In this document: positions 1 through 64,000 of the stretch, piece by piece
How positions within the stretch are numbered: the first letter of the stretch is position 1
Layout: each line of letters starts with the position of its first letter
Source: the human T2T-CHM13v2.0 reference genome, Homo sapiens
Length of the DNA: 64,000 nt
Strand: one strand, 5' to 3'
NCBI RefSeq assembly: GCF_009914755.1
Contig: NC_060937.1
Made by a program: the position numbers and the translations under genes
The notes under the pieces: model-generated
The model's database searches: none
Seen by the model: only the letters and a program-made list of their open reading frames with translations
Told to the model about the DNA's origin: nothing

Positions 1-526
1 ACAATATCATGCAGTTATGAGATATTGGTGTCCTCCTCCTAATGCACAAATACAAGTGTGAGCTGAGAAGATATACCTGCCTGGGTTATAATTAGTATTT
101 AATTGATCATAGTGCACCTGGGTTGTGGTAAAGTTCTTGCAGCACTGTTTTAAGTCAGTGAATGTGTGTGGTTTTAAATTATTTTTTAAAAAGCCAGTGT
201 AGAACTAGGAACATTCTAATCAATGACATCATTTTGATAAGGAATATATACTATATAGTAATTGGATAAATTTTATGGAATGAATGTTCCAAAAGAAGCA
301 GATTTGGCAGTGCATGTTCACCCACTGGGTGTCTCTAATATGTTAGAATTTGGTGTGTAACACATTTGAGTGGGGAGTTTAAGTACTTTCAACATCCCTT
401 TCTGGAGGATTTTTTGAAAACTAAATTCTTTGCAGTGCACTATCAGATCATCAAGAAGTGACACAAACTTGTTACTGGTAAAGTCACATCCTTTAACTAC
501 ACATTATAAAAAAAATATGCTCGTGG

Positions 527-582
527 TCTCTCTCTCTCTCCCCCTCTCTCTCTGTCTCTTTCTCTCTCTCTCTTTCTCTCTT
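527..582. repeat. (CT)n-rich microsatellite
   Basis: tctctctctc run with few interruptions, read directly. Confidence 0.9.
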
Positions 583-900
583 TGCAGTAGAGATGGCAAC
601 TATCTACCAAATATTTGTGCGTCCCCTTTCAAACCTTTCACTGAGAGGCAGCTGCCTAGGCCAGGACTGCATTTCCCAACAACCCTTACAGTCAAGTGTG
701 GCTGTGTACCTTGTTCTCACTTTATAGACAGTGTATGTTCTCTAGTTTCTTTTCTTCATCTGCTAGCCATAGGCAGAGGATTCTTAGGCTCTAGCCTGAG
801 TTCCAAAATAACCCCATGGAAGATGGTAGGCTGACCAGGAACACATACATTGGACAATAACAAAGGGTCAAGTAAATTTGATTGTGTTAAACTAAGAGAT
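583..900 (+). mobile_element. MaLR LTR remnant (MLT1J/I-like)
   Basis: gcagtagagatggcaactatctaccaaatat...ctgcatttcccaacaacccttacagtcaagtgtggc resembles the MLT1 5' end (recall). Confidence 0.6.
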
Positions 901-928
901 GTGCGTGTGTGTGTGTGTGTGTGTGTGT
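899..928. repeat. (GT)n microsatellite
   Basis: gtgcgtgtgtgt... run. Confidence 0.95.
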
Positions 929-1849
929 AAAGTATAAAATGTAATCATTCTGACAATTGCTTATAATCTTTATAATCTGGACTTTTCATACATCTGATTA
1001 AAATCCTCTTATCAGGCATCAAGATGTCACTAGTATATTAAACCCGTGTTATAAACAGAAAGTGTAATGAAAGTCATATTCAGCTTTGCTTTTTATTTTG
1101 AAAAAATGAAGCAGATCTTTAGTTGCAGTGTGTAGACCATTGCTTGTATGTATTCTTTTATCATTAAAAAACATAACCAGATAATTATTTTAGCTCTAGT
1201 AAAGAATTTCTGCTTCCATAATTTATCTGTTGTTGATGTCATAACACATAAATTTCAATCTTCTTTAATAAATATTTGGTCCCCCAAACAAAAATAATAT
1301 AATAAAAAATTCAACAAAAATTTGTAGTGAACAAGTAATGCTTCCTTCTTAATTAATTTTTAAAAAATCAATAAGCATGCATCGCTTAAATGGAAAAAGT
1401 CAAGAATTTTCTTTAACTGTATTGAAAGGTCCAAAAGTTATAAAATAAGCCCTGTAATTAATCTTTATTAATGAATGAATATAAAACAAAATAGTTTGTG
1501 TTTTCTTTACTAAAGGCCACTTCTTTACCATATACCACTCAGAAATATGAAATGATATAAGAAACTTTTCAGAGAACTCATAAGACTACATATTAATGTG
1601 AAAGAAGTTTAAGAATCAGAAAAATTGAAGTGGGATAGTCTGATAAATTCAAATATATTTTCTTATATAAGAATGTCAATGGATAAAAGCCGATAATAAC
1701 AATGTTTTACTGTTACTTAATTTGCCTTTGAGTTTTATGTCCTGATTCATTATAGCCTTGTCTGGAAGGGGAGGTATTGCTTTCACATGGTTTGAAAACT
1801 AAATTCTTTGTGATGTAGAGGGTAAAACAGGCAAGTAACAACTAAAGTA

Positions 1850-2830
1850 GCAATTATAATGCAGTATGATGTAGCCCACTATAGAGAGCAAAAACAATGA
1901 TAAGGAAGCATGTAATGGAAGAAGCAAGTAACCCAGACTGAGAGGTCAGAAACTACGTTTGTATTAAAGCCCAGGTGCTGATGAAAAGGTGGCCACGTGC
2001 AGAGTCAAGGAAGGAGTTTTCTAGGATGTTTCAACGTGGAACATCCAAGCTACAATGCATGAAGACTAAAGCAATTCCATCTTGGATGCAAATCTGCCAT
2101 GTTGACTTCTGATTAACCTTGATTCTGAGAATGCCTCTCAGATTTCTACTTCATCTACTGTCACTGTAAATTCTGCCCTGAGGTCAAAACAACCTTGACC
2201 ATACATCCTGACCTTTGGCAGATTCACATAGCATTCTTGCCTTTCATTGAGGGGTCCAGTTCAATTGTCCTACACATTCCTTCCCTATGGTTTATAAGCC
2301 CTGAGCATATGAGGTAACAGTGAGAGGATCCACCATCTTGTCTCATGGTCAACTGAGATGCAGACATGGCTTCTGTTCACATGTCCCTATTAAATATTTC
2401 TTTCTAAGAAACTGTATCTGTCAGCACTTTTCTTCAGTGTCTCAGCATCCTAGGCTGTTGGAGGTAGGTTTGTGTAGACCTTCTCACCGCTGGAACAAGG
2501 TGTGAACAGGATGTTAGTTCACACAGCCTTATAAGTCATTTGAAGAGCTTTGAGCTTCATCTTAGGAGCACTGGAAAGCTAATAAAGGGTTTTAAGCAGG
2601 ATAGAGACACAGTATTGTGCTGCAGGATGTTTACTTGTGTAACAGAGTCGGGAAAGAAGAGATGGGCTGTCAGGTTACCAGTGTTGGAACGAATCCAGGG
2701 AAGAGATTATGGTGGCCAAACTAGGGTAGTGGCCATGGGTGTGAAAGAAGCAGATTCAAGAGACACATAAGGGTGTCCATTGGATTTAGTGACTTTAGAG
2801 AGGAGAGGCAGGAGGTGAGGGCTTCTTTTA
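1850..2830 (-). mobile_element. L2 fossil interrupted by a solo LTR
   Basis: Purine-rich antisense L2 motifs such as gagctttgagcttcatcttaggagcactggaaagctaataaagggttttaagcagg on both sides of the LTR at 2056-2497. Confidence 0.55.
2056..2497 (+). mobile_element. Solo ERVL LTR (LTR47-like)
   Basis: TG...CA ends; ctaaagcaattccatcttggatgc 5' motif, TATA-like tttataagccc, attaaa polyA signal, ggtaggtttg 3' end. Confidence 0.75.
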
Positions 2831-5800
2831 CTTTCTAATCACTTTTTGAGTGGGTTTCTACTTAACTTTTGAGGTCAGGTTACTAGCCCCTCGTGTGATC
2901 TCAAATTGAGGATTTTAGTCCTATCTCAGACCCAAATGAGAAGCAAAAAGCCATCAAAGCCTGTCAATGTGGTCTAACATCTAATCTCTCCCCTTCAACC
3001 CAGGAGCCAGGAGACCATCCCAAGTTTGTATTTCAAGTAGTTCTATTTTCTACAGTCAATGCTTGTTCCTCATTCCTGCTATGTACCAGAAACTTAGGAG
3101 TTACTCATAATTTGAGATGGTGGGTTTTGATGTATTCTGACACATGAAGGTTTTGTGCTATTTTTTCCCTGCTCCCTTCAGATTTACTCTGTGGCCCTCC
3201 GAGACTTCGTGTAACAGCAACTGCATTTTAATGCAATGGCAGCTATGGAAAACACAAAACTATCAGTCATTGTCAAATACTCCATAAATGGAGACAGAGA
3301 AGGGGTTCAGTTCTCTGTGTAACAAGGACAGAGGAGAAAGGTCAGTGATATATCATGTGGTATAGGATTTTCCCTTAAGCAATCTTCCGCTAAGACTTGC
3401 TCACAGTGTGGAAGCTTTTGTCTGCCCAGAGACTGAATTCTAAAACCACTCCTCAACTTAAAGTTCCAAATATTCAACGCTCTGTATAGCATTGGAGAAA
3501 GTGTAGAAGACGCTGCAAATGCATTTAGGGAAAAAATTAATTTTTGCCATTCGTGAAGTCCAGGAACTAATATTAACAGTTGTTTAACTTATGAAAAATT
3601 AATTAGATGACTTATAAATTATGTATGTGGGAAAAAGAAAATCTGTCAGTGGGTGGTTTGAGGATTCAGAAGAGCACTTAAGTTGATAACAAAAGGTATT
3701 TTGTGCAGCAGGTCACATTGGGGTAGGCTTTTATTCTTCTTTTGTGCCTGAAAATGGTGAATACAGAATTGTTCTTATGTAACTCCCTGGTAGTGAGGGA
3801 ACTAGTCATTCCCATAACACATTTATCATTATGTGTGTGTCTGCTATTTAGAAGTATAGAAGAGAGTAGACAAAAATTTAATGAGAAAGTCAGAGAACTG
3901 AAAAGTCGCTAGAACAGCTAGAATATCTGAATGCTGAACCCGTCTGCCTAGCAACATGGCACAACCTCATAATGAGCCCTTCTCCCAGATCTCTTGAGAA
4001 AAGAATAAACATAGCAACCCTGGAAGTCAAACTCATACATGTGATATAGAAATTAAACAACAGATCTAATTCTGAAACAAGTTTAGATTTATCTGTATTT
4101 TAAAAAATATTGTAGAGCAATGAAATATATTTTCTTAATCTGACTTTTAAAGGAATATTTAATTTATGGTACTTTTTTCTGGTTAATTTTATCTTTTCCA
4201 TACCAAGTAATATAGGCAGTTGCAACATCCATGAAGAGTTGTTAATTGGAGCACAAGGTACTAGAAATGTTCAATCTCACTTTGAAAGACACATTACAAA
4301 TATGAATATCAATTAACATGCCTTTAAAAAAGTTATATAAATCTATTTTTGGGAAAATGTTTATTTTGAATAATTAAAAACAAAGGTGATTTGAACTCAA
4401 AATAATTTATTGTAGTTTAAATTTTATAATGAAAAGAAAAATAACGATGATTTAGGAAACAGCTATTCTGAGTTAACCATATATTTATCTTCACTTTCAA
4501 CCTTTGTAGGCATAATTGGAGTCTCTAGTATAAATCAAATAACAATCTTCAATTAGTATATCATAGATGATTAAGCATTGTATGAAAGAAATCAAATTCT
4601 GATACTCTCTGATTTTCTACTGCTGTTTCCCTTTTACTCTTTTCCTTAAGCTTCTTAAAGAAGAGATATGTTGTTTTCTGTATTTAAAAAAAATAGTGCA
4701 ATTAACACTAAGCAGCAGTGTCTCAAATAAATAGGAAGACATTGATAAATTTGGCCAGAATTACAAAGACTTCTAAAAGAAAAGTATTAATATACCTATA
4801 GGATGGTCTAAAATTCAGAGAATACTTTTCTCCACATACTGAATAATCAGGTAGTCATTTATAATTCCAGGTGGGTGTGGCTTCCTTCATTTTAGGGAAG
4901 ACTGACTAAGGGCTTCACTGTAGTATTGTAGTATTCCACTGGTTTTCAAGGTAATATTACCCTTGAGATTTTATCTTATACTTAGGATTCTACAGAAAAA
5001 AAATTATGCGTGAAAATATTAACTGCAACTTTATGGTCAACTCTAAGGTCCTCTTTTAATCCACAGATGCCCAAATACTAACTTAAAACTGAGTGAATGA
5101 AACATGTCTCATTATATTCTAGGCATCTGCAGTGTCAAATCTACAGAGACAAGTGCACCTGGAGACAAATGACCAGACTACCATAAAACAGAAGCTTAAT
5201 TATGTTCACTTACATTTTCAAATTATTCCCAACAAATTACCCTGGTAGGTGACACATCCATCAAGCCAAGACTCTAATTTCACATTCACAGTAATATGTT
5301 TCTGTAAACTACTGTAATAAGGTTTTAACTAAATTTTCCCCTTGACCTTACTGTGCTGAAATATTGCAGGCTGTATGTTTTCCAGTTTCTCCAATTAATT
5401 TCTGACCTTGGTGCTGCCTGGGCACAATGAGGCAAGTGAAGGGTGGAGATCAGATTTAATTTTGAATTTCCTGACTGCTGCTGGTCTGTATCTCAACTTG
5501 AACATTACTTAAACATGTTATTTTTGGTCAATGACTTTTTTATGCAGCACACTGGGCAGATATAATTAAGCAGGCTAAGTTTTGTTCTCAGCTGTCCTCT
5601 AAGTTCTTGCATGGGAACTTGGAGTCTCAACAGGAAACACCTGTATGGTGGTTGTATACCAAGCATTCCCAGAGAATTAATATATAACATTGTTCCTGAG
5701 CTTCTCAAGCTATTCCCCAAATAGAAATGCCCAGCTGTATTTGAAGGCTGTATTTTCGATTACTAGTGAAAATGCAAGCTTTTAACTTAAAAGTAAACTT

Positions 5801-5918
5801 TATTATAAAGATCTATTTGGCTTAGCTATATTAAGGGTCAGCCTCATCATTCGTTTATTTCGTCATTCAATATTAGACTTTTTAAAATTCAAACAACCTT
5901 TATTGAATGCCTACACTA

Positions 5919-6267
<349 letters not shown>

Positions 6268-6614
6268 GGAAAAAAATATGTGTATATATATGTATACATG
6301 TATTTGGTGGTGTTCTTGCTGTTGTTGTTGGTTCTGTCTCTCCGGTGGGCCCTGTCTAATACATTGGGGGCCTTTGTCAGTTTCAGCCCCAGCTAAGGAT
6401 GGGAAAATAGGTTCCTCCCAAGAACTTGCAGTTACAATCTTCTCTCATTCAGCTATAGAATTTGAATTTACTACAACAGAGATGTCCAGATGACATCTAG
6501 TTAAGAAATTGAAGTTATCAGGGATCTGTTCTGCCTCCATGGAATATAACAGAAGCAAGCCCAATTCTAGTCAATGATGATACATGTTCCCCCAGACCCC
6601 ACAGTATCCCTACA

Positions 6615-7200
6615 GATAAAGCATCAACTCAATAAAAAATTAGGATTTGTATTCAAAACATACACATAACTACTAAAATTCAATAATAATTTTAAAAAAC
6701 TATATAAGTTGAAAAATTGGCAAAAAAAAATCTGAATAGACACCTCGCCAAAGAAGATATACCGATGGCAAAGAAGCTATTAAGATATGATGAATATTAT
6801 GTCATTAAGGAATTGCAAAGTAAAACAATGATGCAACACCACTACATGCATATTATAATGGTGAAAATCCAAACACTGCTAACATCAAATGCTGATGAAG
6901 ATGTGGCACAAGAGAAACTGTCATTCATTGCTGGCGGGAATACAAAATGGTACAGCCACTTTGGAAGACAGCTTGTCGGTTTCTTACAAAACTAAATATA
7001 GTCTTAGTGTAAGATCCAGCAATCACATTTCTAGGTATTTAGCCAAATAAGTTGAAAACTTATATTCATACAAAAATATGCACATAAATATTTACAGAAG
7101 CTTTATTCATAATTGCCAAAGCTTGGAAGGAAGCAAGATATCCTGCAATACGTGAATAGATAAACAAATTGCAGTATATCCATATCTTACTGAGTAATTA
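6615..7200 (+). mobile_element. Old L1M fragment (ORF2 3' end / 3'UTR)
   Basis: ORF 6717-6995 (LNRHLAKEDI...KWYSHFGRQ) is degenerate L1 ORF2 C-terminus. Confidence 0.85.
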
Positions 7201-7245
7201 CCACTCATGGGTTTCAAGTTACTTAGTGATAAGAAGATGTGATCT

Positions 7246-7325
7246 GGCTGGGTGCCATGGCTCACACCTGTAATCCCAGAACTTTGGGAGGCCAAGGCAG
7301 AAGGATCGCCTGAGCCGCAAAAAAA
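7246..7325 (+). mobile_element. Truncated Alu left-arm fragment
   Basis: ggctgggtgccatggctcacacctgtaatcccagaactttgggaggcc, stopping after about 73 bp at an A7 run. Confidence 0.9.
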
Positions 7326-7560
7326 CTTGTAGATAAATGTGCATAGTAGCTTTATTTAAAATATATAAATATTGGAAACAATCCAAATATCCATCAACAG
7401 GTGAATGGAGGAGCAAATTATGTTACAATAAAATACTACTCACCAACAAAATGAATAAACAATTGATACATGGTACAGTATGAGTGAATCTAAAATAATT
7501 ATGCCAAGTAGGGGAAGCCAGACAAAAAAGAAAATGTGCTGTATGATTTTATTAATATAA
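7320..7560 (+). mobile_element. Second old L1M 3' fragment
   Basis: ggaaacaatccaaatatccatcaacaggtgaatgg is a typical L1M 3' motif. Confidence 0.75.
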
Positions 7561-7699
7561 ACATATTGGTTAACATGAGGGCTCATTTATGTCATCATAG
7601 GCTTTATGAAAAAACATCAACAGCAAGAAAAATAATTATAGAATGTCAAAATTGGAGAGTAAGAAATAAGATGGAATAAAAATACTATAAATAAAAGAA

Positions 7700-8620
7700 A
7701 TGAATATAAATTAAGATCAGCATGGTTGAGTATTTTTCTCCAGTAATGTTTAGGGCATTGTTATACATGGAGTAGGCAAAGAGTTGGATCTAACTAAGTT
7801 TGGAGTTTGGTGAGGAGAGTATGTCTAAGAGCAAAGCAGCAAGTGACTGAGGATATATAATAGGAAGTTATAAGCAGAGTTGAAGGAATATAAGCTGAAA
7901 GCAGGAAAGAAAAATTTTGAATGGAATTAGGGTCAAAGACAAAGTAGAAAATTCCAGTATAGCCAAAGAATTATTGGAATTTGAGTACTAGAGTCAGTGA
8001 GCTAGAAAATAGGAAGCATTACAATTAGTCAAAAAGTAGGATGATTACACCTGAGATAATAGAAGGGGTACAGTTATTGGAAACATCAATATTTAGGATA
8101 TTAGCCTGAGAGTGGGTAGCTAATGTGGGATAGAGGGCAAGATCATTGGAGTAGAGAAGTCAAGGAACTGAGAGGCCAAGATGTTGGAAGAACGGTCCAC
8201 ATAGATACTGAAATTGCTAAGAACGATGACAATCACATAGGATAGAGTGACAGTACTCTGCTAAAAGAAACTTTTAACAAATGACAGGAATAGCCCAGGG
8301 AAATGCACAGAGGCAAATCTTAGGATAGAAAGAGCTTCAAAAATGAGGCTTTTTTAGGGAGTAAGGAAGGTAAGCAATTGGAAATGGTAATTATCAGTAA
8401 TAACGTCTCCTCATCACCAGATTTAAGACGAGTTGACTGTGGGAGGAAAAAATGCTCCATTTGAGAGAGCTGCCAGGGAAAGAATTTCAGGGGAGAGACA
8501 GGTTTCCCTCAGATAAGGAAAGTGAAGGGAACACTCACAAGACAGTTTGAGCATATAGAGAATTTCGTTGGTTACAGATGTGAGTACCAAGAAATATTGA
8601 CAAAATTGTTTAGGAAGAAA
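7700..8620 (-). mobile_element. L2 fossil (ORF2 region)
   Basis: Purine-rich antisense L2-like text (agggcaagatcattggagtagagaagtcaaggaactgagaggcc). Confidence 0.5.
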
Positions 8621-10279
8621 TCTTGTTTATGTGTGGACTATGAATAGATTTTGTTCTGTAAACTGTGTACTTAGGCAGATGTTTATGCGTAGATGGTTGT
8701 TGTGGTTGGCTTCCCATTCAATAAAGACAGCCTCTTTATGTCCAATATTATCATTTACAAACATCAAAGATGTTCTTTTTTTTCCCAACCATTATAATGT
8801 GTGTATGTACATATGTATGGCTAATATCACTAACCAGGCTACAATTAACTCAATTTAAGACCCATATATAAACCACATAGAGAACAGAAGTGTCAACACA
8901 GGCACAACATAATTGGCACATCTCAGATGGGGAACAGGCATTAACCAGAACTTGTAAGAACACTTAGTACCATAGTTTCCTGTTTGTCTGCTTAAACAAC
9001 AAGCATCTTCATACAGCTCTGATATTTCTCAATATGTTGAATAGGATATGCTCATTCTCATTGACTAGAAGGTGCAATTCCTATTTTAGTGAATCCCGGT
9101 TCCCCATTGCCCTAGTTTACACAAAGCAATGTGCATTGCAAGTGCAGAGGAAGTTTGAGGGATGAGGTTGGGATTGAGGTTCACTCTGCCAGGACACCAC
9201 TCGCTTCACTTTTCCCGAGATTTAAGGAGGGCAAAGGGAGCTGCCAGTGCCACGAGCTAGCTCCCACATCAGTAGCCCACCTCTCAAACTTTAAGTGGCC
9301 TGAAGAAGGAAAGTTAATTGCTCTATAATTACAGCCTTGGCTGGGTAAACTCATTTTCAGGCAGGTCATGGAGACAAAGAGCTTGTGTATTGTCTTTCCA
9401 TGCAGTGACATTCATAGTGGGATGATTTTGTGTGCTTTGAGGATCAAGAATCCCATTATCCTGTCCTATGTGTGGTCAAAAAATTCTTAATATTTTTGCA
9501 TTACATAACTTAAACACTAGACATTATTTTTCTATTGAACCCTGTTATTTAGCCTTTGCATAGTTAAGGGATCTAAAAATTGCAGTCATCATATGCCCAA
9601 AGTTTTAATGTGACTAGATCAAGCTGGCATATTAAAAATTTTAAGGAAGTTATTCAAAACATGCATCCTTTTAGGAAACTTTAAAATTTACCAAAAAAAA
9701 AGAGTTAAAGTGGAATTTATTTTCTTCAAATTCCTTTATAATATCTTTAAAAAACCCCCAAAAACTGATGACTCCCAAATCCCACTACTCTTTATAGAGA
9801 AAAAAAAATACTATTTTTAAAGATTTATGCTACTTTTAGTTTCATAATATCTCTGGAGACTATAAATTGGTGCTTTCTACGGAACAATATATCAAGCTTG
9901 TTCTTTAAAGTTTAAATAGCTGCTAAAACTAATATTTTAAAAAAGAATAGAATAGCTATATCATTTAATTGTCTATTATTCTGTCATTTAATCAATTTAT
10001 GCTTTATTTTTATGATTCTCATCAAAACAATAGCAATGTTCAAGAATTTTTAGTCAACTTCAGCTTGAGCAATAGTGTTTAAACATGCCTATTATGCAAA
10101 TTATTTCTCAACATTCTTAGAAAACATATCTGTGTTGTTATTGTTTTATCATTTCTATCAGTTTAGATAGCAGAGGTGTTAGTGAAACTCAACACATCTT
10201 TAAAATTTTTCTGAGATCTAATAGCTGTTCATAACAGAAATTTCTCTTTAGGAAAAAAATTTCACTGATGTTTGAAGCC

Positions 10280-11100
10280 TAAATTCATTCCATAGACAAT
10301 AATCAGGAGTGTAGTATATGTCTGGCAGTCTACCAAACAATGAGAATGTGGATATGAGAAACATAGAGTCCTCTAGAGAGAGAGGGAGGGATTCCAATAA
10401 TTCAGGGAACTCTCCTCAATGAGAAAGTATGTTTAAGTTAAATTTGTAATGTTAGTTTTTCCAGGCAGAAGAAGCAGAGTGAAGAGAGGACATTCCAAAT
10501 AAAATGAATGGTATGTACGAACGTAGTATGTATGGAGTGATGGGGTACAAGTATAGTAATTCAGTGTGGCTGACATGTGCTTAATAGGGAGAACAATGAG
10601 GGAAGGGGCTCAAAGGGAAGATACCTGTCAATCATGAGGGACTCTACCTGCCATGGGATTTGTTATTTGTCTCTTGGTTATGGAAAGCCGTTGAAGGATT
10701 TTTTTTTTTTTAAGCAAAAGATGGCTGGACTGAATTTATATTTTAAAAATTGTTTTGGCAATCATGATCATCCTCAAGTTATCAGTTGAATGCTTGTTAT
10801 ATGTATTATCATAGTTAATCTTCAAAAACACACTGTGAATGAAATACTACTATTATTCACATTTTACAAATAAAGGAGTTAAGGAATGTGTCCAACATCA
10901 TTCATCTATTAAGTGATGGCGTGTTGGGATTTTAAACCAGGCCATTTAAATGAAGCCCCCTCTCTTAACTTCTACATGTCACTGCCTGAGTACATTCTAC
11001 TGTAGTGCAGAGGATAGGGGATGGGCAAAGGGACTATTGAAATAGAGTAGGTAAAACAGTGGTTGATGAGAAACAAATAAACTTAAGAATTATTTAAGAG
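10280..11100. mobile_element. L2 fragments with a MIR at about 10780-10990
   Basis: tactattattcacattttacaaataaagg...tgtccaacatca is the MIR core; flanked by L2-like ggaaagccgttgaaggattt. Confidence 0.55.
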
Positions 11101-11789
11101 TATAGTGTCCAAATACCTTGTTTTGAATTGGATCCATCAGCATTTGAACTGTCTGAAAAATATACTGAGAAATATTTTATATTTTTAATTAAAAAGTATG
11201 ATTACTACATTATGATACAATTTGTGTGCAAGTCTCCTCGCCCATTCTCTGGGGCTACATTGTGAGTAATTCAGCTTATTTGCTGTCTGGTTAGCCGAAG
11301 GCTTATTATACAATCAAGGCAGATCACAATGGCCAGCTGCGTGGATAAAATTTCTATGAGCTTGTCCAACAGGAGATAATATACAGACACACTATATTGC
11401 TCAAATTTTCTTTTCATAAATATAATATTCATGCTTTTTGTTCAGCTTTTATCTTTGTCATATCTTTATGTGCTTTTTTCAGGAAAGAAATATTTGGTGG
11501 GTTTAATAGGCTGATTATTTTAAATCAAAACCTTTGTTCAACACTGTCTTGTGATAATTAAAAGAAAAATACCGGTTTGTTGTAAAGAAAGCTACATTTG
11601 TATGGTAGAAGGACTTTTTTTCTGGTTTTTATAGTCAATAAACATACCGGTACATTTACATCTAAAATACTAAATACATACCCAAGAGTGTTCAAATATT
11701 TCATGATATGGTTTCTTTCTGATAATTCACTATAGTATGCCCTAAATAATTGTATCTGGATTATCAATAGAGTCCCATCTAACTCAGTA

Positions 11790-12295
11790 AAAAAGGCAAT
11801 GCTCTAACCATGTTCTGTCGGGTCTTTCATGACTGATCCAGCTGTTTCAATCCCCCTGTCCCCTGTTATCTACCCAACATCATTTTCCATCCCCCTCCCC
11901 CATCACTTACTCTTCCTGGCCATATTGACTGCTTTCCTTTTCCTCAAACATGCCAAGCACTCAAGGTCTTTGCAATTGCTGCCCTCATGATTGGGACACT
12001 TTTCCTTCAGTTATCCAGATGGCTGGCTGCCTCATTTTCTTCGAGCCTTTGCTTAAAATATCGCTCGATCAGAAAGGCCTCCTAAACCACCCTACGTATA
12101 CCACTTCTTCCACAAAACTCTTTCTCTCTTACCCTGTTTCATTTTCCTTCATTGCAATATCCCCAACAGATATAGTATACATGTATTTGTATATTTGTTT
12201 GTCTCATAGCACTAAGATGTAATCTCCATTAAGTCAATACCTAGGATATAATATTCACTGACTTTGAATGGAAAAATATGTTAATAAATGAACAA
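11790..12295 (+). mobile_element. L2a 3' end
   Basis: ttcctcaaacatgccaagc...caaggtctttgca and terminal gttaataaatgaa. Confidence 0.75.
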
Positions 12296-13549
12296 CAGGC
12301 AATTTTTTCCACCTAAATGCACTGCTCCTCCAAATTTGTTTAAAGTGGTTTAATGTATTTTTCAATTGCTTTATCTTGGCAACATGGAAAGAATATTTAG
12401 CATTATGAATACTCTATGAAGGGATCATTGCAAATATTTAAGCTTAGGTCAGTGAGGCATAGATTTAATTTTGTTTCATTTTTAATATACCATTCACTTC
12501 TTTGAAAGCAAAATGTCTTTTTAAAGAACAAAAACTATATTAAATACACACTATCTAAATAAAACATAAGGATATTATAGGTTGTCGTCAAAAACATTTT
12601 TCATATTGTCAGTACATATTTTGCACACTATTGTTTATTAAATATTGAGAATTTTTTTTGGTAAAAGCTAATTAAAGAATCCAAAGAACCAAATTACCAA
12701 ATTGATGAAGACAGGGTGAGAGGAGTTAATTAAGGTTTTATCTATTGGTGTGTAAACAGGTGGTCATTGCATTAACCCAGACAGAAACCCAGATTGAAAA
12801 ATTCAAGAAATAATTAGGGGAAAGGAGAGTAGAGATGGAAAAATACGTTGGTTTTGATATCCTGTTTTACATCCAATTTTAGTTGTCCAATAAGTAGTAA
12901 TCGGAATTGTAGCTCTGAATCTTAGAAGTATGTTCTGGAAGTAAATATTTTATAACTTTTAGAATGTATACAGTCATTGAAATTATGTGGATAAGGAAGA
13001 TTACTTAGGGAGGGTGTATATGTCAAGGTGAGAAGGTGGAAAATATTATTTCATAAATGCTTAGCTCACCAATTATTTTTACACCCATTACAGTTATTTA
13101 TTATTCTTTACTGTCTCTGCATTTATATTCCTCCATTTTTACTGTGTTTTTAATTAATTTCTTTTTTCTCAATAGGTGATGCTAGATGTATTTATTTTAT
13201 CACTTTATTGAAACAAGCGACTTTTAGTTTTCATTAACATTTTAATTGCTTTTTTGTTTTCTATTTTTTTGATTTTTACTCTTTATAATTTCCTTCCTTC
13301 TAGTTTTTTGAGGTTTACTTCGTTCTTCTTTTTCTAGTTTCTTGAGTTACATGCTATGGAAAGAGAAAATTTAAAGTGTCATTTTTTTAATGTAGTTATT
13401 ATATACTCTATGTTCTGTGATTCAGTTTTTGATTTTTAAATATTCTGTTTGGCTATTAGGTCATGGTTGAAGCCAAATACTAAGCCTCTAATTAGCACTT
13501 GTCAGTGAAAATCTTTGGTAGAATAAAAGATTGTTGAATATAGTGCAGT

Positions 13550-14000
13550 GTGTGTCAGTTAGCTATTGCTATCACAGTGCTGTATAACCAGCTACTCACA
13601 AATGCCAGGGACTTAAGACAGCCATAATTAATCTCGTAGATTTGTGGGCTCACTGATGGGCTCAGCTGTATGGCTCTGTTGATCTCAAGGGGGTTTGGTC
13701 TTTTGTCTAGGGTTCAGCTGGAGGTGAGTTGATGTAGGTTTTATGTGGCTGGGATGGCTGAATTCTTTTGCCCAAACAAGCATATTTTTCTTGTGGCAAT
13801 GGCAAAGGCGAATGAGAGCTAGCTCAATAATGCAAGCACTTTTCATGTTGTTGGTCATGTGACACCCAATAACACTCCATCGCAAGTCAAGTCACAAGAC
13901 AGAAACCAAAGTCTAGGGGGTGGGAATACATAATCCTCTTTAGTCAGACTGCAAACATCCCTTGTCACAGAGAATGGGTACAGGCGTAGATGGAGAACAA
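13550..14000 (-). mobile_element. MaLR LTR (MLT1-type), antisense
   Basis: tgtgtcagttagctattgct...gctgtataacc matches the reverse MLT1 terminus. Confidence 0.65.
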
Positions 14001-14429
14001 GAGCTTTTACTGAAATTAATTGAAAACACAATACAACTATAGATAGCTTGAGTCAGTATTATTTTTAAAAGCTTGATGGCACCAGGAGAAGAAAGCTAAC
14101 CAATGCTCAGATGAAGTACATTTTGTGTCAAATTTTAAAATGCTTTGAATGTTATATTTTAAAATATGCTTGTCATCATAAGCATCCTTTGCTCCTTCCT
14201 TTTTCAGAAGCCCCCTGAAACACACACACACACACAAAGTTGAACCTTACTTCTTGTGAAATTAACTGTTCATTTCAAAGCCGTACTTATGAATTGGTGG
14301 CGAAGCAAACACCATGAAATCAGTCTCTATACTTGGATGTAGACAAATGGTATTCCACTGTTAGAAATATCTTAGATTCTGTCTCCAACATTAATATTGA
14401 TCATTCGATTTTTGTTTCTTGTTATTTAT

Positions 14430-16350
<1,921 letters not shown>

Positions 16351-18839
16351 TTTGCTTCAATTAAAATTCTGATGGGAAATGGGTGTGAATTTATAACACA
16401 GGAACTGGATACTGTTCATTTATTGATAAAGTGGAAATGGCAGATATATTTCATTAAGCTAGTTTAGTATTCTGGATATCACAGTTGCTAGTAGTGATGC
16501 TCATGCTACTCTTACTTAGGCAAGTGGTTCAGTGGCCCTTGGATGGGGAATGAAATAAGAATTTGGTGCAATTTTCTCTGTATAATGAAAGTAAGACAGC
16601 TAAGTTACTTTTTGAAATACAAACTTTGTTACATATACCTTGTCGATTCCAAATATTTGTTTGCTGAATTTAATGACATTTTATTTAATTTTATTTTTTG
16701 GAAACCTGGGCTTGATACCTCATTGTCTGCCAAAGATCAGATGTCCTCAATGTAACATTCAGCGAGCAGAACCAAAATATACTTTGAATATACTTTGAAA
16801 CCTTGTTATAAAAGATTAATGAACTTTCATTCAATGGGTACTTTTTTTCTTCCTTCAAATTTTCACATGACTGATAACTTATCAATGTGTATTGTATGTT
16901 ACAAATGAACTTGTCAGAAAAGGAATTATAGATGTCCAGGAACCAGAGATAACCTTGAGACTCATTTCCTATGCCCCACCCTGGATAATGTACAGAATGT
17001 TCTTTTCTTAGGGAAAAATGTTCATTATTGTCAGAAAATGATTATTATAATACATTAGTCTCAGAGTTATTGGGGTTTTATATATTGTAAGGTTTATTGT
17101 GCTTTTATAGTATACAAAGATATACAGGAATATATGGGATACAACCGCAATAAGTACAACATGAGAAGTTGCCATTTTGCTCTTGATGTTATGAGAATAT
17201 CATGTTTGACGACATGCTTGTAATGGAAATGGAAGGGTCATGATTCAGATAATCTTCAAAGGGGCTTGAATGGTAAAATATTTGATAAATTCTTATTGCA
17301 CTTGGCAAAAACAAACATCTTCCACCCAGAACAATTTCATATATACTATTTAAAAATATCTCCTGTTTTTCTGAAGTTGACAGTTAACATTTTATGTAGC
17401 ATGTGAACCAACTTTTCTTCAAACAAGAATTCAAGTTGTTAAACAGCTGTCGTTGTAAGAAATTTTTACCAACAAAATCATTGGTAGAAGTAATTCATGG
17501 GGATAAAGTAAGGAAGAAAAAATTTACCAAAACTGAGACTAAGTTAGATTAGAAGACTTTCATCTTATTCAATGAGTCCAATCTTGAGATGCTTATAAAA
17601 AGAAAAAAAAAATGAGGACAGTCTCAAAACATCCGTAGCACTGGACGTGTAATGTTAAAGAGAGAATTGTGAGACCAAGGCATAAAAGAAGAAGAAGAAG
17701 GAAGCCTGGGATTTCAGATCTCCTAAACACCATGGCTGCTCCACAATTTCTGAAGAAATTGTGAGTCCTTTCCACATAGCTTAGTTTTGTCAACTCTCAA
17801 AGCTACTTTTGTATAATGCTTTTCATATGATATAGGAAAACATCAATCATATATCTCAAAAATTCTGGGGAGAGAAGAAGTTGGAGATTATAGCCAGACC
17901 AATTCCTTACTCTTTTCCCCTGTCTGATGCCACCAGGTGCTCCTAGATCCAAATGTCCCCAAAACAGCCTATGTACTTTGTGTCCTATAAGCTGCCCTTC
18001 CATTTTACATACTGATTAATACAAAAATGCAAAAATCTTGCATTGACAAGTTCAGTGCTTCAGGACCATTCTATGAAATAAAATAAGAGACAAATTTACA
18101 ACTTAGGGCATTGGAAATAGGTTCTTGAGAAGGTTAAAATAGACCATGTCAAGTCACAGGCTATGTGGGTCACCACCAGTAAAAACCAAGCAGAGGTGAG
18201 GATGTCCTAGTCTTAAGTGGCTGTAATTGATGATATTTGCCTTGAAATCAATAGGTCCATTTTATGTATATTCACCTGTACCAACCGCAACCAAAAATGT
18301 GGAAGGAAAAATAACTAATAGACTTTTCTTGAAGGGTGTGGTGAGAAGGAATTACAGTGTTTAAATTGAAATGAGATGAAAATCAGTGTTCTCCTACCTG
18401 AATGGGAAAGGTTTTCAAATAAATTTGGTGACTCAAAAAATAAACATTTTTGTTAGACATAGGTTAACTCTTAGATAACAAATAAAATCACTTTCTAATA
18501 GTACAGATTTTTAAAAACTGTCAGTATTCATGAATATTTGCATGAAATTTTTGTTTGTCCTACTTGAATGACTACTTGGAAGGCACCTACAGAAGCGTCC
18601 ACCAAAAGCTCACAGATGCTGCCATTCACAAGTAGCTTTGAAAATAAACATGAAATAACAATTACAGTTTGGGCTCTGTTAATTAGAAAGTTGGTGGGCT
18701 TATTTTAATAGGCCAAGGATGCTGAATATGTCAAAGCACAGTATTAAAAACTTTTAAATATCTTTTACTATATATAACTTACTATGCTTAATTAACTACC
18801 TCTTTCTCCTTTTGGGGGGCCTCTTATGCCCAAGATACT

Positions 18840-19310
18840 GTACACAAAGGAGTACAATGTCATGATCAAAAACCTAGCCTCCATAGACAAACCACTCTGC
18901 TTGTGTGACCTTCAGCAAGGTACTTAACCTCTCTGAACCTCAGTTTCTTCATCTGTAAAATGAGGATAACAGTACCTATTTAAAGAGTTGTTGTTAATAT
19001 TCAAAGTTTTAATGTACTTAAAAATAGACTTAAAATTAGCTATAAGAGGACTGGCAGATATAAGCTTTAAATAAATAAGTGCTACAAAGCATACAGTAAT
19101 TGCATTTTTCTCTTCATATATGGTTTTTTAGTTTTTAATGAATGTTTTCATATATACTATTAATTATAAAATTCCTGTGAAATATTCATTGTTACCCTAT
19201 TTTTCGCATATGGGAACTGAGCAAAAGAGGTTGTTCAAGGCCACTCCACCAATAAGAGCCAAATTTGGAAGGAGAGTGCAGGTCTCACAGCTGCTGCTCC
19301 AGGATGCAAC
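18840..19310. mobile_element. Two MIR elements
   Basis: acttaacctctctgaacctcagtttcttcatctgtaaaatgagg, and an opposite-orientation core ttttcgcatatgggaactgagc. Confidence 0.8.
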
Positions 19311-19367
19311 CCATTGTGTTGCACTGTCCCTTGATAATTGGATTTTAATCAGGTCTGTGGATAAGTC

Positions 19368-19396
19368 TCACACACACACACACACACACACACACA
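19368..19396. repeat. (CA)n microsatellite
   Basis: Direct read. Confidence 0.95.
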
Positions 19397-20899
19397 TGCA
19401 AAACAGAACTTTGGATAAGATACAAGAAAAATGATCTCACCAAGAATGTACTTTAGTGAGAGGAAGCAGTTACTTCAACATAGACAAAGGCGAACAGCAG
19501 ACAAGGAGGAAGCAATTAAATAGAAGGAGTCCACTAGTTTGTTTCATTTTATTTATCATTATATTGAGCATAGTGTCATTCAGAGGCTACCAGAAAGACC
19601 CCCACCTTTGAGCCTATGCTAAGGGGATCCTGGAAGCCTTCGCCAGGGTGGCTGAGCCACTGCTGTGAGGTGAGCAGAGCCTCAGACCCTGACACCCTCA
19701 GGGAGAAAGTAAGGGAGTGACTGTCAATAATTAAACCATCTGTAACCCTTTATATTGTTTTGGTTCTCAGAAACAAATCAAGGACACCACACATAGAATG
19801 TAAATTGGCCTTTGTAGTCTTGCCCCCTGGTATAATTAGCAGATGCTCTTTCTTAATGCAGGCCAGTTCAGGGGAAATCTATTTGCATAATGAAACACAC
19901 TATTTCCATGTACACTGAAACTCAACTTCTTCAAGTTTCTACATTCTTCTTGTGGGGACTACTTGGAAAAGAAGTATTTTATTATTGTGCATCCCCAGAA
20001 TAGAATCTCTAGACCTGGGAATCCCCAAAATATAGTAGGGATAAAGAACCATTTTTAAAAATATCAGCAAATGAAAGAGAAATGTATTAAGTGTTGTAAG
20101 CGATCCTAAAGGATAGCTAAGAATCTTAAAGGATTCTTTGCTTTGATATGCAATCATGGAACACTGATAGCATGAGTGAAAAAATGTAACTTTAATAAAT
20201 ATGGTGTCTTTGGAAGAACAAATGTTTCAAAATGAGGCATATAGAGGAGAGGGGAAGAGAGAGAGAAAGAGAGAAGAAATATTAAAAATATTTTCTTAGT
20301 AGATAAAGGGAGGTCAGAGAAGTGATTTTCAGGTAGAAGAGATAAAAAGAGATGAGGGCTTAGGGAACCATAAAGGAGGAAATGGTATAAGAATGAGGGC
20401 GTTGTCGCAAAGACTTGTCAAGGTCTGGAAAATGTTTCAGTGTAACTATAGAAGAGAGAGATGTTAAATTTTGCTTGACTACCTAAATCTTCTCTTGCTT
20501 CATCTGCCAAAGTACGCTTCACTGGAAAAGATGGGAGACCTTTCTAGCAGGTCTTCTACAGGATTTCTTTGCAATAAAAATATACAGAAGTAGCACACAT
20601 GTCCACCTGTAAGCTGGCAAATTGCCAATTAGTAGAAAGTCTATAAGTAAATTTAGCTAAATATAAAAGAGTACAACTTAAAGTACAATACATTCAAGTT
20701 AAGAATATAAAACTAATATATTGTTTAATAGTAGCTATGATGAGATTATCATAGCCCAGGTGGTACTATTGAAATATTGAGAGTAAGATGTGTGTCCATG
20801 TTTAATGTTGTATACAGTAGGATTTTTATTAAAAACAAAAAAACTAAAAAACCTGTAGGCAACTTAAATTTTAAAACATAGATAAAATAGATACATATA

Positions 20900-23010
<2,111 letters not shown>

Positions 23011-23926
23011 TTACTCAAATTGGCCCCAGTAGAGAGAATATCTAAAGACAGCAATTGCCATAGAAGAAAAGGGGAAGCAGCTAACAAGCTCCATCACAAT
23101 AAAAGCTTTAGACTTTGATGGCTTCACAAACTTCTTACTTCATTCTCTAAAGTGCACGTTAAACATCATATAATCTCAATGCACCTTAAGTCTTTCCAGT
23201 CCAGGGGAAAAGAGGTTAAACTTTTATTTTTATAAAATCAGCAAAATATTTTCTTCTATAACCTGACAGATTCAATGAAAAAAGAAAACTGCAGACCGAT
23301 CCCATTTATAAATATCTGCATTAAAATCTTAGATCAATTACTAGCAAATAGATTTATTTAAAAACTCTATACATTATGACCAAGTAAGCTTTATTCTAGG
23401 AATTGAAGAGTCGTTAAATATCAGGAAGTCCCATTAATGAAATCTAACACATTAGAGTTAAGATAAAACACCTCATGCTTATATCTGCTTATATAGACAC
23501 AGAAAAGGCATTTGACAAAATTCAAAATCTATCATGTTTTAAAAAAGTAAAAGGATCGAATAAGGTTGGAATTGATGGATTAAGTCCTTAATTCAGCAGT
23601 ATATGTTATATAACTTCTATTCTAATAACCATCACTTTATTTCACAGGGGAATATTTCTTGCAAAATTTATAACAAGACCAGATATGTGTTTACTTATAT
23701 CATAGATAAAAAGTCAATGTCTTTTTATATAAATAGCTTCTAAAATACAGAAGAGGCCAGTAATCCTATAGAAAATGACCTGATTCTAAGCTAGTTTGTC
23801 ATTAAAATAATAATAGATTAAAATAAAATGATTTTCTGTAATTCTAAAATGAGCTATAGAATATGAGCAGAGTGAATTGATAAGTTTAAATATTTGTGAA
23901 TAATGTGAAAAAAATGCTTAGTCTCA

Positions 23927-24337
<411 letters not shown>

Positions 24338-24497
24338 TCAATAAAAAATAAAAGGCTTATGCTCAAAGCTGTTTGATACAGCACTATTTCAAAAGCAAAA
24401 AGCTAAAGAGAAAAAATTCTATATGTAGGGGACTGCTGGAATAAAATATAGTGGACCCAAGCAATGAAATACCATGCGGCTATAAAAAGGAATGAGG

Positions 24498-24815
24498 GGC
24501 CAGGTGCCATGGCTCATGTCACTAATCTGAGCATTTTAGAAGGCTGATGTGGGAGGATCACTTGAGGATAGGAGTTCAAGACCAGCCTGGGCAACAAAGT
24601 GAGGCTCTATGTCTACAATAAAAAAAGTATTAAAATGAAAAAAATGGGCATGGTTGCATGCACCTCTAGATCTAGCTACTTGGGTGGCTGAGGTGGGAGG
24701 ATTGCTGGAACCCAGGAGTTCAAGGTTACAGTGAGCTATGATCATGCCACTGCACTCCAACCTGGGAGACAGGACGAGACTCCATTGTTAACTGAAAAAA
24801 ATTAAAAAGTAAAAT
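24498..24815 (+). mobile_element. AluJ with TSD
   Basis: AluJ diagnostics (gggaggattgc, gtgagctatgatc); perfect TSD aaaggaatgagg at 24486-24497 and 24816-24827. Confidence 0.95.
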
Positions 24816-25539
24816 AAAGGAATGAGGAATATCTCTATATACTGCCATGAAGTTTCCCAATAATATATTAAGTATCTGTCACACACAGACAGGTTTAGAG
24901 ATTTGCCAGTTTGGTTTGGAGCAGGAAGGTAGACAGAAAGGAAGATCCACAGAATAAAAGAGCACTTGATATGGTAGATGGACGATTTAGAACTAACAGT
25001 ATTTGATTAATATATATGGCAAGAGCAAGAAAAAGTCTGAAGCACAAAAGCAAATAGAATCATAGTAACTTTCTGACTGTTTAATCAATTATTGTATTTA
25101 CATAGACTTATTAATGTAAGGCTTAACTGTTTAATGAGATATGATGATATATCTAAAATGGGAAGGCAGGATATAGTGCAAGGAGGGTAAGTCCTTTTCT
25201 CATCTAAAGGTAAGTCAATACATGATGTCTGAAACTAACCAATCAAGAAATAGCTACATAAGCAAGTACTATGGAAATGTAGAGGCAACTACGAAAACAG
25301 AAACCTTTGCTTCTATTGATTTGGGTTGAGTTACATATGCTTTTCAGCACCATGTAAATTTTTCCAAAAAATCAAGTGAAAGTATTACATGGATTAAAAA
25401 GATAGAAAAACAGTACTTTTTTTTAAAAGATGTTCAGAAACGTTTTCCTAAGTTCATTTAAAATGAAGTGCACTAGGCTACAGTGGTATCTGACTGGGCA
25501 GAAAATAGAGAAAGAGACAGACTCCAAAAAGACCTGAAG

Positions 25540-25547
25540 TGACGTCA
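25540..25547. promoter_or_regulatory. Perfect CRE palindrome TGACGTCA
   Basis: Motif seen directly with CpG intact in non-repeat DNA; function unproven. Confidence 0.3.
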
Positions 25548-26352
25548 GTTGAGCCTGGAGACCATCACCAGAGCTAGTCCTAAGGGTGAGTCCACAATGA
25601 GTGAAAGGGAGAGGGGGAGCTTTCTGTCAGTTTAAACTACAGCAACAGCATGGAGATTCTCCATTAGTCATTTTTTTCTTGCTCTCCAGTTTTTGATGGT
25701 TCAGATGTCTCTAGGGTGATACCAATCATTTTATTATATTTCACATAATACCAGCTTAAGAAACAATGTAATGAAAAGTCCATGTGCTATTACTTTCATT
25801 GCCCTGTCAATAAGATCCAGGATTGCCTCCCTCATTCTACTTTTTAAAAATTATTTTCTCAACTTTTCTGATGTGATTCACACTTACTTGGAAGCTTTTG
25901 CTTTTTGGAATTCTTTTAAGAATTATAACCTCTTAATTGTAACTTATACATTTTACAATTTTTGTTTGAAATGAGGAAGATGCTTTTGTAACTATATTTC
26001 AATTTCACAAGTAATTTAGGGTAAAAGACAGCAAGGGATGTTGGTAGTGTTGCATCCAAGTGTCTTCTATTTGTCATGATTGTGTAAACACCTATAATTT
26101 CTCACTTCACTTCTCTAGCCCCTCTGGATGGATATTCAGAGAATGAGGATGAACATTCCTCTGAATACAAAGACTTGGGATATTCTTTCCCTTTAACTGA
26201 GAGAAAGAAAAGCAAACTGAATAGACATGGAAATAATAATTTGCATCACAGACATCCCTTCAGGTCGGCAGTTTGAGTTCACCTTAAGGCAATGCCACTG
26301 ACTGGGGCTTTCCTTGAGTGTGTGTGCTATATCTTAGGCACTGCCATGGCCC

Positions 26353-26944
26353 TGGTTGGGGCTTAGAACATGTCATCCCAAAATATAACACCATGGTCTG
26401 CTGAGTACTTTCAATGGAAGGAAATTGGAAGGGCCTCAGAAGCAAGAATTTCTCTCTGACCTTCTCCTATTCTCCTTTCCCCATTTCTCTACCAAAAGTG
26501 GGTCATAGAAACTAAAACTATTCTCCTTGAAAGCAGGCCATAAAACCTATAAACTTTACTCTCTGGTCTTCTCCCTTTTCCCTTGAGGGTCCTTATGTGA
26601 CAGGTGTCATACCCTATACCTGGAAGAAGGAATGCTGCATAGAGAGGCCCGGAAGAATCTGAAAAAACAGGCCTTACTGGGCTCCTTCAGTTTATCACCA
26701 TTACAACACACCCTTTTTGTCCAATCGTATTTCTATACAGCTGATCCTGCATTGAGTGCAAGCAAAAAACTGTCAAGTTTTCCCTGGATCTTTGGGCTTT
26801 CATTTCTGAAGTCTCCTGTGTCACGTAAAACTTTGTTAAATAAATTTGTTATGCTTTTCTCTTGTAACCTGTCTTTTGTTGTAGGAGTGTCAGGCAAGAC
26901 CCTTGGAATGGGTGGGCAAAAGGTGTTACTATTTCACTTCTACA
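26353..26944 (+). mobile_element. Solo ERV1 LTR (MER34/MER39-like)
   Basis: gttggggcttagaac...cccaaaatat start, aataaa signal, ...ctaca end; 4-bp TSD gccc/gcct. Confidence 0.7.
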
Positions 26945-28257
26945 GCCTCAAGACCTAGCACCATCTCTAGCATATGTTGTATTAATGACGTTAGATGATT
27001 GAATGACTGTTATCTCAATAATTGCCACTGATTTGACTATTTAAGCAGGTCATTTTTTCCCCCTAAATATTCCCCCCGTGCTATACTGAAAGTCACAGAA
27101 CATCATTATTGCAGAAGAATAGCTTTCCTCAGTCAAGGCTAAATAAGTTACAGGAATTGACAGCGAACACCTCCCATTCAAGTTAGAATGAACACTATTT
27201 GGTCTTAGACACATAAATGTTCAGACAAGAGGTTTCCATTTAGAAGAAGCCAACCAATGATGAGTTCAGAAAACATTCTTGTTAACACACTCAAAAATTG
27301 CAATAAAAAATGGAGCATCACCTGAAAATGGTAAACTTTTTAAACAAATAGAACGATATGAGGATAAAGGGATGTTTCTAATTAGATTCCCTTTTCTAAA
27401 ATCTTTCACTTTCCTTACTAGTCTGATGCTCACAGACATAAGGTCAGTGTGATATTTTTGATAACATACGTAGGTCTGCAGAGTTCATAGCACTGCAGAC
27501 TTGGGAAGATTTTACATGTCCAGTGCATGGCCCAGAGGCAGCAGTATTTATTTTAGCCAGTAACAAACATGATAAATGATGTGCCACCCTCCGTCACTAC
27601 TGGTCACTGGAAGTGCTGGCTGACCATCAGCCCAGAGCTCAATTCCCACAGGTTCCCTGCCAAACTATTTGAATAAACCTAGGCAAGTTTACAATTTCTG
27701 CTTTGGCTGAAAAACTTCTTTCACTTGGCAGTCTAAATACATTTCAGAGCGTTTGAGGATGAACTGTTGGTTTCTATGCTTAAATAGTAATTTCAGGTAT
27801 TTTTAAAACATCTTCCTTGAAATATAATTCACATACCATACAATTTTTCCATTGCTTTTAATATATTTACAGACTTGTGTAATCATCACCACAACCAATT
27901 TTCTAATATTTGCATTACTCCAAAAAAATCCTCTGTACCCCCAAATCATCCCACCTCGCCTACTCCTAAGCAAGGACTAATGATTCCCCTTCCCTGTTAG
28001 GTGGGCTGTTTTCATTATCATTTGCTTGTTTATTGATTGGTGACATGGCCAGTCTATTTTAATGAAGTCTATTTCCCTGCAGTGTCTCTCCTAAGTAAGG
28101 CACAGCTTTGGACATTCATAGTTACTTGGGACAACAGTTTTAGCAGGGCTCTCTTTCTCCTTTCCTGATCTCTCTGTTAAGCTGCCTGGCTCATTTGATA
28201 TCACATCCAAATTATCAGCTGATTGCTCTATTGTTTTGGACAATGCCCTGAAGCATA

Positions 28258-28500
28258 CCAAAATGTGTCTGGAATTGGTGGGTTCTTGGTCTTACTGACT
28301 TTAAGAATGAAGTTGCGGACTTTTGCGGTGAGTATTACAGCTTTTAAGGTGGCGCGTCTGGAGTTTGTTCTTTCTGATGTTTGGATGTGTTTGGAATTTC
28401 TTCTTTCTGGTAGGTTTGTGGTCTTGCTGGCTTAGGAGTGAAGCTGCAGACTTTCGTGGTGAGTGTTACAGCTTTTAAGGCAGCGTATCTGGAGTTGTTC
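28258..28500 (-). mobile_element. ERV9/LTR12 U5 fragment plus PBS-edge bases
   Basis: tgtgtctggaattggtgggttcttggtc is the reverse LTR12 3' terminus; two U5 subrepeats (gtgagtRttacagc); preceded by ccaaaa. Confidence 0.92.
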
Positions 28501-28549
28501 ATAAATTGCTCTGTAGCATTATCTGATTAAACCCATGTAGTATTAGTTT

Positions 28550-28873
28550 TATTTCTTGTTTTGTTTTCTTTTGGTTTTTGTTTTGGTTTTTTGAGATAGA
28601 GTCCTGCTCTGTCACCCAGGCTGGAGTGTGGTGGCGTGATCTTGGCTCACTGCAACCTTTGCCTCCTGGGTTCAAGCGATTCCCTTGCCTCAGCCTCCTG
28701 AGTAGCTGGAATTACAAGTGTCCATCACCAGCTAGGCTAATTTTTGTATTCTTAGTAGAGATGGGGTTTCACCATGTTGGCCAGGCTGGTCTCTAATTCT
28801 TGACCTCAGGTGATCCACCTGCCCTGGCCTCCCAAAGTGCTGGGATTACAGGTATGAGCCACCATACCCAGCT
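28550..28873 (-). mobile_element. AluS, antisense
   Basis: Complete Alu with T-rich tail; degenerate TSD tgtagtattagtttt / tgcagtagtagtttt. Confidence 0.96.
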
Positions 28874-29014
28874 GCAGTAGTAGTTTTTAAAGACAGTTTT
28901 TGAGGTTTATGGAGATCCCAGGAGGGCACTTCTTATGTACTTCTTTCTCTTTTTCTGTCTGGTGAACTAGCTGGCCTATGGTTAAACTTTTTGCTGTCAC
29001 TTAAGAAGAGCTAT

Positions 29015-29130
29015 TTGTTTTCGCTGGATATGAAATTCTGGGTTGAAAATTCTTTTCTTTAAGAATGTTGAATATTGGCTCCCACTCTCTTCTAGCTTGT
29101 AGAGTTTCTGCCGAGAGATCCACTGTTAGT
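29015..29130 (-). mobile_element. Isolated young L1PA ORF1 fragment
   Basis: gctggatatgaaattctgggttgaaaattcttttctttaagaatgttgaatattgg...gccgagagatcc is close to the antisense L1PA ORF1 consensus. Confidence 0.88.
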
Positions 29131-29811
29131 ACCCTTATACTTGAACTTCACCATATTCTGTTTAAAATAAAATCAATTCCTTTGGGGGGCATTCAGATGT
29201 CCCTTTTCCTATGGATTCCCCTTTCATTTGGTTAAGATGTCTCAACCCTACTCCAGGCACTGGCTAGAGGAGTTAGCCTCTGGTCCTCCAGACTTTTTGT
29301 CTTGACTCTCCTGGCATGGGGTGCTGCCCAAAGATTGAGTTCATGTCAGGAAAATCAGAACCCCAATCTTCTTGCCAGCCATGCACAGAGTAGACACTCC
29401 ATCCTGACTGAGAGCTGGTGGGAGGAAGATAGCCACCAACCCTTTGGCAACATGCACCTGGAATATATCCTCTTCATGGAGTTGGAGAGGATGAAAAATG
29501 TTAGTGGTTTCCCCCTCCCAATAAAATATGGCAACTCTTGATCAGAAATTGTAAAGAGAAGGAACTCATCTTTTTGACAACTTGGATTGAAGTTTCTGTT
29601 AGGCTGAGCTTAGGGTAAAGAGGGAGAGTGTAGAAGGTGGCTCAAATGTTACAGACTCTCATTGTTCTGAATTTTAGTAGATTTTCTTAAATAGATGTTT
29701 CCTCATTTGCTGTATGCCATTTGGACAATTTCCACAGATTAGAGCAAAACTTCAATGTCTGTTCCAGAAGGAAGTATCATGTTGGATTTTACTGTACAAT
29801 GAAGAAATGGG

Positions 29812-30894
29812 TATTGGGGGAACCTGCCCCCAATATTTCAACGTAGGTTTTTTCTATTTTCCATAAGTGTCGGCCAGCTGAGAAATAAAAAGAGAGACAG
29901 TATAAAGAGAGGAATTTTACAGCTGGGCTGCTGGGGGTGACATCACATATTGGTAGGACCATGATGCCCACCTGAGTTTTGTATTAAGGGTTTCAAACCA
30001 GCAAGTTTTTTCTTAAGGGTTTCAAAAGGGGAGAGGGTGTAATAACAGACAGTAGGTACAAAGATCACATGCTTCAAAGGGCAAAAGGCAGAACAAAGAT
30101 CACATGCTTCGGAGGGAACAGGACAAAGGGCAAAAGCAGAACTACTGATAAGGGTCCAACAAAGATCACAAGGCAAAGGGCAAAAGCAGAATTACTGATA
30201 AGGGTCTATGTTCAGCAGTGCATGTATTGTCTTGATAAACATTTTAAACAACAGAAAACAAGGTGCGAGAGCAGAGAACTGGTCTGACCACAGATTTACC
30301 AGGGCGGAGTTTTTATCCACCCTAGTAAGCCTGAGGGTACTGCAGGAGACCAGGGCATATCTCAGTCCTTATCTCAACCACATCAGGCAGACATTCCCAG
30401 AGTGGCCATTTATAGACCTCCCCCCAGGAATGCATTCCTTCCCCAGGGTATTAATATTATTATTCCTTGCTAGGAAAAGAATTTAGCAACATCTTCCCTA
30501 CTTGCATGTCCGTTTATAGGCTCTCTGCAAGAAGAAAAGTATGGCTTTTTTTGCCCGACCCTGCAGGCAGTCAGGCCTTATGTTTATCTTCCCTTTTTCC
30601 CTAAAAATCACTGTTATTCTGTTCATTTTCAAGGTGCACTGATTTCATATTGTTCAAACACACGTTTTACAAACAATTTGTACAGTTAACATAATTATCA
30701 CAGTGGTCCTCAGGTGACATACATCCTCAGTTTATGAAGATAACAGGATTAAAAGATTAAAGTAAAGACAGGCATAAGAAATTATAAAAGTATTATTTGG
30801 GAACTGATAAATGTCCATGAAATCTTCACAATTTATGTTCCTCTGCCACGGCTCCAGCCATCCCTCCACTTGGGGTCCCTGACTTCCTGCAACA
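29812..30894 (-). mobile_element. MER11 LTR (3' LTR of HERV-K11/HML-8)
   Basis: tattgggggaacctgcccccaatatttcaacgtagg ... ggggtccctgacttcctgcaaca; polypurine tract (tctttccctttcttttt on +) follows immediately. Confidence 0.92.
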
Positions 30895-30938
30895 TCTTTC
30901 CCTTTCTTTTCATATAAATGTGCCATGGCAATGAAGGC

Positions 30939-32258
30939 TTATTCATTCTCTCGGTTTTGACGCAGGATTCTTTGACTGGTCCAGCACACTAAAAACAAGC
31001 TGATTAAACAGAGAAACATAATTCCAAAATTTACTACAGTGGAGCCCCCAACAGACTTAATCCAAGTCGTGGGGTTTGGTCCAGAAAGACTTTCTGCCAC
31101 CTGATCTAGTGCCTCAGTTCCAGGCACAATGGATAAATGAGCTTGAGAGGCTTCAAAAATTTGTTTCTTTAATTTAGTTATGTCCAAGGATAAATTATGT
31201 TCCCTACCCAGCAGGTGTCCTTTGACCATTTCCCATGAATGATCAGTCTTCTTGTAGGAATATGGTGTGATACAGAAATCAGAAGTATTCCAATCGCACT
31301 GCATTTGCATGCGATGTTTGAGACTTATTAGCTGATCTCCAAGCCAAATAACAGACTGTCTTAAATCATTAATTTGATTAGCTAATTTTTGATCAATGCC
31401 CTGTTGAGAATTCTACATTTGGGTGGAATTAGCTTGCCAATCATTAACAAAATCAGCCCTTTGAATAGGTTGGTGTAATGCCACGCCGGCGGTGGTGGCC
31501 AGTGCAGTGACTGTAATTAGGCCCATGATCACAGCGATTAAAGTGAAAACGAATCTCTTAGATCTTTTGAGAATTCGTTGTAACACTTCATTAATTAAAT
31601 GTACTGAGGGTGAAGATTCCCAAGGTCTGGGTAAAGTTACCAGTATCCAGATTCCTTCTCACTTCTCAAGCTCACACAACATTACACTTTTCCTGAAGTC
31701 AAAATGGGAGTTAACACAAGTGTATAAATGACAATTAATGCATTGGACAGTTTGATTGTTCATCCAAATTTTGATATTTCCCACTAACAGCATGTAAGAA
31801 GGCTTAACACAACTCTGTATAGGAATAGTCAGGTTGGAGGTAAACAAAGCGGAATGTTTCAATCTACATCGATACTGAGGGAGAGAAGCGGCAGTGGCAA
31901 CGCCTGATGTTCTCTACTGTAAAGAAGCAATCCGAGGTGCTCAGGAATGCCGAAGAGGTGGAGGCGCATACCTGGGTGAAGAAGAATTATCATAAGGCCA
32001 ATCAGAGTCCCATAAAGGAGGATCAGCATCTAAAAGAGGAGGAGAGTTCAAAGAGGATTTATCATGGGGTTCAGAATCACGGATGTGAGGGGCAGTAGTG
32101 GGGACAACAGACAGAAAATTTCCTCTTCCCATACTTGCAGGCCAACCATGGCAATAGCCAATTTCCAAAGTTCTGGGTGTTCTGGGCTCAGAATGGGGAA
32201 TATCATATGAGGCCTCATGGTGGGTAATGCCCTTGTGTTCTCATTTTAAGGGAAAGAA
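30939..32258 (-). pseudogene. HERV-K(HML-8) env remnant (SU C-terminal part and TM)
   Basis: Minus-strand translation gives [34 protein letters not shown] (furin site, fusion peptide), [26 protein letters not shown] and a TM anchor; in-frame TAG in STQM*NSQ plus frameshifts. Confidence 0.9.
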
Positions 32259-32343
32259 CTCAATATGCCTAGGCGAAGATCTTTTTGCAATGAATTTCTC
32301 GGGTGTTCTTTGTGCTTCTTATATTTGGATGTCTCGGTCTCTA

Positions 32344-33106
32344 TGAGAGACAGGACTAGCTGGATTTCCTAGGCTGACTAAGAATTCCTAAGCCTAGCTG
32401 GGGAAGGTGACTGCACCTACCTTTAAACACAGAGCTTGTAACTCAGCTCACACCAGACCAATCAGGTAGTAAAGAGGGCTCACGAAAATACCAATTAGGC
32501 TAAAAACAGGAGGTAAAAAATAATCAAATCATCTATCACCTGAGAGCACAGGGTGAGGGATAATGATCAGGATATAAACCTAGGCATTCGAGCAGGGAGT
32601 GGCAACCCCCTTTGGGTCCACTCCCATTGTATGGAAGCTCTGTTTTTCACTCTATTAAATCTTGCAACTGCACACTCTTCTGGTGAGCTGAGCTTTCGCT
32701 CGCCATGCACCACTGCTGTTTGCCGCCATCGCAGACCCGCTGCTGACTTCCACCCCTCCCTATCCAGCAGGGTGTCGGCTGCGCTCCTGATTCATCAAGG
32801 AGCCCATTACTGCTCCCGATTGGGCTAAAGGCTAGCCATTGTTCCTACAGGCTAAGTGCCTTTGTTCATTCTAATCGAGCTGAACACTAGTCACTGGGTT
32901 CCACAGTTCTCTTCCGTGACCCACGGCTTCTAATAGAGCTATAACACTCACCGCATGGCCCAAGGTTCTATTTTTTGGAATCTGTGAGGCCAAGAACCCC
33001 AGGTCAGAGAACAAAAGGCTTGCCGCCCTCTTGGGAGCGGCCCACTCCATCTTGGGAGCGGCCCTCCACTGTCTTGGGAGCTATAAGCACAAAGTCCCCC
33101 GTAACA
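32344..33106 (+). mobile_element. Complete solo LTR17 (HERV-W)
   Basis: tgagagacaggactagctggatttcctagg start, ccaatc box, gatataaac TATA, attaaa, ccccgtaaca end; perfect TSD tcta (32340-32343 / 33107-33110). Confidence 0.95.
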
Positions 33107-34554
33107 TCTAGGAAGGCTGGAGAGGTTTTCCTCCATTTTTCCCCCAAATATGTTTTTTAAGCTCATAGAATTCTCTTCTTCCTCAAGAATACCAATTATT
33201 TTTAGGTTTTGTCATTTAGCATAATCCCAGACTCTTGGAGGATTTGTTCATATTTTCTTATTCTTTTTTCTTTGTGTTTGTTGGATTGGGTTAATTCAAA
33301 GACCTTGTCTTCGAGGTCAGAATTTCTTCCACTTGTTCAATTCTATTGCTGAGAATTTCCAGAGCATTTTGCATTTCTAAAAGTGTGTCCAAAGTTTCCT
33401 GAATTTTTTATTGTTTTTTCTTTAAACTATCTATTTCCTTGCATATTTCTTCCTTCACTTCTTGTATCGTATTTTGGATTTCCTTGCACTAGGCTTCACC
33501 TTTCTCTGGTCCCTCCCTGATTAGCTTAATAACCAACGTCCTGAATTTTTTTTTTTCAGGTAAATCAGGGATTTCTTCTTGGTTTGGATCCATTGCTGGT
33601 GAACTAGTGTGATTTTTTGGGGGGTGTTGAAGAAACTTGCTTTTCATATTACCAGGGCTGGTTTTCTGGTTCCTTCTCATTTGGGTAGGCTCTGTCAGAG
33701 GGAAGGTCTAGGGCTGAAGGCTGTTCAGATCCTTTTTTTTCATGGGAAGTTCCTTTGATGTCATATTCTCCCCCTTTTCCTAATGGATTTAGCTTTTTGT
33801 GAGCCAAACTGCAGTGATTTTTTTCTCTCTTCTGGATCTAGCCACCCGGTGAGTCTATCCAGCTCCAGGCTGGTACTGGGGGTTGTCTGCATAGAGTTCT
33901 GTGATGTGAACTGTCTATGGATCTCTGCCATGGATACCAGTGCCTGTTCTGGTGGAGGTGGCAGAGGTGGCAATGGACTCTGTGAGGGTTCTTAGCTTTG
34001 ATGGTTTAATGTTCTATTTTTGCACTGGTTGACCTCTTGCCAGGAGGTGGTGCTTTCCAGAGAACATCAGCTGTGGTATCATGGGGAGGAATCAGCAGTG
34101 GGTGGGGACCTAGAACTCCCAAATTATATGTCCTTTGTCTTCTGCTACCAGGATGGGTAGGGAAGGACCGTCAGGTGGGGGCAGGGCTAGGCATTTTGAG
34201 CCCAGACTCTCCTTGGGTGGGTCTTGCTGTGGCTGTTGTGGGGAATGGGGGTAAGATTCCCAGTCACTGGAGTTGTGTACCTAGGAGCATTACGGCTGCC
34301 TTTGCTGAGTCACGAAGTTTGTCAGGGAAGTAGGGGAAAGCCAGCAGTCACAGGCCTCACCCACATCTCACACAAATCAAAGAGCCAGTGCCAGTCTCAC
34401 TCCTACAATGCCCCGGGCAACAGTCCCCAGACGGTTTCCAGGCAGACAGCAATAAGGGCTTGAAAACCTGCCCCAGGCTATGCGCCTCCCAGCTGTGAAA
34501 GAGAAAGCCTTGTGGAGTCTGCCCTCCCCCAAATTCTGGCCAGGAGGCTTCTCG

Positions 34555-34611
34555 CCTCTTTCTAATTTTCACCTCTTTCTAATTTTCACTCACCTCTTTC
34601 TAATTTTCACT
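34555..34611. repeat. Triple tandem of cctctttctaattttca
   Basis: Three near-identical units seen directly. Confidence 0.85.
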
Positions 34612-35143
34612 AAGTTTAGCTAGAGATTTCCTTCTCCCTGTGTAGTTTTACCCCTTGCTCCTTTCCCATTGGATCCCTGTGGTGCCAGGCAGAAATGGCC
34701 TGCTTGGGGACCCAACAAGCTCCCAGAGCCTTTCTGCTGCTTCTTCTACCTCTGTATTTTGCTCAGTTCTCCAAAGAGCTCCAGGTAAAGTCAGAAACTT
34801 CTCCTGCAAACAGATCTTCAGCTTCTCCAGTGGGGATGTGTGTCTAAGAGTGGAGGGTCTCTCTTTCCCACTTCTGTAGTTGGGGCACTGACAGTTTTGA
34901 CACATCTCCTGGGTCCTGCAGGAACAGTCTGCTTCCTTCAGAGGGTCTCTGGATCACATATTTAGCTACACAAAATAGATGGAGGTAAAAGAGTGAAACG
35001 TCTCGTAAGCAGAATCTCAATGCTTAAATAATGAATTATAAGTTTCTGAGGCTTAAATTTCAGAAATGGCTTACATAGAGGTTCTCATGTCATGAAGAAG
35101 AGATCACAGGGTGGATCTACACCCATCATGCTGATCAGATGAT

Positions 35144-35529
35144 TGAAAGATTCTGCCTGGGGCCTGAAAGCTAAAGGGAATGAATAACTCCCCCCCCTCA
35201 GGACCACTCCCAAGGCACAAGGTCACTTGTGCCAGCAGCATGCATCAGCAAGATAGCAGAAGCAGGAAGAGAGCAGGACAGAAGACACATACCCCCGAAG
35301 ATCGAGAGGGAGGCCATGCGGGTACTACATAGCAATCATATCAGACTGGAACACTTCCTGTTTACAGAGGACTGTGAAACCCCTGCCCTGTCCTCACTTG
35401 GGGCTGACGCCATTTTAGGCCTCAGCCTGCCTGCACCCAGGTGCTCATTAAAATAGCGTGTTGCTCCACACAGCCTTGTGTTGTTTGTTGGTGCGCTCTC
35501 GGGGTTCGAACTGATACAAGAGCCTTGCA
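35144..35529 (+). mobile_element. Solo ERV LTR, probably LTR3 (HERV-K3/HML-6)
   Basis: TG...CA, attaaa signal, perfect 5-bp TSD atgat (35139-35143 / 35530-35534); family name from recall. Confidence 0.75.
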
Positions 35530-35599
35530 ATGATCACACTTGTGGAGTGTTCATCCTTGTGGTGTAATTAGCACTGTATGCCAATGACTCCCTTTTTCC

Positions 35600-37345
35600 A
35601 CGTGTCCTTTCCACACTTCACTTCAGGAACCCTGCACTGTCTATTATCCTTTCTTACAACTATCTTTTCAATCCCCTTGACTCGACTTCTTCCATCCTAT
35701 AAGCAATTGAACCTGCTCCAGCCTTAACAATTTAACACACAAAAGAAACAAAGCCCAAAGCCTCCTTTCGTATCTATTTTCCCATCCAGTTATCATCCCT
35801 ACTATATCCAAACCTCTTGAAGGCATTGTCTGTATTTATTACCTTCATTTTCTCAAATCCTACTCAGTTTCAAACCTACTCTAGTCTGGCTTTTATCATC
35901 ACTATAGCACCCAAAGCCCTTCTTTAGAGGTCACCAGTGACATGCATGTCACTGACTCCAAGGCCATGTTCTCATTCTCCTCTTACTTGATCCATCTGGG
36001 GTACTGAGGCAGTTCACCATACCCTTATTACTGAAACACTCTATCCTTGCCTTTCATAACCTTACACTTTTCTGGTTTTCCTCCTCCTTTACACTTTGGC
36101 CACCTCATTCTTTTCCACCTGGCCTTAAATAAGTTGGGATTTCTCAAAGTTTTGTCTAAGGCCTTTTCTTTAATCCTTTTTCTCTAGTTAATTTCAACTA
36201 TCACCAAATCACCATGGCTTCAATCACTATCTATAAGTGTGCTTTTTCTGTTTACTCCAACTTTTCTCAGAGCTCCAGATCTGTAGAACCAACAACTGTC
36301 TCATTGCCGTCAGTGCTTGTTGATCTCATGGGCATCCTATGCTTCACATCTTGAAGACCAAGCTCATAATTTTCTTTCCACTCCTGGCTTTCCCCCAGTA
36401 TTTCTGAGCCCAGGGTATGTCTCATGCCAGAAAGTTGGAAATTATCGTGGATATCTTTCCTTCACTGGGATCAGTATTCTACCAATCACCAAGATTTCTA
36501 ATCTTTCTTCTAATTATGCCTGAAATTGACCTATTTCTCTTTATCTCCATGGCTATTCCCTCTCACATAGGCTACTTCAATATCCTCCATACCGGTCCCT
36601 TACATCTGCTCTTGTACTCTTTTAATTTATATACCTCACTGTGAATAAAATCATCTTTTAAAAATGAAAGTCTGTTCATGAAATTTCTCTGCTTAACCTA
36701 CTTTAATGGCTTCCCTTTTATCCCTAGATAAAATCCCAGATTATCATGGACCTCAAGGTTCTGTATGATATGATGTCTGTCTGCCTCATCAGTCTCATAT
36801 AGAGACATTTATTCCTCCATTTCTTCTACTTCTGCCTCATCAGCTTTCAGTTCCTTGAATATACTTCTTCCTGTCTTAGTGCCTTTGCCTACACTATTCC
36901 CTCTGCCGGGAATGATCTGTCCTTCAGTGACCAGCTAACTCCCAGTAATTCACATGTTGCTAATTGTTTATATATTACTTCTGCATTTCCTGATCCTCTA
37001 AAATAGTTGAGTTCCCCCTGTAAGATGATCTCTTAGCTCCACCATAGCACGTATTACAGCTGCAATTAATTGGTTGGTTGTTATTTGGATTCTCCACTCA
37101 AAAAATATGATTGAATGAGTGACTCTAAAGGGAGTCTAGTTCTGTATCTCTAGTTCTGTCTCTCCCCTTGGGCTTTTTTTCCCTTTCTGAATATGACCTC
37201 TGAATGTGCCCACTCTTAAATCCACAATTTCAGCCAACAGTCTCACCACCTACATCATCATCAAAATCAGAGACAAGGGAGTCACCCCAGAGTCCTCTTT
37301 TCACCTCATCTCCATAGCTTATGAATCTCCAAGTCTTGTTGGTTT
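35600..37345 (+). mobile_element. L2a remnants
   Basis: Pyrimidine-rich L2 motifs (ggtcaccagtgac, ctttaatggcttccc, cctttgcctacactattccctctgcc). Confidence 0.8.
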
Positions 37346-37364
37346 AGCTTACAAGGCAGTTATT

Positions 37365-38306
37365 GGTGACTTTTTTCCTTCAACTTTTATTTTAAGTTCC
37401 AGGGTACATGTGCAGGATGTGCAGGTTTGTGACATGGGTAAACATGTGCCATGGTTGTTTGCTGCACAGATAAACTCATCACCTTAAGCCCAGCATTCAT
37501 TAGCTATTTTTTGGGATGATCTCCCTCCCCCATCCATCCCCTGACAGGCCCCAGTGTGTGTTGTTCCTCCCCATGTGTCCATGTGTTCTCATTATTCAGC
37601 TCCCACTTATAAATGAGAACTTGCTGCATTTGGTTTTCTGTTCCTAGATTAGTTTGCTGAGGATAACAGCTTCCAGCTCCATCCATGTCCCTGCAAAGGA
37701 CGTAATCTTGTCCCTTTGTTTTATTTTAAGTTCCAGAATACATGTGCAGGACATGCAGGTTTGTTAACGTAGGTAAACGTGTGCCATGATGGCTTGCTGC
37801 ACCTATCAACCCATCACCTAGGTATTAAGCCCCAAATGCATCAGCTATTTATCCTGATGCCCTCCCTCCCCCACTCCTACAGGCTCCACTGTGTGTTGTT
37901 CCTCTCCCAGAGTGTCCATGTGTTCTCATTGTTCACCTCTCCCTTATAAGTGAGAACATGCGATGTTTGGTTTTCTGTTCCTGTATTAGATCGCTGGATC
38001 TTGTTCCTTTTTATGGCTGCATAGTATTCCATGGTATGTATTTACCACATTTTCTTTATCCAGTCTATCACTGATGGACATTTGGGTTGATTTTATGTCT
38101 TTGCTATAGTGCTGCAATGAATATTTATTTTTATAATAGAATGATTTATATTCCTTTGGGTATATACCCAGTAATGGGATTGCTGGGTCAAATGGTATTT
38201 CTGCCTCTAGATCTTTGAGGAATCGCCATACTGTCTTCCACCATGGTTGAACTAATTTACACTCCCACCAACAGTGTAAAAGTGTTCCTTTTTCTCTGCA
38301 ACCTCC
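37365..38306 (-). mobile_element. 5'-truncated older L1PA 3' end with a nested L1
   Basis: L1PA 3'UTR; TSD ttacaaggcagttatt (37349-37364) / ttacaaggcatttatt (38307-38322). Confidence 0.9.
37716..37996 (-). mobile_element. Nested 280-bp L1PA 3' end
   Basis: Second 3'UTR copy with different diagnostics; flanked by atcttgtcccttt / atcttgttccttt. Confidence 0.85.
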
Positions 38307-38392
38307 TTACAAGGCATTTATTATATGTGTGCTGCTGTCCACTATCTTCACAACAACCTTTGAGTCTTTACTTGTATTCATCGGTTCTTATA

Positions 38393-38427
38393 TGTTTGTT
38401 TGTTTGTTTGTTTGTTTGTTTGTTTTT
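38393..38427. repeat. (GTTT)n microsatellite
   Basis: Direct read. Confidence 0.9.
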
Positions 38428-39043
38428 CAATAACTATTTGTTTGAACTATTGACCTATCAAACCACTTATCCTTTTATAATTCTATTTTGAAACTGAATC
38501 AACAAAAACAGACACTGTTTGGGCAGCCTTTATTTCTAGCTCATAATCCAAGAATTTTCCTCAATGGAAAATTTTGATGCTATTTTGATGAAACTCGTTC
38601 CAAGATAATGAGTTCTTTTGGCGGTAAAAAACCAATGCTCTCCTTTATAATATAAATAGTTCTAGAATTAATATCCAGAGATAAGTTTCTAGTTTCTATT
38701 TAACTTTTCAATAATTTCCTGAATAGTATTTCATTTCCAAATAATTAAAAAATGAACAATAGAAACCCTGTGAGAGACCGAATATGCAAACAGACAGTGG
38801 CCAGACCACATATAAAACAGAACACTGACCCACTACCTCTACAACAACCAGCCTAGGAAGCCAAACCACAGCCTCTGCAGCAATCAGTTCCAAACAGTCA
38901 GCACTTGCTCGGTTACTGCCAGCTCCCCTAAATTTTACCCCTGTTTTCAACTCAAGCTCAACCAGAGAAAGCCAAATATGCTCCCCAAGCTAGTCATATA
39001 GGATGCTTTGTTTCTGGTTAGCTCACCTCCAGGTTCCTCATTC

Positions 39044-40224
<1,181 letters not shown>

Positions 40225-43200
40225 AGCCTTCCCTTTTTTTACTGTATAATTTTCCCATTCCCCCGCCTGCCCTCGGGTCTGTGCCAAATGCAAGCGATGG
40301 AGGCTGACTCTCCTGCTATGGCAAGCTCCCAATAAGTAATCACTGATTTTTCTTATTTGGGTAGTCTTTGTTTATTTCCAAACCTTTGTTTTTGTTTTCT
40401 TTAAGGCTCTTCAAGTTCACACCTGAATGACGCATTATTCTTAAATCTACCTGATCTACCTATGTGAATCTTATTTTAGTTATATATATATATAGAATTG
40501 TAGCTTCATAAAGAAAAGGGAGGATTTTACCTGAAACAATGCATTCTATTTAGAATCTGGATGGACCGGCTGAGGTCAGAAGGGCTGGTACCCTGAAAAT
40601 CTGGCCATTTCCTAGGAGATTTGTGAGGCCTAAAGTCCCTTGTGTAAATTTCCTCTGCTCTAGCCTTCTCTAATGAACTGAAGGGAACACCCATCCTCAG
40701 ATATGGCAAGTAAATAGTCCATTGTTTGCTCTAAATTTAAGAGTATCTTAAGAGCTTTTATAGGTACTCTTATCTCCTTAATATTTCTGAGATGGCTCCT
40801 AGGCTTCAAGGGTGGGAAATATAAACAGTGAGCATTGTGCTTCCAAAAGGGCTGAAGGAGGAGGAGTTAGGAAAAGGGTAAGCTTTATTGGGAGGGAAGA
40901 TTTTTCCAGGCTTAAGTGTAAGACAGAATGCTTTTTGACAGTAGAGACTTCCAGACTTAGAGCCATAGTATTGCTTTCTCATAAGTGAATTGAAAGAGAG
41001 TATTTAATTTCTGAATGGAAGCTACTGTATGATTACTAAAGGAATCCAATATATAAAGGTTCCAACAGATGGCAACTGTCTGTGTAACTGCAACCCAGAT
41101 ATTGATTATATTAGCAACATTTTAAATCTTTGCAAGACCTCCCACCTTCTGATAGGGTCTGATAGCATTAAGGCTGTTCAGATTGGCAGTGTTTCTTCAG
41201 GAAAGCAGGGCAGAGTAAGTGGTAAAAGCCAGCCTCAGAGGCTGGCAGCAACTGATGAGTCCTTGTTAAAATACTTTGTTTTTCCTTTATTCTCAAATTG
41301 GGTGTAAACTTTGTAATACATATTTGAACTTACAGGGAATGGTTTTTATTAAACCCTGTAAATATTCTGGGTTTTCTGTTGTTTTATTGTATGTCTTTGT
41401 CTTCCCATTTGACCCTAATATTAGCTTCTTTTTGTCACTACAGATTTTTTTAATGCTTCCTTAATCATTTGAGCTGAATAAATATCATCTTTCTTAGACT
41501 GTTAGCTATCAAACATGTCTATTTACATATTGAAACAAACACTGAGGTGTTCCTAATATATTTATGAAGACATGTTATTTTAACATTGGACCAAAATCTT
41601 CTAGAGTGTTAATATAGCCTCAGAGCTTTAGTTCTGCATTATTGTCAATTAAATTCAAGACAAAACCATTTACAGCCAATTGTAAGGAACATACTCTGGA
41701 AGGTGGGTGGGCCACAGAGATCACTGCCTAATATATATGCAAATGATTACAAAGTTGTGCAGAGTGGTCAATGATGTCAGAGATGTATGGATGAGCTGCT
41801 ATGGTGACCCAATGGATGGAGAAATTAATTCTGGTGAGACAACCTTAGGGACGGAGGGTTTACAAAAGAGGTAAAACTTAAGTTGGGCCTTAAGATATTG
41901 GTAAATTTTGAAAGTCAGTGATGCACTATTAAGGACATCCATATGATGGCAAGTGCAATGCTTTCAGGGAAAGGCACTGTATATCAGAAGGAAGAGTTTG
42001 AGCCAAAGCAGAGTGTTGGAAACATCCTGGGCAAGTTTGAATGAGAAACAGTTGCCCAGTTCTCTAGGCCACTTGAACCATAAGGACAGGGTAGTGAGTT
42101 AGGTTCTGATTGTAGCAGGAAATACCATGTTAAGATTTAACTTGAACATGTTAGACGTGAAGGAAAGTCAATGAGGACTTTCAGGCAGAAAAGAAACACA
42201 AAGATTTGTATTATAGAAATACTTTTTGTGTTTTAGAAAGATTATTTTATATTCAAACTAGATTCATTATGGATACACATAATAGCTTTTGATAGAGATG
42301 CAGTGATTTATGAGTAGTGATAATGATGTGGTCATGTGAAAGTGTGGCAAATGAGGACAAATGAAGATAACTTTAGGCTTTGGTGGTGGACTAATTTTAT
42401 TTAGTTTTTAGAACATATCACAAGATTATTTATCATAACTGTGCTTTTAAAAAGTAGAAGAATTTGAAATTAATCAGGATTTCTGCATAATCATATTTAA
42501 GAACAATAACGAAGTGCAACATCTCATATTTACCAGTACATTTTCTGAAGCATTTATAAATCTAGAGCATGCGAAATGGGCTTTCAGTGCTCAGATTTCC
42601 TATTTCTTGCATCTTTTCACATGCCTGAGAAACTGAGAGAAAGAGGGAGAAGTTTTCTCTTACCCAAGTAAAATGATGAGAAAAATGATGAGAAAAATTG
42701 GGCTACTAGTCAGTCTTATTTGAATAATTTTAAAATCAAATGTAAGGATGTGCTTTGAGTTGGGGTTGTGGGAATATTACAGGGGAAAAAAGCGATGAAA
42801 GGGAGTTCATCTAAATACCTAAGGTGTCAACAACCAAACATCAAGGTTCTCTGATTCACCAGGGAAGGTTGTGATGACCCCACTGGCAGTTCATCTAGGT
42901 TTTCTCTCTGGTCAAACTTAATTTTCTGTTTAAGTGAAAAGGGAGTCTTGGATTAAATGGATCTGTTCTCAGGTTCAGCGTCCTAAGGGAGTTATAATTA
43001 AAGGCCTCCGGCCTTTCACAGATTATTTCATTTAGGCTGCTGGGATGCCTTCTATTAGCAAGGTGGTTGGAGTGTCAAAACTTCAGAATGACATTTTCAA
43101 TGTCCCTGGCTTGAATAATCTGGAGACATTGATTCTGATGTTAGGCTCTCACAGCCCTGAAGACCTTCCTGTGCCTCTTTTCGTTGACTCCCTCTCACTC

Positions 43201-45372
43201 TTACATGTAACTAACTCCCAGTACAGTCAGCCACATGCCCCAAACATAGGCTAGCTACTTCGTGTATTCAAACTGCTAAACAGGGTTAACCTTCCTCGTT
43301 GTGCACATGGATGAGGATGCTTCCAGCTGATGCTTCTGTCAGTTACATCTACCTTTACTCTTTTCTTTGCCATTAAATAAGTTTACTAAATGTAGTGCAA
43401 TTATTATAGGAAAGCAACTTCGTTTTCACGTTTTTACAGTCCCAGTCTCAGTTGGTATAGTTATTAATGCCATATCTCTGTACCATCCACCCAATTTTGC
43501 TGTAACCCTAACACTACTCTAAAAAATAGTCTATTAAAAATTAACAAACATGATATCATTTTAAATCCTCTATGTAAACAGTTTTCTTTTTATGACTTCA
43601 ATGGAAATTGACCAGTAAACTATTATTTATGACTGTATATATAACCATATTACCATCTGTCCAGGGTTGTTCTGGGAACCAGATTTTATGAAGAGCATTT
43701 GTCTTGTGCAGTATTTCAGTACTTAAAAGACATATGGGCCTCCTTCAAAGACCTTTCATACCATTCAGCAATCAATAAAATTATTTTCCTCCTTGTTAAT
43801 GTATGGAACAGCAGACCAAGAAAGTAAATTTTGTTGTTGTTGTTTTCAAAATATGTAGTAAGAATTTCTTAAACTGCTTGGAAAATATTAACAAAATTTA
43901 ACTGTTGGCAAGAAAGTTTTACTGAAATAAGTCAAGTTCTGTTGTGTTTCTAATTATATTGTTGTTAATAATTATAAATATTTTTGAAGATATAAAGTGT
44001 TAGGTATAACTAAACTCTGATAATGAAAAAAACAGCATATTATTCATGTACCATATCTGGTGAAGAAAGTGGGGCTGATATATTAAAATGAAAGACACTG
44101 GATGATTTAGTGACTATAGAATTGATTTTGAATGAGGTGAAAGGTTTTGATAAAAATAAATACAACTTAAAAGAGGAGGATCATGTGTTCTTGGTTTTGT
44201 ATTTTTATTGCCTACACAAGAAAAACTCAAATAATTAGTGTTCTATTACTTATATTGATTAAAATGTACAGACCTTAACAAATTTGATTTCACCTTGTGA
44301 TCAAAAGACTACAAAAGATGTTGAAAGATGTTGAAAGATGTTCATCGGCTTTCTAACTTCAGTGTGTAGTTTAATCAGAAAGCGACATTGTATCTCAAAA
44401 TCAAAAAGAAGAATTAGATGAAATATTCATTACTTCATATAAAGGGCTATTATGCTATAAAGAGATTCCATACTGTAAGATATCATAGAAGTTAGAAACT
44501 GAAAAGACACATTAGGTCATCTGGTTGGTCTCTGTACTGAGAACAGCATTGTTTTGCACAATCTACTCTTCAGTGTTTTGTAATGTCAAAATATTCTAAA
44601 ACACTAAGTTGAAGCAAAAATATCTTGTAACCCTGGAGTTGTGAAGTAAATCAAAGTGATGGGAGACTAGATTACTATTCAAAGCACCATCTATGCTCCA
44701 GAAGTCTACTAATGCATGAAGAAGTCACTGAGAAAAGCAGTTTTTAAAAGAATAAGGAATAGAAAACACTGACACAGCAGAGAACTGGAGAGGGCAATTC
44801 CTAAATGACCTGGAGTCCAGAGAAACTCAGATGTACATACTTAAGATGTAGAAGACATCACTTAGGAGTAAACACTGTACTTTCTTAGAGGTGATCAAAA
44901 GGAAGGAGTTGACATTGAAATGGGAAATGACTTTCTGTAGCTAGTATATGTGTGGGAGGAACAAGAGGAGCAAAGACATCAGAAGGCCAAGGAGAAACAG
45001 CCAGGCCAAGCCATGTCCTTTCTGTCATGTCAGCTTCTGACAAGACACACCCTTAATGAAGCTCTACTGTGGGGATTAGAAAACTCTCAGCCTCCCAGTC
45101 AACCCAGTTTAGACATAGATATGCTGAACTATTCCTCACACACCGTGGGTAACCCCCTTTTCCCTAATTTTTCAATTTTAATGAAAAAAATAAAAAATAA
45201 AAAAAAACTTATTTGGGACTCACCTATATCTTATAATCAATCTTTACAGTAAGTTTATGAGGCATATTCATCCCATTTAACATGAGATAAAATTAGAGCT
45301 TCCAGACATGGAGCAACTTGGTCAGGGTAGACAGTTACTGGTCTATCTAATTCCAAAATTATCCTGCATCGC

Positions 45373-45797
45373 TGTATTAGTCTATTCTTGCATTGCTGTA
45401 AAGAAATACCTGAGACTGGGTAATTTGTCAAAAAAGAGGTTTTATTAGTTCATAGTTCCACAGGCTGTACAGGAAGCATGATGCTGGTCATCTGCTTGGC
45501 TTTTGAGAAGGCCTCAGGAAACTTACAATCATGGCAGAAGGTGAAGGGGAAACAGGCTCATCTTAAATGGCCAGAGCAGGAGCAAGAGAGAGAGATGAGG
45601 GAGCTGCACACTACACACTTTTAAACAACCAGAGCTCACTATAACTCACTCACACACTATCACCGAGGGGATCGTGCTAAGCCATTCATGAAGGACTACC
45701 CCAGTGATCCAATCACCTCCTACCGGGTCCCACCTCCAATACTGGAGAGTACAATTCAACATGAGATTTGGTGGGGACACACAGTCAAACCACATCA
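45373..45797 (-). mobile_element. MST (MaLR) solo LTR
   Basis: tgtattagtctattcttgcattgctgtaaagaaatacctgagactggg; TSD atcgc/atcac. Confidence 0.92.
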
Positions 45798-46149
45798 ATC
45801 ACCAAATGCATCTACATGCCTTCTAACATACTTTTATTGTGAACTTGGGTATGTATATCTATGTCTACATATGAATTAATTAAGTATTATTTTCTCCTTT
45901 TGTCTAGATACTTCATGAATATCCACTCATGTTTTAGATTTCCTATCTTACATAATGACCTGTTCTAAGACCTTGGAATCACACTCACGTTACCTGCTGT
46001 TTCACAGGGGACATATTATCAGGCTGTTATACAGCATGTTTCTCCCTCTCTCCAACATGTAAACATTGGAGTTCCTAAAAGGCAATTCTTAGGCCTCTTT
46101 TGATTTCTCTCTAAATTATCTTCCAAGAAGATTTTATTTGTTTCCATAG

Positions 46150-46494
46150 TCATATCGTTGGCATTGTGTCACCACCCAAATCTCACCTTGAATTGTAATA
46201 ATCTCCTTGTGTCAAGGGTGGGACCAGGTGGAGATAATTGAGTCATGAGGGCAGTTTCCTCTGTGCTGTGATAGTGAGTTCTCATGAGATCTGATGGTTT
46301 TATAAGAGGCTTCCCCCTTCACTTGGTTCTCATTCTCTCTCCTGACGCCCTGCAAAGAGGTGCCTTCTGCCATGATTGTGAGTTTCCTGAGGCCTCCCCA
46401 GCCATTCAGAACTGAGAGTCAATTAAACCTCTTTCTTTATAAATTACCCAATCTCAGGTATTTCTTCATAGCAGCATGAGAGTGGACTAATACA
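46150..46494 (+). mobile_element. THE1 (MaLR) solo LTR within an L2 remnant
   Basis: cacccaaatctcaccttgaattgtaataat ... ggactaataca; perfect TSD catag. Confidence 0.93.
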
Positions 46495-47403
46495 CATAGC
46501 TTTATATTTCATCTATTAAATAGAAAACTAGGATGAGTCCCATATTTATATCTCTAGCCCAAAATTTCCCCCTAAATTTTGGACTCATATATCCAACTGC
46601 CCACTCAATATATCTGTTTAAATATGACTCACAAGCATTTCACATTAATTATCTGAAATAAACTCCTAATCTTTCACTACCCCCAATTCCAACACTTTCT
46701 TCCTTGAGTCTTTCCTGTATTTGAAAATAGTACCACCATTCCATCCAGTTGCTCAAGAAGAAAATCCTGGATTTGGGATGGATACCTACTCTTTGTCCCA
46801 TTTGTAATCTTCATTTGAAATTTCCCACAGTCCTGATCATGAAGTTTAGTTCAGGAATGGGCATGTAATCTAGGCAAAAGCTGATTTAATCAAAGTAAAT
46901 TTCAGAGAATTATCCTGGACACAGGATTTTGTTTATCACCTTCCTGCAACATGGCAGTGGAGCTTCCAAGGTTGGAGTCACGGCTAATGAAGCAAAGCTT
47001 TAAAACAGGGAGAGAAAAGCTGTTTTGCAACTAATAAGCTATGTCCTGGTCATATCACATGAGGCACTAGACTAAATCCATACTGAATCTGATCCTACTA
47101 TTGAATTTCAGTAGCTAGTCAATAATTCCTCTAATTGTTTATCTGTTTCCATTGAGTTTTCCACTACTTGCAACACAAAGCATACTACCACAGTTGTATA
47201 CATGAAGTTTAAAGTTAAAAAAAATAAAGGGAGAACTAGAAAGTGATTACATCAATGGAGAAAATGAAGTCTGAAAAGAGATCCATGTATATATGGAAAT
47301 CTAGGGTGTAATCAAGGTGAAATTTTTAATCTGGATAGAAGGCATGCACCATTCAATGAACAGTTTTGAGACAACGAGCTTTCCATTTGAAAAACGACTT
47401 TTA

Positions 47404-49984
47404 TTTACTGTAGCTTGTAGTATAGTTTGAAGTCAGGTAGCGTGATGCCTCCAGCTTTGTTCTTTTTGCTTAGGATTGTCTTATTTATACAGGCTCTATT
47501 TTTGTTTCATGTGAAATTTAAAGTAGTTTTTTCTAGTTCCATGAAGAAAGTCAATGGTAGCTTGATGGGAATAGCATTGAATCTATAAATTACTTTGGGT
47601 GGTATGGCCATTTTCACAGTATTGATTATTTCTATCCATGAGCAAGAAATTTTTTCCCATTTGTTTGTATCCTCTCTGATTTCCTTGAGTAGTGGTTTGT
47701 AGTTCTCCTTGAAGGAGTCCTTCACATTCCTTTTGAGTTGTATTCCTGGTGTTTTATTTTCTTTGTAGCAATTGTGAATGGGAGTTTACTCATGATTTGG
47801 CTCTCTGCTTGTCTATTATTGGTGTATAGGAATGCTTGTGATTTTTGCACATTGATTTTGTATCCTGAGAGTTTGCTGAAGTTGCCTATCAGCTTAAGGA
47901 GTTTGGGGCTGAGATGATAGGGTTTTCTAAATATGCAATCATGTCATCTGCAAAAAGAGACAATTTGACTTCCTCTATTCCTATTTGAATACCCTTTATT
48001 TTTTTCTCTTGCCTGATTGCCCTGTCCAGAACTTCCAATACTACGTTGAATAGCAGTGGTGAGAGAGGACATTCTTGTCTTCTGCCGGTTTTCAAAGGGA
48101 ATGCTTCCAGATTTTGCGTGTTCAGTATGATATTGGCTATGTGTTTGTCATAAATAGCTCTTATTATTTTGAGATATGTTCAATCAATACCTAGTTTATT
48201 GAGAGTTTTTAGCATGAAAAGGTGTTTAATTTTGTCGAAGGCCTTTTCTGCATCTATTGAGATAATCATGTGGTTTTTGCCATTGGTTATGTTTATATGA
48301 TGGATTACGTTTACTGATTTGCATATGTTGAACCAGGCTTGCATCTCGGATGCTGACATTATCGTGGCAGATAAGCTTTTTGATGTGCTGCTGGATTCGG
48401 TTTGCCAGTATTTTATTGAGGATTTTTGCATCGATGTTCATCAGGGACACTGGCCTGAAATTTTCTTTTTTGTTGTGTCTCTGCCAGGTTTTGGAATCAG
48501 GATGATGCTGGCCTCATAAAATGAGTTAGGGAGGAGTCCCTCTCTTTTTATTGTTTGGAATAGTTTCAGAAGGAATGATACCAGCTCCTCAGATATATAC
48601 ATTAATGGAACAGAACAGAGGCCTCAGAAATTACACCACACATCTACAACCATCTGACCTTCGACAAACCTGACCAAAACAAGCAATAGGAAAAGGATTC
48701 CCTATTTAATAAATGATGCTGGGAAAACTGGCTAGCCATATGCAGAAAACTCAAACTGGACCCCTTCCTTACACCATATACAAAAATTAAGATGGATTAA
48801 AGACTTCAGCATAAAACCTAAAACCATAAAAACCCTAGAAGGAAACCTAGGCAATACAATTCAGGACATAGGCACGGGCAAAGATTTCATGACTAAAACA
48901 CCAAAAGCAATTGCATCAACAGCCAAAATTGACAAATGGGATCTAATTAAACTAAAGAGCTTCTGCTCAGCAAAAGAAACTATCATCAGAGTAAACAGGC
49001 AACCTACAGAATGGGAGACAATTTTTGCAATCTATCCATCTGACAAAGGGCTAATGTCCAGAATCTACAAGGAACTTAAACAAATTTATAAGAAAAAACA
49101 AACAACCCCATCAAAAATTGGGCAAAGGACAAGAACAGGAACTTCTCAAAAGAAGACATTTATGTGGCCAGCCAACACATGAAAAAAAGTTCATTATCAC
49201 TGGTCATTAGACAAATGCAAATCAAAACCACAATGAAATACCATTTCATGCCAGTTAGAATGGCAATCATTAAAAGTCAGGAAACAACAGATGCTGGTGC
49301 AACTGTGGAGAAATAGGAACACTTTTACACTGCTGGTGGGAGTGTAAATTAGTTCAACCATTGTGAAAGACGGTGTGGTGATTCCTCAAGGATCTAGAAC
49401 CAGAAATACCTTTTGACCCCACAATCCCATTACTATGTATATACCCAAAGGATTATAAATAGTTCTACTATAAAGACAAATGCACACGTGTGTTTATTGC
49501 AACACTATTTACAATAGCAAAGGCTTGGAACCAACCCAAATGCCCATCAATGATAGACTGGATAAAGAAAATGTGGCACATATACACCATGGAATACTAT
49601 GCAGCCATAAAAAAAGAATAAATTCATGTTCTTTGCATGGACATGGATGATGCTGGAAACCATTATCCTCAGCAAACTAACACAGGAACAGAAAACCAAA
49701 CACCACATGTTCTCACTCATAAGCAGGAGTTGAACAATGAGAACACATGGACACAGGGAGGGGAACATTATACACCAGGGCCTTCAGTGGTTGAGGGGAA
49801 AGGTGGGGGAGAGCATCAGGATAAATACCTAATGCATGCAGGTGTTAAAATCTAGATGATGGGTTGATAGGTACAGCAAACCACCATGGCACATGTATAC
49901 CTATGTAACAAACCTGCATGTTCTGCACATGTATCCCAGAACTTAAAGTAAAATTTAAAAATTAATTAATTAAAAATAAAAAGT
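47404..49984 (+). mobile_element. 5'-inverted L1PA (about PA8-PA10)
   Basis: Antisense ORF2 segment 47404-48589 joined to sense ORF2/3'UTR 48590-49984; TSD aaaacgactttta (47391-47403) / aaaactactttta (49985-49997). Confidence 0.93.
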
Positions 49985-49997
49985 AAAACTACTTTTA

Positions 49998-51330
49998 GAT
50001 CCTTACTCCTCACTATTAATAAAAGCACATAAAAATGGCTTAAATATTTAAATGTAAGCAGATAAACTGACAAATCTAAGAAGCAAACATCGAAACATGT
50101 ACATATTAATTGGGGTAGGGATTGCCTTTTAAAATAAGAAACAAAAAACAAAGTTACAACAGGAGAACCACAAAAAGAAAAAAGTAAATTCGACAATAAC
50201 AAAATTTTAAGTTTTATATGACAAAAGATACACTAAAACCATTAAAAAGAAACATCAACTAGCAGAATATATGAGACAAAGAATATTCAAAAATATAAAT
50301 AACTTCTACAAATGTATAAGAAAAAAGCCAATAACAATAGAAAAATTGTTACATAATTAAACAGATAATTGACAGAAATAAAATTACCAATGGTCAATAA
50401 AAATATAGAAAGCTAGTCAAGTTTTCTGGGAATAGTGAAACTAGTTAAACCAAATATGAGAGCCCTTTTCACCAATGAGGAATGAGTTCTTTTCATCTAC
50501 TAGTAGTACTTTTCATCATTTTTCACCTGCTAGAATGGCAAAACAACAATAATAATAATCATGGCTTGGCCATTGTATAGCTAAGTACTCTGTTGATAAG
50601 ACCATAAATTAATTCTACTTTGTGATAAATTTGATACTATCTAGTTAAATTTAAAATGCAAAAAGCATATGACCTAGTAGTTATATTTTGGCTATCTATT
50701 CTAGAGCAATACATGTGATGTTTTCAAGTAAAAGGAAGTATATAAAAGATGTTTATTGCAGTCTTGGCTTTAAAAAAAATAGAGAAACTTTAATTGCTAT
50801 AAAAATGGGAATTGTTAAACAAGTTTTGACATATTAATGCTGCAGAATGCACTGCAGCACTTAAAAAGAGTAAGATAATAGACAGCCAAAATAAAATTGC
50901 TAGATCCTATGTTATTTGTATTTTAAATTTAATCAGACATTGTCACAGACAGTGTCAAATTCATCACAAAGTAGAACCAATTTATAATCTTACCAGTAGA
51001 GTATTTACTTATGTCATTTATTTCTAGAAAGTTCTACTAGATGAATTGTTAGAACTACATTCCAATTAGCACCATGACATAGAGTAATACTTTTCTATAA
51101 ATATGCAAAAGAAAATATTCACAAATATAAAATAAGTGTAAATGTGTAAAAAGAAAAATAAACACTAAATTACACCATATGGCCTGATATGCATGAATAG
51201 AAAAAATTCTGAAAGGATACATACCAAATTCTTATTTGTGGTTAACCCAGAAGAGAGACAAAGACTAGGAGAGGTGATCAGAAGGAACTGTCTAATCTGT
51301 TATATTTTTAGGTTAGCTTAATTTTAAACT
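49998..51330 (+). mobile_element. Old L1ME-like host element (continues from about 47190-47400)
   Basis: agatccttactcctcac...aaaatggcttaaatatttaaatgt is degenerate L1 ORF2 3' text. Confidence 0.65.
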
Positions 51331-51929
51331 AAGAGAAAAGCAATTTCTGTGTTTCCTATGGAATTGAAATTAATAGTTTCTAAAAGAATTTCTCTTGGGA
51401 TTATTAACATATTTGGACAATATTTATGCAAACTGGAAAATGGAGTCAAGAATCTGTTGTTAAAATAGGCAAAATATTGTGCAGTATCCTGTACAATGTT
51501 TTGTCTTAACAGAGCTAATTCCTTCTGGTTCTGCCATATGCTGCACTTGAGTGTTGCAGAAGCAAGTTTTGACCAAAGATAAAACCTAGCAAGGCGCAGA
51601 GTGCAGAATTTTCAGGGATAATACTCACTTACAGAAACCATTTAGAGTCATTTTCTGGCAGGGACGGGGCAGAGCACTGCCAAGATTATAAGACCAGCCT
51701 GCAGGAGGTATTTAACATTTTCTTTGGATAAGCTACTGAAACCCAAGAGTAGAAATTCCTGGGACAGCATTGTAAAAGAGAGTACATACAAGTGTTTGAT
51801 GATAGCTAAGTTCACTGACGAAGAAACTTTTCCTTGCTTCAACCTGTACTTTACCTTTAGCTCTAACAAATTTTAGGTCGACGGAAGTATGCAGCACGTT
51901 TCCACGTTTTGTTTTCTAAATTCCTACCC

Positions 51930-52320
51930 CTCGTTTCTACTATGAACCCCAACAGTCCACTCTCCCTACAGCATTCAAAGTGATCTTTTACCAAAGGTCA
52001 CTCGAATTCCATCATATTTGAAATAAATCCAAATTTCTGACATTGCCCCATAGTCCCACTTGATCTGACACTAGGTCCACTCTCCAATCTCATGCCTATG
52101 GCAACCCTCCACTCTACCTCATCACATGAGACTTCTTGCTTTTCCTTAAAAGTGGATGCATATCCTGCAATTCTCTGTTCCTAAAATATTCTTCCCCTAG
52201 ACATGCGTCTCTTCACTCCCTAACTTCTTTTAGGTCTCAGAAAAGCTTTTATTTATCACTCTGTCAAAAATATCACCCTCCACAACACTAGACTCCTTAC
52301 ATTGCTATATTTTAATTTTA
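51930..52320 (+). mobile_element. L2a fragment
   Basis: aaagtgatctttt...aaataaatccaaatttctgacattgccc. Confidence 0.65.
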
Positions 52321-53121
52321 TTTTTAAAGTGTACTGTGTAGGCTCTTTTCAAATAAAAATTATATATTATAATGTACAGCATAATGTTTTGAAATATGTA
52401 CAATAGACCTCTCAAACTTATTCCTCCTAGCCATTGAAATTTTGTATTTTAAATAAACATTTCCCCAACCCTGCTCCCTCCCTTCAATCTTTGGTAACCA
52501 CTATTTTACTCTCTACTTCTACAAGTTCAACTTTTTTAGATTCCACATGTAAGAGAGATCATTGTAGTAATTGTTTTTTCTGTCTGGATTATTTCACTTA
52601 ATAGAATATCCTTCAGTTTCATCCATGCTGTCAAAAATGAGAGTATTTCTTTGATTTTGAGGCTGAGTGGTATTGCATCATGTATATATACCACATTTTC
52701 TTACCACATTGATGGACATTTAAGATGATTACATGTCTTGGTTATTATGAATAATGCTGCAATGACATAAGAGTGAAGATACATTTTTGGCATACTGATT
52801 ACATTTTCTTTGAATATTATACTAGGTGATGGGATTTCTGGATCAGATGGCAGTTCTGTTTTTAGTTTTCTGAAGAACTTCAATACTGTTTTCCATAAAG
52901 ACTTTACTAATTAAGGGTTCCCTTTTCTCCACAATTTCTTCAACACTTGCTATCTTTTGTTTTTTGATGATAGCCATTCTAACAAGCATGAGGTGATATC
53001 TCATTGTGGTTTACTTTACATTTCCTTGATGATTAGTGATGTTAAGCATTTTTTCATTTACCTGTTGGCCATTTGTATGTCTTCTTTTGAGAAATGTCTA
53101 TTCAGATCCTTTGTCCATTCT

Positions 53122-53340
53122 TTTTTTTTCCTATTTTTTTAAAAATTATTATTATACTCTAAGTTTTAGGGTACATGTGCACAACTTGCAGGTTTGTTAC
53201 ATATGTATACATGTGCAATGTTGGTGTGCTGCACCCATTAACTCGTCATTTAGCATTAGGTATATCTCCTAATGCTATCCCTCCCCCCTCCCCCACCCCA
53301 CAACAGTCCCTGGTGTGTGATGTTCCCCTTCCTGTGTCCA
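53122..53340 (-). mobile_element. Short L1PA 3' end insertion
   Basis: L1PA 3'UTR of about 200 bp; TSD/microhomology tgtccattct at 53112-53121 and 53335-53344. Confidence 0.92.
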
Positions 53341-53619
53341 TTCTAAAATCAGGTTATTTGTTGTATTACTATTGAGTTGTTTGAGGTTCTTAAATATTTT
53401 GGATATTAATCCCTTATCATATGTATAGTTTGCAAATATTTTCTCCTGTTCCATAGGTTGTCTCTTCACTCTGTGGATTGTTTTTTTTCAGCTATGAAGA
53501 AGCTTTTTGTTCGATGTAATTCCATTTGTCTATTTTTGCTTTAGCTGACTGTGCTTTTGAAGTCATATACCAAAAATCATTGTCCAGACCAATGTCGTGG
53601 ACTTTCCCCCCATATTTTC

Positions 53620-53815
53620 TTTCTTTCTTTTTCTTCTTCTTCTTTATTTTTTTAGAGACATGATCCTTCTCTGATGCCCAGGCTTCAGTAGTTCAGTGGC
53701 TATTGACAGGTGCAATCATGATGTACTACAGCCTTGAAATCCTGGGCTCAAGAGATCCTCCTGCCTCATTCTCCCAAGTAGCTAGAATTATAGGCATGTA
53801 CCACTGTGCTTGGCT
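53620..53815 (-). mobile_element. Alu monomer (FAM-like)
   Basis: Monomer containing cagtggctattgacaggtgcaatc, the 7SL-derived segment kept in FAM. Confidence 0.75.
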
Positions 53816-53863
53816 ATTCTCCTACATTTTCATCTGGTAGTTTTCTTCTAGTAGTTTCAGGAC

Positions 53864-53992
53864 TTACATTTAATTCTCTAATCCATTTTGGTTTGATTTC
53901 TGCACATTATATAAAATAAGGATTGAATTACATTTAAGTTACTAATCCATTTTGATTTGATTTCTGTATATTATATAAAATAAGGATTCAAT
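53864..53992. repeat. Diverged 64-bp tandem duplication inside L1MA
   Basis: ttacatttaa...aatccattttg...tatataaaataaggatt twice, starting at 53864 and 53928. Confidence 0.9.
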
Positions 53993-55029
53993 TTCATTCT
54001 TATGCAAATGGATATCCAGTTTTCTTAATTCCATTTATTAAAGAAATTGTCCTGTCCACATTATGTGTTTTTGGCACCTTTGCCAAACATTAGTCAAGCA
54101 TACAGGCATGGATTTCTTTCTGGGATCTCTATTCTGTTCTATTGGTCTCATTTCTCTACCAATACCATGCTGTTTTGATTACTATAGCTTTGTAGTATAT
54201 TTTGACATTAGGTACTGTGATACCTTCAGCTTTGTTCTCTTTGCTGGAGATTGATTTGCCTATTTACAGGTTTTTGGGGGACTTCATACAAATTTTAGAA
54301 TGGCCTTTTCTATTTCAGAAACATGTCTTTAAAATTTTGATAGGAAATGTATTGACTGTGTAGGTTACTTTAGGTAGTAGCACATTTTAATAACATTAAT
54401 TTTTCTAATTTGTGAACATGGTATATCTTTCCATTTATTTGTGTCTTCTTCAATTCCCTTCATCAGTGTTTTACAGTGTAAGGTCTTTCACATTTAACAT
54501 TAGTTAAAGGTATTCTTAAGTATTTTATTTTATTTTTGTAGCTATTATAAATGGGATTGTTTTCTTTATTTCCTTTTTGGGTAGTTCATTGTTGGTGTAT
54601 AGCAATGCTATTGATTTTTGTATGTTGATTTTATATATCTCACAACTCTACTGAATTCATTTATTAGTTCTAACAGTTTTTTTTTTTAGTAGAGTCCTTA
54701 GGTTTCTGTATATAAGATCATGTTGTCTGCAAACAGACAATTTAACTTCTTCTTTTCCAATTTAAATGCATTGTATTTCTTTCCCTTGCCTTAATTGTTC
54801 TGGCTAGGACTTCCAGTACCATATTGAATAGAAGTGGCAAGAGTGGCATCTTGTATTTTTCTGGTCTTAGAAGAAAAGCTTTCCGCTTTTCACCATTGAG
54901 TATAATATTTGCTGTGGGCTTGACATATATGATCTTTATTGTGTTAAGGCACATTTCTTCTATATCTAATTTGTTGAGAGTTTTTTAAATTTAAAGGAGG
55001 TTAAATTTTGTAAAATATTTCTGTGTATC

Positions 55030-55402
55030 CATATACACCATGGAATGCTATGCAGCCATAAAAAAGGATGAGTTCATGTCCTTTGCAGGGACATGGATGC
55101 AGCTGGAAACCATCATTCTGAGCAAACTATCACAAGGACAGAAAACCAAACACTGCATGTTCTCACTGATAGGTGGGAATTGAACAATGAGAACACTTGG
55201 ACACAGGGCGGGGAACATCACACCCTGGAGCCTGTCATGGGGTGGGGGACAGGGGGAGAGATAGCATTAGGAGAAATGCCTAATGTAAATGACGAGCTAA
55301 TGGGTACAGCAAACCAACATGACACATGTATACCTATGTAACAAAACTGCATGTTGTGAACATGTACCCTAGAACTTAAAGTATAATAAAAAAAAGAAGA
55401 AA
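55030..55402 (+). mobile_element. Short L1PA (about PA5/PA6) 3' end insertion
   Basis: 3'UTR plus A tail; 18-bp TSD aaaatatttctgtgtatc (55012-55029) / aaaatatttctgtgcatc (55403-55420). Confidence 0.95.
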
Positions 55403-56852
55403 AAAATATTTCTGTGCATCGATTGAGATGATCATATGGTTTTTGTTTTTCATATGGTTTTTGTTTTTCATGCTGTTAGTGTGGTATATTTATATATTTG
55501 TGTATGTTGAACCATCCTTGAATTCCTTGGAAAAATCCCACTTGATCATGGTAAATAATTCTTTTAGTATGTAGTTGAGTTCAGTTTGTTACCATTCTGG
55601 TATGGATTTTTGCATCTATATCCATCAGGGATATTGGCCTGTAATTTTCTTTTATTACAGTGTATTTGTTTCTATTTGGCATCAGGGTAATACTAGTCTC
55701 TTAAAATGAAGATGGAAGTATTACTTCTTCAATTTTTTGGAGGCATTTGAGAAGAATTGATATTAGTTCTTCTTTAAATATTTAGTAGAATTAAACATGA
55801 AGGCTTCAGGTCCTGTGCTTTTTTTTTTTTTTATAGTGGGAGGCTTCTTTTTTACTGATTCAATCTCTTTAATCTTTATTGGTCTGTTCAGGTTTTCTAT
55901 TTCTTCATGATTCAGTCTTCATAGGTCTTAACGTATCTAGGAATATATTGATTTCTTCTAGGTTATTGAACTTGTTGGCATGTAATTGTTTATAGTAGTC
56001 TTATGATTCTTTGTGTCTCTGTGATATCAGTTGCAATATCTCCTTTTTCATTTCTGATTTTATTAGTCTTGTATCTTTTTTCGTAGTCTAACTAAAGATT
56101 TGTTGACTTAATCTTTTCAAAAATATCACCTGTTAGTTGTCCTTTCTGTTGCTTTTCTAGTCTATTTAATTTATTTCTGCTCTGGTCTTTATTATTTCCT
56201 TTCTTCTGCTAACTTTGGGCTTAGTTTGCCCTTGTTTTTCTAGTTCCTTGAGGGTGACATTAGGCTCTTTATTTTGGATCTTTTTCTTTTTTGATGTAGG
56301 CATATATTGTTATAAACTTCCCTCTAAGAACTGTTTTTGCTGCATCTCTTAAGTTTTAGCATGTTTCTATATTCATTTGTTTCAAGATACTTTACATTTT
56401 TCTTCTAACTTCTTCATTGATTCATTGGTTGTTTAGGAACATGTTGTTTATTTTCTTATATTTGTGAACTTCTCAAATTTCTTCCTGTTACTGATTTTCA
56501 GTTTTATCCCCTTGTGATTGGAAAAGATAATTGATATGATTTCAACTTTCTTAGATTTGTTAAGCTTGTTTTGTGGCCTAACATAACCTATCCTGGAGAA
56601 TGTCTTATGTACACTTGAGAAGAATGTGTATTCTGTTGCTGTTGAATAGAATATTCTGCATATATCTGTTAGGTCAATTTGGTCTAAATAAAGTTTAAGT
56701 CCAATGTTTCAATGCCTTATTTTTACTCGTGGAATTTATCACAACTTTATGTTGTATTTCTTAACTGTCTTCCTTTCTTTGGAGTTATAAGCTCTAAAGG
56801 AGCAAGAATTTGTTTCTTATCTTCTTTACTGCCTAGAGCAGTCATTGGAGTG

Positions 56853-56909
56853 TATTAATCATTCAATGAATAAATGTATTAATCATTCAATGAATAAATG
56901 TATTAATCA
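56853..56909. repeat. 23-bp tandem repeat at an L2 3' tail
   Basis: tgtattaatcattcaatgaataaa about 2.5 times. Confidence 0.9.
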
Positions 56910-58489
56910 ACAAAGAACTGAAACTAAAAGCCTAACCCAAGGTTACAAATCCTGTAATAGCTAAAAGCAGAATTCGACCTGACATGTTTAACTCAAACCT
57001 AGTGTTTATTCTATTATACCAGTAATGTCACAGTATTTATTTGTATAAACTCGGAATATCTTTCTTGGGGAAAGGAAGCAAGTGCTTGGTTAGGGAATGG
57101 TAAAAACCCATTATCAGCGATAGTATTGAGATTTGAAAACCAAAGCTGATATGTTTCAGGTTACTGTGTTCCATTTGCAATGCTTATATTCTGAATGTCT
57201 ATTAAATAGTGAGGTTGAAGAGGTCTATGGGATGTGAGTATTACTTGCATCCCAGTAATTCTAGCACATATTATTTTGGAGCTGAAGCTATAGGAACAAT
57301 ATCTTCTTGTGTCGAGGTAACCTAAAACAGTAGTGAGAAAGTAGCACTACTGGAAGATATCACCTGTCACTTGGTGGCTACAGGTTTTCAGACTTAATGC
57401 GTAGAAAAGAGTCTTACCTTGAAACCCCAATCCTAAATATAGTAGACTTTTCCTGGTATTGACTAAGTTATCAAACTCTGGATTTACAATTAATCTGCAA
57501 AATAATTCAAACAATTCCCTAATACCTAGCTCTTTATCATGAAAATGTGCCATTGGTCTTGAAACAGTTGATGCTTTGCCCACATGAAAAAAAAAGCAGT
57601 GGTATCAATAGCCAACACCACTTAGCTAAATGACCTTGTTCCTAGAAACAACTGCTTAACACTATTGTGTACAGAGTCCTGGACATACTGTAACTTTTCT
57701 GATTATCACAATGCACCAAAATACATCATCTACTAATGCACTGTATATAAATCCAAACATGCTTATTCCAAGGAGAATGTCTCTCCCTCCCTAATTTTAC
57801 TTTGGTAGATTTATTTCCTTTTTGGGAAAACGCATTTTCCTCCCTTTCCAAATATTTAGGTCAGTGAACTCATTTCTGGAATTCAGAAGTCTAGAGACTT
57901 TAAGATTTGGCAGAGAAGTTTTGAGACTGTCAGTTAAATACAATGAGTTTTGCATTCTCTAATGAAATAAAAATGTAAGCTTACATATCCAGCCTTACTT
58001 CAACATTCTGTACTACCACTAAAAGAGAGCATTTTGTGTCAGATCTAAAAGTCAGGAACCTTATGTTACACTGGTTTATGACTAAGTCAAATCTATATCT
58101 GCCCTCTAAATAATATATCTTATTATATCATCACTTGAGAGGGGATGAAGGCCAGAAGGATGTATATCAAGTGAGTTCACTGGCATATTGCAATAAAGTA
58201 CACTGGCAGTTAAATAATAAGTAACAGAAAACTTTCAGAACTCATAATGAAAAAAATTCAATTGCCTTTCTTTGGATAATACAGAGAAAACAGAACAATC
58301 AAAAGACAAAATATAAATTTAAAAAGCTCTCAGGCTGTTTTAATAATTCTATTGCAATTGGTAGTTCTCTGTACACAAGAAGAAAGATAAAGCATTTGGC
58401 TTTATAAATATTATATATAGATAATTTTTCATTTTGCTTTACATATGTATTTTATATTTCAAAATAAAATACATGTAATAATTATCACA

Positions 58490-58835
58490 AAACACTTAAC
58501 ATTTTTATTGAGAACCTGTAAGGTGCCAGATCCTCAGGAAACTGAGACCTAGCAGGTTAATTTGCTTAGCTAGGACATAGATTCCATGGTACACCAAGCT
58601 GACTCCAAAGTGCAGAATAGCTAATATTTATTGCGTGTTAGCTAATTATGAAGTACTCTACCAAGCTCTTACTCCTCAGAACAACTCCATGAGGCAAGTA
58701 CTACAGATATGAACATCCCTGCTTTACAGATGATTAGAACAAGGCTTAAAATGTATAACTAACTGTGCCAAAAAGCTGCACAGCCAGCCTGTCATGGAGT
58801 TCAGACATGAGCCCAGTACTGTCAGCCAGAATCTC
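58490..58835. mobile_element. MIR fragments
   Basis: ctcagaacaactccatgaggcaagtacta...ctttacagatga. Confidence 0.7.
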
Positions 58836-59643
58836 TGAGTTTTGAGAACCCCTTTATGTAGAGAACACCCTATTTCCTTGCAGTGGCCAAGGCGGCCGCA
58901 AAGGTTGGGAGGTGGGGGTGAGAATGGAAGTGGTGGATTGTAGGCTAAGTGAGACTTCCACGCAGACCTTCCTGTCCTGTGTGTTCCCCCTGTAGCGGCT
59001 CCCTGAAATGACCTCTGATGCTTCCCAGGGAAGAGGCTTAGTTGAAAGCCTTGAATGATAATGCCTGCAAATGATCATTTCCCTTCCTTTCCCTCTCCTT
59101 CCCACCTCCCTTCCCCTTTTCCTTAAGGTGAACGTGTCAGCTTATTTTTCAATTTTATTAGAGCATGCAACACCTAGGTTGAACAGGCAAGAGTGTTAAG
59201 AGTGAGAAAACAATTAACTACAGCAAATAGAATGCAGAAGTTTTCTCCTTTTTGTGTTTAATTCCACCCGAGTTGGCCACTGAAAACCTGCTGACTCACT
59301 CTCATTTTACTTTCTTTTCTGTAATTGCTTAAAAAGTGTACTCCAAAACTAACTGTCACCCAATTCACTTAGTCAATGTTGTGGGAATGTCAACTATCGT
59401 ATTCCATGAGGAAATTCTATCTCTGATGCCATCTTTGGGGGGCAGGTGTTATAATTTGTTTATACAAAGGTCAATGTCAGGCTCCGTGACTTCTCTATTT
59501 TCCATGACTATAAGATAGCACACTCTTTTCTTTGCATGAGGGTGTGTTAGTGTGTTCTCATATAAGAAAGAAATAATTGGATCTAGTGTTTTCTTTTCTC
59601 AATCTTTTATTTTATCTTTGGTTAACATGTTCTTATCAAAGTC

Positions 59644-60130
59644 ATGATACAGAGTACCAATTGCCAATCCAGTACTCCTTATCTTCCACCTTACTAATAG
59701 AATGCCAATTTTTAGCTGGCCATAGGGCCACTTGGAATAAAGATAACAATTCCAAGGCTGCTCAGGGCTGTTGTACCTAACCATTTAGACCTGTGAGGGT
59801 AGATGTGTTGTGAGAGACTTGAAGAAGGCCCTTTAAAAGACACTTAGAAACAAACTCATTTTGACTTCTATTCTTTTTGCTCTCTGGAATGTGGGTGAGA
59901 TGGTTGAAACTCCAGCATCCACCCTAGAACATGTGGTTATCTTGAGTATGGAAACAACACACCAAAAATGGCAGAGGAGAAAGATAGAGGAGTCTGGGCA
60001 TCTAGTGACTTCATGGAGCTGCCACACCAATCCTGGACTTCCTAACCCTTGTCTTCTTTTCTGTAAGAAAATGACCATTTGAGTGTTTGAGCCACTGTTA
60101 TTTTGAGATTATTTCCATTTCTAACTGATG
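59644..60130 (+). mobile_element. MLT1 (MaLR) LTR
   Basis: ccttactaatagaatgcc...ggagctgccacacc...tttgagccactgttattttg. Confidence 0.7.
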
Positions 60131-60189
60131 TAAGACCATTTTTAAAAGAAAAATGATTATAATTTTGGGGGAGGGGCCATGTGTAGTAT

Positions 60190-60815
60190 GCTAAACTTGG
60201 TTGGTTATAAATAACCATATAAGCCCCACAATAGCCCTATATAACGATGAATATAACCACCACTTCAAAATTATAGACAGTAAGGCTTGGAAAGACATGT
60301 TTGAGGATTTACTCAGTCCATGCAGCTAGTTAAAAACAAAGACACAATTTAAACTCAAATCTGTATATTTAGATTCTGGATCCTATTATTTTCTCTTTTT
60401 ACTATTCTTGCTTCTTGTGGCAGTTTGTTCATATCACAACAAACTCTCTTCGATTCAGATCCTACCTCTGACTTTTCTGACCTTTGTTCATTTAACTCTA
60501 AGCCTCAGTATCCCCATCTGGAAAACAGGATTACTAGGAGTGCATATTTCTTACGATTTGGGGAGCTCAAGTATGTTAACTAATGAGAAACACTTATTAA
60601 AATAGCTTATACATATAATGCTCTCAACAAATAGTTTTATTGTGTAATTTTATTATATTTACACTGTATTAGAGTTAATAATTTCTATGCCTGTTTTACT
60701 CAATAGATTCTAAGGGTCTTGGTGGCAGGAAATATACTTTTGTCATCTCTGTGTCCTCTGTACATTTTGAACAATGCTTTGCAATTTGTAAGTGCTCTAT
60801 AAATGTTAGTTGAAT
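60190..60815. mobile_element. MIR, MIR and L2 tail cluster
   Basis: aagcctcagtatccccatctggaaaacagg; gtaagtgctctataaatgttagttgaat. Confidence 0.7.
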
Positions 60816-62714
60816 TTAACTTACTTGGGAAGCAGTCTTGTGGGACTTATTTTGCTGATAGTTTGTTTAAACTTTATTTTTATGCTCATTTAGGTATATT
60901 TCATGGTCATTTTCATGATCTATATGAATAGTTAAGTCTGAAGAATACAATTTGCCTGAGTGAAACAGAGGTCATTTATCAGTCATTTCTTTAATCTTAA
61001 GTTAATCTTCAGCTAATGAGATTTAGCCATAAAAGCATTAATTTATAAAACATTCTGAGATGCAAAAACTGTTTCATGGCCAATATTAACCCTTTTGAAA
61101 TATTTACACCAAATTCTACTTTAATGTTTATCATTGACTTATGAGAAATAAAGAAACTCTCTGTGTCATTTGTACTTAACTATAAAATACAAGATAATCT
61201 TTGTTTTGCCCATGTGAAACAGTTCCTAAACTGACAAACTTGTTCATTATACTCAAATCTCAATTGATGTTGCCAAAATGCATCAAACTAGTTCTTTCTT
61301 CAAAAGCCTATCCCATAAGTATTTCTATCATAAAATGTAAATAACTAAAAATTTGCATAAATATTTATTTTTCTCTTAGACATACTTCAATAGGACAATC
61401 TCGGGTCAGAATGTGTGATGCTGTTAAAAGAAAACTTAAAAGTAAAATGCAGTTCAGTGTCCCTGGGGATCTCACATTTTAGGGCAGAATTCTCCAGAAT
61501 TATCTTCTGTTATTTGTTAAAGTAACATGTGAACTTTGGAAGAGATGGCATCTTTCAGCCAAGGAAATATCAATGCTAAGAGCATGAACTTGAATTTAAA
61601 CCAATTAAAACAAAATTATATTTATTTGGCAAGATAAAGGTATTTCTGATAAGTAAACAAACAAAATGTTACTTTATCTCATTCTTTACAACTAACAGAG
61701 GATTTGATTGTAGCTATTTGATAATCAACAACGCGACTTTCCCACATGATGCATTTTGTACACTGCCAGAAGCAAAATGGAAGATTTGGCTCTAGCCCTT
61801 CACCGGAGATGGTAGACTCCTATGTGATCAGTTTACAAACTTTGCTTCTGGCATACTCCTAAATTAAAGAGTTGGTTATGGAGACTCTACAATCAGATTT
61901 TACCATGACTGAGACAGTATTTTGAAAACAATTATTTGATGCTTCTGTTCTTGTCTCCCACAAGTTATCTTCCTGGGAAGCCATTATACTATATATCTAG
62001 GGAAACAGTGTGAATAGATGCTTCCAAGGGAAGGAGATGCCAGAACATGAGCAGTGAGCAAGACAACCAGCGACACTCTAACTGCAGAGGCCAGAGAACC
62101 TCTGTGGGCAGCACCGGTCCCCACTGCGAATCCACAGAGAACTTCTGGACTTTCCTTCACCCAGATGAGGTTTTAATCAGCTTCTGAAACAATTCCTTTG
62201 CAGGGAAGGAAGGGTGGTAGGAGAAAAGGTAGAGAACAGAAAAATAAAATCTGTCTTTATAACATACTTTGGCTAAATAATTTTAAGGACATCTCCTTTT
62301 AAATCAACAAAATCTTCATACTTCAGGCCAAGAAATTTATAAAATAATTTTCATATGTTCCTTAGGCATATTTTTCCTGTCTGGAAATTCAACTTAGGTA
62401 CTTTTATATCTTCCTTGTTTCTTCTTAACGTAATGTGTAAGTCTATATGTAAGTACTATATACACATATAAGTTCTAAATGTATGCTCATAGAAATACAA
62501 ATACTGTATGTAAGTATATATAATACTATGTATAACTGCTATACTTATTATAAGTACTACTTAAATATAGTTTCCTTACCCCATTTTTAACAGTCATTGA
62601 TTAACCAATTGAAGATTATCCTATAGTTTATTTTTTTCATTACCTTCAATGTAATGATGCCATTCTAGTTTTATAAAACCAGGTGACAATATTACATTCT
62701 CTAAAATTTCTTTA

Positions 62715-64000
62715 GACAAATACTGAATGGGGACAAATACTGAATGGGGAAAAACTGAAAGCTTTTCCTCTAAGATCTGGAACACTACAAGGATGCCCAC
62801 TGTCACCACTGTTATTCAACATAGTATTGGAAGTCCTAGCTAGAGCAATCAGACAAGAGGAGAAATAAAGGACATCTAAATTGGAAAGAAAGAAGTTAAA
62901 TTATCCTTGTTTGCAGATGACATGATTTTATAATTGGAAAAACCTAAACACTCCACCAAAAAAACTACTAGAACTGATAAAACAAATTCAGTAAAGTTGC
63001 AGGATACAAAAATCAACATACAAAAATCAGTAGCATTTCTATATGCTAAGAGTGAACAATCTAAAAAAGAAATAAAAAAAGTAATTCCATTTAAAATAGC
63101 TACAAATAAAATAAAATAAAATACCTTGAAATTAACCAAAGAAATGAAATATCTCTACAATGAAAACTATAAAACATTGATGAAAACAACTGAAGAGGAC
63201 ACACAAAAATCGGAAAGACATTCTATGTTCATGAATTGGAAGAATCAATCTACAGATTTAATTTAATTCTGACCAAAATACCAATGACATACTTCACAGA
63301 AATAGAAAAAAGTCCCAAAATTTACATAGAATCACACAAGACCCAGAGTAGTCAAAGATGTCCTAAACAAAAAGAATAAAACTGGAGGAATCATATTACC
63401 TGTCTTCAAATTATACTAGAGAGTTATAGTATACTGGCATGGTACTGGCATAAAAACAGACACATAGACCAGTGGAATAGAATAGAGGACCCAGAAATAA
63501 GTCCATACATCTGTAATAAACTCACTTTTGATAAGGGTGCCAAGAACATACACTGGGGAAAGGGTGGTCTCTTCAAAATATTGTGGTGGGAAAATTGGAT
63601 ATTTATATGCAGAAGAAAGAAACTAGACCCCTATCTCTCACCCTACACACAAACCAAATCAAAATGGATTCAAGACTTAAATCTATGACCTAAACCTATG
63701 AAACTACTACAAGGAAACATTGGGGAAACTCTCCAGGACATTGGACTAGGCAAAGATTTCTTAAGTAGTATCCTACAAGCACAGGTGAGCAAATAAAAAA
63801 TGGACAAATGGGATCACATCAAGCTAAAAAGTTCTGCACAGCAAAGGAAACAATCAACAAAGTGAAGAGAAGACCTACAGAAGAAGATAAAATATTTGCA
63901 AAGTATCTATCTGACAAGGGTTTAGTAACCAGAATATATAAGGAGCTCCAACAATTTTATATGAAAAAAATCTAATAACCTAGTTTAAAAATGAGCAAAA
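62715..64000 (+). mobile_element. 5'-truncated L1 (L1PB/L1MA) ORF2, runs off window end
   Basis: aatggggaaaaactgaaagcttttcctctaagatctggaac...ttgtttgcagatgacatg (LFADD); 17-bp tandem duplication gacaaatactgaatggg at the 5' junction. Confidence 0.93.

What the first reader, a model, noticed from the sequence alone, without database searches (positions are those of the whole stretch)
28264..28500. Strand-specific APOBEC3-type hypermutation of the LTR12 fragment
Seen: in these 237 nt the + strand has no CC and no TCA, yet six CpGs survive (gcgg twice, gcgcg, ttcg, agcg). Against my recalled LTR12C consensus most changes are C>T on this strand in CC or TC context (gaagccgcgg>gaagttgcgg, gaccctcg>gacttttg, ttccttc>ttctttc twice, gaccttc>gactttc, ttcaag>tttaag, gctctta>gctttta twice, gctcagg>gcttagg). 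Knowledge: APOBEC3G edits 5'-CC and other APOBEC3s edit 5'-TC on single-stranded minus-strand cDNA, whereas neutral decay hits CpG first and on both strands. Inference: the cDNA was deaminated before capture. The CC in the upstream CCA is untouched, as expected if it was primer RNA.
Basis: partly seen in the sequence, partly recalled or inferred. Interest (0 to 1): 0.75.

Follow-up and report, generated by a model that had tools for sequence, protein, structure and literature searches.

The report
APOBEC3-edited retroviral cDNA scrap, already catalogued
A 243-base scrap of an ancient retrovirus's first DNA copy, heavily mutated by a host antiviral enzyme before it was patched into the chromosome, now supplies part of the first exon of a long non-coding RNA; the mutation pattern is real but this very element is already in a published catalogue.

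Summary
Window 28264-28500 is the last 237 nt (U5 end) of an LTR12-type LTR. The LTR sense strand is the window minus strand, so the window + strand has the polarity of retroviral minus-strand cDNA.

Against 52 genomic paralogs the piece differs at 24 columns: 20 C>T and 4 G>A, nothing else.
- C sites changed 20/51 against G sites 4/78 (p=2.7e-6).
- By 5' neighbour: CC 7/7, TC 10/23, GC 3/15, AC 0/6.
- A Hypermut-style test gives 16/25 against 4/26 (p=4e-4).
- Each T allele is shared by 0-1 of 23 independently chosen copies.

So APOBEC3-type editing before insertion is supported.

It is not new. Knisbacher & Levanon 2016 (PMC4866542, Suppl. data S8) list this element (hg19 chr13:78629135-78629374, minus strand) with 15 edited sites. 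Elements with the same site spacing appear in their chimp and gorilla tracks.

I did not find the insertion path in that paper:
- The insert is CCAAAA plus 237 nt. CCA is the 3' end of the tRNA-Arg primer and AAA is the first DNA made.
- It sits cleanly in an old repeat, flanked by a 3-4 nt duplication.
- It is therefore the 5' end of minus-strand DNA, joined without normal LTR-end processing.
- It supplies the last 64 nt and the splice donor of OBI1-AS1 exon 1.

The parts
28258..28260 (+). CCA: the last three bases of the tRNA-Arg primer (complement of the first three bases of the primer-binding site), retained at the 5' end of the inserted minus-strand DNA
   Evidence: 15 proviral 5' LTR junctions read ...GGTC(A/G)CCAAAA|TGTGTC. 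The 15 nt before CCA are the 3' end of a tRNA-Arg(CCG) gene. In the window only CCA (perhaps ACCA) is present and what lies further left is the old host repeat.
28261..28263 (+). AAA: the 3-nt spacer between primer-binding site and LTR end, that is the first three bases of minus-strand DNA synthesis
   Evidence: Identical spacer in all 16 proviral junctions inspected: L009, L010, the 13 non-window hits, and L093.
28264..28500 (-). Last 237 nt (U5 end) of an LTR12-type LTR, with the LTR sense strand on the window minus strand. Carries 20 C>T and 4 G>A on the window + strand relative to paralogs.
   Evidence: Gapless match over 1-237 to 39 non-self genomic copies at 88-91%. Homology stops at 28264 and at 28500-28502. 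Difference table. In paralogs the AATAAA complement lies about 353 nt and a TATA-like word about 439 nt from the LTR end, so the piece lies wholly in U5; the reading of those two motifs is recalled, not tested.
28255..28257 (+). ATA: left copy of the duplicated target bases (CATA if the C at 28500 is counted as target)
   Evidence: 11 of 24 copies of the host repeat read CATAAATT uninterrupted at this point and none has an insertion (alignments). The window reads CATA, then the 243-nt insert, then ATAAATT.
28501..28503 (+). ATA: right copy of the duplicated target bases. The A or AT could instead be microhomology with the LTR, since 6 of 29 paralogs continue with AT here.
27950..28257 (+). Old interspersed repeat (family not named) that was the target. 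It resumes at 28501 and runs to about 28545. It contains the OBI1-AS1 start site at 28118.
   Evidence: 38 non-self matches at 66-93% identity, the long ones at 66-76%. Continuity across the insertion point.
28118..28327 (+). OBI1-AS1 exon 1 (RefSeq NR_047001.1, from the hub's table). Its last 64 nt (28264-28327) come from the antisense LTR piece.
   Evidence: Hub annotation plus the coordinates of the piece.
28328..28333 (+). GTGAGT splice donor of exon 1. It is native to the antisense strand of unedited LTR12 copies. A second GTGAGT from the next repeat unit is at 28459-28464.
   Evidence: None of the 24 differing columns falls in 28328-28333; the nearest is G>A at 28334.
28575..28872 (-). 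Alu in antisense orientation, used as the local control for post-insertion mutation

Best explanation
What it is: a 243-base insert (28258-28500) that is the 5'-terminal part of the minus-strand DNA of an LTR12/HERV9-type retrovirus. It consists of the last three bases (CCA) of the tRNA-Arg primer, the 3-base spacer, and the first 237 bases of U5.

The editing (shown): while this DNA was single-stranded, APOBEC3-type cytidine deaminases converted about 40% of its cytosines to uracil. Every CC site and most CTC/TTC sites were hit. These read today as C>T on the window + strand.

The insertion (shown): the fragment was joined into an old host repeat in the germ line of an ancestor of human, chimp and gorilla. 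It shows none of the marks of normal integration. No LTR terminus abuts the target, six extra bases lie beyond the U5 CA, and the other end is a break inside U5. The target is otherwise intact, with a 3-4 nt duplication.

The joining step (inferred): most likely capture by end joining at a staggered chromosome break.

What stays open: whether the molecule was a stalled strong-stop intermediate or the end piece of a longer, fragmented cDNA.

Afterwards: the antisense U5 sequence, which natively carries GTGAGT, became the end and the splice donor of exon 1 of the lncRNA OBI1-AS1.
For: Editing:
- 20 C>T against 4 G>A and no other change, relative to 52 paralogs.
- C sites 20/51 against G sites 4/78, p=2.7e-6; non-CpG 11/36 against 3/63, p=7e-4.
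- Context: CC 7/7, TC 10/23, GC 3/15, AC 0/6; NCC 7/7, CTC 6/6, TTC 4/11, GTC 0/5; Hypermut-style GRD 16/25 against control 4/26, p=4e-4.
- CpG cytosines follow the same rule (CCG 2/2, TCG 5/6, GCG 2/7), with 9 C>T against 1 G>A at CpG.
- Alleles are private: shared by 0-1 of 23 unbiased copies, and the best non-self match in the genome is 91%.
- CC is absent from 28260 to 28531, while the flanks hold 11 and 15 CC per 237 nt.
- Independent published call: the same element with 15 edited sites, 13 of which coincide with mine.

Polarity and origin at the primer:
- Proviral copies read tRNA-Arg 3' end, CCA, AAA, TGTGTC.
- Of 14 exact genome hits to ACCAAAATGTGTC..., the window is the only one not followed by the rest of the primer-binding site.

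Clean insertion: 11 of 24 host-repeat copies read CATAAATT uninterrupted where the window has CATA, the 243 nt, then ATAAATT.

Not integrase-type: 31 of 52 family members have a 4-nt duplication directly abutting TG...CA ends.

Age: elements with the same site spacing are in the chimp and gorilla tracks.

Background read in passages of a review (PMC3391693): APOBEC3G blocks reverse-transcriptase elongation and disturbs tRNA primer removal.
Against: - The yardstick is the majority base of present-day paralogs, not the true source copy.
- The piece lies +146 to +382 from the OBI1-AS1 start on the non-template strand. The Alu further into intron 1 also shows more C>T than G>A at non-CpG sites (10/79 against 2/66, p=0.066), so a local bias may add a little.
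- Three non-CpG G>A changes (28334, 28396, 28412) exceed the 0-2 seen in the 23 control copies and are unexplained.
- The piece ends 237 nt into U5. It does not reach the 5' end of R, which I estimate at about 410 nt from the LTR end using motifs, so it is not a full-length strong-stop DNA.
- The duplication may be 4 nt (CATA), the family's own target-duplication length, which leaves room for an aberrant integrase-mediated joining.
- No outgroup with an empty site was available here. The empty site is inferred from paralogous repeats only.
Confidence: 0.7

Rival explanations
1. The C>T changes arose after insertion through a local strand-asymmetric process. One candidate is deamination of the exposed non-template strand just downstream of the OBI1-AS1 start site. 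Another is a germ-line APOBEC3 cluster acting on chromosomal DNA.
For: The piece lies +146 to +382 from the annotated start site, on the non-template strand (hub table). The Alu at 28575-28872 shows non-CpG C>T 10/79 against G>A 2/66, p=0.066 (the first attempt gave 10 against 2). Germ-line clusters with APOBEC3G context are proposed by PMC4864454, of which I saw only the search listing and abstract. A C>T excess near 5' ends of genes is something I recall from the literature; I did not look it up.
Against: The ten Alu changes have no YC preference (5' base A3, G3, T1, C3), and other Alu copies reach 7. In the LTR piece 39% of cytosines changed with a strict context. The CC-free span, 28260-28531, covers the whole insert and overruns it on one side only, by 31 nt into the right flank; the left flank keeps CCA and GCCCTG within 20 nt of the junction. 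No T>C or A>G accompanies the changes.
Confidence: 0.06
2. The T alleles are ordinary: either inherited from an LTR12 subfamily or a source copy that carried them, or the product of CpG decay.
For: In the similarity-ranked set A some CpG-site T alleles are shared by up to 13 of 29 copies.
Against: In set B, chosen with an unedited query, each allele is shared by 0-1 of 23 copies. Eleven of the 20 changes are not at CpG. At CpG the strands differ 9 to 1. No genomic copy is closer than 91%.
Confidence: 0.01
3. A complete edited provirus or LTR integrated normally here, and later deletions left only U5 plus six bases.
For: Deletions inside proviruses are common, and the retained CCAAAA shows the source was a 5' LTR to primer-binding-site junction.
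Against: Both deletions would have had to end exactly at the target boundaries, because the host repeat continues without loss on both sides and keeps a 3-4 nt duplication. Normal family members have TG...CA ends abutting a 4-nt duplication (31 of 52), and neither is present here.
Confidence: 0.03
4. The molecule and the editing are as in the best explanation, but the joining was done by the viral integrase acting on an aberrant short double-stranded cDNA with unprocessed ends, not by host end joining.
For: If the C at 28500 is counted as target, the duplication is CATA, 4 nt. That is the length of the family's own target duplication (31 of 52 copies).
Against: Only ATA is unambiguous, because all 29 paralogs have C at the position matching 28500. 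No CA-3' end abuts the target on either side, and six bases beyond the U5 CA were kept.
Confidence: 0.12

Closest known systems
APOBEC-edited ERV1 elements in the catalogue of Knisbacher & Levanon, Mol Biol Evol 2016 (PMC4866542)
   Same: It is the same object. Suppl. data S8, track 'Human LTR ERV1', rows 29405-29419, lists hg19 chr13:78629135-78629374 (minus strand) with 15 clustered edited sites. With one constant offset, 13 of these fall on my C>T sites. The paper also reports that edited elements are preferentially exonised in human (26 elements; passages read).
   Different: The main text has no occurrence of 'strong-stop', 'primer binding', 'fragment', 'double-strand break' or 'lncRNA'. 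The element's coordinates occur only in the S8 site list within the supplementary text held. That file was cut when stored and file 1 was not searchable. So the primer remnant, the clean non-integrase insertion and the OBI1-AS1 exon are not described there as far as I could see.
G-to-A hypermutated endogenous proviruses, for example HERV-K(HML-2) and murine IAPE (PMC2531183, listing and abstract only); strand-bias survey of human ERVs (PMC6955324, passages)
   Same: Sense-strand G>A excess with GG/GA context, private to single copies and fixed in the germ line.
   Different: Those are proviruses or LTRs that completed reverse transcription and were integrated. This is a 243-nt terminal cDNA piece that was not.
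Capture of retrotransposon cDNA at chromosome breaks: yeast Ty1 (Moore & Haber 1996; Teng, Kim & Gabriel 1996) and fragment capture in mammalian cells. These are recalled; my two searches did not bring up these papers.
   Same: A reverse-transcript fragment joined into a break without integrase-type ends, with short or no duplication.
   Different: This is a fixed primate germ-line event. It retains the 3' CCA of the primer and carries heavy APOBEC3 editing.
APOBEC3G effects on HIV-1 reverse transcription: block of elongation and aberrant tRNA primer removal (Mbisa et al. 2007 and Luo et al. 2007, as cited in the review PMC3391693; passages read)
   Same: Predicts exactly this kind of product: short, heavily deaminated minus-strand DNA with primer bases left on its 5' end, and a poor substrate for integration.
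   Different: Shown experimentally for HIV-1, not for a gamma-like ERV. Whether it applies here is inference.

Membership tests
LTR12 / HERV9 (ERV9) long terminal repeat | Sequence homology to the family's LTR over the whole piece | tested here: met
Gapless 1-237 match to 39 non-self copies at 88-91% (3265 first-look candidates, 40 scored). Only 4 of 237 columns differ once C>T is set aside. The published list files the element under 'LTR ERV1'. No repeat library was run, so the subfamily (for example LTR12C) is not tested.
LTR12 / HERV9 (ERV9) long terminal repeat | Primer-binding site for tRNA-Arg following the 5' LTR | tested here: met
   Met for the family: proviral copies carry 18 nt matching the 3' end of a tRNA-Arg(CCG) gene plus CCA. 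In the window only CCA remains.
Normally integrated LTR or provirus | TG...CA termini directly abutting a 4-nt target duplication | tested here: not met
   31 of 52 family copies show this. In the window six extra bases lie between the U5 terminus and the target, and the other end is internal to U5.
APOBEC3-hypermutated retroelement | Excess of G>A on the element's sense strand over C>T | tested here: met
   20 against 4; per site 20/51 against 4/78, p=2.7e-6; non-CpG p=7e-4.
APOBEC3-hypermutated retroelement | GG/GA (minus-strand CC/TC) target context against control contexts | tested here: met
   YC 17/30 against RC 3/21, p=0.003. GRD 16/25 against control 4/26, p=4e-4.
APOBEC3-hypermutated retroelement | Changes private to the copy and confined to the element, not shared with flanks | tested here: inconclusive
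   Private: 0-1 of 23 copies. Flanks keep CC. But the neighbouring Alu shows a weak context-free C>T excess (p=0.066), and the unique flanks could not be polarised without outgroups.
Minus-strand strong-stop DNA | 5' end at the 3' end of the tRNA primer | tested here: met
   The insert begins with CCA, then AAA, exactly at the primer/DNA junction defined by proviral copies and the tRNA-Arg gene.
Minus-strand strong-stop DNA | 3' end at the 5' end of R (cap site) | tested here: not met
   The piece stops 237 nt into U5. In paralogs the poly(A)-signal complement is at about 353 nt and a TATA-like word at about 439 nt from the LTR end. It is at most an incomplete or trimmed strong-stop product.
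cDNA or filler-DNA capture at a chromosome break (end joining) | Clean insertion with intact target, short duplication or microhomology, no element-encoded end processing | tested here: met
   (11 of 24 host-repeat copies read CATAAATT exactly; 0 of 24 has an insert). The break itself and the repair pathway cannot be tested with these tools.

The most novel reading that the evidence does not exclude
This is a germ-line fossil of an aborted infection or retrotransposition. A stalled, APOBEC3-saturated minus-strand strong-stop cDNA, still carrying the CCA of its tRNA-Arg primer, was captured at a chromosome break instead of being degraded, and was later exapted as exon and splice donor of a lncRNA. 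If so, restriction by APOBEC3 would itself feed short edited cDNA scraps into primate genomes. Such U5-plus-primer fragments would then form a searchable class that records restricted replication attempts.
Probability: 0.45. Interest if true: 0.55.

Novelty: already known. Interest (0 to 1): 0.3.

Why it matters
The hypermutation itself adds nothing new, because the element is in a 2016 catalogue. Two things are worth keeping.

First, the anatomy. Few fixed primate insertions can be tied to a defined reverse-transcription intermediate. This one starts within three bases of the site where DNA synthesis begins and was not integrated in the normal way. That links APOBEC3 restriction (stalled synthesis, faulty primer removal) to a heritable genomic product. 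It also suggests a simple census: ERV U5 or R-U5 pieces that begin at the primer junction.

Second, the piece illustrates the published trend that edited elements are often exonised. Here that happens through a splice donor native to the antisense LTR, not through one made by editing.

Tried and rejected
- ARAGORN finds no tRNA in 27900-28600, so no more of the primer than CCA is present.
- A search for further fragments of the same build found none. The pattern with a non-PBS base at -3 gave 2 hits, the window and a provirus with a mutated primer-binding site. The pattern with ACCA gave 14 hits, 13 of them proviral. Only exact matches to these two patterns were searched, so diverged or differently trimmed fragments would be missed.
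- The first Alu control, with 22 Alu copies that happened to lie in fetched loci, was too heterogeneous at 71-84% identity. I repeated it with the 20 nearest Alus.
- The first script for target duplications had an offset bug and its output is void. It was redone.
- Orangutan ortholog: the two parts of the supplementary list I read showed only + strand rows and no chr13 row near the locus. This is unresolved and is not evidence of absence.
- Five of six loci holding the 15-nt primer-binding-site word gave no tRNA with ARAGORN. I did not look further at what they are.
- Considered and rejected: AID (context WRC, but purine-preceded cytosines are the spared ones here); editing of the sense RNA or plus strand (wrong strand); L1-mediated insertion (no poly(A), no long duplication).

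Full report
WHAT IS THERE

Window 28264-28500 reads, on the + strand, as the reverse complement of the 3' end of an LTR12-type LTR. It begins TGTGTC, the complement of the LTR's terminal ...GACACA. A search of the window's own assembly gave 3265 first-look candidates. Forty were scored, and 39 non-self copies matched positions 1-237 without gaps at 88-91% identity. Homology to these copies starts at 28264 and stops at 28500-28502, whereas all 29 fetched paralogs continue into the rest of the LTR. The published list discussed below files the element under 'LTR ERV1'. No repeat library was available, so the subfamily is untested.

THE OBSERVATION

The composition claims are exact: no CC, no TCA, and six CpGs at 28316, 28326, 28353, 28355, 28455 and 28484.

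I compared the piece column by column with 29 paralogs (set A, ranked by likeness to the window). I then compared it with 23 further paralogs found with an unedited copy as query (set B), and finally with all 52. The result is the same each time. Twenty-four columns differ: 20 C>T and 4 G>A on the + strand, with no other change.

Per-site statistics:
- C sites changed 20/51 against G sites 4/78, p=2.7e-6.
- Without CpG: 11/36 against 3/63, p=7e-4.
- Within CpG: 9/15 against 1/15, p=0.005.
- By 5' neighbour: CC 7/7, TC 10/23, GC 3/15, AC 0/6. Pooled, YC 17/30 against RC 3/21, p=0.003.

Finer context and a formal test:
- NCC 7/7, CTC 6/6, TTC 4/11, GTC 0/5.
- A Hypermut-style test on the LTR sense strand gives GRD 16/25 against control 4/26, p=4e-4.
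- The CpG cytosines obey the same context rule (CCG 2/2, TCG 5/6, GCG 2/7). This explains why five of the six surviving CpGs are GCG.

The T alleles are private. Each is shared by 0-1 of the 23 set B copies, and those copies carry 0-1 non-CpG C>T each, 8 in all. In set A some CpG-site alleles are shared by up to 13 of 29, which is expected from ranking by likeness to the window plus recurrent CpG decay.

POLARITY

Two set A copies and 14 further loci are 5' LTRs of proviruses (13 non-window hits and L093). In window orientation they read ...GTCCC(A/T)TC(T/G)(G/T)GGTC(A/G)CCA, then AAA, then TGTGTC. The 15 bases before CCA are the 3' end of a tRNA-Arg(CCG) gene on contig 17.

So the window + strand has the polarity of minus-strand cDNA. 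The order is primer 3' end, then the first DNA made, then U5. C>T on this strand is the classical APOBEC3 footprint, equivalent to G>A on the viral sense strand.

ALREADY IN PRINT

Knisbacher & Levanon 2016 (PMC4866542) screened 123 genomes for edited LTR elements. I read passages of the main text, and rows and parts of supplementary file 2.

- Human. In Suppl. data S8, inside the track 'Edited Sites - Human LTR ERV1' (rows 28762-32013), rows 29405-29419 list element chr13:78629135-78629374, minus strand, with 15 sites. With the single offset 78,600,872 the element maps to window 28263-28502. Thirteen of the 15 sites fall on my C>T sites. The other two (28308, 28323) are T in the window and in the majority of my paralogs, so they presumably reflect the partner copy used in that study. 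That is my inference.
- Chimp. The ERV1 track holds a 240-nt minus-strand element, chr13:78030273-78030512. Seven of the nine sites visible in the part I read lie at the same offsets as human sites, and an eighth falls on one of my own C>T sites (28486).
- Gorilla. The ERV1 track holds chr13:60825963-60826196, minus strand. All eight visible sites have the spacing of my C>T sites.
- Conclusion. The insert and its edits predate the human-gorilla split.
- Orangutan. I could not resolve this.

The strand-bias survey of Ito et al. (PMC6955324, passages) shows that such signatures are general in human ERVs.

HOW IT GOT THERE

Left of the LTR end the window has CCAAAA. This is the same six bases that separate the LTR end from the body of the primer-binding site in proviruses. 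The rest of the primer-binding site is missing.

Among 14 exact genome hits to ACCAAAATGTGTC... the window is the only one not continued by that site. A second pattern found only the window and one provirus with a mutated site.

The flank 27950-28257 belongs to an old repeat with 38 non-self matches, the long ones at 66-76% identity. I inspected 24 copies. Eleven read CATAAATT uninterrupted at the point in question, most others read one- or two-base variants, two could not be placed by my anchor, and none has an insertion. The window reads CATA, then CCAAAA plus 237 nt, then ATAAATT.

The event was therefore a clean 243-nt insertion with ATA duplicated. The duplication is CATA if the C at 28500 is counted as target. 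AT is ambiguous with the LTR, which continues AT in 6 of 29 paralogs.

Normal family members look different. Thirty-one of 52 have a 4-nt duplication directly abutting TG...CA ends. A provirus followed by two deletions that each end exactly at the target boundary is very unlikely.

The firm inference is that the insert is the 5'-terminal 240 nt of minus-strand DNA plus three primer bases, joined without LTR-end processing.

Three things remain open:
- Whether it was a stalled strong-stop DNA or the end of a longer, broken cDNA. In paralogs the poly(A)-signal complement lies at about 353 nt and a TATA-like word at about 439 nt from the LTR end, so a full strong-stop product would be about 410 nt. 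That figure is my estimate.
- Whether host end joining or an aberrant integrase reaction did the joining.
- Whether the CCA was RNA when it was joined.

The very high editing level (39% of cytosines) in a region that I recall is normally single-stranded only briefly favours a stalled intermediate. So does the reported ability of APOBEC3G to block elongation and disturb primer removal (review PMC3391693, passages). Both points are inference.

CONTROLS AND WHAT SPEAKS AGAINST

The piece lies +146 to +382 from the OBI1-AS1 start on the non-template strand, so a local, post-insertion C>T bias had to be considered.

The Alu at 28575-28872 was compared with its 20 nearest genomic relatives. It shows non-CpG C>T 10/79 against G>A 2/66 (p=0.066). 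Other Alus in the set range from 0-7 against 1-6. A rougher first attempt gave 10 against 2. The direction is the same, but the ten changes have no YC preference (5' base A3, G3, T1, C3).

CC is absent from 28260 to 28531, while the flanks carry 11 and 15 CC per 237 nt. CCA and GCCCTG lie within 20 nt of the left junction.

A small local contribution to the 20 changes cannot be excluded. It cannot explain the pattern.

Two further points against: three non-CpG G>A changes remain unexplained, and 'no CC in 237 nt' alone is not rare (331 of 63,764 windows).

WHAT IT DOES NOW

By the hub's RefSeq table, exon 1 of OBI1-AS1 is 28118-28327. Its last 64 nt are the antisense LTR piece, and its donor GTGAGT at 28328 belongs to the LTR. 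The donor hexamer is unchanged relative to paralogs, since none of the 24 differing columns lies in 28328-28333. Editing therefore did not create it. A second GTGAGT from the next U5 repeat unit is at 28459. This fits the published enrichment of edited elements among exonised ones. I did not find this element's coordinates in the held part of that paper's tables other than S8. That file is cut, and file 1 was not searchable.

VERDICT

The hypermutation of this element is already known. The insertion anatomy (primer CCA, clean non-integrase insertion, exaptation as exon end and donor) is a modest addition. I did not find it in the one catalogue paper I read or in two literature searches.

Noticed in passing
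window 28118-28333 and 28459-28464: OBI1-AS1 exon 1 ends in the antisense LTR12 U5 piece and uses its native GTGAGT at 28328. A second GTGAGT from the next repeat unit lies at 28459. The start site at 28118 lies in the old host repeat, not in the LTR.
   Followed up: partly
window 28575-28872: The antisense Alu in intron 1 shows more non-CpG C>T than G>A on the non-template strand (10/79 against 2/66, p=0.066) without APOBEC context. This may be a weak transcription-linked bias near the start site.
   Followed up: partly
L002 (G000:C4:105798335-105798570) and L004 (G000:C16:90269749-90269985): Two other LTR12 copies carry 5 non-CpG C>T each on the same strand in this 237-nt stretch (YC:RC 9:1 and 4:1). 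They may be lightly edited copies. The rest of their LTRs was not examined.
   Followed up: no
window 27950-28257 and 28501 to about 28545: An unnamed old interspersed repeat with 38 non-self matches in the genome, the long ones at 66-76% identity. It served here as a stand-in for the empty site.
   Followed up: partly
L004-L052 (52 LTR12 loci): 31 of 52 copies show a 4-nt target duplication directly abutting ends that read TGTGTC... and ...TGTCACCTCTCA. LTR lengths between these ends range from 964 to 1710 nt.
   Followed up: yes
window 28334, 28396, 28412: Three non-CpG G>A changes in the piece, against 0-2 per copy in 23 control copies. Together with the absence of any T>C, A>G or transversion, this is unexplained. 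Reverse-transcriptase error or chance are possible.
   Followed up: no
L089-L092 (contig 24): Four proviral junctions on contig 24 share an identical 60-nt leader before the CCA, evidently copies of one duplicated segment.
   Followed up: no
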